DNA of 64,000 nt from assembly GCA_965216315.1 (NCBI GenBank), contig CBDCFN010000015.1, positions 384,001 through 448,000 on the forward strand, read 5' to 3'. Made by a program: the position numbers and the translations under genes. Below the pieces are notes generated by a model. It was not told where the DNA came from and did no database searches. It saw nothing but the letters and a program-made list of their open reading frames with translations. Positions 1 to 64,000 of this stretch are shown here, piece by piece; the stretch's first letter is position 1; every line of letters starts with the position of its first letter. This DNA comes from a bacterium. GTDB lineage: Bacteria; UBA10199; 2-02-FULL-50-16; JAJFLM01.

Positions 1-910
1 GCCGGACCCTCATTATCCCTGCTACCCGAGTTTTGTCCAATTCCTGAACGGTCAACCCGTCTACGTCCCCGTCGCGGAAGCTGACGGTTTTCAGTACCGG
101 CCGGAAGAGGTCAAAAAGCGCGTCACGAACCAGACCAAGGGAATCATGCTGACCTCGCCGGCGAACCCGACGGGGACGATTATGGACGCCGATACGATGG
201 AACAGATGGCTGAACTGGTAGGGGCGCCGCTTGCTGCGCCCGATAAAGGCCCCTACATTGTCAGCGACGAGATTTATCATGGGCTCGTGTATGAACCAAT
301 TGCGCCGGGTGACGCGGGACACATTTTCGCGAACGAGACTTCAGCGAGCGAGCCGAAAATCGTGTCGCAGCGGCAGGACCCGGCCACTCGTTGCGAACAT
401 TCCATTCTTGAGTTCACCGACCGTGCCTTCGTCATCAACGGCTTCTCCAAGGCCTATGCGATGACCGGTTTCCGGCTCGGCTACTGCATCGTCCCGGAGG
501 ACTTCGTCCGTCCCATGCAGATCATGCAGCAGAACCTGTTTATTTCGGCCAATAGCTTCGTCCAGCAGGCCGGCATCACGGCCCTGCGTGACGCGGGACC
601 CGACGTCGAGCGCATGCGTCAGGAATTCGATCGCCGCCGCCGCCTTGTGTTGACGCGCTTGCAGGAAATGGGCTTCCGGATCGCGGTCGAACCGCTCGGG
701 GCCTTCTATGTCTTCGCGAATGCCAAGCATCTCACCCAAGATAGCTTCCAGTTTTGCATGGACCTCTTTGACGCGACCGGAGTGGCGGTGACACCGGGCA
801 TTGATTTCGGACCCGGGGGGGAAGGTTACCTGCGTTTTTCATACGCGAATTCGCTGGAGACAATTCAGGAGGCGCTGAACCGAATAGCAGCCTATTTGAA
901 GGCGACCTAG
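1..910 (+). CDS. PLP-dependent aminotransferase class I/II (5' partial)
   Basis: Open from window start (PDPHYPCY...); motifs SPANPTG, SDEIY, NGFSKAYAMTGFRLG, YLRFSYA; carries two palindromic in-frame insertions. Confidence 0.95.
   Translation, partial: PDPHYPCYPSFVQFLNGQPVYVPVAEADGFQYRPEEVKKRVTNQTKGIMLTSPANPTGTIMDADTMEQMAELVGAPLAAPDKGPYIVSDEIYHGLVYEPIAPGDAGHIFANETSASEPKIVSQRQDPATRCEHSILEFTDRAFVINGFSKAYAMTGFRLGYCIVPEDFVRPMQIMQQNLFISANSFVQQAGITALRDAGPDVERMRQEFDRRRRLVLTRLQEMGFRIAVEPLGAFYVFANAKHLTQDSFQFCMDLFDATGVAVTPGIDFGPGGEGYLRFSYANSLETIQEALNRIAAYLKAT
218..256. repeat. GTAG-type REP-like palindrome inserted in-frame in aminotransferase
   Basis: gtaggggcgccgcttgctgcgccc...gcccctac; first 24 nt match the reverse complement of 43383-43406 with 1 mismatch. 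Confidence 0.75.
304..384. repeat. Long imperfect hairpin inserted in-frame in aminotransferase
   Basis: gccgggt/acccggc and gacacattttcg/cgaaaatcgtgtc arms; about 30 extra aa between GLVYE and EHSILEF. Confidence 0.6.
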
Positions 911-918
911 CGGGCTGG

Positions 919-2220
919 TCAGGGCGTCAAGGGGAGTGCGCGCAAGGCATATTCCTCGAGCAATTTCTCCATCTCCCGAAGCTGGCCGGAAAAATAGCGC
1001 CGGCGTTTCTCGTCGACGATTTCGGTCAGAAAGCGATAATCAAAAATGGGTTGGGTGTCAGGCCGTGTGCCGTGTTCACAGGAGCGGATATAGGAGGCGG
1101 CCTGACTGCAGTAGGTGTCGAAGGCGTTGAGGACGGTATCGGGCAGCTCGGTTTTCCCTTGTTTCTTTGCCTTGCGTGGTTCGTATACCAAGTTTCGCTG
1201 GATTTCCCCCCAGCGGAAGTTGCCCATCGTCATGACCTGGATCTCTGCGGCGGGGCGTGGGAGGCGCATGCTGCCCTCAAAGCTCTTGAGGATGTTGATA
1301 TGGCTCGCCTGATACCCGCTCGGATAGTCATGGGTTTCCACCTGATGAATTTGATAGGCGTAGGGTTGCTGTTCATCGGGATCCCCAAAGCGGGAACGGG
1401 TCAGGGCCTCTTCAATGCGTTTAATCGTTGGACCGACATCCATCGGTCCGGAGACGACGACACGCAGCCCGGCCAGGTCGAAGATGTCATTCATGTTCTT
1501 CATGCCGCGGGTGACGAGTTTTCTGAGGACCCCTTGCTTGATGCGGCCAAAGATCAGCTCCGTGCCGGGCATCCAACCGACTTCTCGGTCGAGCAGGCTT
1601 TGCAATTCCTGGAGCCCCAGTAAATAGGGCTCGAGAAAATTGGCTTCAGCCTCGTTGCGTGACTTGCGATAGCTCAGGAGCTGTTCAAACAAGAAACGGG
1701 CAAAGTGTTCGTAGTCGGAGCCCAAGTAAGACAGGGTGCGCGCCATTCCCTCGATCAAGTGACTCGCGAAACAATCCGCGTCACGCAGCCGGTTGACCTC
1801 TTGCAACGCGGCGAGGGTGAGTTCCGCCTCGCGAACGACCTCGTGAGGGGCCTTGTTTTCGGCGTGGACTTGGCTCAACAACCATTGCTCGATCATCGTA
1901 TGGATACGGGCGGTCGGGACTTCGTCTCCGGGCCGCGCATTTTCGACGAGTTCCGCGAACTCAGCGGTGATCCGGTGGGCCATGTTCTGGAGGACTTCGG
2001 CGTCACCATTGCGAAACATGGTCGGGACCAGAAAATGGGCCGGTTGGTTGAGGTGCTCCTGCAAGGGCTTGGAACCGGCCGGTAGCTCCCAGGGCCGGTT
2101 GGTCAGGACGACGGCCGGCTGTCCATTGACGCTCGGCTGAATCACCGTGTGCGGATTCAGCAGGCTTGCACCCATCGTTGCTGCAGCGGATGCCGGAACT
2201 ATGAAATACTGAAAAGACAT
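919..2220 (-). CDS. RelA/SpoT synthetase-domain protein with orphan N-terminal region (alarmone synthetase-like)
   Basis: GRIK, DIFDLAGLRVV, GYQASH, AEIQVMT, W-x-EIQR-LVY motifs; no hydrolase domain recognised. Confidence 0.8.
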   Translation of the reverse strand: MSFQYFIVPASAAATMGASLLNPHTVIQPSVNGQPAVVLTNRPWELPAGSKPLQEHLNQPAHFLVPTMFRNGDAEVLQNMAHRITAEFAELVENARPGDEVPTARIHTMIEQWLLSQVHAENKAPHEVVREAELTLAALQEVNRLRDADCFASHLIEGMARTLSYLGSDYEHFARFLFEQLLSYRKSRNEAEANFLEPYLLGLQELQSLLDREVGWMPGTELIFGRIKQGVLRKLVTRGMKNMNDIFDLAGLRVVVSGPMDVGPTIKRIEEALTRSRFGDPDEQQPYAYQIHQVETHDYPSGYQASHINILKSFEGSMRLPRPAAEIQVMTMGNFRWGEIQRNLVYEPRKAKKQGKTELPDTVLNAFDTYCSQAASYIRSCEHGTRPDTQPIFDYRFLTEIVDEKRRRYFSGQLREMEKLLEEYALRALPLTP

Positions 2221-2229
2221 CGGGCGTCT

Positions 2230-2256
2230 TTTTCGGCAGCTTGTCGCCAGGGTTGT
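2230..2256 (-). promoter_or_regulatory. sigma28-like promoter
   Basis: ACAAC-N14-GCCGAAAA, 9 nt before ATG at 2220. Confidence 0.6.
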
Positions 2257-2380
2257 GAACTAAAGCGGATAAATAGCACTCCAAGGCGGTTTGCTTTGCG
2301 AATTCATGCGAAGAGCGGGTGTTCCGTACGCGTTATGTGGGCATTTGGCCGGCTCGCAAATTTCTGCAACCGCTGTATTG

Positions 2381-2407
2381 GCAACTTTTGGCAAAGAATT
2401 GCGACAA
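2381..2407 (+). promoter_or_regulatory. sigma28-like promoter
   Basis: GCAAC-N14-TGCGACAA, 9 nt before GTG at 2417. Confidence 0.5.
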
Positions 2408-2416
2408 ACGGGAACG

Positions 2417-3967
2417 GTGTATGTCTCAGCTTTAACAAGTTCTACAACCGCAGCAACGATGCTGGCGGCATCGGCGCCGATTCGGCCCCATCTGTTCCAG
2501 CGCGTGCGGGAGCGTGTGGTTGAGCCGGCGGTCAGCTCGGTGCGGACGCCGGAAGGGCGTTCCCATCTGGCGCGTTTGACCCGCTTGGGCGTGCGTGCTG
2601 CGAGTGCGCGCCTTTTGCACGGCCGTTCGGAGCGGCCCTCGCTGGAAACCGCGCGCGAAGAGGGCCTGCACTTTGCGAGCCGGCCCTCCGAAAAAGACGA
2701 ATTTTTAACGGCCCTGCTCGGTGATGAAAGCTACGTCTGGAACCTGCTCGGGCTGAAAGCGACGTTCGGTTCAATGGTGCGGGGGTTGTGGCAGTACGGC
2801 CAAGTGGTCGGCCTCCGGCAGTTTGTTTCCGATTATCGTCATACCTTCAACAGTCGCGAACGGCTTCCGATCAATCCCGCCTATCTGGACAAGGGCCGGA
2901 GGGTCTTTGGGGAGTGGTGCATTCGTTATGCGGCAGCCAACAACATTGATGTTCAGTTTGAGGGGTTGGAGAAAATTCCGGCCGAGGGCCCGGTTGTCTA
3001 CGCAATGGGCCCGCATAGCAGTATTTTTCCCGACTTTCTCTTCGCGATCGCCGATCCGCGCCTCGGTTTCGTCGCAGCGGCCGACAACTTTCGAGATAAC
3101 CTCGCGGCCCGCATCATGGGTTTTTCGCTGCTGAGCGACGAATTAGGGATTCCACTCGTCGACCGCAATGATATTGAGTGGAATAAAGTCCTCTATCCGT
3201 TGATTATTCAGACGGCGATGGAGTTCGGGATTCGCCCGGCCTGGTGGTGGCATGGAAGACGTCTTCCGGAGGCCTACAACGATGAAGGCCATTCGGATCG
3301 CGTCGGGTACTATTCAGCCGTCGATCCGATCAAGGACGGCAAGTTCAATCCACTCCAGTACCGGCGTTTGGGAGGTGTGATCGATAACGCCCTCGAATTG
3401 GCGATCCAGTCCCAGCAGACAGTGAAACTGATTGTCGTGACTGTTGACGGAGCGGAGACCGTCATGCCCAAGCGCACGAGTAAGTTTCCCTTTTGGCAGG
3501 AAAATCGGGCCGGTAAGACCGTGCGCTATAAGGTCGTCGAGGTCATTGATGTCGAACCTCCACAACGGTCGAAACGGGCCCTGGTCCGCCCCTTGAGTAA
3601 CGCGATTGAGGAGGCAACCAAAGAGGATATGGGCATCGATCAATTCCTTGCCGCTACGGTGACGCGGTGGGGGGCCTTACGTGGCTACGCAAACAGCGGG
3701 GAGCGCTTCTTGGAACTTGCTCGCCGGGATAGAAAGGCCCGCTTGTTCATGGTCGCTGATCGAATCCGTTCCATCCATCCGGCTTCGGAGGATAAACACA
3801 GTCGCCGTGAGTTGATCGATCGGCTCTTACATATCGTGCATGCCGAGGCGGGTGACAATGAGGCCGAAAGAATCATGTCGGTCGCGTGGCTCGATCTCTT
3901 GCTGCATGACGTTTCGGAACAGGTCTCCCAGACCCAGTATCGGCCGCCGCGGCGGCTTTCAGCCTAA
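2417..3967 (+). CDS. PlsC-like acyltransferase-domain protein with long N- and C-terminal extensions
   Basis: FEGLEKIPAEGPVVYAMGPHSSIFPD resembles the PlsC His...Asp block; start chosen at GTG 2417. Confidence 0.6.
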   Translation: MYVSALTSSTTAATMLAASAPIRPHLFQRVRERVVEPAVSSVRTPEGRSHLARLTRLGVRAASARLLHGRSERPSLETAREEGLHFASRPSEKDEFLTALLGDESYVWNLLGLKATFGSMVRGLWQYGQVVGLRQFVSDYRHTFNSRERLPINPAYLDKGRRVFGEWCIRYAAANNIDVQFEGLEKIPAEGPVVYAMGPHSSIFPDFLFAIADPRLGFVAAADNFRDNLAARIMGFSLLSDELGIPLVDRNDIEWNKVLYPLIIQTAMEFGIRPAWWWHGRRLPEAYNDEGHSDRVGYYSAVDPIKDGKFNPLQYRRLGGVIDNALELAIQSQQTVKLIVVTVDGAETVMPKRTSKFPFWQENRAGKTVRYKVVEVIDVEPPQRSKRALVRPLSNAIEEATKEDMGIDQFLAATVTRWGALRGYANSGERFLELARRDRKARLFMVADRIRSIHPASEDKHSRRELIDRLLHIVHAEAGDNEAERIMSVAWLDLLLHDVSEQVSQTQYRPPRRLSA

Positions 3968-4960
3968 GTTAATCTTCCGGACAATCACGCCCGCATCTTG
4001 TAGGAGTTTGGTAGGAACTTCGCCCATAGAGTATTGGTTGGAAAAGACCACTTCGGCGATGCCGGAATTCAAGATCATCTTGGTGCAGAGCAGACAGGGC
4101 GAGAAGGTCGTGTAGATCGTCGCCTTCTTGATATTGACGCCGTGGTAGGCGGCCTGGACGATGGAGTTTTCCTCGGCGTGCGAGCAGTAACACTCCTCGA
4201 GGGACTTGCCGCTTTCGCCCAAAGCGTTACAGCGGGGGCAACCGCCTTCGTTGCAATTGGGCAGCCCGCGTGGGGTCCCGTTGTAACCGGTCGAAATGAT
4301 GCGCCGGTCCTTGACGATGATCGCGGCCACTTTGCGCTTGATGCAGTTGGAACGCATCGCGACGGTCTGGGCGATGCGCATGAAGTACTCGTCCCACTCC
4401 GGGCGTTTTACGCTCCCTGCCAGGCGCTGAAGACACCTCCGGACAGCTTCGTGGAGGTCTTCGAGGCTGCCGTTATTTTCGAGGGACGTGTCGGCCAGAT
4501 CTTCGGTGGCGGAGAGTTGTTGTTTCGCGGGGTCATCTGTCGTCATCTCGGCGGATTCGTGACGACGGAACTCCTCGAGGGACTGGGCATCACTCTCGCG
4601 CTGGCGTGTCTTGACGCGTTCGAAGCGGACTTCTTCAGTGGCGGCAACTTTCAAGAGACGAAAATTACCCCGCTTTTGCAGGGCCTTGACCTCGAACGGG
4701 TTGCGGATCGAGTCGATGACGTAATTTTTGTCCGGTTCGAGTTTTTCAAGGACCCGCTCGGCGAGGACAGAAGGGCCATAATTGCGGCGCAATTCGGTGC
4801 CGATCTCGATCAGGTTGTCCCGCGTGATGTCCATGCTGCGGGTCTTGAGTTCTTCGCGGATCATGTCGGAGAGGGAATAGTAGCTGTAGCCGATTTTCTT
4901 GAGGAATTCGGCGACTTCGCCCTTTCCCGCGCCGTTCTTACCGACGAGTCCGATGATCAT
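3959..4960 (-). CDS. P-loop nucleotide kinase / dCMP deaminase fusion
   Basis: N-terminal GKNGAGKG P-loop; C-terminal RPEWDEYFM, GYNG, HAEEN, PCLLC. Confidence 0.9.
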   Translation of the reverse strand: MIIGLVGKNGAGKGEVAEFLKKIGYSYYSLSDMIREELKTRSMDITRDNLIEIGTELRRNYGPSVLAERVLEKLEPDKNYVIDSIRNPFEVKALQKRGNFRLLKVAATEEVRFERVKTRQRESDAQSLEEFRRHESAEMTTDDPAKQQLSATEDLADTSLENNGSLEDLHEAVRRCLQRLAGSVKRPEWDEYFMRIAQTVAMRSNCIKRKVAAIIVKDRRIISTGYNGTPRGLPNCNEGGCPRCNALGESGKSLEECYCSHAEENSIVQAAYHGVNIKKATIYTTFSPCLLCTKMILNSGIAEVVFSNQYSMGEVPTKLLQDAGVIVRKINLG

Positions 4961-5258
4961 TTGAAAATGGGGGTGTGTGCTGAGCCCAACACCCCCATAC
5001 CCCCGCTCCGGTTCTCTCGCGCGGAGTGAATCCGACGCTCGTTCACAAACAATTCCATCAAGCCTCTCTAGATCATCTACAGAATGCTGTCTAGTGGGTT
5101 CAGAACACTCACAAATTCTTGCTAATTCTGGGGTGAACCTATGCTAAAATAGCCGCGGTTGCGCCCCCTTTTCTAGCGCAGGAAAGGGTAGGAGGAAGGA
5201 TGATGAAGAATCACCCTTATCTCAGGCCTCCCCCGATAGGGGGAGGAGGCGCACCATT

Positions 5259-5332
5259 TAGAGGGGCTAGCGTCGCCCCCTCCGGTCGGCAAAGCCGCCG
5301 GAGCCTCCCCCTCTCGGACGCATTGCGTCCTA
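5259..5332 (+). repeat. ~73-bp structured repeat family A (intergenic copy)
   Basis: aggggctagcgtcgccccctcc-[hairpin]-ggagcctccccctctcg; homologous to 16286, 41360, 57373. Confidence 0.85.
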
Positions 5333-5354
5333 TGGGGAGAGACAAGGAGGAAAT

Positions 5355-5657
5355 ATGTTGGCAGAAATATCCGTTGCTCCGGCCGACCATTGGGACCATA
5401 TGAGTCCGTATGTTGCGGAATCCTTGCAGCTGATCAAGAATAGCGGGCTCGATTATCAGCTGGGCCCGATGGGCACGGTGATTGAAGGCGAGCCGGAAGC
5501 CGTTTTTGATCTCGTCAAGTCACTACATCTCAATATGCGCAAGCATTCCCTGCGCATTTCGACGACGATCAAGATCGATGACGATGTCCGGCGGCCCACT
5601 GGTCGCATGATCGGCAAGGTCGTCGCCGTGGAAGAAAAAATCGCCGGAGGACACTAA
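5355..5657 (+). CDS. MTH1187/thiamine-binding family protein
   Basis: MLAEISVAP, YQLGPMGTVIEG, IKIDD; RBS aaggagg. Confidence 0.85.
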   Translation: MLAEISVAPADHWDHMSPYVAESLQLIKNSGLDYQLGPMGTVIEGEPEAVFDLVKSLHLNMRKHSLRISTTIKIDDDVRRPTGRMIGKVVAVEEKIAGGH

Positions 5658-6064
5658 TGAAGGTAAAGATTTTTGGTTTGCTTATGACCATTGCCCTAGG
5701 GGCTCTGCTGGCTGCGCCCTCATACGCATTCACCCTACAAGATCCTATCCTTAAACAGAAGGGAATCGAATACGCGATCACCGGGGTCGCCGAATCCAAG
5801 CAGGATCCGCGGTGGCAGGATGCCCGGCGCTTTCCCCTCAAACTGGAGTTTGCGACGGCCCGGGGTGAGCTCTATTCCGATGTTGATGTGCGGATTTACA
5901 CAATGGACCAAAAATTGGTGCTCAACGTCCGCGTCAATGCGCCGTGGCTGATGGTCGGGCTTAAGGCGGGGACCTACAATGTCTACGTTCAGGGGCCGAG
6001 TAAGAAGTCGACGGTCGTCACGATTACGCCGGGACAGCAGGTGTATAAGACGTTTAAGTGGTAA
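5657..6064 (+). CDS. Secreted small beta-sandwich protein (carboxypeptidase-regulatory-like)
   Basis: Signal peptide; PWLMVGLKAGTYNV. Confidence 0.6.
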   Translation: MKVKIFGLLMTIALGALLAAPSYAFTLQDPILKQKGIEYAITGVAESKQDPRWQDARRFPLKLEFATARGELYSDVDVRIYTMDQKLVLNVRVNAPWLMVGLKAGTYNVYVQGPSKKSTVVTITPGQQVYKTFKW

Positions 6065-6145
6065 TTGATTGGTTTTTGCGCCGTGAACTCAAGGGCCTGA
6101 CCATTCATTACGAAGGCCCTATGTTCGGTCTTATGGCCTGCTGTG

Positions 6146-6907
6146 CTAATTGGCGCGTCCCTTGAGTCGTGCGAAGAGAAGACCCACTTCATATAGAAGC
6201 CAAATGGGGATGGCCAAAAGGATCTGGGATACGACGTCCGGCGGCGTCAGCAACATCCCTACAACAAATGCGGCGAGGATGACATACGGGCGTTTTGCCG
6301 CAAGCGACTTCACGTCCATGATCCCACTGTGGGCGAGGAAAAAAATCACAACGGGGACCTCGAACGAAAGCCCGAATGAGAGGAATAGTTTGAGACAAAA
6401 ATCCAAGTACAGTCGAATGTCCGGCGTGATGACCAATCCTGGCGGTGCCACCCGTGTAAAAAAACCGAATGCCAACGGTAGAACCAAAAAATAGGCGAAT
6501 GCCATTCCCAGGTAGAACAAACCTGTACTTACTGCGATTAACGGCCAGACCATGTGCTGTTCATTTTTATAAAGGGCTGGTGCGAAGAATCCCCATAAGA
6601 AGTAGGCTAAGACCGGAATAGATATGACGAACGAGCTGACGAAGGAGAGTTTAAGCGGCGCCAAAAATGATGAAGTGACGGCCGTGGCAATGATGCTTTG
6701 ATGCTCCGGCAATACGGTTAAAAGCGGTATCGCGACTAGCTCAAATAGGTCGCTTGCAAAATAAAACAAGATCAAGAACGTGATCAGAACGGTAGTGGCG
6801 CATTTGAGCAGACATGTTCGTAGGCCGATGAGATGCGCTATGAGCGGCGAACCGACATCATTGTCAGCGGCCATCGATGTTGCGTGTTTGCCCATTTTCC
6901 CATCCAT
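6146..6907 (-). CDS. tatC: Tat translocase subunit TatC
   Basis: PLIAHL..LR, FFAPALYKNE, FGLSFEVP, LTPPDVVSQ; exact start uncertain. Confidence 0.95.
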   Translation of the reverse strand: MDGKMGKHATSMAADNDVGSPLIAHLIGLRTCLLKCATTVLITFLILFYFASDLFELVAIPLLTVLPEHQSIIATAVTSSFLAPLKLSFVSSFVISIPVLAYFLWGFFAPALYKNEQHMVWPLIAVSTGLFYLGMAFAYFLVLPLAFGFFTRVAPPGLVITPDIRLYLDFCLKLFLSFGLSFEVPVVIFFLAHSGIMDVKSLAAKRPYVILAAFVVGMLLTPPDVVSQILLAIPIWLLYEVGLLFARLKGRAN

Positions 6908-7220
6908 TATGTTCCGGAGCGGCTTTTTTGATCGGTTGCGACGCGTCAGTGTTCATGGCCGGAATCCTCGGATTAAAACTGATACGAACCCGTTTCTTGC
7001 CGGTGACCGGGCCGACGTTATCCAGGTCGTTTTGGAAATCATTTTTACTCAACTCGTCACTAAGTGATCTAAGCTCACTTTTAAATCGAGACACATGCGC
7101 GTGCAGATACCTCCACCACTGTCCTAGTTTTTGGGCCATTTCCGGGAGACGTTTAGGGCCGATGACAAGGAGGGCCACAAAACCTAAAAGAAGTAACTCC
7201 ATCGATCCAATATCAATCAT
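6864..7220 (-). CDS. tatB: Tat translocase subunit TatB
   Basis: MIDIGSMELLLLGFVALLVIGPKRLP. Confidence 0.9.
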   Translation of the reverse strand: MIDIGSMELLLLGFVALLVIGPKRLPEMAQKLGQWWRYLHAHVSRFKSELRSLSDELSKNDFQNDLDNVGPVTGKKRVRISFNPRIPAMNTDASQPIKKAAPEHNGWENGQTRNIDGR

Positions 7221-7235
7221 GGCCTTATCGGCTTT

Positions 7236-7424
7236 CTATTGCGATTGCACTGTTTCGGCTGATTTAGGACCGTTCTGCTGATCCCTATCCGCCGCATTCT
7301 TAAAGCTTCGGACCGCTGCGCCAAGATCACTTCCTACGTTGCGCAGCCGCTTTGCTCCAAATATGACGAGAGCAATCAGCAATATTAAAATCAGCGAACC
7401 AATACTCATTCCACCAATACCCAT
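7236..7424 (-). CDS. tatA: Tat translocase subunit TatA
   Basis: TM helix, FGAKRLRNVGSDLG amphipathic helix. Confidence 0.92.
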   Translation of the reverse strand: MGIGGMSIGSLILILLIALVIFGAKRLRNVGSDLGAAVRSFKNAADRDQQNGPKSAETVQSQ

Positions 7425-7444
7425 TCCGAGTTCTCCTTATCCAT

Positions 7445-9433
7445 TCAAGCTATTTTATCTGCACAACGGCCGGTATTTTCTTCGACAATGCGCACATCAC
7501 AGCCCACATCAACATAGTGATTATCTGCGATGATATGGGGCGGGTTCGGCGACGTGATCACGCGAATTCCTGTTTCCGAATGCCGACAAAGGTTGGACGT
7601 CACCTTCGCCGCGGGCACGTTGTCTAACACCAGGCAGTTCTCGGCTCCTGTACAGCGGTTGCCACTCACCTCAACGCCGCTTGCTCCCTCTGCAATGCTT
7701 ATGCAATCGGTCTCTGGGTTGCGGCACATATTCTCGTGCAGTTGGATGTCGTTGCCGCCGATGACCTCGATACAGCTGCCGGAGTCTGCGCAGACGTTTT
7801 TCTGTAATGTTATTTCATTGCCATGGTTGACCTCAATGCAGGCATGGGCATCAGCACACGTATTCATACTGGCTTCGGTCGAGGCGGCGCTATTGAGCTG
7901 GAGGCAGGCAATGTCTGCGCCATGACAATTATTTTCTCGGATAGTGGCCTCTTCCAGATAATTCCCCATGAAGCAAATCTCGCGACCATCGCATTCGTTG
8001 TTTTTTATTATGCTTCCATTGAGGAAATTAGCCGTGACACAGGTCGCCGATGCGGCACATGAATTGTGCTCTAGCCGCAGCTGCATCAGCACTCGCTTTG
8101 AAGGTGACATGGCTGCTGAATTTGCATTGTCGTTTAAATTTGCACATGTGGTCCCTGGAGTCGGTGCGTCCATACCCGGCGGCACGACATATTCGCAGCT
8201 ATTATGGTGAACGTGCCATCTTGAAGCGGCCGTAGCCAGGCTAGACGGGTCCGGCTTATAGACCGGAATGCCCGTCACCGGATGCGGTTGGGCATTCGGT
8301 GACCAGTTTGCATTAATCGGAAATCCAATCGTTGCAAAGAGGCCTTCGAATCCGAAAATACAACCTAGGCTACTCGGAGCCCCCGTTTCGTCGTCGAAGA
8401 AGGCCTGGCAGACCAGATCGTTGTGTCCGACGTTTATGTCGCAGTTTTCCGTGTCTACGATATTCATACAACCTGCCCGACATCTTCGCGTTTTGTTATG
8501 AGCAAGTGTTAAGGCACCGTCTTTTAGGCCGACAAATGCCGGACCAAAGCGGCAGTTTCTAAACGTGCAATTTGTCAGGCGCACATTTCCCGGAGCTTTT
8601 GTAACAGATGCAATGCCTGCATGAGGACCCAAGCCGTCGGTGTTGCCAATGCTGCCGTCGTAGTTGGGATCTAAGACAACGCTTCCATAGACGACAATAC
8701 AACTGCAGCCGCAACCCCAGCGGCCATAATGGATCGAGTTTAGATCTTCATGGCCGTCGACTTCGATATGCTTAAAGGTAGCATCCTGTCTGGTCGGGAT
8801 TTGAGCGCGCTCCGGTTGACTCCAGTCAATCGTATTCAAGACCACAAAACAGCCCTGTTCAGGATGCTTGAGACTGCCCAGGGCCCACGGCTCTCCATAA
8901 CCGGAACCGCTGCAGGTCATTCCCTTGACGGAGATGCTGTTGGCGCCCGCTCCCGGTGACTTGTAAAATAGAAAGAACGTCGGCGAGGCTTTAGTGGCAT
9001 ATCCTGTCTCGATTCTTGGGAATGGGAGCGCGGCATCGCCCGATACGGCGATACTCGTTCGGTCACTGTTCAGGATACGCGTTTTTCCCGTTCCCGCACC
9101 GGCAAAAGTTCCGTTAAAATTTGTCACCAGCACCCCCGCATCCAGCTTATAATCACCTTCGACTAGCTTGACGATGCCCCCATCCGGCGCATGATTCAGT
9201 GCCCAGCTAAGATTGCAATGATCGGTCTGGATGCCATCAACCATCGCACCCGGTCGTACTCGGTAACCATTTGGAATCTCATCGATAAACTCAAAATCAG
9301 GCTCGGATTTAGCGGTACCGTTGGCCATCGCCATGCTCAGGCCCGCGAAGGTCGTGGTGCTTGCCGTCAAGACGGCTCCCGCTGCGAGCCCCGTCTTGAC
9401 GAAATCTCTCCTCGTCATTTTAGTACTTGTCAT
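7445..9433 (-). CDS. Tat-exported right-handed beta-helix protein, Cys-rich repeats
   Basis: TRRDFVK twin-Arg signal; pectin-lyase-like N-terminus; 22-23 aa N-x-C...C repeats. Confidence 0.8.
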   Translation of the reverse strand: MTSTKMTRRDFVKTGLAAGAVLTASTTTFAGLSMAMANGTAKSEPDFEFIDEIPNGYRVRPGAMVDGIQTDHCNLSWALNHAPDGGIVKLVEGDYKLDAGVLVTNFNGTFAGAGTGKTRILNSDRTSIAVSGDAALPFPRIETGYATKASPTFFLFYKSPGAGANSISVKGMTCSGSGYGEPWALGSLKHPEQGCFVVLNTIDWSQPERAQIPTRQDATFKHIEVDGHEDLNSIHYGRWGCGCSCIVVYGSVVLDPNYDGSIGNTDGLGPHAGIASVTKAPGNVRLTNCTFRNCRFGPAFVGLKDGALTLAHNKTRRCRAGCMNIVDTENCDINVGHNDLVCQAFFDDETGAPSSLGCIFGFEGLFATIGFPINANWSPNAQPHPVTGIPVYKPDPSSLATAASRWHVHHNSCEYVVPPGMDAPTPGTTCANLNDNANSAAMSPSKRVLMQLRLEHNSCAASATCVTANFLNGSIIKNNECDGREICFMGNYLEEATIRENNCHGADIACLQLNSAASTEASMNTCADAHACIEVNHGNEITLQKNVCADSGSCIEVIGGNDIQLHENMCRNPETDCISIAEGASGVEVSGNRCTGAENCLVLDNVPAAKVTSNLCRHSETGIRVITSPNPPHIIADNHYVDVGCDVRIVEENTGRCADKIA

Positions 9434-9472
9434 GGCGCTACCTCCTCATAATGCTGTCGCGTGAGCGGCCAT

Positions 9473-9512
9473 TAAAAAACCCACCTATCGCCTCTGGCGA
9501 AACAGGTGGGTT
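9473..9512 (-). terminator. Intrinsic terminator (riboswitch expression platform)
   Basis: Minus strand aacccacctg...aggtgggtt hairpin followed by T tract, between aptamer and RBS. Confidence 0.8.
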
Positions 9513-9574
9513 CCAATGGCTCGCAATCTACTTCTTGCGACAGCACGAGCCGCGCGTAGATTGTTTATCTCGTC

Positions 9575-9652
9575 CCTTGGTAGCCCTGCTGTCCCTTAAG
9601 GGACCAGAGGCTTTGCGTCCCTGCCTTACGGCAGGTTTGCCTTTTCATGAAC
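9575..9652 (-). ncRNA. c-di-GMP-I (GEMM-I) riboswitch
   Basis: Minus strand GGCAAACCTGCC-GTAA-GGCAGGGACGCAAAGCC...GGTCCCTTAAGGGACAGCAGGGCTACC matches GEMM consensus. Confidence 0.88.
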
Positions 9653-9733
9653 AGTCACGAAAAAATTTTTATTCAAAAAATATAATGACTATCCTCCGCT
9701 TAGCTTGTCTTTCATTCTTTATTCCAGAATGCT

Positions 9734-9804
9734 TTGTAAGCATATAGGCTAGCCTCCTGCTTTTCTTGGCAGAGACGTTCAAAAATTTGCTTTAAAAGGT
9801 CAAA
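9734..9804. repeat. 71-bp direct repeat copy 1
   Basis: 64/71 identical to 11914-11984. Confidence 0.95.
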
Positions 9805-9810
9805 GGAGAC

Positions 9811-11262
9811 TTAATGAATTGAGCGCATCAGGCTGCACCCGCCACCTGCATTACCATTGTCGCTACCATCGCTGCCACCACCGTTGGATCCGTTGCCATT
9901 GCCGCCGCTATCCTCACTGCAGACCGATGGCTCCCCCGCGCATGTGAAGCCGCTTTCGAGTTGGCACGAGGCGTCACAACCATCGTTCGCTGCGGTATTG
10001 CCATCATCACAGGTCTCACCGGTGTTGGTGTTGACGGAACCGTCACCACAGGTGCTCGCCTCGTCGGCACCGATATCCGGTGTTGCGCCCAGAACCCGTG
10101 GATCTCCTTCAAAATCCATACCGGGCAGATCTGGCGCCAACCCGCTTCCCTGGCCTATCAACGGCGAGCCGGCCTGTAGATGAAAATCACCAGACGCAGG
10201 ATCAAGTAAGAGTGGATCTTCGCCGATCACGTTGTCACCTTCATCGTCGCCCAAAGCAGTAGGGTCACATCCACCCAGATCAACAGAACAGAATTCGGCA
10301 AAGAGATTATTGAATAGTCTCAAAGGAGCGAAGATAAGATTATCATCTCCATCAACATTAGCAAAAATATCATCACCTTGTTCACCGGCTCTATTAAGAT
10401 AAAAGAGGTTATTATAGATATCCGCTTCGGAATCATCAAAGCGAGTGACAATAAAAATTCCGCCACCGCGGCCGTCGTTTGGAACCGCTGTGATTGCATC
10501 ATTTTCATAGAAAGTATTATTGATTAGCGCAATGCGGCCATTGTCCGTATCCAATAACGAAGCGCCACCTAAGCGTGCCGTATTATGTGCAAAAACGTTA
10601 TTCACGGCCATGATTGTCCCATCACCTGTCAAAGCCATGAGGCCTCCGCCCCGGTCAACGGCCGCGTTTTCTAGAAAATGATTCGACTGTACGGTGACAT
10701 TGCCATGCACCGTTTCGATATAGGCCGCGCCACCCAGGTTGGGAGTGCCGTTGTCGTGCAAGAGACAGCCCTCAACTACAACCGGTGCACTCTCTGTTAA
10801 GACAAAAAGGCCGCCTGCTCTTGAGGTCATTCCGCTCGCCGGCTGAAAGCCATTGCGAAGGGTGAGGCCTGAAATGTGAAGCGCAGCAGCGCTATCGTCG
10901 CTCAGTGTGGTGGTTCGAATGAACAGAACTTCTTTTACATTACCGCCGTCCAATATTGTGGTCGCGGCATCGGTCCCTTGCAGAGTGAGAGAAAAATTCT
11001 CTTCAGTCCCGTCTGGGTTGCCATCGTCGGCGATGTAGAAAAAAGTTTCTCCTGGTATGTTATATACTCCCGCCGCTAGGTTGAGGACGTCATTATCGTC
11101 GTTATTCTGTGCCGTTGTCAGGGCCGCTTGGAGATTGCAGGCTAAATCACCGCAATCGTCATCGCCGTTCGAAGTGACTTCAAAGGTTGCGGCATGAGCG
11201 TGAGTTAGCGGGTATAACAGGAGCCCACAAATCAACAAGATATGGTAAGTGAGGCGATGCAT
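9811..11262 (-). CDS. Secreted beta-helix surface protein with Myxococcus Cys-rich repeat and GGGCSL tail
   Basis: Signal peptide, GGA/GGG repeats, DFHLQAGSP..PDIGADE, CGDG...CDDGN..DGC. Confidence 0.8.
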   Translation of the reverse strand: MHRLTYHILLICGLLLYPLTHAHAATFEVTSNGDDDCGDLACNLQAALTTAQNNDDNDVLNLAAGVYNIPGETFFYIADDGNPDGTEENFSLTLQGTDAATTILDGGNVKEVLFIRTTTLSDDSAAALHISGLTLRNGFQPASGMTSRAGGLFVLTESAPVVVEGCLLHDNGTPNLGGAAYIETVHGNVTVQSNHFLENAAVDRGGGLMALTGDGTIMAVNNVFAHNTARLGGASLLDTDNGRIALINNTFYENDAITAVPNDGRGGGIFIVTRFDDSEADIYNNLFYLNRAGEQGDDIFANVDGDDNLIFAPLRLFNNLFAEFCSVDLGGCDPTALGDDEGDNVIGEDPLLLDPASGDFHLQAGSPLIGQGSGLAPDLPGMDFEGDPRVLGATPDIGADEASTCGDGSVNTNTGETCDDGNTAANDGCDASCQLESGFTCAGEPSVCSEDSGGNGNGSNGGGSDGSDNGNAGGGCSLMRSIH

Positions 11263-11280
11263 GACTTTAAAGATACTGAA

Positions 11281-11889
11281 TTACTGGACGACCGTTGCTT
11301 CAGTTGGTTTCTCTGAATCTCGAATACAAGCGCAGATAGCTCTAACTTTTTTCGGCGGATTTAAGCATTTCCACCCTTTACCACATAATGCGCATGAGCA
11401 CTTTGGAAACTCGCCGGATTGTGGCGGCCCCGATATTGTTGCGGTCACTTGTCGAAAAACTTGTCCAAAATATGCTTCTGACGACGTCATGACCTCAGCT
11501 GACATTGCGCTAAGTACTTCCGATTTTAAGACTTCCAGATCGATTGCCGAAAATGCCTTGAATGTTTCCGCATCGTAACGCGCCTCAATAATCTTTGCAA
11601 CCACTTCAAAGGACAGGTCCATCGCGTCGTTCTTGGACAGACCTTGCTCAACGAAGAACTCATAATTCTTCCCGATCAGTCGAGGCAGCAATGAGCTTTT
11701 GACCTGAGACGTAAGAGTGACCTCCGTGCCCGCTTGGCTTGTCACGGCCGTTGGCTTCATTTGAACGAGTGCTTTTTGCTCAAAAGGCTGAGGCTGTTGC
11801 CTACCATCAACTGTTGGTCGTGCCTCCAGGGATGTACTGGCGGCAAGGGCTGTGACTATTGATATCAATAAAAAGGCTGTGAATTTCAT
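11281..11889 (-). CDS. Hypothetical secreted protein, C-terminal Cys cluster
   Basis: MKFTAFLLIS signal; RBS gagga. Confidence 0.7.
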   Translation of the reverse strand: MKFTAFLLISIVTALAASTSLEARPTVDGRQQPQPFEQKALVQMKPTAVTSQAGTEVTLTSQVKSSLLPRLIGKNYEFFVEQGLSKNDAMDLSFEVVAKIIEARYDAETFKAFSAIDLEVLKSEVLSAMSAEVMTSSEAYFGQVFRQVTATISGPPQSGEFPKCSCALCGKGWKCLNPPKKVRAICACIRDSEKPTEATVVQ

Positions 11890-11913
11890 AGCCAATTCCT
11901 CTTCTTCCAAACG

Positions 11914-11984
11914 TTGTAAGAATATCGGCTAGCTTCTCGCTTTTCTTGGCAGAGACGTTCAAAAATTTGCTTTAAAAGACCAAA
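11914..11984. repeat. 71-bp direct repeat copy 2 (contains sigma28-like GCCGATAT on minus strand)
   Basis: 64/71 identical to 9734-9804. Confidence 0.95.
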
Positions 11985-12005
11985 AATACGCCTTAGTAAG
12001 GATTA

Positions 12006-12869
12006 TTAATTGCCGGCCGTTCGGTAATCTCGAGGAGATTTTCCAAATTTTAATTTGAAGGCCCTGCTAAAATGGGACAGGTCTTCGAAACCGCATTGAG
12101 AGGCAATTTCGGTGATACTGCTTGGGGTCGTCTGCAAAAGAATAGCTGAATGTTGTAGACGTCGCTCCAGTAACCATTTTCCCGGTGACGTGTCATAACA
12201 CTTTCGAAATTCCCGCTTAAAAGAAGATGCACTTTGATGACACATTTGGGCGAAGGCTTCAACGGGTAGGTTTTGGCAAAAATTAAGCTCCATGACTGTG
12301 GTGAGGTCCGGCCCAACGGAACTTGCAACTGAGCGTAAATAGGTCGCTAAGTCCGGATTGCTTTGGCCCAAAAGGATGCTTGCCAGGAGCTCTTTGAGTT
12401 TCAATTTCAAAAGGGCATCCGGTGGCCTTTCCTCATTCGCAAAGTAAGTCGTCATTGCGTCAAAAAATACTGACAAAGCAACATCATTTTGAACTCGGAT
12501 CGTCATCTTTCTGGCATCAATAGGTTCCGGGCTTTTTGGTAGGTCGGGTGCATATTCTATGACGGCCTCTTTAACAAATTCGTCAGGAAAGAAAAAATAT
12601 TCTAAACAAAGCTCATTCCCCGAGTGCTCCGGCATGATGTAGGCCCCCTTCCTGAAAAATACCGTTGTACCCGCTTCGGCCGTGCACGTTCCGGTATTAT
12701 CCGTCCAGGTTTGTTCCCCGGAGACAACATGAAGCAGGTGATCCATGGGCATCCAAATCCCAACTGGCTCTTCCTGTGGAGGGCAGGTGAATTGTGCTAA
12801 AAGTATGTCCCCAATTTGAAAAGTCTTTGATTGTGGTTTCGACAAGATTACATCTATCGCATTCAACAT
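12006..12869 (-). CDS. AraC family transcriptional regulator
   Basis: C-terminal ITEIASQCGFEDLSHFSRAFK..G.SP. Confidence 0.92.
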   Translation of the reverse strand: MLNAIDVILSKPQSKTFQIGDILLAQFTCPPQEEPVGIWMPMDHLLHVVSGEQTWTDNTGTCTAEAGTTVFFRKGAYIMPEHSGNELCLEYFFFPDEFVKEAVIEYAPDLPKSPEPIDARKMTIRVQNDVALSVFFDAMTTYFANEERPPDALLKLKLKELLASILLGQSNPDLATYLRSVASSVGPDLTTVMELNFCQNLPVEAFAQMCHQSASSFKREFRKCYDTSPGKWLLERRLQHSAILLQTTPSSITEIASQCGFEDLSHFSRAFKLKFGKSPRDYRTAGN

Positions 12870-13003
12870 AACTTTAAGCCTGTATTTTATAGGATGTCCC
12901 CAGCAACGGGCAATGTTAAAAAAAAACAGTGATTTCCAGTTTTTGACAGGGCCGGCCTATATTGATATGTCTCAATCCTCTTACTCGAAGGAAGATTTGC
13001 GTA

Positions 13004-13912
13004 ATGCATCACGATGAAGACATGCCTCGTATTTCCCTAAACGGAACCGAGCTGATGTACTTCGATGAAGGTCGGGGCGATCCACTAGTGCTGGTGCACG
13101 GTTCCGTTAGTGATTACCGGACTTGGGAGTTACAGCGTCGGGCTTTTGCGGAGCGGTTTCGCGTCATTACCTACAGTCGGCGCTATCACTGGCCGAATGC
13201 CCCTATCTCTGACGGGGACGACTATGTGATGGCCGAGCACGTTGACGATCTTGAAGCGCTGGTAGAACATTTGGGCCTTGCGCCGTTGCACCTGGTCGGA
13301 CATTCCTATGGAGCCTTTTTGTGCCTGCTGCTCGCAATCCGAAAACCGCAATGGGTGCGCCGGCTGGTGCTGGCGGAGCCACCCGTGGTCCCACTGTTTC
13401 TCAGCAATCCTCCTCGGCCATGGCAACTGATTCAATTGCTATTGCGCCACCCCCGAACGGCTGCAGCTATTTTTAAAATTATGGCGACTGGATTTGGTCC
13501 GGCGACGCGAGCGTTCAAGCGAGGGGATACAGAGACCGGTCTCCGTCGCGTCGGCGAAGCCATTTTTGGTCGGGCCGCTTTTGAGAATTTTAAAGGTGGC
13601 CATGGGGCACAGATAACAGCCAATACGAGTGCCACGGTGGCGGAATTTTTGGGGCCGGGATTCGAGCCGCTTGATGTAGATAGCGTTCGCGCCGTGTCGA
13701 TGCCGACCTTGCTGGTAAATGGTCAGGAAAGCAGGGGCATTTTTCATCGTCTTACCGATCGACTCGCCGAACTCATGCCGAATACCCAGCGTGTGTGGAT
13801 CCCCAGGGCGTCTCACGGCATGCATGAGACCAATGACCAGGCCTTCAATGCGGCTGTCCTCACGTTCCTACGACCCGACAAAACCCTTGCCCAGCCGGAT
13901 TCCATCCGATAG
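13004..13912 (+). CDS. Alpha/beta hydrolase
   Basis: LVHG, GHSYG nucleophile elbow, C-terminal His; start uncertain. Confidence 0.9.
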   Translation: MHHDEDMPRISLNGTELMYFDEGRGDPLVLVHGSVSDYRTWELQRRAFAERFRVITYSRRYHWPNAPISDGDDYVMAEHVDDLEALVEHLGLAPLHLVGHSYGAFLCLLLAIRKPQWVRRLVLAEPPVVPLFLSNPPRPWQLIQLLLRHPRTAAAIFKIMATGFGPATRAFKRGDTETGLRRVGEAIFGRAAFENFKGGHGAQITANTSATVAEFLGPGFEPLDVDSVRAVSMPTLLVNGQESRGIFHRLTDRLAELMPNTQRVWIPRASHGMHETNDQAFNAAVLTFLRPDKTLAQPDSIR

Positions 13913-13921
13913 AAGGCATTT

Positions 13922-15067
13922 GTGCCTAACTACGACCTGACCGAAGAACAAAACATGCTCCGCAAGTCCGTTCGCGACTTTGCCGAGGGCGAAATCAAAC
14001 CGGTCCGCCAGGAACTCGATGATCAGGAGAAATTCTCCTACGAGCTGACCCAGAAGATGGCGGACTTGGGCCTCTTTGGGGCGATGATCTCACCGGACTA
14101 TGGCGGGCAGGGCCTGGACTATCTTTCCTACGTGATTGCGGTGGAAGAAATCGCCCGGGTCGACGGCTGTCAGGCCGCGACCTTGGCGGCCCATAATTCG
14201 CTGGGGGTCCTGCCGATCTACAACTTCGGTCGCGAAGAGCAGAAGCAGAAGTATCTTCCGGATCTCTGTAAGGGCAAGCTGTGGGCCTTTGGTCTGACTG
14301 AGGCCAATGCGGGTTCGGATGCCGGGGCCTCCCAGACCAAGGCGGAACTCAAGGACGGACAGTGGGTGATCAATGGGTCCAAGATTTTTATTACGAATGG
14401 AGCCACCAAAGTAACGGCCGGTGTGACCGTGCAGGCGGTGACCGGAGAAAGCAACGGCAGCAAGGAACTCTCGACGATAATCGTCGATCAAGGGACGCCT
14501 GGTTGGACCGCCCGGGAAATGCACGGCAAGTTGACCTGGCGCTCATCGAATACTTCCGAGATGTTTTTTGATAACTGCCAGGTCCCTGAAGAGAATCTCC
14601 TCGGCCAACGCGGTCATGGTTTTCGCCAGATGTTGCAGACCCTGGACTCGGGACGCTTGAGTATCGCTGCGATGGGTTTGGGCGGCGCGCAGGGGGCCTT
14701 TGAGGCTGCACTGCAGTATTCGAAAGAGCGGGAGACCTTTGGCAAACCGATTTGCAAGCACCAGGCGATCGCCTTTAAGCTGGCGGACATGGGCACCGAA
14801 ATCGAAGCGGCGCGCAATCTCCTCTACCGCGCGTGTTGGCTCAAGGATGAGGGACGCAACTTTGGCAAAGAGGCCGCGATGGCCAAGCTCTACTGCTCAG
14901 AAGTGATGGGTCGCGTCGTCAATCATGCGGTGCAGATCTATGGCGGTTATGGGCTGATGAACGAGTATCCGGTTGCAAAGTTTTACCGGGATCACAAGTT
15001 GCTCGAGATCGGTGAGGGCACGAGCGAAGTGCAAAGAATCGTTATTTCACGCCACTTGGGTTGCTAA
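13922..15067 (+). CDS. Acyl-CoA dehydrogenase
   Basis: FGLTEANAGSD, NGSKIFITN, IYGGYG, IGEGTSE. Confidence 0.95.
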   Translation: MPNYDLTEEQNMLRKSVRDFAEGEIKPVRQELDDQEKFSYELTQKMADLGLFGAMISPDYGGQGLDYLSYVIAVEEIARVDGCQAATLAAHNSLGVLPIYNFGREEQKQKYLPDLCKGKLWAFGLTEANAGSDAGASQTKAELKDGQWVINGSKIFITNGATKVTAGVTVQAVTGESNGSKELSTIIVDQGTPGWTAREMHGKLTWRSSNTSEMFFDNCQVPEENLLGQRGHGFRQMLQTLDSGRLSIAAMGLGGAQGAFEAALQYSKERETFGKPICKHQAIAFKLADMGTEIEAARNLLYRACWLKDEGRNFGKEAAMAKLYCSEVMGRVVNHAVQIYGGYGLMNEYPVAKFYRDHKLLEIGEGTSEVQRIVISRHLGC

Positions 15068-15076
15068 TGGGATGAT

Positions 15077-15108
15077 TCCCCCTTTCTCAAAGGGGGGTAG
15101 GGGGATTT
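15077..15108. repeat. C/G-run hairpin repeat family C
   Basis: tccccctttctcaaaggggggtagggggattt; related copies at 29485 and 56740. Confidence 0.75.
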
Positions 15109-15112
15109 TTCC

Positions 15113-15808
15113 TTATCTTCCCATCCATTTCTTCCCCTCACGTTCCAAGACCTGCATAAACTTGGGAGCGACGTACTTGGTGGCTTCTTTGATCATCCAG
15201 TCCGCGATGATGCCGCCGGGATCCGTCCAGATATACAAATCGAGTTTGGTTTGCTTCGGATGGCCGGGGGCCTTGGAGAGCGTCAACTTGAATTCGTAAG
15301 TCGGTTGGCGGCCAAAGATGAGCTTTCCGGTCTGAGTGACCTTGCCTTGAGCGAGCTTGGTTTCGTCGTTCATTGCTTTCGCCATGATCCAACGATCCGA
15401 GAGGGGAAAGGGATAATCGAACTGCTGGTAGACATGATAGTCCCACTGCTTTCCTTCAGCGCGTGCCTCGATCGGTTTGCACTTCTTGCCGGCATAGCGG
15501 CGCTGCACGGTGCGGCCATTGCGCAGGCCGTCTTTCTTGGCCTGCATAACATCGGCTTCGGACATACAAAAAGAGGCCACCATGCGTGGATATTTCCCGC
15601 CGTGGGTGTTGGCATCGAGCACGGCCTTCCAGATCGCTTCAACGGGAGCATCCAGCCGCGCGGTGACGTTGGCACGAGCGCCGGGAAATCCCTTGGTCTT
15701 GACTTCAATCGAAAAATCTTTGGGTTTGTAGTCTTCTTTGGCGTACGCGCTGACGGCAACGGTCACTGCCAAGGTCAGGCAGACTAGGCTTCGAGTCAAA
15801 AATTTCAT
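15113..15808 (-). CDS. Secreted START/SRPBCC-like protein
   Basis: Signal peptide; DAPVEAIW, PFPLSDRW, DPGGIIADW. Confidence 0.7.
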   Translation of the reverse strand: MKFLTRSLVCLTLAVTVAVSAYAKEDYKPKDFSIEVKTKGFPGARANVTARLDAPVEAIWKAVLDANTHGGKYPRMVASFCMSEADVMQAKKDGLRNGRTVQRRYAGKKCKPIEARAEGKQWDYHVYQQFDYPFPLSDRWIMAKAMNDETKLAQGKVTQTGKLIFGRQPTYEFKLTLSKAPGHPKQTKLDLYIWTDPGGIIADWMIKEATKYVAPKFMQVLEREGKKWMGR

Positions 15809-15811
15809 AAT

Positions 15812-16264
15812 TTACCTCTTATTTCTCATGGCCTGTTCAATCTCTCGATGTTGAGCCTTCTTTTTTAATTCATCCCTTCGGTCCCGCTGATGCTTCCCTT
15901 TGGCCAGGGCCAGCTCAATTTTGGCCCGACCGTCCTTGAAGTAGACGCGGGTAGGCACCAGAGTCAAGCGATCCCTTTGGATCTTGCCGGCAAGGGTATC
16001 AATTTGGGCGCGATGGAGCAGAAGTTTGCGGCGCCGGGTCGGTTCATGATTGCGGAGATTGGCCGGCGGATACGTCGCGATGTGGCAGTTAAGGAGGTAA
16101 AGCTGTCCATTGTCGATCGTCGCATAAGCATCGACGAGCTCGATATGGTTATTGCGCAGCGATTTCACCTCACTGCCGGTCAAGACCATGCCCGCCTCGT
16201 ACTTCTCCAAAAAGATATAACGATGCGAGGCCTTTTTATTAACTTTGATGACCTTAATGCCCAT
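15812..16264 (-). CDS. smpB: SsrA-binding protein
   Basis: NKKA.H.Y, EAGMVLTGSEVKSLR, RKLLLH, GK..DRR. Confidence 0.97.
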   Translation of the reverse strand: MGIKVIKVNKKASHRYIFLEKYEAGMVLTGSEVKSLRNNHIELVDAYATIDNGQLYLLNCHIATYPPANLRNHEPTRRRKLLLHRAQIDTLAGKIQRDRLTLVPTRVYFKDGRAKIELALAKGKHQRDRRDELKKKAQHREIEQAMRNKR

Positions 16265-16265
16265 A

Positions 16266-16403
16266 TCAACTCCGCTGAGCATCGCTAGCGAGCAAAGCGA
16301 GCGAGAGGGGGAGGCTCCGCGAGCTTTGCTTGTGGAGGGGGCGACGCGAGCCCCTCTGATAGCGCGAGGCCTTTTTGTTCACCTTGATGACTTTAATGCC
16401 CAT
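16266..16403 (-). other. Duplicated smpB 5' end plus family A repeat, forming a 45-aa upstream ORF
   Basis: MGIKVIKVNKKAS encoded twice; this ORF stops 1 nt before smpB ATG. Confidence 0.8.
16286..16357 (-). repeat. Family A repeat
   Basis: tagcgagcaaagcgagcgagagggggaggctc...gagggggcgacgcgagcccct. Confidence 0.9.
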
Positions 16404-16498
16404 CTCTGCTTTGTAGCGATCCTGGGGGGGTAAAACAAGAACTAGAAATAATGGGCAAGATGTTGCTCCTCGTCGCTATTTGGACTAGGGTTCTGTCC

Positions 16499-17635
16499 AT
16501 GCAGCCATTCAACCAAGACCACGAAACCTTCCGTCAAACCGTTCGCAATTACGTCCAAAAGGAACTCCTGCCCCATCAAGAGGAGTGGGAGACCAACAAA
16601 GGCTTTCCTAAGGAAGTTTTTCGCCAACTCGGGGAACTGGGATTTTTAGGCATACGCTTTCCCGAGGAGCTGGGTGGGAGCGGACTCGATTACTGGTACA
16701 CGATTTGTTTCTACGAAGAGTTGTTGCGTTGCCGTATGAGCGGCCTCTCGATGGACGTCATGGTCCAGACCGAAATCTCGACGCCGATTATCAACGTACT
16801 CGGGACCGATGAGCAAAAACAAGAATTCCTCTTGCCCGCGATCAAGGGTGAAAAGGTTGGGGCTTTGGGCATCACCGAACCGGATACGGGATCGGATGTT
16901 GCCAACATCAAAACAACGGCCAAGGTCGACGGCGATGACTACGTCATCAACGGGGCCAAGATGTACATCACCAATGGCAGCAAGGCGGATTTTATTACCT
17001 TGTCCGTGCGCACCGGTGAAGCGGGCCACAAGGGACTCAGCCTCGTGACCTTTCCAACCGACACCAAGGGTTTTGAGGTTGGTAAAAAACTCGAAAAGCT
17101 TGGCATGGATTCATCGGATACGGCGCTGTTGTTTTTTGATAACTGCCGTATTCCGCGGCGCTACGTGTTGGGTGAAGAGAACCGCGGTTTCTATTACATC
17201 ATGCAGAATTTCCAGGGCGAGCGTTTGGGCGCGGCGGTGACCTGTGTGACTGAAGGGCAGTACATGATCGAGGATGCCTTGAAATACGGGCGCGAACGTG
17301 AGGCCTTTGGGAGGCCGATTCTCGGTTTCCAGGTCTGGCGGCACAAGTTTGCGCAACTTATGACTGAACTGGAAGCGGGCCGCCAGTTGACCTACCACGC
17401 GGCCGACATGTTTAACCGCGGCGAAGAATGCGTGACCGAAATCTCAATGGCCAAGCTCTACGCCTCCGAACTCGCCAATCGCATCGCGTATGATTGCCTG
17501 CAATTCCACGGTGGCGCGGGCTTCATGAAGGAGTATGACATCTCCCGCTCCTTTCGCGACCTGCGTCTCATTCCCATCGGCGCCGGAACCTCCGACGTCA
17601 TGCGCGAGATTATCGCGAAGAATAAGGGGTTCTAA
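16499..17635 (+). CDS. Acyl-CoA dehydrogenase
   Basis: ITEPDTGSD, NGAKMYITN, FHGGAG, IGAGTSD. Confidence 0.95.
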   Translation: MQPFNQDHETFRQTVRNYVQKELLPHQEEWETNKGFPKEVFRQLGELGFLGIRFPEELGGSGLDYWYTICFYEELLRCRMSGLSMDVMVQTEISTPIINVLGTDEQKQEFLLPAIKGEKVGALGITEPDTGSDVANIKTTAKVDGDDYVINGAKMYITNGSKADFITLSVRTGEAGHKGLSLVTFPTDTKGFEVGKKLEKLGMDSSDTALLFFDNCRIPRRYVLGEENRGFYYIMQNFQGERLGAAVTCVTEGQYMIEDALKYGREREAFGRPILGFQVWRHKFAQLMTELEAGRQLTYHAADMFNRGEECVTEISMAKLYASELANRIAYDCLQFHGGAGFMKEYDISRSFRDLRLIPIGAGTSDVMREIIAKNKGF

Positions 17636-17638
17636 TGG

Positions 17639-18268
17639 TTAATGCCCTTCTTCTCCTTCCTCAGAGGGCTCTTCAGTGCGATTCAAGTTAGGCTGATCTT
17701 CTCCCGTGCCACCATGCCAGTAGGTTGAACATCGTGTGACCGCGAAATCATCGGAAAGCCTATCGTTACGCAGAGAGTCGGGCCAACTCTGACACGCAAT
17801 GCAAACGGCTTGACGGGCTTCCGATAATTCTTGCTGCAAGACTTCGAGGGTGTGACTCCCTCCACGGCAGAGACGGTCTTTTTCGAGCCATTGCTGGTTG
17901 AGCCGCAAATACTCAGTCCAGAGTCGGTCCGATTCAGTGTGAATGAAGGCCGTGCATTCTGCGTTAGGTGCTCGTGAGGCGACTCTAATAAATCCATAGG
18001 ATTGCTGACGCACTGTCAGGCTCTCCTGTTCAAGCTGATCCGCTTCGTGACAAATTTGTTCTTTTTCATCGTGACGCCGTTTGGCTGACTGGTACTGTTG
18101 GGTGGCGAGGACGCAATTATCGAGCTGGAGCGGAGGTCGATTAGCGGCCGAAATGTCGATCACTTTTTTGCTGATGCCAAAATCGCGCAGGCTGATGGCA
18201 TGGCTACTTGATAGGGGCCAAATGAATGTCAGCCCGATGACGATAATAAAGAGTTTAATGATATTCAT
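17639..18268 (-). CDS. Hypothetical secreted helical Cys-containing protein
   Basis: Signal peptide; RBS ggaggctaccATG. Confidence 0.75.
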   Translation of the reverse strand: MNIIKLFIIVIGLTFIWPLSSSHAISLRDFGISKKVIDISAANRPPLQLDNCVLATQQYQSAKRRHDEKEQICHEADQLEQESLTVRQQSYGFIRVASRAPNAECTAFIHTESDRLWTEYLRLNQQWLEKDRLCRGGSHTLEVLQQELSEARQAVCIACQSWPDSLRNDRLSDDFAVTRCSTYWHGGTGEDQPNLNRTEEPSEEGEEGH

Positions 18269-18279
18269 GGTAGCCTCCT

Positions 18280-18858
18280 TTACTCGGTACCCAGCGCACT
18301 TGTACGTAAGCAGACCGCATAGCGCGTGACTTCAAATTTCACAGGCGATGAGCTTGTTCCATCCAGCGCGTTGACCAGGGAAACAGCGATAGGCTTGCCG
18401 GTTTCCGGAGATGTAATCGTTCCAAAACCCGTCTTCATGCCTAAACGCTTCGTCGTGGCATTTTTAGTCTGCGAGGTGTCAGGCAGTGCCTGGAAGGCGA
18501 ACAGTTTGTCACCGCGCTTGCATTTAAGCGCAGGCGGATCATTGTAGCCGGGTTCCGGGTTATTGGAACTCTGAGCAAAGTTCCGATCATAGCAGTAGCG
18601 GTGAATATAAATCGAATCTTCCGGATAGTATGTCTTGGGACTTCCGCAATAAATAGACTGCACGTCCTTTCTCAAATAGATCATTTTGGGACTCGTCACC
18701 TTGACTGGATTGATAATGGATATTGCCTGGGTTGCCGATGGCGTTGAAGGTTCGACCCCTGTCGCTGGAATTTTTACATTGTAAAATTCGGCGAATGCGG
18801 GACCCGTAATCAGTGCTATCGCAATGACAAATGTGACCTTGCTCAGTGTCTTTCCCAT
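18280..18858 (-). CDS. Hypothetical secreted protein
   Basis: Signal ending AFA; RBS ggaggctaccATG, identical to the next gene. Confidence 0.75.
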   Translation of the reverse strand: MGKTLSKVTFVIAIALITGPAFAEFYNVKIPATGVEPSTPSATQAISIINPVKVTSPKMIYLRKDVQSIYCGSPKTYYPEDSIYIHRYCYDRNFAQSSNNPEPGYNDPPALKCKRGDKLFAFQALPDTSQTKNATTKRLGMKTGFGTITSPETGKPIAVSLVNALDGTSSSPVKFEVTRYAVCLRTSALGTE

Positions 18859-18886
18859 GGTAGCCTCCGTTCTGGCTATTAGGTCT

Positions 18887-18902
18887 TGCAAAACTTATGC
18901 CA
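18887..18902 (-). promoter_or_regulatory. sigma54 promoter
   Basis: TGGCATAAGTTTTGCA (GG-N10-GC). Confidence 0.75.
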
Positions 18903-18975
18903 TGATCACCGGACCATAAATTAAATAACTTATTGAAATTATTTAATAAATTTACTCTTCTTGTGCATGGCCCCA

Positions 18976-19007
18976 TTATCATTCTGATAAAATTATCAAA
19001 TTGATAA
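18976..19007. promoter_or_regulatory. Tandem palindromic operator (putative enhancer)
   Basis: TTATCAttcTGATAA aa TTATCAaatTGATAA. Confidence 0.7.
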
Positions 19008-19069
19008 TATTTGTCGTTGGCCCGCTACGGAAAAAGTGAAGGAAATTGGCGAGTTAGCAAAACGGTGTT

Positions 19070-19085
19070 TGGCATAGATCATGCA
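19070..19085 (+). promoter_or_regulatory. sigma54 promoter
   Basis: TGGCATAGATCATGCA (GG-N10-GC). Confidence 0.65.
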
Positions 19086-19108
19086 AAGACGGCAGGGAGG
19101 AGGATGCG

Positions 19109-19486
19109 ATGCAACATATTAAGTGGGTCATGGCCGTAGCCATCTTGGGGTCCTGTTTCGTTATTAACGTCCCGTCCGGAGTTGAGGCGCGGTCCGATCT
19201 AGTCGTCGGGAGCGGTGAGCTGAGCGAGGCACAAAAACAAAAAGAGGTCTGCGGGAAGTTACGCGATGAGTGTAAGCAGAGCTGCAAGCGTAATTACGAC
19301 CACGAACTCAACCTCGCGCGTGAAGAGGCCAAGCGCGGTGCGATAGCCACGATCATCTTTGGGGAGTCTGCGGATCCCCAGGTGGAACTCGATGCCGCCC
19401 TGGAAAAATGTAAAGGCAATTGTGATGAGGATTTTACCTGTTGCCTCGAACAGCAGGATCCGCTGGGCTGCTTTTACGGGATCTAA
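19109..19486 (+). CDS. Small secreted Cys-rich protein
   Basis: Signal peptide; CxxxC motifs; RBS ggagg. Confidence 0.75.
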   Translation: MQHIKWVMAVAILGSCFVINVPSGVEARSDLVVGSGELSEAQKQKEVCGKLRDECKQSCKRNYDHELNLAREEAKRGAIATIIFGESADPQVELDAALEKCKGNCDEDFTCCLEQQDPLGCFYGI

Positions 19487-19527
19487 TCGCTACCTAATTA
19501 CGAATTGCTCCATCTGAATAGAGACTT

Positions 19528-20667
19528 TTAGAAACTTCGAACAAAACTGATTCGTGAAGTTATGGGCTTAAAGCCGAGCGTGCGATTTAGGCTGATCATA
19601 CCGGTATTGCTCGACTCATTAGCGACGAGGATAGTTGGAATTCCCTGTTCTTGTGCGTAGGCAATTGTTCGTACTTTGAGGGCGAGTGCAATTTGGCGGC
19701 GGCGGTAAGCCGATTTCACTCCGGTGAGGTGGCTCCAGGCATGTTGCATGACTGCGCGGCCGAGCAGACTGCTCGTGCCGATATAATTCCCTTCGTGAAG
19801 GGCGACAAAGTAGGCGTCGGGTGAGAAGCCTGGGCTTTGAAGAATAACCTTTGAAAAGCTCTCAAAACTCATCTTGAGCGTGCCCTCTGGAAAAGGAGCG
19901 TCACTCAAGAGTTCGTTTTCAAGGTCATAAAGCTTACGGTCGCGTTCCGGATCAGCTGCCAGCTCGCTCATCGATTTGATTTCTATTCCCTCGTTATTCA
20001 ATCGAGTCTCATGTTCTTGATAAGGCGCCAAATTAGCCAGAGCGACGGGCAAAGTCATGACGACGTCACGCATACGCTCTCGGAAACCGCGTTGTTTCAG
20101 AAAGGCGATTCCCGCCGACGATTCCTGGTTCAGAACGACGCGGATGGTTTGAGGATTGAGAACTTGCAGTGCCGTCATGATCGTGGAGAAAAGGCGACTT
20201 CCTATTCCGCGCTTTTGAAATTGCGGGTGAACAAAGATCTTTATTGTGTATTTGTCGGGATGATAAACGATATATGGCTGATCATATTCAGCAAAAGCGA
20301 TGATTTCACCCTCGTGCCTGACGACCCAGCGCTGAAGGCGGCAGCGAGGATCCCGACTCACATCAAAAAAACGGATTTCGTCAGCAGTGAGTGGACGTTC
20401 AGGATAAGCGATATTTTGAAGTACACTGATCGCAGGGGCGTCGATAGGGCGATAGAGTTGGAGCGGATAAGCCCGGTTTCGAACTGCCTGGATTGTGTTT
20501 GTGCGCTGAAAGGCGAGATTGCGTTGATGTTGGGTGGCCAGCAGCGTCGGAGGTCCCTCAAAATGAAAGCTGTCCAGGCGGCGATAAGGACACGCGGTTT
20601 CCACAGGCGGTAACAAGGCCGTCGTGATTCCGAAACCGCTGAGAGAAGTTAGCAGGGGTGAGCTCAT
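19528..20667 (-). CDS. Tandem GNAT acetyltransferase with orphan N-terminal extension
   Basis: VHPQFQKRGIGS and TGVKSAYRRRQIALALK..N..LGF motifs. Confidence 0.85.
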   Translation of the reverse strand: MSSPLLTSLSGFGITTALLPPVETACPYRRLDSFHFEGPPTLLATQHQRNLAFQRTNTIQAVRNRAYPLQLYRPIDAPAISVLQNIAYPERPLTADEIRFFDVSRDPRCRLQRWVVRHEGEIIAFAEYDQPYIVYHPDKYTIKIFVHPQFQKRGIGSRLFSTIMTALQVLNPQTIRVVLNQESSAGIAFLKQRGFRERMRDVVMTLPVALANLAPYQEHETRLNNEGIEIKSMSELAADPERDRKLYDLENELLSDAPFPEGTLKMSFESFSKVILQSPGFSPDAYFVALHEGNYIGTSSLLGRAVMQHAWSHLTGVKSAYRRRQIALALKVRTIAYAQEQGIPTILVANESSNTGMISLNRTLGFKPITSRISFVRSF

Positions 20668-20676
20668 CGTGATGCC

Positions 20677-20703
20677 GTATCGGCTGTTGAAACACAATGT
20701 TGC
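20677..20703 (-). promoter_or_regulatory. sigma28-like promoter
   Basis: GCAAC-N14-GCCGATAC, 9 nt before ATG 20667. Confidence 0.65.
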
Positions 20704-20793
20704 TGAGGCAGAATGACAAGTGTTTACGGGAGTATACGCAGGATTCTCTTTCATTGTAGTTAAGGTAGTGGCGTGGCATAATACAAAAAATAC

Positions 20794-22374
20794 ATGCCGA
20801 AGCTCTGTTTGATTAATCCACCGACCACGACCTCAACGGAGGAGATTTATTTTCCGATGGCCTTAGTGGCCTTGGGCTCGATGTTGAAGGCCGGTCAAAT
20901 ACCTTTTGAACTTATCGATTTTGACCTGGAACTTCAGAACAAGCCGCTCTTGTCGCAATGGCACTATTTTAAAGATTATGCCCTTCGCAGGCTTAAGAAA
21001 ACCGATACGAGGTGTTTCGGGATTTCGAGCATTTGTTCCAACTACCCCGTGTCTCTCTTGCTCGCGAAGGCCATCAAAGAGCGCTGGCCGCGCAGTTGTA
21101 TCATCCTAGGGGGTCCTCAGCCGTCAGCGGTGCCGGAAGAAACCTTGCGGCTCTGCCCCTGGGTCGATGTCATTGTTATTGGTGAGGGAGAATGGACCTG
21201 CGTTGAACTGATGAAAAGTGATTTGAGCGCTGAATCACTGCGTACAATTGCGGGAATTGTCTTTAGGGATGGCGATGAAATTGTGCGAACCGAACGGCGC
21301 CCCTTGATAGAAGACTTGGATACGCTTCCTTTTCCAGATTATAGCTTGGTTCCGCTCAAGGAATATCTGCCGATCACGAATCACGTCGATTTGATTGAGG
21401 CTGGCCGGGGGTGCCCTTTTCTTTGTTCGTTTTGTTCGACGGCCTTAATGTGGGAACGCAAGTTCCGGGTGAAATCTCCGGCGCGCATTCTCGAAGAAAT
21501 GCGCCGGCTCAACGCGGATTACGGTTTGGTTTCGTTCGGGTTGACCCACGACAATTTTACGACCTCGCACCGTCATGTGGCGGCGTTCTGCGAGTACTTT
21601 CGTACGCATAATCACGAACAATTTATCTGGTCAGCCAGTGCGAGGAGTGACACGCTGAACCCGGAACGTATACAGGCCTTGTATGATGCGGGCTGTCGCG
21701 GGCTATTTTTTGGAGTCGATTCCGGTTCAGTCCGCATGCAAAAGGTCATGAAAAAGCAGCTCAACCTTGCGCAATTCAAGGAGCATCACAATATATCGAG
21801 TCATCTCGGTATGTCGTCGATTACGTCGCTGATACTTGGGTTTCCTGAAGAAACAGCGGAGGATGTGGATGCGACGATTCGCTTAGGACTTTGGGCCAAG
21901 CTCAACGGTTCTTCAACGGTCCAGTTTCATCGCTTATCAGTCTTGCCGAGCACGGCCCTCTCCAAGCAGCATCACGGTGCCCTGTTTTTTGATACGCAAA
22001 AGACCTCGTGGGATTTTGACAGGCAATCGCATGAGAGCCGTGAGATCGATCGCCAGATTCGTAAGAGCCCGGAGCTTTTTTCAACCTTTTATACTTTGCC
22101 AACACCTTTGCTCGGATCGATAAACATCGAAGCGTTAGCCTTTTTCTACCATGAACTCGTCAATTTTATGGCCCCGACGCTTGACCATATCTTTATGGTT
22201 ACAGGCTGGAGCACCGTCGAATTGTTTGAATGCTGGTTGCGGTGGAAGGAAAACTACTATCCGAAACGGCGGGTGAGCGGGCCTTTTATTTTTAATACTT
22301 TTGCGGAATTTGTTCGTAAGGAGGTCACACGGAGCGAAGGAAATGGATTCAATATTCAACAGGAGGCGTTATGA
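20794..22374 (+). CDS. B12-binding radical SAM enzyme
   Basis: N-terminal B12 domain (ILGGPQPS, VIGEGE); GRGCPFLCSFC. Confidence 0.92.
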   Translation: MPKLCLINPPTTTSTEEIYFPMALVALGSMLKAGQIPFELIDFDLELQNKPLLSQWHYFKDYALRRLKKTDTRCFGISSICSNYPVSLLLAKAIKERWPRSCIILGGPQPSAVPEETLRLCPWVDVIVIGEGEWTCVELMKSDLSAESLRTIAGIVFRDGDEIVRTERRPLIEDLDTLPFPDYSLVPLKEYLPITNHVDLIEAGRGCPFLCSFCSTALMWERKFRVKSPARILEEMRRLNADYGLVSFGLTHDNFTTSHRHVAAFCEYFRTHNHEQFIWSASARSDTLNPERIQALYDAGCRGLFFGVDSGSVRMQKVMKKQLNLAQFKEHHNISSHLGMSSITSLILGFPEETAEDVDATIRLGLWAKLNGSSTVQFHRLSVLPSTALSKQHHGALFFDTQKTSWDFDRQSHESREIDRQIRKSPELFSTFYTLPTPLLGSINIEALAFFYHELVNFMAPTLDHIFMVTGWSTVELFECWLRWKENYYPKRRVSGPFIFNTFAEFVRKEVTRSEGNGFNIQQEAL

Positions 22375-22880
22375 TTAAGCGAGTGAAAACGAAGGTCTTT
22401 TCCATATTTTCCATCTTAACCGGTTTTCTTATGGGAACGGCGACACAGGCAAAAGCGGCGGATATTTTCTATAAGCCCGCTGCCAAAGCGGATTCGAATG
22501 CTTCAAGGGGTGCGCCGACCATGACCGAGCATGGAGCCCCGATCATGACGGAGCACGGCGCGCCAACTTACCGGGCACTTGGTGCGCCGACCATGACCGA
22601 GCATGGAGCCCCGATCATGACGGAGCACGGTGCGCCAACTTACCGGGCACTTGGTGCGCCGACCATGACGGAGCATGGAGCTCCGACCATGACGGAACAC
22701 GGTGCGCCAATGGTCACTGACTTAGGGCGGACGGAAAGCATACGAGACAGTAATGACGAGGTCGTTGATGTCCCAGCGGAGACGAAGGTTCTTCTGGATA
22801 CCAAAATTCTCCTCGAACGCTTGAGAGGCATTGAAAGTTCTCTTGAGCGGCTGGAGCAAAAAATCGAGCGAGAAAAGTGA
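22371..22880 (+). CDS. Signal-peptide protein with nine 8-aa GAP repeats (putative RiPP precursor or substrate)
   Basis: ATGA overlap with rSAM; AKA-A signal cleavage; GAP(T/I)MTEH and GAPTYRAL repeats; C-terminal coiled coil. Confidence 0.8.
   Translation: MIKRVKTKVFSIFSILTGFLMGTATQAKAADIFYKPAAKADSNASRGAPTMTEHGAPIMTEHGAPTYRALGAPTMTEHGAPIMTEHGAPTYRALGAPTMTEHGAPTMTEHGAPMVTDLGRTESIRDSNDEVVDVPAETKVLLDTKILLERLRGIESSLERLEQKIEREK
22509..22727 (+). repeat. 24-nt x9 coding tandem repeat with 72-nt higher-order unit
   Basis: Directly visible; synonymous variation among units. Confidence 0.95.
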
Positions 22881-22888
22881 GGAATAGA

Positions 22889-23053
22889 ATGATTAAAGAT
22901 CAAGAAGTTAGAAATGAAGAGCGAAGGATGGATGCCGAACGCGAGATTACACAGTATGCGATTCTTCAAGCCCTTGATGCGATTGAAAAGCGAATTGCAG
23001 CTCTCGAGTCTCGGCTAGAGATGAGAGATGGCGCCCAGAATACTAGTCCTTAA
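22889..23053 (+). CDS. Small coiled-coil protein (54 aa, absent from ORF track)
   Basis: RBS gagga; MIKDQEVRNEERRMDAEREITQYAILQALDAIEKRIAALESRLEMRDGAQNTSP. Confidence 0.65.
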   Translation: MIKDQEVRNEERRMDAEREITQYAILQALDAIEKRIAALESRLEMRDGAQNTSP

Positions 23054-24527
23054 TCCGCCCAGCCCCGGCCGCGCGTACCTGAATCGTGATCTCATGGGTG
23101 GCATGGGAGTTCATAACCCGAGGGGCAAGAGCCTGCGGGCGAAACTCTTATTTAAGCTCAAAGGCACGACAATTCACATGCCCGTCATGCAGCTGGTGTA
23201 TGGTGCCACCTTGCTCAAACGAGAGGGCTTTGACGTTCGTGTGATCGATGCCGTGAATGAAGGTCTTCATTTGACGGATGTGCTCAAAAAGGCCGATGAC
23301 TTTGCACCGGACGTGATTTTAATGGCGACGAGCAGCGCCGGTTTTAGGTTTGAACGTGATGAAGTGGCGCGTGGCCTGAAGTCGCTGTGTCCAGAGGTCA
23401 AGATCATTGTCGTCGGTGACATGGTGACGGCCCTGCCGGAACAATTGTTGCCCTGGTTTGACGTGGCGGTCATGGGGGAGGTGGAACAGGCGGTCGTGTC
23501 ACTCTGCCACGGCGATGATTATGAAACAATTCCATCGATCATCTGGCGTGAGGGAGATCGGGTGCATCAGAGTTCGCGCGGTAAGTCGTTTCTGGCGGTT
23601 CGAACACTGGAGACACTGCCGTTCCCGGATTGGAGTCTCTTTCCCTATACGCATTATTCCTATTACCCGCAGCTCAGCCAGGCGCCGGTTGCGTTGATTC
23701 AGGCCTCGCGAGGCTGTCCTTACGAATGTGGTTATTGTCCCTATCCGTCGAATCAGGGGCGGCAATGGCGGGCCCGCAGCGCGGAAAACGTCTATGCCGA
23801 GATTCAGTGGGATCTTGAATTTGGATTCAATGCTTTTTTCTTTCGAGACCCGCTTTTCACGGCGGATCAGGAGCGTGTGGAGGCCTTGTGCGATCTGATC
23901 TTGGGGGATGGCGTCAAGATAGAGTTCGTTTTTGAGACACGGCCTGAACTTTTGACGCGTCCCGGTTTGATCGAGAAGCTAGCGCGTGCGGGATGCCAGG
24001 CGATCAACTTTGGAGTTGAAGACGTTCATCCAGAAATTCTGCGCTCGATTAACCGTCGGCCCGTACCACTCGACCAGATTCGAGCGACGTTGCGCGCCTG
24101 CGAGACGAGTGGGATCAAAACGACCTGTTTCTATATTTTAGGTCTTCCGGGGGCGACAAAAGAGTCGATGAAAGAGACGATCCAATTCAGCCGCGAAGTT
24201 CTGAGTCATTTCGTCGAGTATAAAGTTGCAACGCCGTTTCCCGGCACTTCTCTTTATCACCTTGCAAAGTTGAATGGTTGGATGAAGCGTGAGGGCTTCG
24301 ACCAGCTTGGGGGTTACAGCGCAGCGATGCGCGTATCCGATGAATACGATGAGGGTTATTTAGAGGGCTTAGCGGAGCGTAGTGCCATCGAGTATTACTT
24401 CCATCCACGCTATCTCTATCGTTTTATCCGGCGGGGCGAATTGTTCAAGCTTTTTAAAGTCTATGCTAAGACTCACTTTCAGAGACCGATGCAGTCTCTG
24501 AAGCTCGCGCACGAGCGGTCTCCGTAA
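23028..24527 (+). CDS. B12-binding radical SAM enzyme
   Basis: VLNPP, B12-type N-terminal domain, SRGCPYECGYC, TPFPGT. Confidence 0.92.
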   Translation: MAPRILVLNPPSPGRAYLNRDLMGGMGVHNPRGKSLRAKLLFKLKGTTIHMPVMQLVYGATLLKREGFDVRVIDAVNEGLHLTDVLKKADDFAPDVILMATSSAGFRFERDEVARGLKSLCPEVKIIVVGDMVTALPEQLLPWFDVAVMGEVEQAVVSLCHGDDYETIPSIIWREGDRVHQSSRGKSFLAVRTLETLPFPDWSLFPYTHYSYYPQLSQAPVALIQASRGCPYECGYCPYPSNQGRQWRARSAENVYAEIQWDLEFGFNAFFFRDPLFTADQERVEALCDLILGDGVKIEFVFETRPELLTRPGLIEKLARAGCQAINFGVEDVHPEILRSINRRPVPLDQIRATLRACETSGIKTTCFYILGLPGATKESMKETIQFSREVLSHFVEYKVATPFPGTSLYHLAKLNGWMKREGFDQLGGYSAAMRVSDEYDEGYLEGLAERSAIEYYFHPRYLYRFIRRGELFKLFKVYAKTHFQRPMQSLKLAHERSP

Positions 24528-25221
24528 AGCGCAGGGGTTTGAAGCGATAGAGTAGAATGCACCACAGGGCCTTAAATCCATCCGTTACGCCGATTTTTTT
24601 GCCGTCTTCGTAAGTGCGGCCGTGATAAGCAATGCCGACTTCATATATCCGTGCCTTTAACCGGGCCATCTTACAGGTTATTTCTGGTTCGATCCCGAAG
24701 CGGTCTTCTTCAAGGACGAGCGACTGAATCAACTCGCGACGAAAAATTTTATAACAGGTCTCGATATCGGAGAGGTTGAGGTCGGTGAGGATGTTGCAGA
24801 ACGAAGTAATTACCTTGTTGCCGATATAATGCCAAAACATCAGGGCGCGATGCGCTTGATCGGAAAAAAAACGAGAGCCGTACACGACATCGGCGCGGTC
24901 TTGCTCAAGCGGTTCAAGTAGTTTGGCATAGTCGTTCGGATCGTATTCTAAATCAGCGTCCTGAACGATCACATACTGACCGCGCGCGAGGCGAAAACCG
25001 GTGCGGATCGCTTTGCCTTTGCCGTAGTTGCGCGCGAGGCGAATCACGCGCGTGTTAGTCGATTTGGCTTCGATCTGGCACAGGTGTTCGGGCGTGCGAT
25101 CCGTTGACCCGTCATCAACGATGATCAATTCTTTGTCAATGTCGACGCGCTGCACCTTTTCGACGATCTCACGTATAGTATCTTGTTCGTTATAAACGGG
25201 AATAATGACGGATAGTTTCAC
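24466..25221 (-). CDS. GT2 polyprenol-phosphate glycosyltransferase (DPM1-like)
   Basis: [27 protein letters not shown]. Confidence 0.93.
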
Positions 25222-26171
25222 AGCTTACCTGCCAAGAGATCGTCGTAGTATTGAATGGTTCGTTTCAGGCCATCTTCGAGAGTGACCTTGGGATGCCAGT
25301 CGAGTTGGGCCTGCGCCAGGCTAATGTCAGGGCAGCGTTGCGTCGGGTCGTCTTCCGGCAAAGGTTCAAAGACAAGTGCCGATTGAGAGCCCGTGAGATC
25401 CAAGATCAATTGAGCGAGATCGAGTACGCTTATTTCTTGGGGATTACCAAGGTTGACCGGACCAACGAAATCATCATCGCTGTGCATCAATCGGATGAGG
25501 GCATCTATCAAGTCCGTAACGTAACAGAAAGAACGTGTTTGTTCGCCTTTGCCAAAGATCGTGATTGATTCGGCTTTGAGGGCCTGCACGATGAAATTCG
25601 AAACGACGCGGCCGTCATTGAGACTCATGCGAGGACCATAGGTATTAAAGATGCGCGCGACTTTTATCGGTAGCTGGTATTGCCGGTGGTAATCGAAGAA
25701 CAGCGTTTCCGCGCAGCGCTTGCCTTCATCGTAGCAAGCCCTCACGCTGATGGGATTGACATGGCCCCAATAGGACTCATTCTGGGGATGTTCATCGGGG
25801 TCACCGTAAACTTCACTCGTTGAGGCCTGCAATATCTTCGCGTTGAGTCGCTTTGACAAGCCCAGCATGTTGATCGCTCCGTGAACACTAGTCTTTGTCG
25901 TCTGTACCGGACTGCGCTGGTAGTGAGTTGGGGCTGCGGGACAGGCGAGGTTGTAGATCTCGTCGATTTCGACATAGAGAGGGAAACAGATGTCGTGACG
26001 CATCAATTCGAAGTAAGGGTTCGCGATGAGAGTTGCAATATTTCGCTTTGCTCCCGTAAAGAAATTATCAACACAAAGGACTTCGTGACCATCCCGGAGA
26101 AGTTGCTCACACAGATAAGATCCAAGAAAACCGGCGCCCCCGGTGACGAGTATTCGCTTGCTCTGTTTCAT
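25218..26171 (-). CDS. UDP-glucuronate decarboxylase (UDP-xylose synthase) family
   Basis: [38 protein letters not shown]. Confidence 0.93.
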
Positions 26172-26902
26172 TACCGTATCCGCTTGAAAATTCCTTCAGG
26201 AATGAGTTTAGCGGATTTTGCGATCAACCACCAAAACTTTGGGACGTAAATGCTGTTTTTTTTGCGCTGGATGGCCTTGTAAATGCCTTTCCCGACCCTC
26301 TCCGCGCTCGCAAACAGCGGATTCTTGTTTCGCTCTGCGGTCATGGGCGTGTCGACGTAGCCCGGCTTGATCGTGAGCACATGAACGCCCTCGCGATAAA
26401 GCCTCTTTCTCAAGCCCTCTAAATAAGTGGTCAGTGCCGCCTTTGCGGAGGCGTAGATGTAATTATAACGGAGTCCGCGATCACCGGCGACCGACGTGAT
26501 GACGGCGATTGTGCCGCTACCCTGTGCGCTCAGCCTGTTGGCGAGCGTGGTGAGTAACGAGACGGCACTCAGATAGTTGGTATGGATCTCTTGCTCCGCA
26601 ATGCGAAAGTCACTTTCAGAACGCAATTGATTTCCATAGGAGCCATGGGCGATCAATACCGTGTCAAGCTGCGGGAAGGTCGTAAAAACTTCATTGATGA
26701 GACTTTTATGGCGGTTGAATTCATTTAAATCAGCGATGGCTGTTACGACCGATGCTCCGCGGTCGCGAAGATCCCCAGCGACCTGATTCAATTTATCCGG
26801 GTTACGCGCGATCAAATACAGGGTATCCCCTCGGGCGGCGAAATGTTTGGCGACTTCGTGGGCTATTTTGGAGGTGGCTCCGAGGATGAGACGTGTCGCC
26901 AT
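26171..26902 (-). CDS. SDR, DprE2-like
   Basis: [29 protein letters not shown]. Confidence 0.85.
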
Positions 26903-26914
26903 AAAAGTATAGTA

Positions 26915-28624
26915 TCAAGGCGTACTCGGTACGGGCAAGAACCAAAGCGCGCGATTAGCGCCATAAACCGCGGTCAAAAAACGCGCGCCACGGTGCTGTC
27001 CCTCGGGCCACTGGGTTCCGCTGATGATGAGAGGTGTCGTGGGAATAAGGTTTTGACTCATTGAAAAGAGGTGAATCTTGGACTCTGGCAATAGAAAGTG
27101 CAATCCTGTTATGAAGGCCGTGCGTCCGGGATAGACGGATGGGGCGTCGACATCAAAGTTGATGTGAGCGGCATAGGGGCCCAGTTCTCGGATCGAAGCG
27201 GCAATCTGGAAATGCCGGGCGAGGTAGTGTCCTTTGGAAAGGATGCGGCGATAGGCATGAGCCGTGCTCAATACGAAGGCCATAGAGACCAGAATGAGTC
27301 CCATCGCATAGGCGCGCTTCGTACTAAGTGCGAGCGTGAACCAGATTCCACAGACGACGAGGGTGCCGACGGCAAAACTCAAACTCGTGGTTCCGTATAA
27401 ATACCATGGTCCTAAGCCAAATAGACTCGAGCCTGGATCATGAACAGCTGGGAACACCTGTACGCCGCGAATTGCATAGAGCAGCGCTGTTATGGCAACG
27501 ATGATCAATGGTACCAGCAAGACTTTTCGCCAGCTACGCGGTTTCATTTCGGTGTAGAGCCCCAACAACGCAATTGCAATAAAGACCGCGATGAAACCTT
27601 CATTATAGCGTCCATAAATAAAATTGACCCATTCCGGGATGATTAAGATGCGCCCGGCCAAGTGTAGATTGGCGGTGAAGAACATGCCCGTGCTGGTAGT
27701 CAGTAGAAATAAGAGGGTATGTGACTCGCTATTGCGAAAGCAGCCTAGCGCTGTTTGTTGTCCGGCCTTCCATAGCGTGCGGATCAGAAAGAAAATCCCG
27801 AAGAGAAAGAGGCCGTAGGTGGCGACGGTCAGGTACCACGTCTGCCCCAGGGCTTCGATGAAGAATTCCCACCAGCCGCTAAGTGTCGATAAAGTTACGA
27901 ATAAATCAGTGACCGAATGTCGAATTGCTCCGACTGCGAAAGCGACGTGCTCATTGATCCATTCGACCATGAAATACCCTCCGAGCAGACAGCTGCACCC
28001 GAGTCCTCCGGTCCAGAGAGAAAGGCGTCGTATAAACATGAGGATAATCAGATGAAGGAAACTCAAGATAATGACGGGAAAGGCCTTGCCATGGGCGGCA
28101 TAGAGCAGGGGCACGATGAGTCCGAAGAGCAGAACCCAACGAATGTTGCCGCGGATGCACAATCGCCAAAAGGTGATGATAGCGCCGGTGTACAAAGGAA
28201 TGAAGAGGTTTTCTGAAAGGGCAAACTGAGCATTGATGATAAAGGCGGGATAGAGTGCCGTGACAAAGGCGATCGCAGCGGCCAACTTAAGCGGCGCTTT
28301 CAGAATGCGATGGATGAGTACCAAGAGAGAAAAATAAATGGTACTCAACAGGCTGGCATTGAATAACAATACGGCTTTGTAGGCCTGCAGTGGATCCGTG
28401 AAAATCCAGAGAAAGGGCGCAATGAGGGCGGGGTAAAGGGAGGGCCTTAGGTATTGACCGGTAAGGTCCGGGATGATGCCAGAGCCGGCAAAGTAGCGCG
28501 CTGTTACCAGGAACGAAAATTCATCTGGAACGACGCTGGGAAACCGGACTTTTAAGCTGAGCGCTGCATGGAACGCGACGAGGGCGAGATACGGGATACA
28601 GTACCAAAGGCGGGACTTAGACAT
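26915..28624 (-). CDS. Polytopic membrane glycosyltransferase (GT-C-like)
   Basis: PDE motif after TM1, LYP, SENL; many TM helices. Confidence 0.65.
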   Translation of the reverse strand: MSKSRLWYCIPYLALVAFHAALSLKVRFPSVVPDEFSFLVTARYFAGSGIIPDLTGQYLRPSLYPALIAPFLWIFTDPLQAYKAVLLFNASLLSTIYFSLLVLIHRILKAPLKLAAAIAFVTALYPAFIINAQFALSENLFIPLYTGAIITFWRLCIRGNIRWVLLFGLIVPLLYAAHGKAFPVIILSFLHLIILMFIRRLSLWTGGLGCSCLLGGYFMVEWINEHVAFAVGAIRHSVTDLFVTLSTLSGWWEFFIEALGQTWYLTVATYGLFLFGIFFLIRTLWKAGQQTALGCFRNSESHTLLFLLTTSTGMFFTANLHLAGRILIIPEWVNFIYGRYNEGFIAVFIAIALLGLYTEMKPRSWRKVLLVPLIIVAITALLYAIRGVQVFPAVHDPGSSLFGLGPWYLYGTTSLSFAVGTLVVCGIWFTLALSTKRAYAMGLILVSMAFVLSTAHAYRRILSKGHYLARHFQIAASIRELGPYAAHINFDVDAPSVYPGRTAFITGLHFLLPESKIHLFSMSQNLIPTTPLIISGTQWPEGQHRGARFLTAVYGANRALWFLPVPSTP

Positions 28625-29471
28625 TCTTCAGTTTGAGAATCGCCGCAGTTTCTTCAACCGTTGCCGGCGCACGGCCGCGTTCCTTGACCTTGGTGACGGC
28701 TGCCGCGACGAGATCGCCGTTACTCGCGGCCATCTCACCACCCGGTAGATAGAAATTGTCTTCCAGGCCGACCCGGATATCGCCGCCAAGCTCCAGGGCC
28801 TCATCGATCAAGGCCCATTGCTCCCGACTAATACCAATTACCTCCCAATGCGAGTTTTCAGGCAGATTCTCCGCCATGCACTTGAGGTTACCGGGCTGAG
28901 CGGGAATGCCTCCCAAGACACCAAGAATCAACGAATAATGAAACGGCGGTTTCAAGAGTTCGAGATCGATAAAGGGCAGGGAGTTGCCGACATGCCCGAC
29001 GTCGAAACACTCGAGTTCGGGTAAGGCAGCTGCGGCGTTGATATGCTCGAGGCAATAGCGAATGTCTTTGAAGGGATTGGCAAAGACGTGATCGTGGTAA
29101 AACTTCTTTTTCTTCGGGCTGTACATCGCGTAGTTCATCGAGCCCATGTTGAGGGCGGCGATCGCGGGTTTGTGGTCCGTGATGTGTTGGACGCGCTCTT
29201 CAATCGGCAGGCCGATACCGCCGCTGGAAAAATTCAAGATGACCGGACAACGTTTTTGGATCTCGGCCTTGATCTCGCCGAAGACCGCGGACTCCCATGA
29301 GGGTCCCCCCTCAGCGGTGCGTGCGTGAATGTGAACGACGGCCGCGCCGGCCTCGTAGGCCCGCTGGGCCTCTTCGGCGATCTCGACGGGTGAATAGGGA
29401 ATCGCCGGGCACTGTTCCTTCTTGGCGAGGACACCGGTGAGCGCACAGGTAATGATACATTTATTTGACAT
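28617..29471 (-). CDS. Beta-keto acid cleavage enzyme (Kce/DUF849)
   Basis: ITCALTG, VHIHAR, RVGLEDN. Confidence 0.92.
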   Translation of the reverse strand: MSNKCIITCALTGVLAKKEQCPAIPYSPVEIAEEAQRAYEAGAAVVHIHARTAEGGPSWESAVFGEIKAEIQKRCPVILNFSSGGIGLPIEERVQHITDHKPAIAALNMGSMNYAMYSPKKKKFYHDHVFANPFKDIRYCLEHINAAAALPELECFDVGHVGNSLPFIDLELLKPPFHYSLILGVLGGIPAQPGNLKCMAENLPENSHWEVIGISREQWALIDEALELGGDIRVGLEDNFYLPGGEMAASNGDLVAAAVTKVKERGRAPATVEETAAILKLKNV

Positions 29472-29484
29472 ATTGTTAGCGATT

Positions 29485-29517
29485 AAATCCCCCTAACCCC
29501 CCTTTACAAAGGGGGGA
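29485..29517. repeat. Family C hairpin repeat
   Basis: aaatccccctaacccccctttacaaagggggga. Confidence 0.75.
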
Positions 29518-31071
29518 TCAAACGGGGCTGACTCCATGTTTTTTTGGTAACTGCTGAACCTGTTTATTGGCCGTCAACTCCAACGCCTCCCATAGGACCT
29601 TGCGCGTATCCCGCGGATCGATGACCTCGTCGATGTAATGTCCCGCCGCCGCCTGCTCGACGGAGATACGTTTGGCATATTCCTCGACCAGTTTCTTGCG
29701 CACCTCTTCGCCGCCTTTTTCGATCTCCTTGCGGAAGATAATATTGACCGCGCCTTCTGCGCCCATTAAGGAGATCTCCGCTGAAGGCCAGGCATAGACG
29801 CGATCGGCTCCGAAGGAGCGCCCGCACATCGCGTAGTAACCCGCGCCGTACGCCTTGCGGATCACGACGGTTAGTTTGGGAACACTGGCGCGGCTAACCG
29901 CGTACAGAAGCTTGGCGCCATGCCGAATGATGCCGGCCTTTTCGACCTTGCTGCCGACCATGAAACCGGGAACGTCTTGTAAAAAGATCAACGGGATGTT
30001 GAAGGCATCGCAGAGGTTGATGAAACGGGCGCCCTTGTCGGCCGAATCGTTATCGAGGATGCCGCCTGCGACCTGGGGTTGGCTCGCGACGATGCCGACC
30101 GGGTGACCGCCGAGACGGGCAAAGCTCGTGATCAGCGTCGGGCCGAACGCGGGTTTCAGCTCCAGCAGCGAGCCACTGTCCGCAATAAGCTTGAGGATGT
30201 CGCGCATGTCGTAGGGTTGACGCGAGTTGTCGGGGAGAATGTTCAAAATTTCATCCGAGATCAACTGGCCTTTTTCTTCGGTTTCAATCTCTTGTCGCGG
30301 GGGTGTTTCCCCACTGTGCGCAGGAAAGTAACTTAAATATTTTCGGATGGTACGGATGCAGTCTTCGTCATCCGACGCTTCGTAATCGGCGACCCCGGAG
30401 ACTTCACAGTGGACGGTCGACCCGCCAAGGTCTTCGACGCTGACTTCTTCGCCGGTGACCGCCTTGACGAGCGGGGGGCCCGCGAGGGCCATCGACGAGG
30501 TCCCCGCGACCATCGGAATAAAGTCACACAAGGCGGGGATGTAGGCCGTGCCGGCGGCACAGGGTCCCATCACCGCGGCAACGGTCGGGATGACCCCGCT
30601 CATTTGGATCAACTCGTAAAATACCGAACCGCTCTCGGCGAAATGCGAGCCGGCGACCTCTTGGATGCGTGCGCCGGCAGAGTCGACCAACCAGATCAAG
30701 GGCACACGTTCCTGCACCGCCATCTGGCGGATGCGCGTCGATTTGCGTTCGTTGACCTCACCGATCGTGCCCGCCATCACGGTAAAATCGTAGGCGATGA
30801 CGTAGGCCTTGCGGCCGTTGATCGTGCCGTGTCCCGCGACCATGCCGTCGGCGGGAGTTGCCTTGTCCTTCATGTCGGGATGATAGGATTGATGGTGATC
30901 GAGGGAGCCCTGCTCGACGAAGCTCCCTTCGTCAAAAAGTTTGGCGATGCGTTCACGCGCGGTGAGTTTGCTGTCGAGGTGCTGCTTGCGCACCGCCTCC
31001 TTGCCGCCCATCTCGCGTGCCTTGGCTTGCAGCGCACTGATGTGATCGCTTTGGTCTTTAAGTTTCCCCAT
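29518..31071 (-). CDS. Acyl-CoA carboxylase carboxyltransferase (beta) subunit
   Basis: LTARERI, DSAGARIQE, QDVPGFMVG, RKAYGAG. Confidence 0.95.
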   Translation of the reverse strand: MGKLKDQSDHISALQAKAREMGGKEAVRKQHLDSKLTARERIAKLFDEGSFVEQGSLDHHQSYHPDMKDKATPADGMVAGHGTINGRKAYVIAYDFTVMAGTIGEVNERKSTRIRQMAVQERVPLIWLVDSAGARIQEVAGSHFAESGSVFYELIQMSGVIPTVAAVMGPCAAGTAYIPALCDFIPMVAGTSSMALAGPPLVKAVTGEEVSVEDLGGSTVHCEVSGVADYEASDDEDCIRTIRKYLSYFPAHSGETPPRQEIETEEKGQLISDEILNILPDNSRQPYDMRDILKLIADSGSLLELKPAFGPTLITSFARLGGHPVGIVASQPQVAGGILDNDSADKGARFINLCDAFNIPLIFLQDVPGFMVGSKVEKAGIIRHGAKLLYAVSRASVPKLTVVIRKAYGAGYYAMCGRSFGADRVYAWPSAEISLMGAEGAVNIIFRKEIEKGGEEVRKKLVEEYAKRISVEQAAAGHYIDEVIDPRDTRKVLWEALELTANKQVQQLPKKHGVSPV

Positions 31072-31129
31072 CGCGTCCTCGCATGCTCGGCGTTTTATTC
31101 ACCTTTGTCAAAAAATAATCGGATTCGCG

Positions 31130-31161
31130 TTATCATTTTGAGAATATTCTCATTTTGATAA
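31130..31161. promoter_or_regulatory. Tandem palindromic operator (same as 18976)
   Basis: TTATCAtttTGAGAA ta TTCTCAtttTGATAA. Confidence 0.7.
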
Positions 31162-31223
31162 TGAAATGAAATAAAAAACAATATAAATATCAAATAGTTA
31201 TCAAGGAAATGCCCCTTCGTGCA

Positions 31224-31239
31224 TGGCATGGTAATTGCA
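31224..31239 (+). promoter_or_regulatory. sigma54 promoter
   Basis: TGGCATGGTAATTGCA; IHF-like TATCAAATAGTTA just upstream. Confidence 0.8.
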
Positions 31240-31288
31240 TTGAAATGCACGCGACCAGTTGATTACTGATTTTAGTGAAGGGGGAGTC

Positions 31289-34048
31289 ATGCTCAAAAAG
31301 ATAATTTTGATCACATTCTGCGGTTTGTTTGTGTTCGGATTCAACATTGCAACAAGAGTTGATGCCGCCGAACTTAAAGAAGCACCTCGTGAAATAATGG
31401 TGGTGCGCCCCACGATTCTCCAACAGGACACCCTTCAAATCAACGAAGTGCCTTTTACTAAGTTGAAGCGTCTCGCCTATGAAGTGCTCGCACTTAAAGA
31501 ACAGATCGGTCAGAAAAAATATCAGGCCTGGGTCGCGCGAGAAGCGAGAATCAAAGCCTTGGCCGATCAAATATCCATTCCTAAAACGGATACGAACTTA
31601 CTCAGCCAAAACTCGATTCGGTCAAAAGTTTCCTCCAGCTTTTTTGGAAACTTATTCTCCCGCTTCTTCGGTAAGCAAGATGATGCCAAGACGATTGAAA
31701 GCAAACCAATCAAGTCGGTACTGCGACCGGAACTCGAGCAAAAGCAAATACGTGCCGCAGCTATTAAACCCAGTGCAACCCCAAGCTTCGGCAAGCTGGC
31801 CGTGCAAGAGCGCCTCAGAAATCAAGAGATAAAACGGTTGGAGAATAAAATTGCGGATAAAGTGGAGGTAATTTCCGGTTTAATTGAGTCAATCTTTGGG
31901 AGTGTTCCGACAGATGTGCAGATCGACGGCTCAAGCCTTAAACTGGAAGCGGCTGTCGCGACCATAGCTAGCTTAGCCTGGGCCGATGCCATCACCAGGC
32001 TGCCGCTTTCCGGTGTGGGTACACGTTTTAGATTAGAGGCCAACGCAAACCAGAACGTCTTTTTTGGAATTCAGCAAGATGATGCGAGCTATGCGAACTC
32101 GCCTTATTTGGCCTATTTTATGCTGCTCAATCGCATTTCCCAGTTACGATCCCAGAGTTCCCTGGATGAAGATGCGTTGCATCTTGCCTATCGCCAGCTC
32201 GAGTATCAGCAAGCGCTACTGAATAACGCCCTCTTTAATAATCCGACCCGGGGAGTTTCTGCCATCGATGCCGCGTTAACGGAGGCTATCTTAGCCCTGC
32301 ACGAGCGCTTGGTAAATAACGGCCGTTCCATTTTAGCCAAAGATTTCTTTAATAAGAATTTGCAGGTCTCGGCCTTTTTCATGGAGGCTCTTAAGTCCGT
32401 TCATACCTCGCAGTTTGTACGCTATCTGTGTTTGCCCGCGCAGATTGAGCGCCTTGATAGCATCACCTGGGCGGAACAGTGCGATAAAAGCGAAAACAGC
32501 CTACTGTATAAAACGATTGGTGGTGCCAATTATGCAAATTCGGCGCTTAAGCTACGAGGTGGTTTGCTGATCGCCGAACCCAAGGTGCGGGGCATGCCCC
32601 TGGCCATGTTGAATCTCAATGGTGGTGCCTTATTTGGCCATCCGGCCATGAGCCTAATAGAATTTTTTCAGAATCACTATCTGGACCCTGTGAGTCTCGG
32701 CGAAGGATGCTCGGCCCACGAAGCCGTTGCCAACGGGGGCGCCTGTAAGAGTCAGATTTCCTGTCAAATTCAGGCTGCTTTGGCCAGTGGGGGCAGCATT
32801 GATCCCATGCTACCTGGTCTGACTCCCTTGACCGGTACCTTGCACTCCGAATTTACGGTTCACGGGGTCGCACGGAGTGAGTTGGATATCTCATTTTGCG
32901 GCGCTGCTGGGAGTAAGCCTGGTGGTAGTTTTCTAGGACGCGACTGGTCCTGTCTCTTGCCGACGCGGAGTTCACCCTTTGGTCCGATTGATCCGGCCAC
33001 GGGTAATTTTGTCAGCGGTGAAATCCGAAGGATTCACGAATGTGTGGGCGAGACGGCTTTGGCTGATGGACTTGTCGAGGTCTCTTTGTCTGTCGATGGT
33101 GGACCGTCCTTTAAACAAATCAGTCGTGACTGCATGGGGGATTTTGCTAGCGATACGCGCGCGGAACAAATGGCTCGAAGCACTCGCGGCAGTTTTGAAC
33201 AAATATTTGGACGTACGGGTGAGCTTTTTCAGGGCGATGGAAAGAGTTTTACAAACCATTGTCGATCACTCGCTGGGTTCTTGGCACCGGGAGCGAGTGC
33301 ATCTGTTGAGGCCTTTATGCAGGCTGAAGCCGAAACAATAGTTTCTCGCGCGATTCAACAAGCGGAGCAAGACTTTGCTTCCGCAGAAATGAGAATTGAT
33401 TTTCCAGTTGAGGGTGAAACGGATCAATCCCGGACTCGACTGCACAATTTTGCCAAGCGAGTCGCGTCTATTGCTATCGGTCTCATGAAGCGTCAAATGG
33501 GGGGCGGACAAGGGTTGCCAGAAGCTGACGCGGGAGAAGCCGTCGCTAGAGATCGCATTGAGCAAGCGAGCGAGGATTATGAAAGACAAACGCAAACCGC
33601 AGACGCGGGCACTTCAAATCAATGCGATCCGGCCTCGAGCGCTCGGTGCTCTAGTGCCTGTACCCCCTTCGATCAAATGCTGGCCGATCAAATGGAATGT
33701 CCGGATGGCGATTCAACAGCGGAAGGCATTAGAGCTGCCGCCTGTCTCTTTGCGGTGGATACCTGTGGGGACATCGCCCAAGAGGCTGCGGACATGCAGA
33801 TCAATAGCCTAACGGCCTGCTTTGAGGCCCCGGAGCTGAGGACTTTTGCGAGTTGTATCGCGTCTAACTGTCCGGAAGATAATCCTACTTGCTGCGCCGA
33901 GGCCGGGGGCGAGGCGCCGGCAGCGACGGCCGAAGACCTGACGGGTGTCGGGACGCCGGGTGCCAATCCAGGTCCTGAGGGCGGCTTTGCGCCCAGCGAT
34001 GATAGTCCAAGGATTCCGGTGGTCATTGGAGGGCCCCGCGGCAATTGA
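31289..34048 (+). CDS. Large secreted hypothetical protein, Cys-rich C-terminal half
   Basis: Signal peptide, RBS ggag; no family recognised. Confidence 0.8.
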   Translation: MLKKIILITFCGLFVFGFNIATRVDAAELKEAPREIMVVRPTILQQDTLQINEVPFTKLKRLAYEVLALKEQIGQKKYQAWVAREARIKALADQISIPKTDTNLLSQNSIRSKVSSSFFGNLFSRFFGKQDDAKTIESKPIKSVLRPELEQKQIRAAAIKPSATPSFGKLAVQERLRNQEIKRLENKIADKVEVISGLIESIFGSVPTDVQIDGSSLKLEAAVATIASLAWADAITRLPLSGVGTRFRLEANANQNVFFGIQQDDASYANSPYLAYFMLLNRISQLRSQSSLDEDALHLAYRQLEYQQALLNNALFNNPTRGVSAIDAALTEAILALHERLVNNGRSILAKDFFNKNLQVSAFFMEALKSVHTSQFVRYLCLPAQIERLDSITWAEQCDKSENSLLYKTIGGANYANSALKLRGGLLIAEPKVRGMPLAMLNLNGGALFGHPAMSLIEFFQNHYLDPVSLGEGCSAHEAVANGGACKSQISCQIQAALASGGSIDPMLPGLTPLTGTLHSEFTVHGVARSELDISFCGAAGSKPGGSFLGRDWSCLLPTRSSPFGPIDPATGNFVSGEIRRIHECVGETALADGLVEVSLSVDGGPSFKQISRDCMGDFASDTRAEQMARSTRGSFEQIFGRTGELFQGDGKSFTNHCRSLAGFLAPGASASVEAFMQAEAETIVSRAIQQAEQDFASAEMRIDFPVEGETDQSRTRLHNFAKRVASIAIGLMKRQMGGGQGLPEADAGEAVARDRIEQASEDYERQTQTADAGTSNQCDPASSARCSSACTPFDQMLADQMECPDGDSTAEGIRAAACLFAVDTCGDIAQEAADMQINSLTACFEAPELRTFASCIASNCPEDNPTCCAEAGGEAPAATAEDLTGVGTPGANPGPEGGFAPSDDSPRIPVVIGGPRGN

Positions 34049-34139
34049 GCGAGGATTTCGTCGGCCTTATCTTTGAGTTGGCTTAAAAAAGCCGTTTCTA
34101 GCCGCTTTCAGCCAATTTTTCGAAAATTTGCTAATTTTC

Positions 34140-34166
34140 GCAACCTTGCGACTTAAGGGCCGATAA
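34140..34166 (+). promoter_or_regulatory. sigma28-like promoter
   Basis: GCAAC-N14-GCCGATAA. Confidence 0.7.
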
Positions 34167-34246
34167 CGCTTCTGTGTGTAAGGTGTGTGCGTTGGGTGCT
34201 GATAACCTTATCCCAATAATATGAAAATTCTCATGGAGGTGCGATC

Positions 34247-34957
34247 ATGGGTGTTGATCCATTGCAAACGGCGGGTTCTTTTGCGGAAGCGCTGAGTCTC
34301 TATACCAATAATAACGAGTTACAGGTTCCGACTGACATACCGGCTGACGGTATCCCCCTCGCCAACTACCTGGATCCGGTGATCCTCGGTCAGTTCGAGG
34401 CGCGGATGGGGAGCAATACCCAGCTCCGCGGGGAATGGCTGCAGGCCAAGGCGGCCGTGGATTTTTTACAGACGACTGTGAATAGCATGGGAACCGATCC
34501 CGATCCGCTGACGATTTCGGCGGCGGAGTTTCGCCTGCTCAGTGCCGAGTCGCAAGCGGATGTCTTATTGGCACTCGGTGTGTTGCAATTATTCGCCGAA
34601 TCGACGTCGAGCCAGTCACAGGTCGAGGTGCTTGCTACGGAAGGAAACTACTACCGTGCGGACCCCTTAAATCTCGTTATTACGCGACCGGAGAATTCGG
34701 AACCGGTGGAAGCGACGCTACGCTTTGTCTCTGGCGGTCCGGAGCACACCATAACGGTCACTTTACAACCGGGCCAAAACGAAATTGAATTCCTGGCGGC
34801 CGGTAAAGCGCGTGAACTCGCCAATGGGATGCCACGGCGGCGTTGGAGTGGAGCCATTGAGGTCGTCGTTGCTGATGAAGGGACGGTAACAACTGATAAT
34901 GTTGTCTTGCGCGGCAGTGGTGGCGCAGGCTACCGTACCATGCCTCCACCGCTCTAA
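34247..34957 (+). CDS. Hypothetical protein
   Basis: RBS ggagg; 236-aa ORF. Confidence 0.75.
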   Translation: MGVDPLQTAGSFAEALSLYTNNNELQVPTDIPADGIPLANYLDPVILGQFEARMGSNTQLRGEWLQAKAAVDFLQTTVNSMGTDPDPLTISAAEFRLLSAESQADVLLALGVLQLFAESTSSQSQVEVLATEGNYYRADPLNLVITRPENSEPVEATLRFVSGGPEHTITVTLQPGQNEIEFLAAGKARELANGMPRRRWSGAIEVVVADEGTVTTDNVVLRGSGGAGYRTMPPPL

Positions 34958-34960
34958 TTG

Positions 34961-35605
34961 CTAGGGCGTCTTCGTAGATTCCGGAGCCGTTTCTTGCACG
35001 ACCCCTGCACTGATGATGATCTTCATCGCCAGTTCGACCTTCATATCGAGGATGATCAGATCTTCTTCGGGTAACATCAGCATGTAGCCAGAGGTGGGAT
35101 TCGGCGTGGTGGGGAGGAAGACGTTGACGAGTTTCTGGCTGGTCTTGGCCTGAATCTCGCCACTTGCTTCGGTCGTGACGAAGGCTAGGGCGTAGCTGCC
35201 CTTGCGCGGGTATTCAATCAAGGCGACCTGCTTAAAACTCTTGCCTTCTTCCGAAAAGGTCAACGAGACGAACTGCTTAAGGGCCCGGTAGACGCCCTTG
35301 CCGAAGGGGACCTTGAGGAGGATGCGGTCACCAAGGTGCAATAGCTTCTTCCCGAAATAGAGTCGTGTCAGCACACCCACTAACAAGATAATTGCGATCG
35401 TCATCACGATGCCGACGCCGGGGATTTCGCGGCCAAAGATCTGTTCCGGTTGGAGAAACTTCGGCATCAGCGAACGGAAGAAATCATCGGCCCACAAGAT
35501 CAAGACCTTGAGGATCCAGATCGTCATGACGATGGGGATGAGGGTCGCCAGTCCGGCCAAGAAATAATTTTTGAGGATGGTGCGGAGTGTCGAGAAGGCG
35601 GACAT
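34961..35605 (-). CDS. DUF502 membrane protein
   Basis: FLAGL..LIP, IEYPRKG, FLPTTPNPTSG. Confidence 0.92.
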   Translation of the reverse strand: MSAFSTLRTILKNYFLAGLATLIPIVMTIWILKVLILWADDFFRSLMPKFLQPEQIFGREIPGVGIVMTIAIILLVGVLTRLYFGKKLLHLGDRILLKVPFGKGVYRALKQFVSLTFSEEGKSFKQVALIEYPRKGSYALAFVTTEASGEIQAKTSQKLVNVFLPTTPNPTSGYMLMLPEEDLIILDMKVELAMKIIISAGVVQETAPESTKTP

Positions 35606-36861
35606 TATTTGAGGCTCACACCGTCTACGTAGATCTTGGTGATGCGTTCCGGGGTCGTTTCGTTGATGAGGGTCAGTGCCACTTGTTCGAGGGGAAGTTT
35701 GTCATTGGTTTCAACGACGATAAAATCGGCCGCCTTATTCGCTTCGATCGAACCACTGACGTCATTCCAACCGATGGCTTGGGCCCCTTCGAGGGTCGCC
35801 ATGCGGAGGAGTTCCTCGGCGCTGAGTGATTCATTGGCGATGTCACCGTGGAGTTTGAGCGCGGCGCGCAACAGGTCCCAGACGGATTGCTGCGTGGCGG
35901 CCCCAAAGGTGCCGGTGCCGAGGCCAACCGAGACGCCTTGGGCTCTCAATTTGCGCACGGGGGCGAGGCCCAGGTCAAAGTAACGGGCACTGGCCGGGAG
36001 ATGCGCGACCTTGCAGCCGGAGCCTTTAATCGTGGCAAAGTCATCCTCAGCGAGATGAGTGCAACCGACTAAAAGCGGGCGACAGCGGAGAAAGCCGACT
36101 TCCGCGAGAAACTGAATCGGCGTCTTGCGTTGGGCGAGCGGTCGTTCTTCTTCCCAGCCCAAACGGGGAAAGAAAATGTCCGCGATCTCCCCTTTGGACT
36201 CATAGAAAAATTCCATTTCGCTAAAACTCGAAGCGGCGCGCAGGCTGACCGGGAGTCCGGCGCCACGGGCATGCTGGGAGATGATCGTGAGTAATTGTCG
36301 CGACAAAGCGTAGGGGGAGTAGGGAGCGATGCCGGGGCGAATGCGTGCGAGGTTCAATTCTCTGATGTCATCGACGAGTTCAAAGGCGGCATCGTAGTGG
36401 GCTTGTTGTTCTTTTTTTGGAGCCCCGGTGATTTCCGGGGAAACGAGCAGGCGGAGGCCGGCTTCTTTGACCGTCTCGAGGATGCCGGAATAGTTGCTGG
36501 TATCGGCGATGGTTGTCACCCCCCAAGACAGGGCACGTTGCAACCCTTCTAGAATCGCGGCGCGCCGTTTGACGGCGGATTGTTCCCGCCGAAATTCTAG
36601 GGCTTCAATCTGCCATTCGATGTAACGCGCGGGGATTTCCTCCGGATTGTAGACGCTCATGTCCAAACAGGCATGCGTATTGACCAGACCGGGCATCAAG
36701 GCGTGGTGATCAAAACGGCGGAACGGGGCGTCGGGGTACTGGGCGGCGAGTTCTTTCTGGGTCCCGACGGCGATAATCTTGGCGCCCTCGATCGCGATGG
36801 CCCCCTCGAGGATGGGAGGGCCGGCGATGGGCAGGACGTAGCGAGCGCCTATAATCTCCAT
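35605..36861 (-). CDS. Amidohydrolase-family protein (MtaD-like) with degenerate metal ligands
   Basis: MPGLVNTH, GVTTIAD, LRMATLEGA, GSIEANKAADF. Confidence 0.85.
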   Translation of the reverse strand: MEIIGARYVLPIAGPPILEGAIAIEGAKIIAVGTQKELAAQYPDAPFRRFDHHALMPGLVNTHACLDMSVYNPEEIPARYIEWQIEALEFRREQSAVKRRAAILEGLQRALSWGVTTIADTSNYSGILETVKEAGLRLLVSPEITGAPKKEQQAHYDAAFELVDDIRELNLARIRPGIAPYSPYALSRQLLTIISQHARGAGLPVSLRAASSFSEMEFFYESKGEIADIFFPRLGWEEERPLAQRKTPIQFLAEVGFLRCRPLLVGCTHLAEDDFATIKGSGCKVAHLPASARYFDLGLAPVRKLRAQGVSVGLGTGTFGAATQQSVWDLLRAALKLHGDIANESLSAEELLRMATLEGAQAIGWNDVSGSIEANKAADFIVVETNDKLPLEQVALTLINETTPERITKIYVDGVSLK

Positions 36862-36885
36862 GGAAGGAGCACTAGCAGAGGGCTT

Positions 36886-37731
36886 TCAGGGATGCAAGAC
36901 ACAGTTATCGATGAGCCGTACCGGACCGACGAAGGCCGCGACGGCATAGACCGCATCACTTTCCACGGTTGTAATCTTTTTCAAGCTCTCGGCGTCTCGA
37001 ATGGCCGCATAGTCCATGATGACGGTTTTCTCCCCGTTTAGGAGTTGATTCGCAGCGCCCAAGAGGCGTTCGACATTGCGTTCACCGCTGTTGAAAGCGG
37101 CCTGCACGGCCTGTGTGGAACGAGACAGGACGAGGGCATGTTGGCGTTCCACTTCATTGAGGCGGCGATTGCGGGAGCTCAAGGCGAGGCCGTCGGGCTC
37201 TCGGACAATGGGATGGGGAATGATTTTAATCCGCAAGTTTAGATCCATGACCATGCGGCGTATCATTGCGAGCTGTTGGAAGTCTTTTTCTCCGAAGACG
37301 GCGACGTCCGGAAGGACCATGTTAAAAAGTTTCAGTACGACGGTGGCGACGCCATCAAAGTGACCTTTGCGAGCCGCGCCACAGAGATCCTTGGTCACCT
37401 TTTTAACTTGTACATTGGTCTGGAAGCCCTCAGGGTACATTTCAGCCACGCTTGGAATGAAGACGGCATCGACGCCTTCGGCCTTACATATGAATAGATC
37501 GTCCGCTTCACCTCGCGGGTATTCTTTTAAGTCTTCCTTGTTATCAAATTGGAGCGGATTGACGAAGATCGAGACGACGACTTGATCCGCATGTTGGTGG
37601 GCGTAGTTAATGAGGCTGACGTGGCCCTCGTGTAAGGCGCCCATGGTCGGAACCAGGCCCAGCTTACGGTCCCTGCTCTTTGTTTCGCGAGACCACGACT
37701 GCATTTCGGCGACGGTGCGGATGACTTCCAT
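36886..37731 (-). CDS. panC: Pantoate-beta-alanine ligase
   Basis: PTMGALHEGH, FGEKDFQQ, LALSSRN, RLIDN. Confidence 0.97.
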   Translation of the reverse strand: MEVIRTVAEMQSWSRETKSRDRKLGLVPTMGALHEGHVSLINYAHQHADQVVVSIFVNPLQFDNKEDLKEYPRGEADDLFICKAEGVDAVFIPSVAEMYPEGFQTNVQVKKVTKDLCGAARKGHFDGVATVVLKLFNMVLPDVAVFGEKDFQQLAMIRRMVMDLNLRIKIIPHPIVREPDGLALSSRNRRLNEVERQHALVLSRSTQAVQAAFNSGERNVERLLGAANQLLNGEKTVIMDYAAIRDAESLKKITTVESDAVYAVAAFVGPVRLIDNCVLHP

Positions 37732-37794
37732 GGCTTTAGCCTCGCACAAATGCCGCATAAATTCATCCGGAGATTAACAGTGGTGCGCCGTATT

Positions 37795-38760
37795 TTAAGG
37801 GTAGCGGGTGTATGAACCTGGAGTCCAGTCGAATGAGCGGATCATCTCTTCTGAGACTTCCATGGGTTCTGATGAATCGACATGTGTGTTTTCACCGGCT
37901 CGAGCAGCTTCGACCATGGCCTCCCAGTAATGATAGGCCTCACCTTCATGTGCCCTTAGGCGGTGTACGCCATGGGGAGACAAAAACCCCCCGTCGTTGA
38001 GTTCGGGCGCATACCAGTCATAGATCGATTGGAGTTTGTCTTGAATGATCTCGGGTGCCACTCCATTCAACGCCATCTCAATGATGCCTTTATACTCCCC
38101 TAGCCGTGCACGATCATTCTGACTTAACCTAGTTAGATTGTGGCGCTGAACGGATTCGCTATCCCTGCGCAACCTATTGGCTTTGATATTGCGACCTCCT
38201 TGGTGGCCTTCATGGAGAGGAATCCCATAGATTTTTCGAGACTCTGAACCCCTTCGCAACATATTACGATCTTTGTCGGTCCATGCGGAAACCGATATGT
38301 AGGGTCGGTCATCCTCTCTCAACACGTTGGTGAGATTGGGAGGACTGACCAGGTAGAACAGACCAGTGGCGAGGACCTCCTCGGAGGTGTCTCGTGATAG
38401 GACTTGCAAGCCGTTCGCAATCACAATTCCGGTCCAGCTGAGCAATGCAGTGCGCTCTTCACTTACCGCTAAGATTAATTCCTGAACCCCCCGAGCCAAT
38501 AAACGGCTTGTAGTTTTCCCTGCATGTGAAACGGGTTCTGTTTGCAAAAACTCATGAAAGTGGTGACCGTCAGGGCTCAAGAAAATACGTCGTGTGGGTG
38601 TAAAATTATTGTGTAAACTAGACGTTATTTCGACCAAATGCGTTCCAGTACTATGATCGACTAAGACCTGCGCCTCAGGGAATGGTTGCTGGCGATAAAT
38701 CTGGGTTAAAGCTCCGGGCACGAGGCCACGCAAGAAATGATTAAAGATACCTGCAGACAT
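37795..38760 (-). CDS. Orphan protein inserted between panB and panC
   Basis: About 320-aa ORF with RBS ggag; no motifs. Confidence 0.7.
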   Translation of the reverse strand: MSAGIFNHFLRGLVPGALTQIYRQQPFPEAQVLVDHSTGTHLVEITSSLHNNFTPTRRIFLSPDGHHFHEFLQTEPVSHAGKTTSRLLARGVQELILAVSEERTALLSWTGIVIANGLQVLSRDTSEEVLATGLFYLVSPPNLTNVLREDDRPYISVSAWTDKDRNMLRRGSESRKIYGIPLHEGHQGGRNIKANRLRRDSESVQRHNLTRLSQNDRARLGEYKGIIEMALNGVAPEIIQDKLQSIYDWYAPELNDGGFLSPHGVHRLRAHEGEAYHYWEAMVEAARAGENTHVDSSEPMEVSEEMIRSFDWTPGSYTRYP

Positions 38761-38863
38761 GACAACTCCCTTCAAAACCTTCTAGAAGGTTACACTACCA
38801 CACTCTCTGCGGCCCTTATCGAGTGGAATTTAGAAAAGTTGTGCCTTGGTCAGTCGAATTATC

Positions 38864-39715
38864 TTAGGATTTCTTTTCTAGAGGCGCGGGTATCTCTTTT
38901 CTTTTTAAAGAAAAGCTCTCATCTTCACTCGGAAACGAGCCGTTGCGCACATCGCTGGCGTAGTGGTTGACGGCCTCGCGTATCGTGTCTTCCAGGGCGG
39001 CATAACGGCGCAAAAACTTCGGTTGAAAACTGTTGTCCATTCCCAACATGTCATTGATGACGAGGACTTGACCGTCGCAGTGGGGACCCGAGCCGATGCC
39101 GATTGTCGGGATGGTCAACGACGCGCTGACCTTCTGAGCGACTTCGGCGGGGATGCCTTCAAGGACGAGGGCGCAACAGCCGGCATGCTCTAACGCATGT
39201 GCCTCGCGGATCAGTTCTTGGGCTTCATCGGGGGTCTTGCCCTGGATGCGATACCCTCCCATCGCGTGGACGGATTGCGGTTGGAGACCAATGTGTCCCA
39301 CGACCGGGATGCCGATCGTGACCATCTTTTCGACGGCGGGCAGAACTTCGTCGCCGCCTTCTAATTTGACCGCTTGGGCCCGACCTTCTTTTAAAAGACG
39401 GCCGGCATTACGAATCGCTTCGTCGACCGAGGCCTGATAGGACAGAAAGGGCATGTCGGTGACGATGAGCGGACGCGGCGCTCCACGCGCGACACAGGCT
39501 GAGTGATAAATCATTTCGTCGATCGTGACGGGTAGAGTGCTGTCTTTGCCTTGGACGACCATCCCGAGCGAGTCGCCGACGAGCAGGACATCGATATCCG
39601 TCGCGTTTAAGATACGTGCCATCGCGTGGTCGTAACAGGTGACCATCGTGATCGGCTCACCGGCGGTTTTTTTCTGCCGCAGCTTAGGGATGGTGAATGA
39701 GTCCGGGTTCTTCAT
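38864..39715 (-). CDS. panB: 3-methyl-2-oxobutanoate hydroxymethyltransferase
   Basis: LVGDSLGM, VKLEGG, GHIGL.PQ, DGQVLV. Confidence 0.97.
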   Translation of the reverse strand: MKNPDSFTIPKLRQKKTAGEPITMVTCYDHAMARILNATDIDVLLVGDSLGMVVQGKDSTLPVTIDEMIYHSACVARGAPRPLIVTDMPFLSYQASVDEAIRNAGRLLKEGRAQAVKLEGGDEVLPAVEKMVTIGIPVVGHIGLQPQSVHAMGGYRIQGKTPDEAQELIREAHALEHAGCCALVLEGIPAEVAQKVSASLTIPTIGIGSGPHCDGQVLVINDMLGMDNSFQPKFLRRYAALEDTIREAVNHYASDVRNGSFPSEDESFSLKRKEIPAPLEKKS

Positions 39716-40354
39716 TTAGGCCCCCAGCGCGACATAATGTTTCTTGTCACGCTTCTTATTAAATATCTCATTATACAAGCTCAGATAGTGTTCTTCGTTA
39801 TTCACGAAATCGAGCTTCGTACAATTGACAACAAGCAACGGACTTTCATTATAGTCAAAAAAGAAAGACTTGTAAGCCTCCAAGACGTTTTCCAGGTATT
39901 CGATTTTCAGTTTTTTTTCATAGGCGACTTTGCGTTGTTTGACGTGTTTTTTGAGCTGGTGCGCATCGGCCTCGAGGTAGATTACGAGGTCCGGTTTGGG
40001 CAGGCCTTCGATCAGCTCGGTGTAAAGCTGCCGGTAGAGTTGGAGTTCGTCGTCTTCCAAGTTGAGTTCGGCAAAGACCCAATCTTTAAGAAAGGAATAG
40101 TCGCTGATCGTAATGCCTTCCGACTCCGCTTCTCGCTGCAGGTGCTGCTGTTGCTGGTAGCGCGAGAGCAAGAACGCCAGTTGGGTTGAAAAGGCATAAC
40201 GTTGGGGGTCTTCGTAAAAGCGTTGCAAGAAGGGGTTCTCGTCTGGTTGTTCGAGAAAGAGTCGGGCATCCAGGTCCGCGGCGAGGCGTTTGGCGAGGCT
40301 GGTCTTGCCGGCCCCGATCGGGCCTTCGATTGCGATGTAGCGAGGTTGCGACAT
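39716..40354 (-). CDS. Deoxynucleoside kinase
   Basis: IEGPIGAGKT, NPFL.RFY, PDLVIYL. Confidence 0.92.
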   Translation of the reverse strand: MSQPRYIAIEGPIGAGKTSLAKRLAADLDARLFLEQPDENPFLQRFYEDPQRYAFSTQLAFLLSRYQQQQHLQREAESEGITISDYSFLKDWVFAELNLEDDELQLYRQLYTELIEGLPKPDLVIYLEADAHQLKKHVKQRKVAYEKKLKIEYLENVLEAYKSFFFDYNESPLLVVNCTKLDFVNNEEHYLSLYNEIFNKKRDKKHYVALGA

Positions 40355-40490
40355 ATAGGATGGCTCTACCAGACCGAAGGGGCATTGTCTAAGAATTGCG
40401 TAATATGCGACCAAATTGGTCATCTATTGCATTTCCCGCTATAATCTGGTTGACTCAGCGATTCAGGGCACAATGGAGAGGACTTGATAA

Positions 40491-42602
40491 GTGATTAGAA
40501 ACACTCAGGAATTACAAGGGGCTTGGGCCAAACAAATCGAAGAATTTGAGCAGGCGGTCCAGGATTTTCTCGCTCAAAAGATCAGCGACGCCAAATTTCA
40601 GCGCATGCGACTCCAGAATGGGGTCTATGGTCAACGCCAAGATGGTGTCCAGATGATCCGCATTAAGATTCCTTACGGGGGTCTCAGTGCCGAGCAATTT
40701 GAACGCATCGCGGACGTCTGTGAAAAGTATTCTAAGGGCGTCGCCCACATCACGACCCGTCAGGATATTCAAATTCATTTTGTCCAAGTGACGAACGCGC
40801 CGGCTTTGATGCGCGATCTCGGCGAGGTTGGCATTACCACCCGCGAAGCCTGCGGCAATACCGTGCGTAATGTCACGGCCTGTCCCTATGCCGGCTGTGC
40901 CGCCGACGAGCCCTTTGATGTGACGCCTTATGCGCAGGCCTTTGCCTACCACATGCTCTGGAATCCGATTTGTCAGAACATGAGTCGCAAATTCAAAGTT
41001 GCCTTTGAAGGCTGCCATGAAGACCATGCGCGTATTCGTATCCATGACATTGGCTTGCAGGCCCGCATTCAAGACGGCAAACGCGGGTTTAAAGTCTATG
41101 TGGCGGGAAGCCTTGGTTCCTCCCCGATGACGGGGCATCTTTTTTATGAGTTTATGCCGGTGGAAGAGATGATTCCCTTTGCCGAGTCAATCTTACGCGT
41201 CTTTGATCGTTATGGGGAACGCAAGACCCGTTCAAAGGCGCGGATGAAATTTGTCGTCAAGACCTTGGGCTTTGAAAAGTTCAAGGAACTCGTCGACGCC
41301 GAGCGGGCTGCGCTCAAGGTGGACCCGGCTTGGAACGATTATCTCAAGACTATTTCAGATAGCGAGCAAAGCGAGCGAGAGGGGGAGGCTCGGCGAGGTC
41401 CCCTTGCCGAGGGGGCGACGCAAGCCCCTATAATCGCTGAGACGCCGGACTATCTTGAATGGAAGCAAAGCAACGTGCGCCCTCAGGGCCAGGACGGGTA
41501 CTCAATGGTCGATATTCGTTTACCACTCGGGGATATGGTGCCGGATCAAATGCGCCCGCTGGCCGGATTGTTGCGCCAATACGCTAATGGAAAGATACGG
41601 ATGACGATCGAACAAAACATGGTCGTGCGTTGGGTTCGCAACGAAGACCTGCCGTCATTCTATCAAGAGCTCAAAAAACTTAAGATGCATCATGCGGGTG
41701 TCGATTCCGTCTATGATATCCTCGCCTGCCCGGGCACGGATACCTGCCGTTTGGGCATTGCCGGATCACGTCCCTTGGCTTCGGTGCTCGAAGAACGACT
41801 CCAAGCTGAAAATGGAAAGATCTCCGAGCTGGCAAAAGACATCCACATCAAGATCTCCGGTTGCCCGAATTCGTGCGGCCAACATCATTTGGGTCAGATT
41901 GGTTTTCACGGGGCGGCCTTGCCGCAAAAGGGTCATGTTGTACCGGCCTTTCAACTTCATCTCGGTGGTGGGGCCACTCCGGATAAGACGACGATCGGTC
42001 AGATTGTCATGAAGATCCCTTCCAAAAACGTCCCGGAGGCGACGGTGCGTTTGATCACGCACTATGCGGAACAGCGCCGGGACGGCGAAGAATTTAACGC
42101 CTTTTATGCGCGCATCGGTCGCGAGGCGACGCAAGAACTTCTGCATGAATTCGAGCAAGTGAAGACACACGAAGAAGATCCTGAATTCTACGTCGATTGG
42201 GGGGACAAAGAAGAGTTTGGGTTGCAGAAAGGTGTCGTCGGCGAATGCGCGGGTTCCCCAGTCTCCGATGTTGTACCGGTACTGGCCGATGCGGAGGCCC
42301 CGCTCGAACAGGCGCGGGCCTTGTCGAAGCACGGCGAACATGATGCCGCCATGGCCAAGGCCTACGAAGCGATCGCCAAGGCCGCGGATGTCTTGCTCTA
42401 CACCAAGATGGTGCAGACCTTTAACTCTTTAGAGAGCATTCAGGAGTTTGATAATCATTTTGTGCGTACCGGGGAATTCAAAGAGCTCGACGGCTTTCGC
42501 GCGGATATGGACAGCTTGATTGCGGCCGCTCCGAGTGAGGCGAGTGCCCAGGCCTTGATTGAAAAGGCCGAGGCTGTCTTTGGCCACGTCAGAGCGAAAT
42601 AG
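40491..42602 (+). CDS. Ferredoxin nitrite/sulfite reductase hemoprotein with C-terminal extension
   Basis: GVYGQRQ, TTRQDIQ, CPGTDTC, ISGCPNSCGQH. Confidence 0.92.
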   Translation: MIRNTQELQGAWAKQIEEFEQAVQDFLAQKISDAKFQRMRLQNGVYGQRQDGVQMIRIKIPYGGLSAEQFERIADVCEKYSKGVAHITTRQDIQIHFVQVTNAPALMRDLGEVGITTREACGNTVRNVTACPYAGCAADEPFDVTPYAQAFAYHMLWNPICQNMSRKFKVAFEGCHEDHARIRIHDIGLQARIQDGKRGFKVYVAGSLGSSPMTGHLFYEFMPVEEMIPFAESILRVFDRYGERKTRSKARMKFVVKTLGFEKFKELVDAERAALKVDPAWNDYLKTISDSEQSEREGEARRGPLAEGATQAPIIAETPDYLEWKQSNVRPQGQDGYSMVDIRLPLGDMVPDQMRPLAGLLRQYANGKIRMTIEQNMVVRWVRNEDLPSFYQELKKLKMHHAGVDSVYDILACPGTDTCRLGIAGSRPLASVLEERLQAENGKISELAKDIHIKISGCPNSCGQHHLGQIGFHGAALPQKGHVVPAFQLHLGGGATPDKTTIGQIVMKIPSKNVPEATVRLITHYAEQRRDGEEFNAFYARIGREATQELLHEFEQVKTHEEDPEFYVDWGDKEEFGLQKGVVGECAGSPVSDVVPVLADAEAPLEQARALSKHGEHDAAMAKAYEAIAKAADVLLYTKMVQTFNSLESIQEFDNHFVRTGEFKELDGFRADMDSLIAAAPSEASAQALIEKAEAVFGHVRAK
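41360..41432 (-). repeat. Family A repeat, in-frame in reductase
   Basis: Translates as SEQSEREGEARRGPLAEGATQAPI. Confidence 0.9.
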
Positions 42603-43052
42603 CTACGCGATCACCTTGAGCGACCGGATCTCCTGAAAATCTTGATCAAAGGTGACGAGGTGCACTTTTGGTACTTCCTTGAGAAATAGCAGTATCAAAA
42701 CGTCATGGAAATTAAAACGGCCCTGGTGACGTGTCATGGTAGTGATAATTGTCTTGTAGTGAGTGGGAATCAATTCGTAGAGGCAAAGGATCGGGTAATC
42801 GCTAATTGCGGCGCGGAATCGCTTGGTGAAATTGGCAAATTCGGCCTGCAGGCCTTTGGATTCGCAGCGTTTCGCAAAGACGCTCAAGACTTCGTTAATG
42901 ATGGCATCGCTAATAAAAAATTGGACTTCGACAGTTTGGATTTCCGTCAATAAATGAACGGCCCGTGCGTGATGGACATCGCGGGCGTCCAAGAGGGCGA
43001 CCAGAAAATTGGCATCCAGCAGATATTGCGGGAGCTTATTCGAAATACGCAT
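42603..43052 (-). CDS. PIN-domain (VapC-like) toxin
   Basis: LLDANFL, E, NFHD, VTFDQDF. Confidence 0.85.
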   Translation of the reverse strand: MRISNKLPQYLLDANFLVALLDARDVHHARAVHLLTEIQTVEVQFFISDAIINEVLSVFAKRCESKGLQAEFANFTKRFRAAISDYPILCLYELIPTHYKTIITTMTRHQGRFNFHDVLILLFLKEVPKVHLVTFDQDFQEIRSLKVIA

Positions 43053-43272
43053 CGGCATCTTCGACCGCATCGCCACCGAGGGAGACGATGCCAACCAGCT
43101 TCTTGAGATCTTGTTGGGGTGGCTGCTTGATCGGACGCACTGAGTCTTCTTTTTCCAAGAAATCGCGGATCAAGGCCATTACCAAGCCGGTCTTTTTGTA
43201 GCCTTGTTCCCGACAAACTTGGTCCAGTTTTTTCGCCAGTTCAGGCTCAAGTCGTAGGGTAAATGCGGACAT
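43036..43272 (-). CDS. RHH antitoxin (VapB-like)
   Basis: FTLRLEPEL..KLD; overlaps the PIN gene. Confidence 0.8.
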   Translation of the reverse strand: MSAFTLRLEPELAKKLDQVCREQGYKKTGLVMALIRDFLEKEDSVRPIKQPPQQDLKKLVGIVSLGGDAVEDADAYFE

Positions 43273-43339
43273 GTCATTTATCTCCTCTGTACATTAATGG
43301 TATCAAAAGGTATCATTTGATGCAAGAAGGTTGCTTAAT

Positions 43340-43367
43340 AAAAAAGGCGGCCCTAAGGCCGCCCTTT
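43340..43367 (-). terminator. Intrinsic terminator
   Basis: aaaaaaggcggccctaaggccgccc hairpin after the aldolase gene. Confidence 0.7.
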
Positions 43368-43382
43368 AATGCAAATCTTGAC

Positions 43383-43406
43383 GGGCGCAGCAAGCAGCGC
43401 CCCTAC
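43383..43406. repeat. GTAG REP-like element (intergenic)
   Basis: Reverse complement gtaggggcgctgcttgctgcgccc. Confidence 0.75.
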
Positions 43407-43412
43407 AATCAA

Positions 43413-44420
43413 CTATTCAACCTCAAACAAATCTTTCCAGGGCTTCGCGCCTTTTTCGAGGACGTCGTTGAGCATCTGGATATTCTGCACCCCGCGGTCT
43501 TGGAGCCAGGTTTCCAGTCCGGCTGCGCCTTCTTTACCGAAAATCGGAATGCCTTCTTTCCAGGTGGCTCGTCCGCAGAGCACGCCGTTGTAGGACACAC
43601 CCGCTTCACCCGCCAACTCGAGACTCTCGCGGAACTCCGCATCACTGACCCCGGCGGAGAGGTAGATGAAAGGCAGCTTGGTGGCACTCGCGGCCTCGCG
43701 GTAATGGGCGAGGGCGTCTTGCATTGAATATGCGACCTGGCCGGCAAAAGAGCGGCTTCCCTCGATGCACTTGACGTTGACCGGGATCTCCACCTTGAGG
43801 ACCGAGACGTGATACTTAGGGTCGGAATATTCCGCCATGCTTTTGGCGACAATCTCCGGTTTTTTCTTGGCGTATTCGACATCGGTCTTGGGGTCTTCAT
43901 CGTTGAGGCCGTAACCGACAAACTCCAAGAAGAAGGGCATGTCATGGGCATCACATTCTTCCCCGACCTTTTGGGTGAAGTCGTGTTTTTGCGCGTTGAT
44001 GCCGGCGTCTTCATCCGGGTGATAATAGATCAACAGTTTAATCGCGTCGGCGCCGGCTTCCACGGCTTGGGCGACGCTCCAGTTCTCTAAGAGTTGAGGC
44101 ATCTTGCCGGGGACGGCATTGTCATAACCGGTCTGTTCGTAGGCCAGGAGCAGGCCCGCGTTTTCGCTGCGCTGCTTGGCGGCTTCAAGGCCGTATTCAG
44201 GATCCAATAAAATGGCGCTGGCATAAGGGGTCAGGACTTTCGTGACCACCGTTTTGAATTCCGCCATCACTTCATCGGTGATTTCCGATGGCGTCAGCCC
44301 TCGCTCTTTGGCGATGGACTTTTTGAGTGAGCCGCGCTGATCCATGGCGGCGGCTGAGATATATCCCTTGTCGTGGCTCAATCTGAGCATGCGGTCGAAT
44401 TTCTTTTTACTGATCTTCAT
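43413..44420 (-). CDS. lacD: Tagatose-1,6-diphosphate aldolase (class I)
   Basis: MDQRGSL, ILLDPEYG, LKVEIPVN, YLSAGV, GVLCGRATW. Confidence 0.9.
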   Translation of the reverse strand: MKISKKKFDRMLRLSHDKGYISAAAMDQRGSLKKSIAKERGLTPSEITDEVMAEFKTVVTKVLTPYASAILLDPEYGLEAAKQRSENAGLLLAYEQTGYDNAVPGKMPQLLENWSVAQAVEAGADAIKLLIYYHPDEDAGINAQKHDFTQKVGEECDAHDMPFFLEFVGYGLNDEDPKTDVEYAKKKPEIVAKSMAEYSDPKYHVSVLKVEIPVNVKCIEGSRSFAGQVAYSMQDALAHYREAASATKLPFIYLSAGVSDAEFRESLELAGEAGVSYNGVLCGRATWKEGIPIFGKEGAAGLETWLQDRGVQNIQMLNDVLEKGAKPWKDLFEVE

Positions 44421-44438
44421 TGAGTGAATCCTCCTAAA

Positions 44439-45626
44439 TTAACTTAATGCTTCCTTCATTCTCTTTAAGCCTGCTTTGATGTTTTCCATCGAGGTGGCAT
44501 AGGAAAATCTGACATAACCCTCGGCCCCAAAACCGATCCCCGGAACGACGGCAATCTTGGCCTGGTCGAGTAAATAGTCGGCGAGTTCTGTTGAGGTACT
44601 AATTGTCTGGCCTCCAAACGCTTTTCCGAACAGGCCACTGACGTTGGGAAAGACGTAAAAGGCGCCTTGGGGGGTCGAACATGAGACGCCCTCAATCTCA
44701 TTGAGTCCCGCGACGATGACGTCGCGTCGCTTTTGAAACTCTGCGACCCAATCGTTGAGAAAATCTTGGGGGCCGTCGTAGGCGGCGACGCAGGCCCACT
44801 GGGTCGCCGTGGCGATATTGGTTGTGACCTGCCCCTGGAGTTTGGCGCAGGCCCGCATGATTTCGCGCGGTCCGGCGACAAAACCCATGCGCCAGCCCGT
44901 CATGGAATAACATTTACTGGCGCCGCTGCAGACGATGCTCCGCTCTTGCATGCCGGGTTGCTCAGCGATGCTGCTAAATTCAAACCCGTCGTAGATGATT
45001 TTTTCGTAGATATCGTCAGTTACGACCAGAACGTCGCGCTTTTTGAGGACCTCGGCGAGGGCCCCCAGTTCATCGCGGCTGTAAGCAGCACCTGTCGGAT
45101 TGGAAGGGGAGTTTAAAACAAAGTATTGCGTTTTTTCAGTGATGGCGGCGTCCAGTTGTTCGGGCGTGACCTTGAAACCGTTGCGGTCGGATGTCTCGAT
45201 GATGACCGGCTTGGCATCGTTGAGTTCAACTTGGGGTGGATAGCTCACCCAGTAAGGGGCTGGGATGATGACTTCGTCGCCCGCTTGCAAAAGGACCTGG
45301 GCTAAATTGTACAGGGAGTGTTTGCCCCCGCAGGACACAACGATCTGGTCCGGTTCGTACTTGAGGCCCTGATCCCGTTCCAACTTGTTGATGATTGCGG
45401 CCTTGAGTTCGGGGATGCCATCAGCGGCCGTGTACTTGGTTTTGCCGGCCTTGAGGGATTCGACGGCCGCGGCCTTAATATGTTCCGGCGTATCAAAATC
45501 CGGTTCACCGGCGCCAAAGCCAATCACATCAATACCATCCGCCTTCATTTGTTTGGCCTTGGTTGTGATGGCCACTGTCGGTGAGGGCTGGATGCGTCCG
45601 ATGCGTTCTGAGAGTCGGTAAGCCAT
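44439..45626 (-). CDS. Aspartate aminotransferase (class I/II)
   Basis: GAGEPDF, SPSNPTG, SKCYSMTGWR. Confidence 0.93.
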   Translation of the reverse strand: MAYRLSERIGRIQPSPTVAITTKAKQMKADGIDVIGFGAGEPDFDTPEHIKAAAVESLKAGKTKYTAADGIPELKAAIINKLERDQGLKYEPDQIVVSCGGKHSLYNLAQVLLQAGDEVIIPAPYWVSYPPQVELNDAKPVIIETSDRNGFKVTPEQLDAAITEKTQYFVLNSPSNPTGAAYSRDELGALAEVLKKRDVLVVTDDIYEKIIYDGFEFSSIAEQPGMQERSIVCSGASKCYSMTGWRMGFVAGPREIMRACAKLQGQVTTNIATATQWACVAAYDGPQDFLNDWVAEFQKRRDVIVAGLNEIEGVSCSTPQGAFYVFPNVSGLFGKAFGGQTISTSTELADYLLDQAKIAVVPGIGFGAEGYVRFSYATSMENIKAGLKRMKEALS

Positions 45627-46111
45627 TACAGTAACTTTTCCTTTAAGCGTTTTTCGACCCGGGGATCCAACATGCCTTCACAGGACCCACCGTACTTGAC
45701 AATTTCTTTGATCAAGGTCGAACTCAAATGGGAATAGCGCGATTCCGTCATCATAAAAATCGTGTCGATCGAGTCATCGAGTTTGCGATTGGCATGCGCC
45801 ATTTGGAATTCGTATTCGTAGTCGCTCACGGTGCGCAAACCGCGGAGGATGGCATTGGCGTTACGTGATTTGGCATAATCGACCAAGAGCTTGTCCGTGA
45901 AGCTATCGATAATCACGCGATCGTTGTCACCCAAGAGTTCGCGGAGCAATCCCTCGCGTTCTTCCACAGTGAACACCGTCTGTTTGGTTGAATTGACGGC
46001 GATCGCGACGATGATCTGATCAAACAGCTCCAACCCGCGTTCCACGATATTCACGTGGCCGTGGGTGATCGGATCAAAGCTCCCCGGATAAATGGCAACA
46101 CTCGCGCTCAT
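45626..46111 (-). CDS. coaD: Phosphopantetheine adenylyltransferase
   Basis: YPGSFDPITHGH, RGLR..SDYEYE. Confidence 0.97.
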   Translation of the reverse strand: MSASVAIYPGSFDPITHGHVNIVERGLELFDQIIVAIAVNSTKQTVFTVEEREGLLRELLGDNDRVIIDSFTDKLLVDYAKSRNANAILRGLRTVSDYEYEFQMAHANRKLDDSIDTIFMMTESRYSHLSSTLIKEIVKYGGSCEGMLDPRVEKRLKEKLL

Positions 46112-46167
46112 TGCGAATTGTGTCTACGATAGGGAAAGCGCGGCCGCAAGGGCTTTCTCCAAGCCGG

Positions 46168-46707
46168 CTATATCCTTTCCAAAAAGCTAATCAGGGTCTG
46201 TCCATAGGTCCGGGTTTCATCGACCTTAAAGTCGTCAGTCGCCTTAATGGGTTCGCGGGGGGAATGCTCGACGATGATGAGGCCATTATCCGCAAGAAGG
46301 GGGCCGAGCTCGTTGAGCGTCCTCATTACGAGCCCCTCGTCATAAGGTGGATCGACAAATATTAGGTCGAAGTTGACCCTTTTCTCTCCCAGCTTTTGGA
46401 GGGTTTGGTCAACGCTGAGTGGCACGATCTCGGCCTGGCTGGTAAAGTCGCAGGTCTCCAGATTCTTTTGCAAGGCGATGATGGCTTGACGGCTATTATC
46501 GACAAAAGTCGCATGACTTGCCCCGCGGGAGAGGGCCTCAATGCCGATGGCCCCGCAGCCGGCGAAGAGATCCAGAACAGTGCAACCGTTGATATCCCCC
46601 AGGATATTGAAGATAGCCTCTTTGACCTGGGCGAGAGCAGGGCGCGTGCCCGGCCCCTTGGGGGCGACGAGTTTGCGATTTTTTGCGGAGCCGGCAATAA
46701 CGCGCAT
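46168..46707 (-). CDS. rsmD: 16S rRNA m2G966 methyltransferase
   Basis: MRVIAG, LDLFAG, DPPY. Confidence 0.93.
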   Translation of the reverse strand: MRVIAGSAKNRKLVAPKGPGTRPALAQVKEAIFNILGDINGCTVLDLFAGCGAIGIEALSRGASHATFVDNSRQAIIALQKNLETCDFTSQAEIVPLSVDQTLQKLGEKRVNFDLIFVDPPYDEGLVMRTLNELGPLLADNGLIIVEHSPREPIKATDDFKVDETRTYGQTLISFLERI

Positions 46708-46862
46708 ACTTAGTCGTAGTTTTTTTTATTTGCGAACGCAATCCCACTGCGTTGTGAACCGATAAGGCAACAAGTCTAGGGACTTGAACATTTTACATTC
46801 ATTTTACTTGTTTGGGGACCGCAGCGGGATTATATATCTAAGAATAACAAAGGAATAAAACC

Positions 46863-47453
46863 ATTATCAAACAATTCACAAAATACATCAGTGTTGTTGG
46901 CATCGCATTTTTTGTCCTCAATGGTTGCGGGAATACCTTTGGTCCGGAGCCATTGAATCCCAATTTCCCGAGTCTCGGTGATACCGGTATTGAGCCGTCG
47001 GCTTCGGTTGACATTAATAGCCAGGGCCAAGTGATCGATATTGCACCGAGTATCGAAGATAATGTTGCCACAGGAATTACGGACTTCAGCGGCGCGGTCG
47101 GAACGATTGCCGATCAAAGCGAGGAGAGCGTACTCTGCGTGATTCTCGACGGCGAAGGCGGCAATGTGGATCTCGCTGTCTGTGATGCGGAGAGCGCCAA
47201 TCGTGAGACGAGTTCGGCCGACAAGGTCTGTCCGGACACGATCGGCGCCAGCCATTGTGTCTCGGTCGTGGGCTCGCGGGAGCCTGATTTTTGCACGGTT
47301 ACGGGGGCGCGTGACTATGTTTTTTCCATCATCAATCGCACAGCCAGTGAAGTGAGGGCCGCCTACCAAGTCGTTGATGTGACGCTCCTGCCCAATCAAT
47401 CCTGCGAAGACCTTAATATTACTGAGGATTCTATAATTGCGGATACGCAGTAG
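46863..47453 (+). CDS. Lipoprotein, probable ATT start
   Basis: In-frame IKQFTKYISVVGIAFFVLNG-C lipobox upstream of the track start; AAGGA 8 nt before ATT. Confidence 0.6.
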   Translation: MIKQFTKYISVVGIAFFVLNGCGNTFGPEPLNPNFPSLGDTGIEPSASVDINSQGQVIDIAPSIEDNVATGITDFSGAVGTIADQSEESVLCVILDGEGGNVDLAVCDAESANRETSSADKVCPDTIGASHCVSVVGSREPDFCTVTGARDYVFSIINRTASEVRAAYQVVDVTLLPNQSCEDLNITEDSIIADTQ

Positions 47454-47477
47454 AGGCGCTTCGCGAAGCGCCTCTAC
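47450..47477. repeat. GTAG palindrome
   Basis: Perfect palindrome gtagaggcgcttcgcgaagcgcctctac; supplies the TAG stop. Confidence 0.7.
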
Positions 47478-47518
47478 ATGCCTTGACAAGCGGATGAATA
47501 GCCACTAGACAGAGCCCC

Positions 47519-48343
47519 ATGAGACAGAAACCTTTATTTTTTGCGGGTTTGCTGCTGGCCGTGTTCTTGAGTCACGGTGTCCGAGCAGAAACAATTTATA
47601 AGACACGTTTCGACAAAATAATGCTCGTTCCGGTGGATAAGAGTATTACGCAAGGCGAGCCGGTGGATCATCCGGCGACCATCAGTGAGGCCAAGGTCTA
47701 CAATATGCTCGGCTCGTTGCGCTTCGATCGCCGCGCGCTTATTTTAAAAGATGTTGAGGACATTCGCCTCTTCGATCAACGTGGCCTCAAGCTGCTATCT
47801 CCTTACATTGCGCAGGCCTTGCAACAAGCGAATTCGGACCAGATGGTGCAATTCGTTTATATTAAGAAAGCACCTAAGTGGCGGGTCTTTCGCAATGATC
47901 GGCTCATCAGCGCCAAGCTCTATGTTAGAGGGGGCGAGATGTACATGCATTTCACTAAGCTGTACGCCAAGATCTTCGGCGATTATCAACGCCAAGGGAA
48001 AGAACAACGCTTCTTGCAAAAGGCCAAAGATGTCCGGGTCTCTCTAGCTCCCAAGCCGGGACAACGAACCCTCGAGTCGAAATTCGTTGCACTTAAAATA
48101 GACCATGATTTCAAGTCCGACTTAGCTGCGATTGCGGCCGAGGAAGAGGCTGCTAAGCAAGCCGCTGAAGAGGCTGAAAAGGTCAGAGGTGTCCCGGTGC
48201 CGGACTCCACCGCGTCGGTGCCGAAGGCTCCGGATCAGGAGTCTGAAAAACGATTGCAGACCCTCAAAGAGTTGCGGAAGAAAAAGTTGATCTCGGAGCG
48301 TGAATATCAGCAGAAGCGCAAAGAGATTATTGGTGAGATTTAA
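47519..48343 (+). CDS. Secreted SHOCT-domain protein
   Basis: Signal peptide; LQTLKELRKKKLISEREYQQKRKEII. Confidence 0.85.
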   Translation: MRQKPLFFAGLLLAVFLSHGVRAETIYKTRFDKIMLVPVDKSITQGEPVDHPATISEAKVYNMLGSLRFDRRALILKDVEDIRLFDQRGLKLLSPYIAQALQQANSDQMVQFVYIKKAPKWRVFRNDRLISAKLYVRGGEMYMHFTKLYAKIFGDYQRQGKEQRFLQKAKDVRVSLAPKPGQRTLESKFVALKIDHDFKSDLAAIAAEEEAAKQAAEEAEKVRGVPVPDSTASVPKAPDQESEKRLQTLKELRKKKLISEREYQQKRKEIIGEI

Positions 48344-49464
48344 AGAATTTCAAACTCTTTGGAGATCTTGCTTAATATCTCGGCCCCGCCTCGTTTGACG
48401 AGTAGATCGTCTTCAATTCTTATCCCCCCGATCTCAGGATAGTAGAGTCCCGGCTCAACCGTGACCACCTGGCCCGCCAGCAATTTGTTTTTGAGGGCGC
48501 TGACCCGCGGGTATTCGTGAATATCGAGTCCGAGACCATGACCGGTCGAATGAATAAATCCTTGGAGGGAACCGTTCTTGCGGGTGGTCATGAAGCCGTG
48601 TTCTTCGAGGACACGGACCGCGGTGCGATGCACAGTGGACCCATCGACGTTGTGACGAACTTTTTTAGCGGCTGTGGCTTGGGCCTCGCGGACAGCCTGA
48701 TACATCTCTTTAAGCTTATCCGGTGCGCGACCCCGGCAGACAGAACGCGCGACGTCCGCGTGATAGCCGGTTTTTTCGCAGCGCGGAAATACATCCATCA
48801 CGATCGATTCGTGGGCGCGCAAGGGCCCGGATCCTTCGCAGTGGGGATCGGCCCCCTGCTTGCCACCGGCGACGATCGTGTGGCGACCGATATAACCTTG
48901 CTCCATGAGTTTGACGTTGATCACTTGTTTGAGCCGTTCACTGGTGAGGGGGCGATTTTGCCAATAGAGCCGCTTGTTTTTAATCTTTGATTTTTTCAAC
49001 GTCAGCTTGGCTTCGTTAATGGCCCGTTCCGTAGCACGTATCGCCTTGCGTATCGCTTCAACCTCGTCTTTGCGTTTGATGGAGCGCTTAGGAAAAAAAG
49101 GCTCGGGACCAATAGCAACCCGATAGCGTTTCCGACGCAGCCCTTCGGCATAGACGAGGTTGAAGTCGACGGGGACGATCAGCGATTGAATTTTGAGTTT
49201 CTTGAGGGCCGCGTCGACATAGTCGATAAAAGTTACACCCTTTTTTTTGCGCATGCCCTTTGCGAGTTCATTGTAAGAAATCACTCCGTGGACATTAGCT
49301 TCTTTCTTGGCCCGTGCGTATTCGAGGTCCGAGAGGACGAGGTACTTCCGCGCACCCTTCTGAATGAAAATGCAGGGGTCGGGGACGAAGAAGCCGGTGG
49401 CCCAGAGGAGGTTGGCGTCCGACTCGGAATCGGCAATGATGAGGCGGTTTTTAGCGACACCCAT
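48340..49464 (-). CDS. Xaa-Pro peptidase (M24)
   Basis: HSTGHGLGLDIHE, TVEPGLY, GIRIED. Confidence 0.93.
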   Translation of the reverse strand: MGVAKNRLIIADSESDANLLWATGFFVPDPCIFIQKGARKYLVLSDLEYARAKKEANVHGVISYNELAKGMRKKKGVTFIDYVDAALKKLKIQSLIVPVDFNLVYAEGLRRKRYRVAIGPEPFFPKRSIKRKDEVEAIRKAIRATERAINEAKLTLKKSKIKNKRLYWQNRPLTSERLKQVINVKLMEQGYIGRHTIVAGGKQGADPHCEGSGPLRAHESIVMDVFPRCEKTGYHADVARSVCRGRAPDKLKEMYQAVREAQATAAKKVRHNVDGSTVHRTAVRVLEEHGFMTTRKNGSLQGFIHSTGHGLGLDIHEYPRVSALKNKLLAGQVVTVEPGLYYPEIGGIRIEDDLLVKRGGAEILSKISKEFEIL

Positions 49465-49516
49465 AGCACTACCTTAATATATGGGGCCTCTGAGTGGAAG
49501 CATTCTCTGTTAGACA

Positions 49517-49543
49517 ACAACTTCTGGCGCGCTGCGGCGATAA
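49517..49543 (+). promoter_or_regulatory. sigma28-like promoter
   Basis: ACAAC-N14-GGCGATAA, 6 nt before GTG 49550. Confidence 0.6.
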
Positions 49544-49549
49544 GGGGCC

Positions 49550-50401
49550 GTGATTATAGGGACCTCAAATATCGTGGCAAGGAGCGCTCTGCTGGCCAAT
49601 TCTGGTGCATTTTGCGCAGGTTCCCAGCTCGTGTTCGCGACGGAGAGTGGCTTTGTCGAGCATATGGCCGCGACAGTGGATCATTCGCCTTATCTCTCCA
49701 ACGGACCGCGCGAAGAATTGCGAGTCGTGATGGGCCGCAGCAATTCGGTTCGCGAGTTAGCCGACGCGACCTACCATGCCTTGCACCGCTCTTGGTTTGA
49801 GAGGATTGCGCAAACGGAAAGCGGCGCTGGCATTAGTCTGCGGACGCGTGATGTCTCGGTGCTCTTTGACCATACGGCGGGTGACCTCAAGTTTTTAAAC
49901 TTGGCAGCTAATCATCGCTTTCGCCTCAACGAGGCTACGTTGCGGGCGCAGTTGAGTTACGACCATCCTCAGGCCGACCAGGTTTTAGAGGTTACCTTTC
50001 AAGACGCGGGCCAGTTTGCGGCCTTGGTCCCCGTCTTTGAGAATCAACTCAACTCTTATATTTTATTGATGGATGTGAATAAGACCTGGGGGCCGAGCGG
50101 GATCTTTCTTAATTCGATCGCTGAAGATGAAAGTCAGGGTATCTTTCGGATTCCCACCCTCAGTCTATTCGAAGCGGGGATGCGCTGCATGTTGGGGAGT
50201 CGTTTTTCATTTTGTATTGCCGCAGGTGAAGTGACCCCAAACGATTATCGGTCGCTGTGGAATAGCAATGTGCGTCCCATCGGATTGCCGTTGGAAGCTC
50301 TTTATTTGCATGCGGCGGCAGGGCTTGTTGATCCCGTGACTTTTGCGGGTCATGATATCTACCATGCGATTCATAATTTTATTGATACGGAGTTACTATG
50401 A
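49550..50401 (+). CDS. Hypothetical protein (paralog of next gene)
   Basis: Shared blocks with 50398-51189; ends GHDIYH. Confidence 0.75.
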   Translation: MIIGTSNIVARSALLANSGAFCAGSQLVFATESGFVEHMAATVDHSPYLSNGPREELRVVMGRSNSVRELADATYHALHRSWFERIAQTESGAGISLRTRDVSVLFDHTAGDLKFLNLAANHRFRLNEATLRAQLSYDHPQADQVLEVTFQDAGQFAALVPVFENQLNSYILLMDVNKTWGPSGIFLNSIAEDESQGIFRIPTLSLFEAGMRCMLGSRFSFCIAAGEVTPNDYRSLWNSNVRPIGLPLEALYLHAAAGLVDPVTFAGHDIYHAIHNFIDTELL

Positions 50402-51189
50402 TACAACTAACGAGTCTGGGGTCGAATTTATGTCTGGCTGCGGCGTTGACGCCCCCCACTATTGCAAATTTGATCGGGCAATTAGAACGTGACTGTCGCG
50501 ACCAACTCATTGCGGATATTCCAACGACACCGCATCTTGACGACATGGGGCGCGCGACGTTGCAGGGCTTGGTCGATGCAGGCGCTTCGACGCGGCAGCT
50601 CGCGGATACGGCATGGTTTAATCTCTTTGCCGCTCGACACGAGCCGACCTGGTCCGGTGTGGAGAGTCTGTTTGCTCGGGAGCCGGGCCGAGTTTATGCA
50701 CGGGACGTGAATCCTGCGGACCTACGAGCAAACCTGAGCGCCAATCACTTTGCGGCGGACTTGGTAATGAATCTGAATTTTCCCGATGAAGCGGCGTTGG
50801 AAGAATTTTATTGGGGTGAGGCCACGTCTTTGCCTTATATCCGGTTGCAGCTTGGGTTTAGTTTATTGTTTCTAGAGACTCCGATTGATTTAGTTCACTT
50901 GGATGATCGGGATGAATTAATCATCCGCGTGCCATCGCTAACCCTCATTGAATCAGCGTTTCGTGCGCTCTGGCGTTCCGATTTTCAGCTCGTCATGACA
51001 CCCAACACGGTTGATGACGAGATCTACGCGCAGCTTAAGAGCGATCGCTATCATGCGATGGGTGTGAGTTTGCGGGATCAGTTCGTGGAAGATCGCGAGG
51101 CGGAGGTGTCACCGCTGGTCTTTATGGGACACGAACTGCTTGCCGTTGTACTCGATCCGCCGATGCCGGATCGAGCACTCGATATTTAA
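50398..51189 (+). CDS. Hypothetical protein (paralog of previous gene)
   Basis: ATGA overlap; RQLADT, LRANLS, RVPSLTL, FMGHE. Confidence 0.75.
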   Translation: MIQLTSLGSNLCLAAALTPPTIANLIGQLERDCRDQLIADIPTTPHLDDMGRATLQGLVDAGASTRQLADTAWFNLFAARHEPTWSGVESLFAREPGRVYARDVNPADLRANLSANHFAADLVMNLNFPDEAALEEFYWGEATSLPYIRLQLGFSLLFLETPIDLVHLDDRDELIIRVPSLTLIESAFRALWRSDFQLVMTPNTVDDEIYAQLKSDRYHAMGVSLRDQFVEDREAEVSPLVFMGHELLAVVLDPPMPDRALDI

Positions 51190-52157
51190 GTGGCATAAGG
51201 TCGATAGAGCTTGATGACTTCCGATTGATAGGCGACGCGTGCGTGAAGACCTTCCAACAACCGGAGTTCCACGGCAAACAAGGCCCGAATGAGATCGAAG
51301 CGCGCCGCCGGATCATGGTGTCGATAGACTTCATGTCCCCCCGTGATAATTTGCTCTCCGATCAGGCGGACAAACTCCTCGGATGCCCAGTTGTCCGCAC
51401 TCATCACCGGTGCGAACGTGCGCTGGCCCCACCAGCGCTGATCCCAGCCCCGACACTTCATGCCGCGATAGATATCGCTCCATAAGACGAGCCGGTAGAT
51501 TTTATGTCGCTGGAGGCGAGGGGCTTGTCGGTAGAGGGGCAGGGCGATGGTACAGCCATAATTGACGCCGGCTTGCTCGGCGAAGCCCCATTGCTGCTCG
51601 GCCGCGGCGGGAGAGCCCCCCTCGTGAAAGAGTTGAAAGAAAGTTTTCCAGCCGGCGCCCGCGTCCAGCTGCCGGATTGGTTCGGTGAGCTGGTAGCCGA
51701 TGGCTTCCTGCCCTTGATAGAGTCGGTAGCCGTCCTGAAAGGCCTGCAAGACGCCGGCATCAGCGATTGAGGACCACCCGCGAATATCTCGCAAATCCGG
51801 ATCGTTATCGAAGAAACGGAGGATGCCGAGAAAATTGGTGAACTTGTAGGTTGCCGACTCGGCCATAAACCAGTCGACCCAACGATAACGTTGCTGCATG
51901 TCGAGGGCGGCGAGGTCCGCAATACTCATTGCCAAGGCACGGTCACCGAGATCGATCGCGGGGTGCCAGAAGGCCGGATCGGGACTATCATCCCGTCCGT
52001 GAATAATGGCTTCGAAGCCGCGGAGTCTGGAGGCTTCGGCGGGCGCGGTGAGGCGCCGACCCATTCCCCCGCCCGAAAGGGTGAGTGAAGAAGTGATGCT
52101 TTGAGCCAGCCCGATTAACGGCGAGGCAAGCAGGTTGCCGACGTGACCAATGACCAT
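51186..52157 (-). CDS. Hypothetical protein
   Basis: Long ORF; sigma28-like motif upstream. Confidence 0.7.
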   Translation of the reverse strand: MVIGHVGNLLASPLIGLAQSITSSLTLSGGGMGRRLTAPAEASRLRGFEAIIHGRDDSPDPAFWHPAIDLGDRALAMSIADLAALDMQQRYRWVDWFMAESATYKFTNFLGILRFFDNDPDLRDIRGWSSIADAGVLQAFQDGYRLYQGQEAIGYQLTEPIRQLDAGAGWKTFFQLFHEGGSPAAAEQQWGFAEQAGVNYGCTIALPLYRQAPRLQRHKIYRLVLWSDIYRGMKCRGWDQRWWGQRTFAPVMSADNWASEEFVRLIGEQIITGGHEVYRHHDPAARFDLIRALFAVELRLLEGLHARVAYQSEVIKLYRPYAT

Positions 52158-52164
52158 AGCTTTC

Positions 52165-52191
52165 AAGTCGGCAACGATTTTGATTTGTTGC
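52165..52191 (-). promoter_or_regulatory. sigma28-like promoter
   Basis: GCAAC-N14-GCCGACTT, 7 nt before ATG 52157. Confidence 0.6.
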
Positions 52192-52323
52192 TAGCTATCC
52201 GATCACTCCGATAATCGAACCCGCCGTCCCAAAATCGGACGCATTGTGAAGGGAGAAACGCGCAAATCCGCGTAAATAGACGTCTCGGAGCTTGGCCCGC
52301 TTCTTGCACTTAGTAATGGAGCT

Positions 52324-52734
52324 ATGGGCAAGGACCGAGACATCAAACCGGGTAACGGACTGCTGGATTGGGGCACACGTGGGCGGCCGCTGCAACACGG
52401 ACCGATCTGGGGCCATCATTGCGGCCTCGCGTGGAAGAGTGCACGGCCGCCGACCGATAGTCTCGATGAGGCCTGCCAAAGACATGATGCGTGTTGGGAG
52501 AGTTGCAAAGAGGAGTCAAAGCAGACCCGTTGGCAGCGGATGCGCGATGGCCGCCTCCATGAACGCCCGTCCAAGCGGAAAGAGTGTCGTGAAGGCTGTG
52601 ATGATGCGATGGTCGAGGAGCTTAAAGACCTGCCGAAGGATCCGACCAAGTGGCCGGACCCGGTCCCAAAACGCTCGGCTCGGGCCGCGCGCCGTTACCT
52701 TGAGGCCGCGCGTCGCCTCTTCGAGTGGTTTTAG
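52324..52734 (+). CDS. Phospholipase A2-like domain protein
   Basis: WGHHCG...DSLDEACQRHDACW, later CDD. Confidence 0.75.
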   Translation: MGKDRDIKPGNGLLDWGTRGRPLQHGPIWGHHCGLAWKSARPPTDSLDEACQRHDACWESCKEESKQTRWQRMRDGRLHERPSKRKECREGCDDAMVEELKDLPKDPTKWPDPVPKRSARAARRYLEAARRLFEWF

Positions 52735-52860
52735 CCAGAAATAAGCATTTTAGCATATTATAACTAATTGAAAATATTGAATAATATATTTATTGTATAA
52801 AAATAAGCAACTATGCTAAAATGGGGAGCGATAAAGATAGTAACGATAAAGGAATTTTCG

Positions 52861-53271
52861 ATGAACATGTCGCAGGCTCAAAAAGATCTGACAATTGATG
52901 ACCATGCGGCTCACGCCTTGGGCAAGGTGTTTTGGAATCTCGTCAAACACTGGCAGTTAGGTCCGAAGGATCAGGCCTTGATTCTGGGTGTGAAATACCA
53001 CGTCACAAAACTAAAGGAGTGGCAAAAGAAACAGATTATTCCCGAGGACCCCGACAAGTTTGCCCGTGTGGGTCACTTGGCCGGTATCCATAAGAATTTG
53101 CGCATTCTCTTTCCGTATAATCGCCGTGCGGTCTATGATTTTATGAAGACCAAACAGGATTTCTTATTCAACGGCAAGAGCCCACTTGAATTGATTCACG
53201 AGGGTGGACCGATGAATTCCTACAGTAACATCGCCGCGATCCGCCGGCGCCTCGATCAAATGCGCGTTTAA
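52861..53271 (+). CDS. Xre/MbcA/ParS-type antitoxin
   Basis: W.L...QALILG, IHKNLRILFP, FNGKSPL, RRRLD; precedes RES gene. Confidence 0.8.
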   Translation: MNMSQAQKDLTIDDHAAHALGKVFWNLVKHWQLGPKDQALILGVKYHVTKLKEWQKKQIIPEDPDKFARVGHLAGIHKNLRILFPYNRRAVYDFMKTKQDFLFNGKSPLELIHEGGPMNSYSNIAAIRRRLDQMRV

Positions 53272-54008
53272 TGGAACTCCCTCGCTTAAAGGCGACTCCC
53301 TATACAGGGCAGGTGTATCGTAACATTTTTACTTGTTCGCCAAGCCAGTATCTCTTGGACGATGTCTGTGCGGTGAAGGATTATGATTTGGTCGATGCTT
53401 TCATTCAAAATACTTCGGGCATCGATCACAACGAACCGCAAGTCAATCGGCCGTTCCAGTATGGCAACATTGAATCGGAAGAAATCCTCGCCGTCTTCAA
53501 GCGGGAGAACTGGGGTTATGGGCGTTTTGGAGACGGTAAGAGTTACGGGGTTTGGTATGGGGCGGAAGAAGAAGCGACCTCAGTCTGCGAGGCGAGTTGG
53601 ACCGCCTATCGGCTGGCTCAGGATAATATGAAGGGACATGGTGAAGTCTATACAACCGATCGCGCGATGTATCAGGCGCGGCTGTCATCCGAGTTAGCCG
53701 TTGATATCACGACGTCGAGGAAATACGCGAAGCCACTGCGTCATCCGACCGATTATGCTTTTTGTCAGGCCCTTGGCCAAGAGATGAATGCGGTAGGTCA
53801 TGAAATCTTACGAACGCACTCTGCCCGCAAGACAGACGGTATCTGCACACCGGTATTTGCCCCACAGGCAATCAAGCAGGTGACACGCAGCTATGATCTT
53901 AAGATCAACGTTTCGCCGGATGGATTCATTGGGATCAGCTCGGCTCATGAGGCGATGAACTTTTCGCTGTCGGCTGAGCAGTTGAGAGATCCCTATGGGC
54001 TACGGTGA
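53271..54008 (+). CDS. RES-domain toxin
   Basis: GRFGDG.YGVWY, E, DY..CQ.LG, SAR. Confidence 0.85.
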   Translation: MELPRLKATPYTGQVYRNIFTCSPSQYLLDDVCAVKDYDLVDAFIQNTSGIDHNEPQVNRPFQYGNIESEEILAVFKRENWGYGRFGDGKSYGVWYGAEEEATSVCEASWTAYRLAQDNMKGHGEVYTTDRAMYQARLSSELAVDITTSRKYAKPLRHPTDYAFCQALGQEMNAVGHEILRTHSARKTDGICTPVFAPQAIKQVTRSYDLKINVSPDGFIGISSAHEAMNFSLSAEQLRDPYGLR

Positions 54009-54074
54009 TAAATGCTGATGAAGTTGATTTCCTTTGATTGACACCCTTCCGTGGGTTCTTTACCTTACGCCCTT

Positions 54075-56732
54075 ATGTCGGAAGAATTGCCCAAAGTCTA
54101 TGAGCCCAAGGCCGTCGAAGAGGCCTGGATGGAGCGGTGGCTCCAGCAGAAACGTTACCATGCCGAGCCGAGCTCAGAGCGTCCCCCGTTCTGCATCGTC
54201 ATCCCGCCGCCTAACGTGACTGGGGTGCTTCACATGGGGCATGCCCTCAACAATACCCTTCAGGACATACTCTGTCGCTACAAACGAATGAAGGGCTTTA
54301 ACGTGCTCTGGATGCCAGGGACCGATCATGCCGGTATCGCGACCCAGAACGTCGTGGAGAAAAAGCTCGCGGCCGAAGGGCGCAACCGCCATGAACTCGG
54401 GCGCCAACTCTTTATCCGCGAGGTCTGGGACTGGAAGCAAAAACACGGCTCGCACATCGTCCATCAGTTACAGCGACTCGGGGCCTCCTGCGACTGGCAG
54501 CGCGAACGCTTCACGATGGATCGGGGTCTCTCGCAGGCCGTGAACGAGACCTTTGTGACCTTCTTTAAAAAGGGCCTGATCTATAGGGACCTTTACCTCA
54601 TCAACTGGTGCCCGCGCTGTCATACTGCTTTGTCTGATCTCGAGGTGGAACACGAACAGCAAAAGGGTCACCTCTGGCATTTGAAGTATCCCTATAAAGA
54701 TGGCAATGACGGCATTGTCGTTGCGACGACACGGCCCGAGACCATGCTCGGTGATACGGCGGTCGCCGTCCATCCGGACGATGAACGCTATAAAGACGTC
54801 ATTGGTAAAACGGTGATTCTGCCCCTGGTTGAAAGAGAGATACCGATCATCGCGGATCATCGGGTCGATCGCGAGTTCGGGAGCGGTGCGGTCAAGATCA
54901 CACCGGCCCATGACTTCAACGACTTTCTGATGGGCAACGAACACGGGCTTGATCGCGTCAATCTCTTCACCATCGAAGGGAAGATGAACGAGAACGCGGT
55001 TCATTATCAGGGTATCGATCGTTTTGAGTGTCGGCGCCGCATCGTCGACGAGTTGGAACAAAAAGGCATCCTCATCGAGACCGAAGATCACCTGTTAAGT
55101 GTCGGTCATTGTTATCGCTGCAAGACCGTGGTGGAGCCCTATCTCTCGGAGCAATGGTTCGTCAAAGCCGCGCCGCTCGCGGAGCGGGCACTCCAAGCCG
55201 TACGCGAGGGACGGACGACTTTTCATCCGGCCAATTGGACCAAGACTTACGAGCAGTGGATGGAGAATATTCAGCCCTGGTGTATCTCCCGCCAGATCTG
55301 GTGGGGTCATCAGATTCCCGCCTGGTACGGGCCGGATGGGCATACCTTCGTCGAGAAGACGGAAGAAGAGGCCAAACAGGCGGCGGCAAAATACTACGGC
55401 GAAGAGGTTGAACTCCGACGCGATGATGATGTGCTGGATACCTGGTTTTCTTCCGGCCTCTGGCCTTTCTCTACGCTCGGCTGGCCGAAACAGACCGAGG
55501 AGCTCGAGACCTTTTATCCGACGACGGTCCTCGTGACGGCCTTTGATATCATCTTCTTTTGGGTCGCGCGCATGATGATGATGGGCCTCGAGTTGCGCGA
55601 CGAGGTTCCCTTTAAGGATGTCTATATCCATGCCCTGGTTCGAGATGCCGAGGGCAAGAAAATGTCGAAGTCCAAGGGTAACGTCATCGATCCCTTGGAG
55701 ATCATGGACCGCTTTGGAACCGACGCCTTTCGCTTTACCCTGGCGGCGCTCGCGGCCCAGGGCCGGGACGTCAAGCTTTCCGAAGATGTCATTCAAGGTT
55801 ATCGTAACTTCTGCAACAAGATCTGGAACGCCACGCGTTTTGCGATGATGAACTTGAAAGGCTATCAGCCGGAAGACGGCAAGGATCCCTGGGAGAGTAA
55901 AAGCTCGTATGACTACTGGATCCGAGGCAAGTTACAGCAGACGCTCAAGACGGTCGAGGTGGCGATCGAAGAATATAAATTCGACGTCGCAGCGAAGTCT
56001 CTTTATCATTTTTTCTGGCATGATTTCTGCGATTGGTATCTTGAGTACAGCAAGGGCCAGCTTAACCAACAAACCTTGTATAGAGTGCTGGAAACGAGCT
56101 TGCGACTGTTGCATCCCTTTATGCCCTTTATTACCGAAGAGATCTGGCATCGTTTGACAGAGGCCGAGGAGACCGAGGATATCAATGCGCGGCCATTTCC
56201 GCGCTTCGACGAGATCTTGAGTGAGGCGGAAGCAGAGGCCCACGCCAAGGAGATCGCGATTGTCGAGCATCTCGTGACGCCCGTGATTGAACAAATCCGT
56301 TCGATACGCGGCGAGAATCAGATCCCACCGAAGGCGGAGATCACGACGATCATCTACGTGAAAGATGCGGCTCAACAGCAGCCGTTAAATACCTACGCCA
56401 ATGACATCAAACGCCTCACTGGAACCGTGGATCTCCAGGTGGATGGGACGATCCCGGAAGCGAAGGGCATGTCACGGGCGGTGATCTCGGAGGGCCTGCA
56501 GGTCTTCATCCCGCTCAAGGGCTTGATCGACTTTGCGGCCGAGCGGCAACGCTTGGAGAAAGAGATCGGCAAGCTCGAGGCGGAGCGGGATCGTTTGAGC
56601 AAGAAGTTGACCAACAAGAATTTTGTGGCGCGGGCGCCGGAAGAGGTGGTGGCGGCCGAGCAGGAAAAGTTGGCTGTCGCCCAAGGCAAGATCGAGCGCT
56701 TGCAAGAGGCGCACGACAATTTAGTAGAATGA
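54075..56732 (+). CDS. valS: Valyl-tRNA synthetase
   Basis: PPPNVTGVLHMGH, WCISRQ, KMSKS, C-terminal coiled coil. Confidence 0.98.
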   Translation: MSEELPKVYEPKAVEEAWMERWLQQKRYHAEPSSERPPFCIVIPPPNVTGVLHMGHALNNTLQDILCRYKRMKGFNVLWMPGTDHAGIATQNVVEKKLAAEGRNRHELGRQLFIREVWDWKQKHGSHIVHQLQRLGASCDWQRERFTMDRGLSQAVNETFVTFFKKGLIYRDLYLINWCPRCHTALSDLEVEHEQQKGHLWHLKYPYKDGNDGIVVATTRPETMLGDTAVAVHPDDERYKDVIGKTVILPLVEREIPIIADHRVDREFGSGAVKITPAHDFNDFLMGNEHGLDRVNLFTIEGKMNENAVHYQGIDRFECRRRIVDELEQKGILIETEDHLLSVGHCYRCKTVVEPYLSEQWFVKAAPLAERALQAVREGRTTFHPANWTKTYEQWMENIQPWCISRQIWWGHQIPAWYGPDGHTFVEKTEEEAKQAAAKYYGEEVELRRDDDVLDTWFSSGLWPFSTLGWPKQTEELETFYPTTVLVTAFDIIFFWVARMMMMGLELRDEVPFKDVYIHALVRDAEGKKMSKSKGNVIDPLEIMDRFGTDAFRFTLAALAAQGRDVKLSEDVIQGYRNFCNKIWNATRFAMMNLKGYQPEDGKDPWESKSSYDYWIRGKLQQTLKTVEVAIEEYKFDVAAKSLYHFFWHDFCDWYLEYSKGQLNQQTLYRVLETSLRLLHPFMPFITEEIWHRLTEAEETEDINARPFPRFDEILSEAEAEAHAKEIAIVEHLVTPVIEQIRSIRGENQIPPKAEITTIIYVKDAAQQQPLNTYANDIKRLTGTVDLQVDGTIPEAKGMSRAVISEGLQVFIPLKGLIDFAAERQRLEKEIGKLEAERDRLSKKLTNKNFVARAPEEVVAAEQEKLAVAQGKIERLQEAHDNLVE

Positions 56733-56739
56733 GTGCAAA

Positions 56740-56833
56740 TTAAATCCCTCCTAACCTCCCTTTACAAAAGGGAGGGACTCAAGTGGTGATAGTTATCTCC
56801 CCCTTTGTAAAGGGGGACTAAGGGGGATTTAAT
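56740..56833. repeat. Inverted doublet of family C repeats
   Basis: ttaaatccctcctaacctccctttacaaaagggaggga ... tccccctttgtaaagggggactaagggggatttaa. Confidence 0.8.
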
Positions 56834-56853
56834 AGACCTAATATAGGCTCAAC

Positions 56854-57777
56854 ATGGATTCTATAGACCAATTAATTGAACTCGCTTTACAAGAAGACCT
56901 CGGCCCCGGTGACGTTACGACCGATGCGATCTTTGCCGACCAAGGCATCCAGGGCACCGCGCGCATCTACGCCAAGGAAGATCTGGTTCTCTCCGGCGTG
57001 GACGTGGCCCAACGGGTCTTTGCTAAAATTGATGATGCCCTTCAATGGGAAGGTCGAGCCGGTGAAGGCGCGGCTCTCAAGGCCGGTACGGACATCGCCT
57101 TGATTGAAGGTGCGGTGGCATCCTTGCTCAAGGCCGAACGTCTGGCCCTTAATTTTCTCCAACAACTCTCCGGCATTGCGAGCTACACCGCGCGTTTCGT
57201 CCGGGCGGTTCATGGCAGCGAGGTCAAACTGCGCGACACGCGCAAGACGATTCCGGGGCTGCGCTTGTTAAGCAAGCAGGCAACGGTCGCAGGGGGCGCG
57301 GAAAATCACCGCATGGGGCTCTACGATCAGTTCCTGATCAAAGACAACCACATCGATGCGGCGGGTTCGATCTTAGGGGCTAGCGTCGCCCCCTCCACCG
57401 GCAAAGCCGGTGGAGCCTCCCCCTCTCGCTCGGGTTCCTCGCTAAAAGCGGGAGGGTTGATTCAATACTGCGTTGAGTGTGCAAAAGCGCACAATAGTTC
57501 TTTAAAAATACAAGTCGAGGTCCGCAACGAGGACGAGGCTCAGGAGGCCGTCCAGGCTGGCGCGGACAGTTTGATCCTCGATAACATGACCTTCGAGGAG
57601 GCCGAGGCGATCGCAGCAAAATATCGGAATCAAGTCGAGCTCGAGGTCTCCGGCAACGTCACCCTCGTGACCGTGGCGCGCTGGGCCCGCACCGGTGTGC
57701 ACGCGATCTCGATCGGGTCCCTGACGCACTCCGCCCCGGCCGCAGATATCGCGATGGAAATTAAAGAGCGGACTTGA
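56854..57777 (+). CDS. nadC: Quinolinate phosphoribosyltransferase
   Basis: ED..GDVT, DTRKT.PG, NHRMGL, KDNH, ILDNM, LTHS. Confidence 0.96.
   Translation: MDSIDQLIELALQEDLGPGDVTTDAIFADQGIQGTARIYAKEDLVLSGVDVAQRVFAKIDDALQWEGRAGEGAALKAGTDIALIEGAVASLLKAERLALNFLQQLSGIASYTARFVRAVHGSEVKLRDTRKTIPGLRLLSKQATVAGGAENHRMGLYDQFLIKDNHIDAAGSILGASVAPSTGKAGGASPSRSGSSLKAGGLIQYCVECAKAHNSSLKIQVEVRNEDEAQEAVQAGADSLILDNMTFEEAEAIAAKYRNQVELEVSGNVTLVTVARWARTGVHAISIGSLTHSAPAADIAMEIKERT
57373..57445 (+). repeat. Family A repeat, in-frame in nadC
   Basis: Translates as LGASVAPSTGKAGGASPSRSGSSL after KDNHIDAAGSI. Confidence 0.9.
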
Positions 57778-57787
57778 CCTGATATTA

Positions 57788-58186
57788 ATGTACCTATATA
57801 ATAGGTACATGTATGGATTGCTGGGCAGTCAGGCTAAAGCTAATATTATCCTGTACTTAGGTCTACGAGGCGCCAGTGCCGGACGGCACTTAGCGAAGCG
57901 ACTGAACTCCAGTCCCACCCCCATCTTTAAGGCGTTGCGACAGTTGGTCCGCGAAGGACTGGTCATCCAAACGGGATCGCCGCCCTGCTATGCGCTGAAC
58001 CCGCGCTATCGCTATTATGATGAGATCATTCGGATGATTTACAAGAGTGGGCCAACGCCTTACCTGCCGGACATTCCGGAGGAGAGACACGTTGATGCCG
58101 TGGGAGTTTATGAATTGCTGAGCGCACGCGGATCCAGCCGTTCGGTAAGCAAACTATCGGATACCTTAAGGGAGAAATATGCTTGA
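57788..58186 (+). CDS. Winged-HTH protein (putative antitoxin)
   Basis: RHLAKRL..SPTPIFKALRQL..EGLV; start uncertain. Confidence 0.7.
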   Translation: MYLYNRYMYGLLGSQAKANIILYLGLRGASAGRHLAKRLNSSPTPIFKALRQLVREGLVIQTGSPPCYALNPRYRYYDEIIRMIYKSGPTPYLPDIPEERHVDAVGVYELLSARGSSRSVSKLSDTLREKYA

Positions 58187-58661
58187 GGCCCTCTTACGCG
58201 TCGTAGAGCTGTTTAAAAAACATGAGATCGACTACTGTCTCGTCGGTGGGCTGGCTATGCTACTCCATAATGGCAGGGCGAATACGGTCGACATAGATTT
58301 TTATTTGCTTGTGAATAACCTGGACGTTGTGCGCAATCTATTCATCGAGCAGGGATGCGAGGTAAGAAACGCCGGCGAGAATCAACTCAAAACTAAAGTT
58401 GATAATGTTCCCATCGATCTACTCTTAGCCGACCATTACGTGGGAGCTGATGTGGTGACGCGCGCTGTTGAAAAACCCCTGGGGGAAAAGTTTGTGAGAG
58501 TCGCGACACCGGAAGATCTGATTATTCTAAAGACCTTAGCCGACCGTTCTATTGACCATCGTGATATTGCCGAATTACGTGAACTTTATGGGGAGCAACT
58601 CGACGAGATATATATTCAGCGCAAGCTTAAAAAACTCCACAAACATTTCAATGTCGACTAA
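58179..58661 (+). CDS. Nucleotidyltransferase-fold protein (putative toxin)
   Basis: VGGLA...R.T.DIDF, ATPEDLIILK..R..D..D. Confidence 0.8.
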   Translation: MLEALLRVVELFKKHEIDYCLVGGLAMLLHNGRANTVDIDFYLLVNNLDVVRNLFIEQGCEVRNAGENQLKTKVDNVPIDLLLADHYVGADVVTRAVEKPLGEKFVRVATPEDLIILKTLADRSIDHRDIAELRELYGEQLDEIYIQRKLKKLHKHFNVD

Positions 58662-58675
58662 ACGCCATCGCCGCG

Positions 58676-58717
58676 CACTCGGCCTCGGCGGTGGATATCG
58701 CGATGGAAATAAAATAA
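58676..58717 (+). pseudogene. Duplicated nadC 3' end
   Basis: HSASAVDIAMEIK* versus nadC HSAPAADIAMEIKERT*. Confidence 0.75.
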
Positions 58718-58729
58718 AAGCAGTCTGAT

Positions 58730-59674
58730 TTAAGACGCGGATTTAACCGCGCGGGGGCCTTTGGACTCTTGGGCCTTTGCGGCCTTTTGTTTGTGCGTGC
58801 GGTCGATGAATTCCTTGCAGAGATTGGCGTAGTTGATCGTCCCGGTCGAGGAGCGATCGTAGTGAAAGATGGGGCGGCCTTCGAGTTGGGCCTTGTTGAG
58901 GGCCGTGTTGATCGCGATCTCCGTATTGAAGATCTGACCATTGAAGTATTTTTTCATATTCTCGCGAATCAAATCATTCATCTGCAGATTGCGTCCGTCG
59001 ACGCGCGTGAAAAGCACGCCGAGGATGTCGAGATCCGGATTGAGGCGGTCATTGATTTGGGCCAGCGTATCGATGAGGTCGCTGACGCCTTCGAAGGCCA
59101 AGACACTCATCTCGCAGGGAATGAGTACAAAACGCGCGGCGACGAGGGCATTGACCGTGAGGTTGCCCATCGAAGGCGGGCAATCGAAGATGATGTAGTC
59201 GTAATGGCTGCGCGCGGTGCGCAGGGCATTCTTTAAAATAAACTCTTTGCCGATTTTGGTCGCGAGGGAATTTTCCGCATCAACGAGACTGCGATCACCC
59301 GGAGTGAGATAGAAGTTATCGAGATCCGAACGAATCACACCATCGAGGATGTCGCCGCGCCGATCAACTAAGATAGTCGACAAGGGTGTGTACTCAATGC
59401 CTTCCGGAATGACCGCGCCGAGACTTTTTTCGACGTGACCTTGCGCATCGAGATCAATGACCAAGACTTTTTTGCCGTGCATCTCGGATAATGAAGTCCC
59501 GAGATTAACGGCGGTCGTTGTTTTGCCGACGCCGCCTTTTTGGCTGCAGACCGCAATGATCTCCGCGCTTTTCTTCCCGGGGTAATGACGTTCCGCCACT
59601 ACCATCTCTTTGAGACGATCTTTGAGTAGGGACATGACCAGTTTGGAACTATCGAAAAACAAGTCGTGAGGCAA
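58730..59674 (-). CDS. ParA/Soj family ATPase
   Basis: QKGGVGKTT, DLDAQG, DCPPS; start uncertain. Confidence 0.92.
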   Translation of the reverse strand: MPHDLFFDSSKLVMSLLKDRLKEMVVAERHYPGKKSAEIIAVCSQKGGVGKTTTAVNLGTSLSEMHGKKVLVIDLDAQGHVEKSLGAVIPEGIEYTPLSTILVDRRGDILDGVIRSDLDNFYLTPGDRSLVDAENSLATKIGKEFILKNALRTARSHYDYIIFDCPPSMGNLTVNALVAARFVLIPCEMSVLAFEGVSDLIDTLAQINDRLNPDLDILGVLFTRVDGRNLQMNDLIRENMKKYFNGQIFNTEIAINTALNKAQLEGRPIFHYDRSSTGTINYANLCKEFIDRTHKQKAAKAQESKGPRAVKSAS

Positions 59675-59761
59675 GATGAAAAGTGCCTGGAATCAACAAT
59701 TTATGACGCACTTGGCCATATCTTGACACCCTCTGAAATCCAGGGTTAATTAGCCGCCACT

Positions 59762-60526
59762 ATGGCTAAATCCGGCCACAACTTAAACCCTCGCACCGAG
59801 ACGATACTCTGCGCCCTCATCGAGTCTTACATGGCGAATGCGGGTCCCGTGGGGTCCGAGCGCCTGCGCCAACAGCATGGCCTGCCCTGGTCCTCGGCGA
59901 CGATACGCAATGAGCTCGCGGCGATGGAAAGCCAGGGGCTCTTGACGCACTCCCATACCAGTGCGGGTCGGACGCCGACGGCCGTGGGGATGCGCTATTA
60001 CGTAGACTTTCTGCTGGGGTCTGCCGAGGTGACCATGGTTACGCGCGATCGGGTCAATCAGGCCCTGGCTGCAGCGGGAGAGGATCCCCTCCAGCTCAGC
60101 CTTATCGTTTCGCAGTTGCTTTCGCGCCTATCGCACCATGTGTCCTTGGTGCAGGCTCTTCACGAAGGAAACAAAAACTGCGTGATCGCGGGCAAGGAAA
60201 ACTTTTTGGGCCAGCCCGAGTTTAGCGATTCGTTGAAATTGAAGGATTTTTTTCGAGTTTTAGAAGAACAAGATGTGCAGGACTGCATCTTCCGTTCGAC
60301 GCTGACGTCCGGTCCCGTTCATGTGTCGATTGGGTCTGAACATTTGCCGGAGTCCTATCGTGAACTTTTTGAAGATATTAGCTTGGTGACATCGGCCTTT
60401 GGAAGGAACGGAAGGACGACAGGGGCGATCGGTGTCATCGGTCCCAAGCGGATGGATTATCGCAAAATGATTCCCTTAGTCGACTATACGGCTCAAAGTG
60501 TCTGTCGTCTTCTGGCACAAAACTAA
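59762..60526 (+). CDS. hrcA: Heat-inducible transcription repressor (short form)
   Basis: SSATIRNE, HTSAGRTPT, GVIGPKRMDY. Confidence 0.9.
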   Translation: MAKSGHNLNPRTETILCALIESYMANAGPVGSERLRQQHGLPWSSATIRNELAAMESQGLLTHSHTSAGRTPTAVGMRYYVDFLLGSAEVTMVTRDRVNQALAAAGEDPLQLSLIVSQLLSRLSHHVSLVQALHEGNKNCVIAGKENFLGQPEFSDSLKLKDFFRVLEEQDVQDCIFRSTLTSGPVHVSIGSEHLPESYRELFEDISLVTSAFGRNGRTTGAIGVIGPKRMDYRKMIPLVDYTAQSVCRLLAQN

Positions 60527-60542
60527 TCATAAGAAATACAGC

Positions 60543-61145
60543 ATGAGTAAAAAAACACGTCCAGAGACAGAATTTGAAGAGGATGATGAGGTGACGGAAA
60601 TCAGTCAAACTAAAAGACCTGCCGAAGCGAACGATTTAGAGTCGAGCATTGAAAAGGTCGAATCGGATATCAGTGATCTCGTGACGACTTTGGAAAAAGA
60701 AAGAGACGAGTTCAAAGATAAATTTTTGCGGACCTATGCGGATCTGGAAAACTTCCGGAAGCGTGTTTCCAAAGAAAAAGAAGAGTTGTTGAAATTTGGG
60801 AATGAGAAACTTCTCAAGGAGATATTATTTATTAAGGATAATTTGGATCGTGCTCTCAATCACAAAGATGATGCAGACCCAAAATCACTCATTGAAGGGC
60901 TGGAATTGATCCATCGCGAGTTTGATAAGCTGATGGGCCAAGTCAACGTTGAAGAAGTCGAAACGATCGGCAAACCGTTTGATCCTGAGAAGCATGAAGC
61001 CCTGGCAGAAGAAGAAAGTCAGCAAGCCCCCGGGACTATCTTGGCAGAATATCAAAAGGGTTATATTTATCATGGGCGTCTGCTGCGGCCGGCCCGCGTC
61101 GTGGTTGCAAAAGCGCCGGGCACTACACCCAACAAGGAGTCCTGA
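60543..61145 (+). CDS. grpE: Nucleotide exchange factor GrpE
   Basis: ADLENFRKR, DNLDRAL, FDPEKHEA, GRLLRPARV. Confidence 0.96.
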   Translation: MSKKTRPETEFEEDDEVTEISQTKRPAEANDLESSIEKVESDISDLVTTLEKERDEFKDKFLRTYADLENFRKRVSKEKEELLKFGNEKLLKEILFIKDNLDRALNHKDDADPKSLIEGLELIHREFDKLMGQVNVEEVETIGKPFDPEKHEALAEEESQQAPGTILAEYQKGYIYHGRLLRPARVVVAKAPGTTPNKES

Positions 61146-63070
61146 TGCGACGACCACTAACATTTGCGGCGGTTTTTTTATTAGCCTTGTCTCTGAGTCA
61201 TTGCGGGGGAACGGGGACGACGAAGGTCGCCAAGCGCAAGGCTCAGTACGCGGCCCAAGTCACTCAAGAGATGCAGACGAGTTTTAAGAATGCCGATCGC
61301 TTTTATCGGAAAAAGGCGTTTACTAAGGCCCTGCCGCTTTTCAGCACGTTTGTGGATTCCTACCCTTACAATAAGCTAACGGACCGGGCTTTGTTGCGGA
61401 TAGGTCAGATTCACCTTCATCAGGGCCGTCCGAACGAAGCGGTTCGCCCTCTCAATCGAGCCGCGAAAGGGATCTATGATCCGGATACCACGCCGGAAGC
61501 GATCTATGCCTTGATGCTCGCGTATGAACGGTCGGGAAATCTTAAAGGGGCGTGGGATATCGTCAGTCGCATTAGTTGGCCCGCGACCCGGGCCAAGAGT
61601 CGTCTCAAGCTGGCCTCGTTCGGAATCAAGGTCGGCGAACAAGCGGGTCGCTCGACAGACGAATTGGCGCCGCTTTATCTGGAAATACTCGATGCCTACG
61701 TCATTCTGAGACAGCCACCACGCCCCGCACCCTCTTGGTTGATCGTTCATGGGGATGCGCTTCGTTGGGTCAAGCGCTGGGTCGAAACCGGTGAAACCTC
61801 TTCCAGTGAGCTTAAAAAATTAGTCGAACGCTTTACCGGCAAAACATCCGGTGGTTTTGTCCTGTATAAGCAGGCGCGCCAGGCCTATGCGGAAGGCAAG
61901 ACCGATCTCGCGCGCGACGCCTATGATCGTTACGTTCGTGGTTATCCCAAACATGAATATATCGCCGAGGCGCGGATACGACTGGCGGAGTTGGGTCGCA
62001 AGGTCGACAGTGATTATATTCCGGTGGGGGTTGTGCTGCCTTTTTCAGGTCGGTATGGACGTTACGGAAAAGCGGTCCTGCGAGGCATTGAATGTGGCGC
62101 CGGTATCTTAGATCCCTGTAATTCTGATCTGCCCATCCGACTCGTGATTCGCGATACTCAAAGTGATCCGCGCAAGGCGACCAAGGCCTTCAATGAGGCC
62201 GTGGCTTCCGAATATGTCATGGCGGTCATTGGCCCGTTGGCCAGCGTCGAAGTCGATGCCGTGGCGCGCCAAGCGGAGGTGCACCAAGTTCCCATCATTG
62301 CATTGACGCAGAAAAAAGACGTCACGGAGTCGGGACGCTACGTCTTCCGCAATTTTTTAACTATTGAAGATCAGGTGCAGACGGTTGTTAAAAAGATTTG
62401 CAGTTCGGAAGACCGTGAATTGGCCATCCTTTACCCTGATTCGTCGGGTGGCCGAACCTATAAACAGCTCTTTGAAGCAGGAATCACGGCCTGTGGGGGC
62501 ACATTGAAAGCCGCCCAAGCGTATCGTCCCAATGGCAGTAACTTTCAGGATGCGATTCGCGGCCTAAAGTTTGCGATCTCCAAACATGGTTTGGAAGGCG
62601 GTGTTGGTTTTGATGGCCTCTTTATTCCGGATAGTTACAAAAATCTTTCGCGTATTTTCCCTTTACTGTCTTTTCTCGATGTCAAAAATGTTCGGCTTTA
62701 TGGGACGGCCGGTTGGAACAATCAGAAACTCGTTAAAGAATTTCCTCAAATCATGGAGGGATCGATTTTTGTCGGTGGGTTTTATTCTGAATCGAGTGCC
62801 GGACCGACGCGTCGCTTTGCAAAGACCTATAATCAAGCTTATGGGCGCAAGCCGAGCTTTCTGGAGGCGTACGGATATGATTCGATGGAGTTGATCAAAA
62901 AGGCCGTGCGAAATCGACGGGGGAGTAAACGTCCGGAAGTTCGGGATGCCTTGTCGACAATGCGAAGTTTTCCTGGAGTGACGGGAGCCATCACGATCGA
63001 CCGCTTTGGAGATGCCAAACGACGCCTCTTCTTGCTGACGGTTGAGAATGGAAAGATCGACGAATTGTAG
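61145..63070 (+). CDS. TPR + periplasmic-binding-fold lipoprotein (LpoA/LppC-like)
   Basis: Lipobox-like LSHC, TPR repeats, GVVLPFSG, VIGPL, AYGYD. Confidence 0.8.
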   Translation: MRRPLTFAAVFLLALSLSHCGGTGTTKVAKRKAQYAAQVTQEMQTSFKNADRFYRKKAFTKALPLFSTFVDSYPYNKLTDRALLRIGQIHLHQGRPNEAVRPLNRAAKGIYDPDTTPEAIYALMLAYERSGNLKGAWDIVSRISWPATRAKSRLKLASFGIKVGEQAGRSTDELAPLYLEILDAYVILRQPPRPAPSWLIVHGDALRWVKRWVETGETSSSELKKLVERFTGKTSGGFVLYKQARQAYAEGKTDLARDAYDRYVRGYPKHEYIAEARIRLAELGRKVDSDYIPVGVVLPFSGRYGRYGKAVLRGIECGAGILDPCNSDLPIRLVIRDTQSDPRKATKAFNEAVASEYVMAVIGPLASVEVDAVARQAEVHQVPIIALTQKKDVTESGRYVFRNFLTIEDQVQTVVKKICSSEDRELAILYPDSSGGRTYKQLFEAGITACGGTLKAAQAYRPNGSNFQDAIRGLKFAISKHGLEGGVGFDGLFIPDSYKNLSRIFPLLSFLDVKNVRLYGTAGWNNQKLVKEFPQIMEGSIFVGGFYSESSAGPTRRFAKTYNQAYGRKPSFLEAYGYDSMELIKKAVRNRRGSKRPEVRDALSTMRSFPGVTGAITIDRFGDAKRRLFLLTVENGKIDEL

Positions 63071-63083
63071 ACGTCGGTGATTC

Positions 63084-64000
63084 ATGAAAAAAACTATTAC
63101 GAGTCTCGGTGAGTTCGGAGTCATCCGCGAACTTTTGAGAGGCCTCCCTGCCTACGGCGTTGGCGACGACGCCACGGTATTGCCGCGGTTTAATAAACAA
63201 ACATTGGTGACGACAGATCTCTTGCAAGAAGGGGTTCATTTTGAACGCCGTTGGGCGTCTTGGGCGGACGTCGGGTTTAAGGCCCTGCAAGTGAATATGA
63301 GTGACATTGCGGCGATGGGCGGACGGCCCCAATACTATTGGCTGACCCTGTCTTTGCCCCGCAATTTTCTCGTTGCGGACCTGCGCCAATTGCGCGCCGG
63401 ACTCAAGCGCGCAGCGCGGCCGTACCAGCTTCGTTGCGCCGGCGGGGATACCAACCGGTCGAAGCAGGGTGTCTCCGTGGCAGTGACGCTGCTGGGCCAG
63501 GTGGGGAAATGCGTTGTCCCCCGTGATGGCGCGCGGGTGGGGGACGATATCTATGTGACGGGACAGCTTGGAGAAGCGGCATTAGGTTTGGCCATATTAT
63601 CGAAGCAGCGGCGAGTCGCACAAACCCAAGCGCGTTATGTTCGCCGCCAACTGCGACCGATGGCTCGGGTGAAAGCCGGTCAGGCCCTGGCCGCGCTCGG
63701 CGTCCACGCGATGATCGATGTCAGTGACGGACTTGGTGCAGACCTGGGACATGTTTTAGATGCTAGCGGTGTTGGTGCCCACCTTGATGCAGAAGTTCTG
63801 CGACCGAGCCCGACGTTTCGGCAACTCTGCCAACGACTGAAACGACCGTGGCAAGACTTTGTGTTGTGCGGCGGCGAGGACTATGAATTATTATTTTGTG
63901 CGCCGTCGCGACTGGCGGTGCGGATTCAAGGGTTAAGTCGGCGTTTGAAGCTCCCGATGACAAAAATCGGGCGCATCGTCCGAGCCGGACAATCCCAATT
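63084..64000 (+). CDS. thiL: Thiamine-monophosphate kinase (3' partial)
   Basis: Own translation: GEFG, GDDA, EGVHF, NMSDIAAMG, GGDT, DVSDGL, GGEDYEL. Confidence 0.93.
   Translation, partial: MKKTITSLGEFGVIRELLRGLPAYGVGDDATVLPRFNKQTLVTTDLLQEGVHFERRWASWADVGFKALQVNMSDIAAMGGRPQYYWLTLSLPRNFLVADLRQLRAGLKRAARPYQLRCAGGDTNRSKQGVSVAVTLLGQVGKCVVPRDGARVGDDIYVTGQLGEAALGLAILSKQRRVAQTQARYVRRQLRPMARVKAGQALAALGVHAMIDVSDGLGADLGHVLDASGVGAHLDAEVLRPSPTFRQLCQRLKRPWQDFVLCGGEDYELLFCAPSRLAVRIQGLSRRLKLPMTKIGRIVRAGQSQ

Follow-up and report, generated by a model that had tools for sequence, protein, structure and literature searches.

What does a cobalamin-type radical SAM enzyme act on when its gene is joined to that of a small exported protein carrying tandem repeats? 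A locus in the 64,000-nt stretch of DNA analysed here (the window) raises this question. Two such enzymes, rSAM1 and rSAM2, lie there on either side of a repeat protein, referred to below as the partner (Table 1). An earlier note had treated the two enzymes and the enclosed protein as one system. A narrower reading is favoured here, to which we give a probability of about 0.5. Sequence comparisons suggest that the functional core consists of rSAM1 and the adjacent small Sec-exported protein, in a RiPP-like modification that would precede export. Gene linkage, co-phylogeny, co-occurrence across genomes, family anatomy and folds are the evidence on which this reading rests, and they indicate that rSAM1 probably modifies the partner before it is exported.

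Table 1. Genes of the rSAM1-partner locus and the neighboring sugar genes (window coordinates).
Feature	Position	Strand	Description
rSAM1	20794..22374	+	526 aa; class B radical SAM by domains; conserved enzyme of the two-gene unit
Partner protein	22371..22880	+	169 aa; signal-like end, nine 8-aa units, tail
54-aa ORF	22889..23053	+	Heptad-like, charged; putative gene, specific to this genome
rSAM2	23028..24527	+	499 aa; second class B-type radical SAM, accessory gene
GT2 glycosyltransferase	24466..25221	-	AglJ- and ArnC-like, of the polyprenyl-phosphate-sugar synthase type
NAD-dependent sugar-nucleotide epimerase/dehydratase	25218..26171	-	Pfam Epimerase and GDP_Man_Dehyd
Short-chain dehydrogenase	26171..26902	-	NCBIfam PRK07102
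GT-C-fold multi-pass membrane protein	26915..28624	-	569 aa; ArnT/PMT/OST-like glycosyltransferase (predicted)

The ORF coordinates confirm that the first four genes are tightly packed. There is a 4-nt overlap between the rSAM1 stop and the ATG of the partner gene, the ATG of the 54-aa ORF (preceded by AGGA at 8 nt) lies 8 nt past the partner stop, and the rSAM2 start overlaps the 54-aa ORF by 26 nt. If begun at GTG 22877, the small ORF would be 58 aa long. By eye, the partner has a signal-peptide-like N-terminus (aa 1-29, nt 22371-22457) with the n-region MIKRVKTK, a hydrophobic core and A-K-A then AD, and its tail (aa about 119-169) looks heptad-like and helical. A short conserved stretch, ADIFYKP, follows the signal. 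The repeat units occupy aa 47-118 (nt 22509-22724) and read GAPTMTEH, GAPIMTEH and GAPTYRAL, the same three once more, GAPTMTEH twice, and GAPMVTDL. Tandem Repeats Finder resolves the tract into 2.8 copies of a 72-nt super-unit, with 96% matches and a score of 369. Ala-Pro occurs nine times in the protein, against 1.3 +/- 1.0 in shuffled sequences, and none of 2000 shuffles reached nine. The nine GAP-led octads previously read in this signal-bearing protein are thus present in the sequence, with their number taken from the assembly. Contigs from four public runs of one study match the flanks of the tract at 100% and confirm the unit sequences; none spans 22538-22640, and the count of nine is not confirmed by them.

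Neither a protease nor an ABC exporter appears in the Pfam map of the 12 ORFs between 17639 and 28624. Among the 32 further window ORFs scanned (44 in total), the sole such candidate is an unrelated alpha/beta hydrolase (12962-13912), and neither function is conserved across 23 compared loci, in agreement with the earlier note. An MNIO (DUF692) or a DUF2063-type partner, by which bufferin-type systems are recognized, is likewise absent from the 44 ORFs. As in RiPP systems, the presumed precursor gene adjoins that of a modifying-type enzyme, and a variable, core-like region lies between conserved ones.

The adjacency of the partner follows the rSAM phylogeny. In a quick maximum-likelihood tree of rSAM homologs (42 rows, 35 of them ingroup), a neighboring partner is found in 6/7 rows of clade A, 15/18 rows of clade B and 0/9 rows of a third clade. 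One of the three remaining clade-B rows is not evaluable, and two have a Lys-rich mini-ORF in the partner's place. A clade-A enzyme with 58% identity (L020) has no homologous partner. The prediction that repeat proteins recur next to rSAM1 homologs therefore holds in both partner-bearing clades, and the partner types, A and B, co-vary with the enzyme clades. In the 23 loci, rSAM and partner are the sole conserved neighbors, with a 4-nt overlap between start and stop codons in many pairs. A partner profile search of 41 related genomes gave matches in six, the best match lying directly beside an rSAM1-family gene in each; no partner was found apart from an rSAM in the 41. In genome G037, a partner ortholog (44% identity, E 1e-21) with the same signal and unit core adjoins the orthologous enzyme. 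rSAM1 and the exported repeat protein thus form a two-gene unit, so far undescribed, that is conserved in a lineage of uncultivated bacteria. A sister clade of rSAM1 homologs (44-50% identity) is partner-free and lies amid aldolase-like and other rSAM genes. Because these enzymes work without a partner beside aldolase-like genes, close relatives probably use other substrates. The outcome that the earlier note had set against its own proposal, close rSAM homologs without repeat proteins in lipid or polysaccharide loci, is found in part: one sister clade lacks the partner, and the present locus abuts sugar genes.

Both enzymes are assigned by their domains to the class B (cobalamin-type) radical SAM enzymes. 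rSAM1 and rSAM2 match Pfam B12-binding (PF02310) with 47.9 (1.4e-12) and 45.3 bits (cut-off 32.1) and Radical_SAM (PF04055) with 72.5 (6.1e-20) and 82.7 bits. The CxxxCxxC motif of rSAM1 (C207/C211/C214) is invariant in 28 homologs. Some class B members, such as AprD4, are not known to use cobalamin, and members of the class also act on sugars and lipids. The AF2 model of rSAM1 (pLDDT 90.7) has the predicted fold of class B rSAMs, with TsrM, CysS, AprD4 (third), MgmA, OxsB and TokK as top Foldseek matches. By profile, its nearest characterized relatives are peptide-modifying B12-rSAMs, as had been proposed, although the best NCBIfam match, ApyD (NF050148), scores 265.8 bits, far under the cut-off of 750. 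That match covers positions 76-436 of 645, leaving 1-75 and 437-645 unmatched. Neither an RRE nor any different peptide-binding domain was found in rSAM1: it has no PqqD/RRE-type Pfam match, and its modeled C-terminal domain (416-514) is all-helical. ApyD was rejected as an equivalog of rSAM1 on these grounds. The score against MgmA (TIGR04014; score 89, cut-off 360) is likewise far under its cut-off, and membership in the RiPP maturation rSAM C-methyltransferases of TIGR03975 (rSAM1 123.8 bits, rSAM2 81.7 bits, cut-off 281.85) was rejected. TsrM, which had been cited as a methylase of peptide residues, has free tryptophan as its substrate (title of PDB 6wtf). More distant rSAM1 homologs lie in RiPP-like clusters with other radical-SAM-like and transporter-like genes, as judged from N-terminal sequences.

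The second enzyme does not belong to the conserved unit, and the view of two rSAMs flanking a precursor does not stand. rSAM2 recurs at no other partner locus: the best matches reach about 24-30% identity at the other loci retrieved and 31% in 40 relatives, and none is an ortholog. Its closest database proteins are 59-65% identical, some of them labeled Woesearchaeota or Nanoarchaeota. The best PDB match is AprD4 (6fd2, E 1.7e-34). Equivalence to HpnJ (best NCBIfam match, 181.4 bits, cut-off 577.6) and to AprD4 (140.3 bits, cut-off 500) was rejected. The 54-aa ORF also recurs at no other partner locus and has no homolog in 40 relatives. It shows no BLASTP likeness to the partner tail, and its single match, the coiled-coil DUF7310 (E 0.083), is below threshold. 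rSAM2 more likely belongs with the adjacent sugar module than with the peptide.

The sugar genes could themselves point to a different substrate. The GT2 protein matches Pfam Glycos_transf_2 (1.1e-39), and NCBIfam AglJ (7e-39) and ArnC-type (2e-23) under their cut-offs. The epimerase matches, also under cut-offs, the bifunctional UDP-4-keto-pentose/UDP-xylose synthase (1.2e-28) and ArnA (9e-27), and is read as UXS-like (UDP-glucuronate decarboxylase type). The short-chain dehydrogenase exceeds the PRK07102 cut-off (280.5 bits, cut-off 267) but not the DprE2-type one (171 bits, cut-off 250), and no matching gene was found in the G037 locus (L019). The 569-aa protein has no Pfam match. Its ESM Atlas neighbors are RgtA/B/C/D-like and GT39 PMT_2 proteins (score 0.99), and its AF2 model (pLDDT 82) best matches ArnT (5f15; E 2.8e-7, TM 0.54/0.56), then ALG12, STT3, PglB, AglB, AftA and Pmt; the top 34 among the Foldseek matches listed are all GT-C enzymes. 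The model thus has a multi-pass GT-C fold. Residues D34-E35 are invariant in 11 homologs. In GT-C glycosyltransferases, the first loop outside the cytoplasm carries an acidic motif.

The GT-C protein occurs in 2/41 genomes (G000 and G037), exactly those with partners of the GAP-T-x-TE[H/Y] type. In G037, the GT2, UXS-like and GT-C proteins have orthologs (68%, 72% and 43% identity) that, despite rearrangement, are likewise next to the unit, so that the module adjoins the only two partners of this type found. The sugar link comprises two genomes, which may share one inherited island. No sugar genes lie within 6 kb on either side of locus L029, and none was seen at L030, where downstream coverage is about 0.2 kb. 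In this genome and G037, the unit is joined to the sugar module, and once the partner is exported its Thr-rich units may receive a pentose from that module. GT-C enzymes are known to O-glycosylate proteins, as PMT does and as TfpW does in pilin arabinosylation. An Arn-like lipid A modification would account for the sugar genes equally well. The locus resembles the Arn pathway (ArnA, ArnC, ArnT) in combining a decarboxylase-like SDR, a GT2 and a GT-C protein whose best fold match is ArnT. However, every NCBIfam score for the Arn-like genes is under cut-off. The Arn-type aminotransferase, formyltransferase and deformylase are absent from the 64-kb window.

These genes give rise to the leading alternative, which we nevertheless consider unlikely. 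Both rSAMs would belong to an Arn-like envelope glycan or lipid pathway, tailoring a sugar, polyprenyl-linked or lipid intermediate supplied by the GT2, UXS, SDR and GT-C genes. The repeat protein would then be an accessory or structural envelope protein, or a glycan acceptor, rather than a radical-enzyme substrate. The presence of sugar genes at both GAP-type loci is consistent with such a pathway, as are three further rSAM genes in G037 that share one co-directional gene run with GT-C, UXS and GT2. AprD4 and HpnJ, the best relatives of rSAM2, act on sugars or hopanoid sugars, and AprD4 is also among the top fold matches of rSAM1. The transferase closest in fold to the GT-C protein acts on lipid A, and one rSAM1 paralog clade lacks the partner. 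However, the rSAM-partner pair occurs at more than 20 loci without a sugar gene, and the partner never occurs without the rSAM in the 41 genomes. The co-variation of partner type with enzyme clade and a peptide methylase as the best curated profile of rSAM1 also argue against a glycan or lipid substrate.

The anatomy of the partner family bears on where the protein would be modified. A family profile gave 52 representatives among 1.84 billion proteins. The partner matched no Pfam or NCBIfam family; a lasso-peptide leader match (NF033521) of 26.8 bits was summed over the repeats, with no stretch passing alone and 1/21 partners matching, and was discarded as a repeat artifact. In its members the signal end is conserved, the middle is hypervariable and often built of tandem repeats, and the protein usually closes with a helical tail. 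This bears out the multi-core-like anatomy that had been suggested. In clade-B partners, pairwise identity falls from 0.40 at the N-terminus to 0.08 in the middle and is 0.17 at the C-terminus. A 4-mer is repeated at least three times in 28/57 full-length members. There is no repeated 4-mer in 18/57, so the repeats are not obligatory. Unit sequence and period vary between close relatives, and Ala-Pro is kept in every unit of 10/10 clade-A partners. Thus, Ala-Pro alone, rather than the GAP that had been taken for a recognition or cleavage motif, is common to this clade. The motif R-x(1-2)-F, common to many clade-B units, is reminiscent of the invariant Phe in the AKVF motif that follows the signal; the clade-B invariant residues lie in the signal peptide and at this Phe, none in the middle. 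Homology between A- and B-type partners is supported over the signal peptide only (hhalign probability 77.5%). No single residue is shared by every repeat type, so the repeats define no common site of modification. The coiled-coil tail, once proposed as a follower, is missing from the closest ortholog (G037) and is therefore not required.

Such variability would also be expected if the repeats were a flexible Pro/Thr/Ala-rich linker, possibly O-glycosylated, in an exported coiled-coil protein, neutral and fast-evolving. If rSAM1 acted on the protein at all, it would then act once, at the post-signal aromatic motif or the C-terminal domain. The repeat-free members and the clade-B invariant residues outside the middle fit this second alternative. 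So do the linker-typical composition (P, T, A, E, G) and the differing unit number in near-identical orthologs (7 units in L028, 4 in P0043). It is doubtful, however, since Ala-Pro persists in clade-A units that otherwise differ, beyond what low complexity would give, and R-x-x-F in many clade-B units echoes the post-signal site, which looks like duplication of a site rather than of a spacer. A chance adjacency, in which the 169-aa ORF is no real gene or is unrelated to the enzymes, is very improbable and close to refuted: the protein lacks a curated family, a word-indexed search returned only the protein itself and no listed run containing the stretch is recorded as RNA, but the G037 ortholog, the family profile, the six of six genomes with matches beside an rSAM and the translational coupling through the 4-nt overlap all oppose it.

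Modification of the partner by rSAM1 can be compared with known systems. ApyD is a B12-rSAM that beta-methylates a Tyr of the ribosomal peptide ApyA in aminopyruvatide biosynthesis (PMC10635010, in the available part). Both systems pair a class B rSAM with a genetically adjacent ribosomal substrate, and ApyD provides the best curated profile of rSAM1. However, ApyD, as described there, has an RRE and works with an MNIO, a P450 and a methyltransferase on a short leader-core peptide, whereas the rSAM1 unit lacks an RRE and any further conserved tailoring enzyme, and its presumed substrate carries a signal peptide and multiple putative cores. For the clavusporins (MpcB/MpcC/MpcA), the accessible text reports C-methylation by a B12-rSAM at Pro, Val, Ile and Thr in a peptide made of leader, core and follower (PMC10849626). 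The likeness lies in Pro- and Thr-rich ribosomal cores and in precursors with followers. Unlike the rSAM1-partner loci, where none is conserved, mpc clusters are described as requiring a DUF5825 protein, an S9 peptidase and a transporter, and their precursors as single-core, about 39 aa long and from Actinobacteria only.

Bufferins are MNIO-modified RiPPs whose Sec-signal precursors are modified before export, according to the portion of PMC11626156 consulted. They and the DAG-RiPPs (PMC13056109, likewise in part) share with the partner an unusually long precursor and a general export signal in place of a dedicated exporter. Cytoplasmic modification followed by housekeeping export and cleavage, as outlined for them, is proposed for the rSAM1 unit. 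In place of a radical SAM, they use an MNIO together with a partner protein, and their cores are Cys-based, folded and single-copy instead of hypervariable and arranged in tandem. A class B rSAM that methylates a residue in a protein instead of a short peptide is MgmA (PDB 9ccb), the glutamine C-methylase of methyl-coenzyme M reductase. It is among the top sequence and fold matches of rSAM1, but it acts on a conserved enzyme subunit, whereas the partner is an exported, hypervariable protein encoded next to the enzyme. Fungal KEX2-processed and ustiloxin-type precursors similarly place tandem variable-core copies behind a signal peptide in one secreted precursor (PMC7329392, PMC9769878, in the sections available). 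However, these are eukaryotic and processed at dibasic sites in the secretory pathway, without a radical SAM, whereas the units of the partner are not bordered by a conserved cleavage motif.

In the favored reading, rSAM1 would modify the newly made partner in the cytoplasm. Most likely, it would C-methylate side-chain carbons that are not activated, within or close to each repeat unit and around the conserved Ala-Pro, with the repeats serving as several copies of a variable core. Because rSAM1 has no recognizable RRE, docking may instead involve the conserved stretch after the signal and, in partners that have one, the helical tail. The partner would then leave through Sec, with signal peptidase removing the N-terminal signal. 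What results may be a periplasmic or secreted protein that carries the modification, or else peptides released from the partner. The partner family is rare and outside the curated families, and the two-gene unit has not been described before. As far as the available parts of the reports show, precedents exist for B12-rSAM C-methylation (PMC10849626) and for modification of Sec-signal precursors before export (PMC11626156).

The four tightly packed genes described in the earlier note are all present, with the boundaries and Pfam domains given below.

Coordinates and boundaries of the four packed genes (window positions)
Feature	Position	Remarks
rSAM1	20794-22374	Pfam B12-binding and Radical_SAM
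169-aa partner ORF	22371-22880	Start ATG shares 4 nt with the rSAM1 stop
54-aa ORF	22889 (ATG)-23053	8 nt past the partner stop; AGGA ahead of the ATG
rSAM2	23028-24527	Pfam B12-binding and Radical_SAM; 26-nt overlap with the 54-aa ORF

The 169-aa partner, a small, putatively exported protein, has an N-terminus that, judged by eye, follows the n-h-c order of a signal peptide with A-K-A at its end. Amino acids 47-118 form nine octads, each starting with GAP, whose sequences are solid and whose number is provisional; a charged, heptad-like tail follows. The array DNA consists of 2.8 copies of a 72-nt super-unit at 96% identity and is therefore a recent duplication. Among the listed sequencing runs, the stretch occurs in four public DNA runs of one study and in no RNA run. 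Contigs of these four runs match the array flanks exactly and end inside the array, none bridging 22538-22640. A promoter and terminator scan of 20400-24800 gave counts no higher than in shuffled sequence. The gene divergent from rSAM1 (19528-20754, minus strand) encodes 408 aa with a pair of GNAT acetyltransferase domains; it is 39 nt from rSAM1 if the longest ORF is taken and has no counterpart beside the rSAM1 ortholog of the related genome G037. ORFs with signal-like N-termini also flank the locus (17639-19486 and 31259-34048); they encode 209, 203, 125 (Cys-rich), and 929 (Cys-rich) aa, and none matches a Pfam family above threshold.

The structural model of rSAM1 (pLDDT 90.7) finds its best fold matches among the solved class B enzymes TsrM, CysS, AprD4, MgmA, OxsB, and TokK, and a profile search of PDB sequences agrees. 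Among curated families, ApyD scores highest, at 265.8 bits against a cut-off of 750 and with the ends of the ApyD profile unmatched. ApyD is described as an RRE-containing B12-rSAM that beta-methylates Tyr of its own peptide (PMC10635010). No RRE was found in rSAM1, which has no Pfam match to one and an all-helical C-terminal domain in the model. Judged from N-terminal sequences, distant rSAM1 homologs (~650 aa) share RiPP-like clusters with further radical-SAM-like genes and with transporter-like genes.

The loci compared comprised regions from related genomes, 77 loci from a genome collection, and 22 from metagenomes. The metagenomic loci were obtained with an alignment (A1) as query; the same scan with rSAM1 as a single protein gave no relative. 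Among 40 related genomes, orthologs of rSAM1 at 58% identity occur in G037 and G010, besides paralog-like relatives at 34-45%. The G037 ortholog is adjoined by a signal-bearing protein of the same kind, with seven GAPTPTxTEY units and 44% identity to the window partner (E 1e-21). The G037-type partner has 7 units in 149 aa at one locus (L028, 7628-8077) vs. 4 units in 119 aa in protein P0043; thus, unit number varies between near-identical sequences or assemblies. Relatives of rSAM1 at 53-54% identity have the partner upstream, with units of GILAAPATQx, SSGLNQxPAPN, GQWNAPVP, or AGSLMAPAP. A second enzyme clade (B; 38-43% identity to rSAM1) has a partner that is built differently.

In a quick maximum-likelihood tree with SH-aLRT support (42 rows, 35 ingroup), a partner accompanies the enzyme in 6 of the 7 clade A rows and 15 of the 18 clade B rows. 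Upstream of the clade A exception (L020, 7182-8262, from G010) are two small, unrelated ORFs that bear signals, one being Cys-rich, and downstream is a 683-aa protein without a Pfam family. Among the clade B exceptions, L115 starts within the enzyme gene, so its partner cannot be judged. The other two, both metagenomic, carry upstream a Lys-rich mini-ORF with AKKAVKK-like stretches (L112 1371-1661; L116 7071-7475), which may be another substrate type. A third clade lacks the partner in all nine rows, its neighbors being HMGL-like aldolase genes in pairs and additional B12-rSAMs. One locus, L034, stands outside the clade counts, with an unresolved position and upstream DNA too short to judge.

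Homologs in a sister clade of rSAM1, at 44-50% identity, lie in a conserved cluster of their own (L022 3935-12868; L032; L047/L121; L110; L064) with two HMGL-like aldolase genes, two or three more genes for B12-rSAMs, and a ~260-280-aa protein without partner-like features. In G027 (L021, 114-8279), a partner-less rSAM1 paralog adjoins a 2721-aa ORF, whose sequence suggests a type I fatty-acid or polyketide synthase, and an ORF run resembling sugar-nucleotide genes. G007 has a tandem pair of ~675-aa rSAM1-family genes (36% and 34% identity; L027, 847-4952), and its genome has no match to the partner profile.

The second enzyme of the window has a different distribution. The best profiles for rSAM2 are HpnJ and AprD4, each under its cut-off; AprD4 also leads its PDB matches. 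No rSAM2 ortholog was found in the 40 related bacterial genomes (best 31%) or at the other fetched loci, so the proposal that two flanking rSAMs form the unit needs correcting. Proteins labelled Woesearchaeota and Nanoarchaeota are among the nearest relatives of rSAM2 in the databases (59-65% identity), a distribution that may reflect gene transfer between domains. The 54-aa ORF likewise has no homolog in the 40 relatives; rSAM2 and this ORF are therefore local additions outside the conserved unit. The idea that the ORF is a duplicated partner tail was dropped, as BLASTP gave no alignment to the tail.

The most economical reading, to which we assign a probability of about one half, is a RiPP-like pair, with the class B rSAM modifying its exported neighbor in the cytoplasm, ahead of Sec translocation. 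The housekeeping export pathway would replace a dedicated protease and transporter. Such a replacement is described as shown for the MNIO-modified bufferins (PMC11626156), and likewise for RiPPs with lipoprotein signals (PMC13056109). The favored chemistry would be C-methylation, on the model of ApyD and MpcB; the latter is described as methylating Pro, Val, Ile, and Thr (PMC10849626).

Four genes convergent with the rSAM operon (24466-28624, minus strand) bear on the least improbable of the alternatives. They encode an AglJ/ArnC-like GT2, a sugar-nucleotide SDR resembling UDP-xylose synthase and ArnA (UXS-like), another SDR, and a membrane protein of 569 aa. The latter has no Pfam family, and a PDB sequence search with it returned nothing meaningful. 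Its few homologs (11) served as the alignment for a model (pLDDT 82), for which the top of the fold-match list holds GT-C enzymes only: ArnT first (E 2.8e-7, TM 0.54/0.56), then ALG12, STT3, PglB, AglB, AftA, and Pmt. ESM Atlas neighbors agree with the GT-C assignment. Orthologs of the GT2 (68%), UXS-like (72%), and GT-C (43%) genes adjoin the unit in G037, again convergent, in a run that also holds three other rSAM genes. Of 41 genomes, just two have the GT-C protein: the source genome of the window and G037. None of the GT2, UXS-like, and GT-C genes was seen at L029 (6 kb either side) or L030 (~0.2 kb downstream, to the contig end). This pattern links the sugar module to the branch with Thr-rich GAP-T-x-TE[H/Y] units, in two genomes that possibly share one inherited island. 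The same genes could belong to a sugar or lipid pathway in which the exported protein is a bystander or an acceptor; an Arn-like lipid modification fits them just as well. We regard the pathway explanation as unlikely overall.

The makeup of the partners bears on whether the repeats matter. A profile of 21 partners retrieved 52 representatives from 1.84 billion proteins, all of 77-240 aa. A word-indexed search with the 169-aa partner had returned only the partner itself, which is a limit of that method because the profile search later gave these representatives. An ESM Atlas search with the partner gave no usable match. The 21 partners belong to no curated NCBIfam family, apart from a lasso-leader match of one member, rejected as an artefact of the repeats, and a marginal GNAT match (E 0.0084). 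B-type partners, those of clade B, run from a signal (MAxIKRAKGYxxYL...APxWA) through a conserved 'AKVFQE' and a variable middle to a helical tail that carries L-T-x-E-E. The middle often contains units such as GWLTAEHA, NIERPS, R[YE]TFPPE[AG], GADRMTFPPEATP, GIRAMFPDPP, or APAWPSQGMEI. Mean pairwise identity among clade B partners is 0.40 in the signal and post-signal region, 0.08 in the middle, and 0.17 in the tail. A helical tail is missing from the partner in G037, which makes this element dispensable there at least. Profile alignment of A-type (clade A) vs. B-type partners with hhalign covers the signal peptide only (probability 77.5%); we therefore treat them as two types with one architecture and do not claim homology throughout.

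Among 57 distinct full-length members, an exact 4-mer occurs at least three times in 28 and at least twice in 39, and 18 have no repeated 4-mer; repeats are therefore common, not obligatory. They are present in all 11 A-type members. These 18 members favor a rival, also unlikely and ranked just behind the pathway explanation, in which the repeats are a mere linker and at most one modification site lies outside them. Against it, the units are more than low-complexity sequence. Ala-Pro is in every unit of all 10 A-type partners examined while the rest of the unit differs (counts of 2-9 vs. ~1-2 in shuffles), and R-x(1-2)-F, with P, T, or S after it, is common to many B-type units. The latter motif echoes the 'A-K-V-F' that comes after the signal, where the Phe does not vary across 24 B-type partners. 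The motif proposed in the earlier note, GAP, needs narrowing, as Ala-Pro is what stays constant across the 10 A-type partners.

Clustering of all neighbors over 23 loci gave just two recurrent genes: the enzyme, at 23 loci, and the partner, at 11 and 4 loci in two BLAST clusters; no protease or transporter recurred. The partner profile has matches in 6 of 41 related genomes, and in all six the best match directly adjoins an rSAM1-family gene. Chance adjacency of partner and enzymes is very improbable.

The literature searched contains no description of the two-gene unit of rSAM1 and its partner, which is both conserved and rare. No published account of a comparable system was found for UBA10199 radical SAM enzymes or for B12-dependent radical SAM RiPPs with repeats and a signal peptide, nor was a B12-rSAM system with a Sec signal peptide found among published radical SAM RiPPs. 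Ribosomal products that mature through a radical SAM enzyme are themselves a known kind of system. If rSAM1 modifies its partner, the pair would be a compact two-gene system without an RRE, a dedicated protease, or an exporter. A more tentative proposal, possible though with the odds against it, is a new class of ribosomal product: Sec-exported proteins with 1-8 fast-evolving tandem cores, each modified before export by an RRE-less, stand-alone B12-rSAM, the GAP-T-x-TE[H/Y] branch then being glycosylated in the periplasm by a dedicated GT-C system. Fungal signal-peptide repeat precursors would then have a bacterial counterpart, and the co-located GT-C module would give a rare case of a bacterial glycoprotein that is also radical-SAM-modified. 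Dozens of unit sequences, in 1-8 copies and with two enzyme clades, already provide a natural substrate-specificity series. If rSAM1 does act on its partner, radical (probably C-methyl) modifications would be placed on natural multi-copy core libraries that leave the cell via Sec, which would be useful in enzyme discovery and engineering and would offer a first functional handle on the surface or periplasmic biology of an uncultivated lineage.
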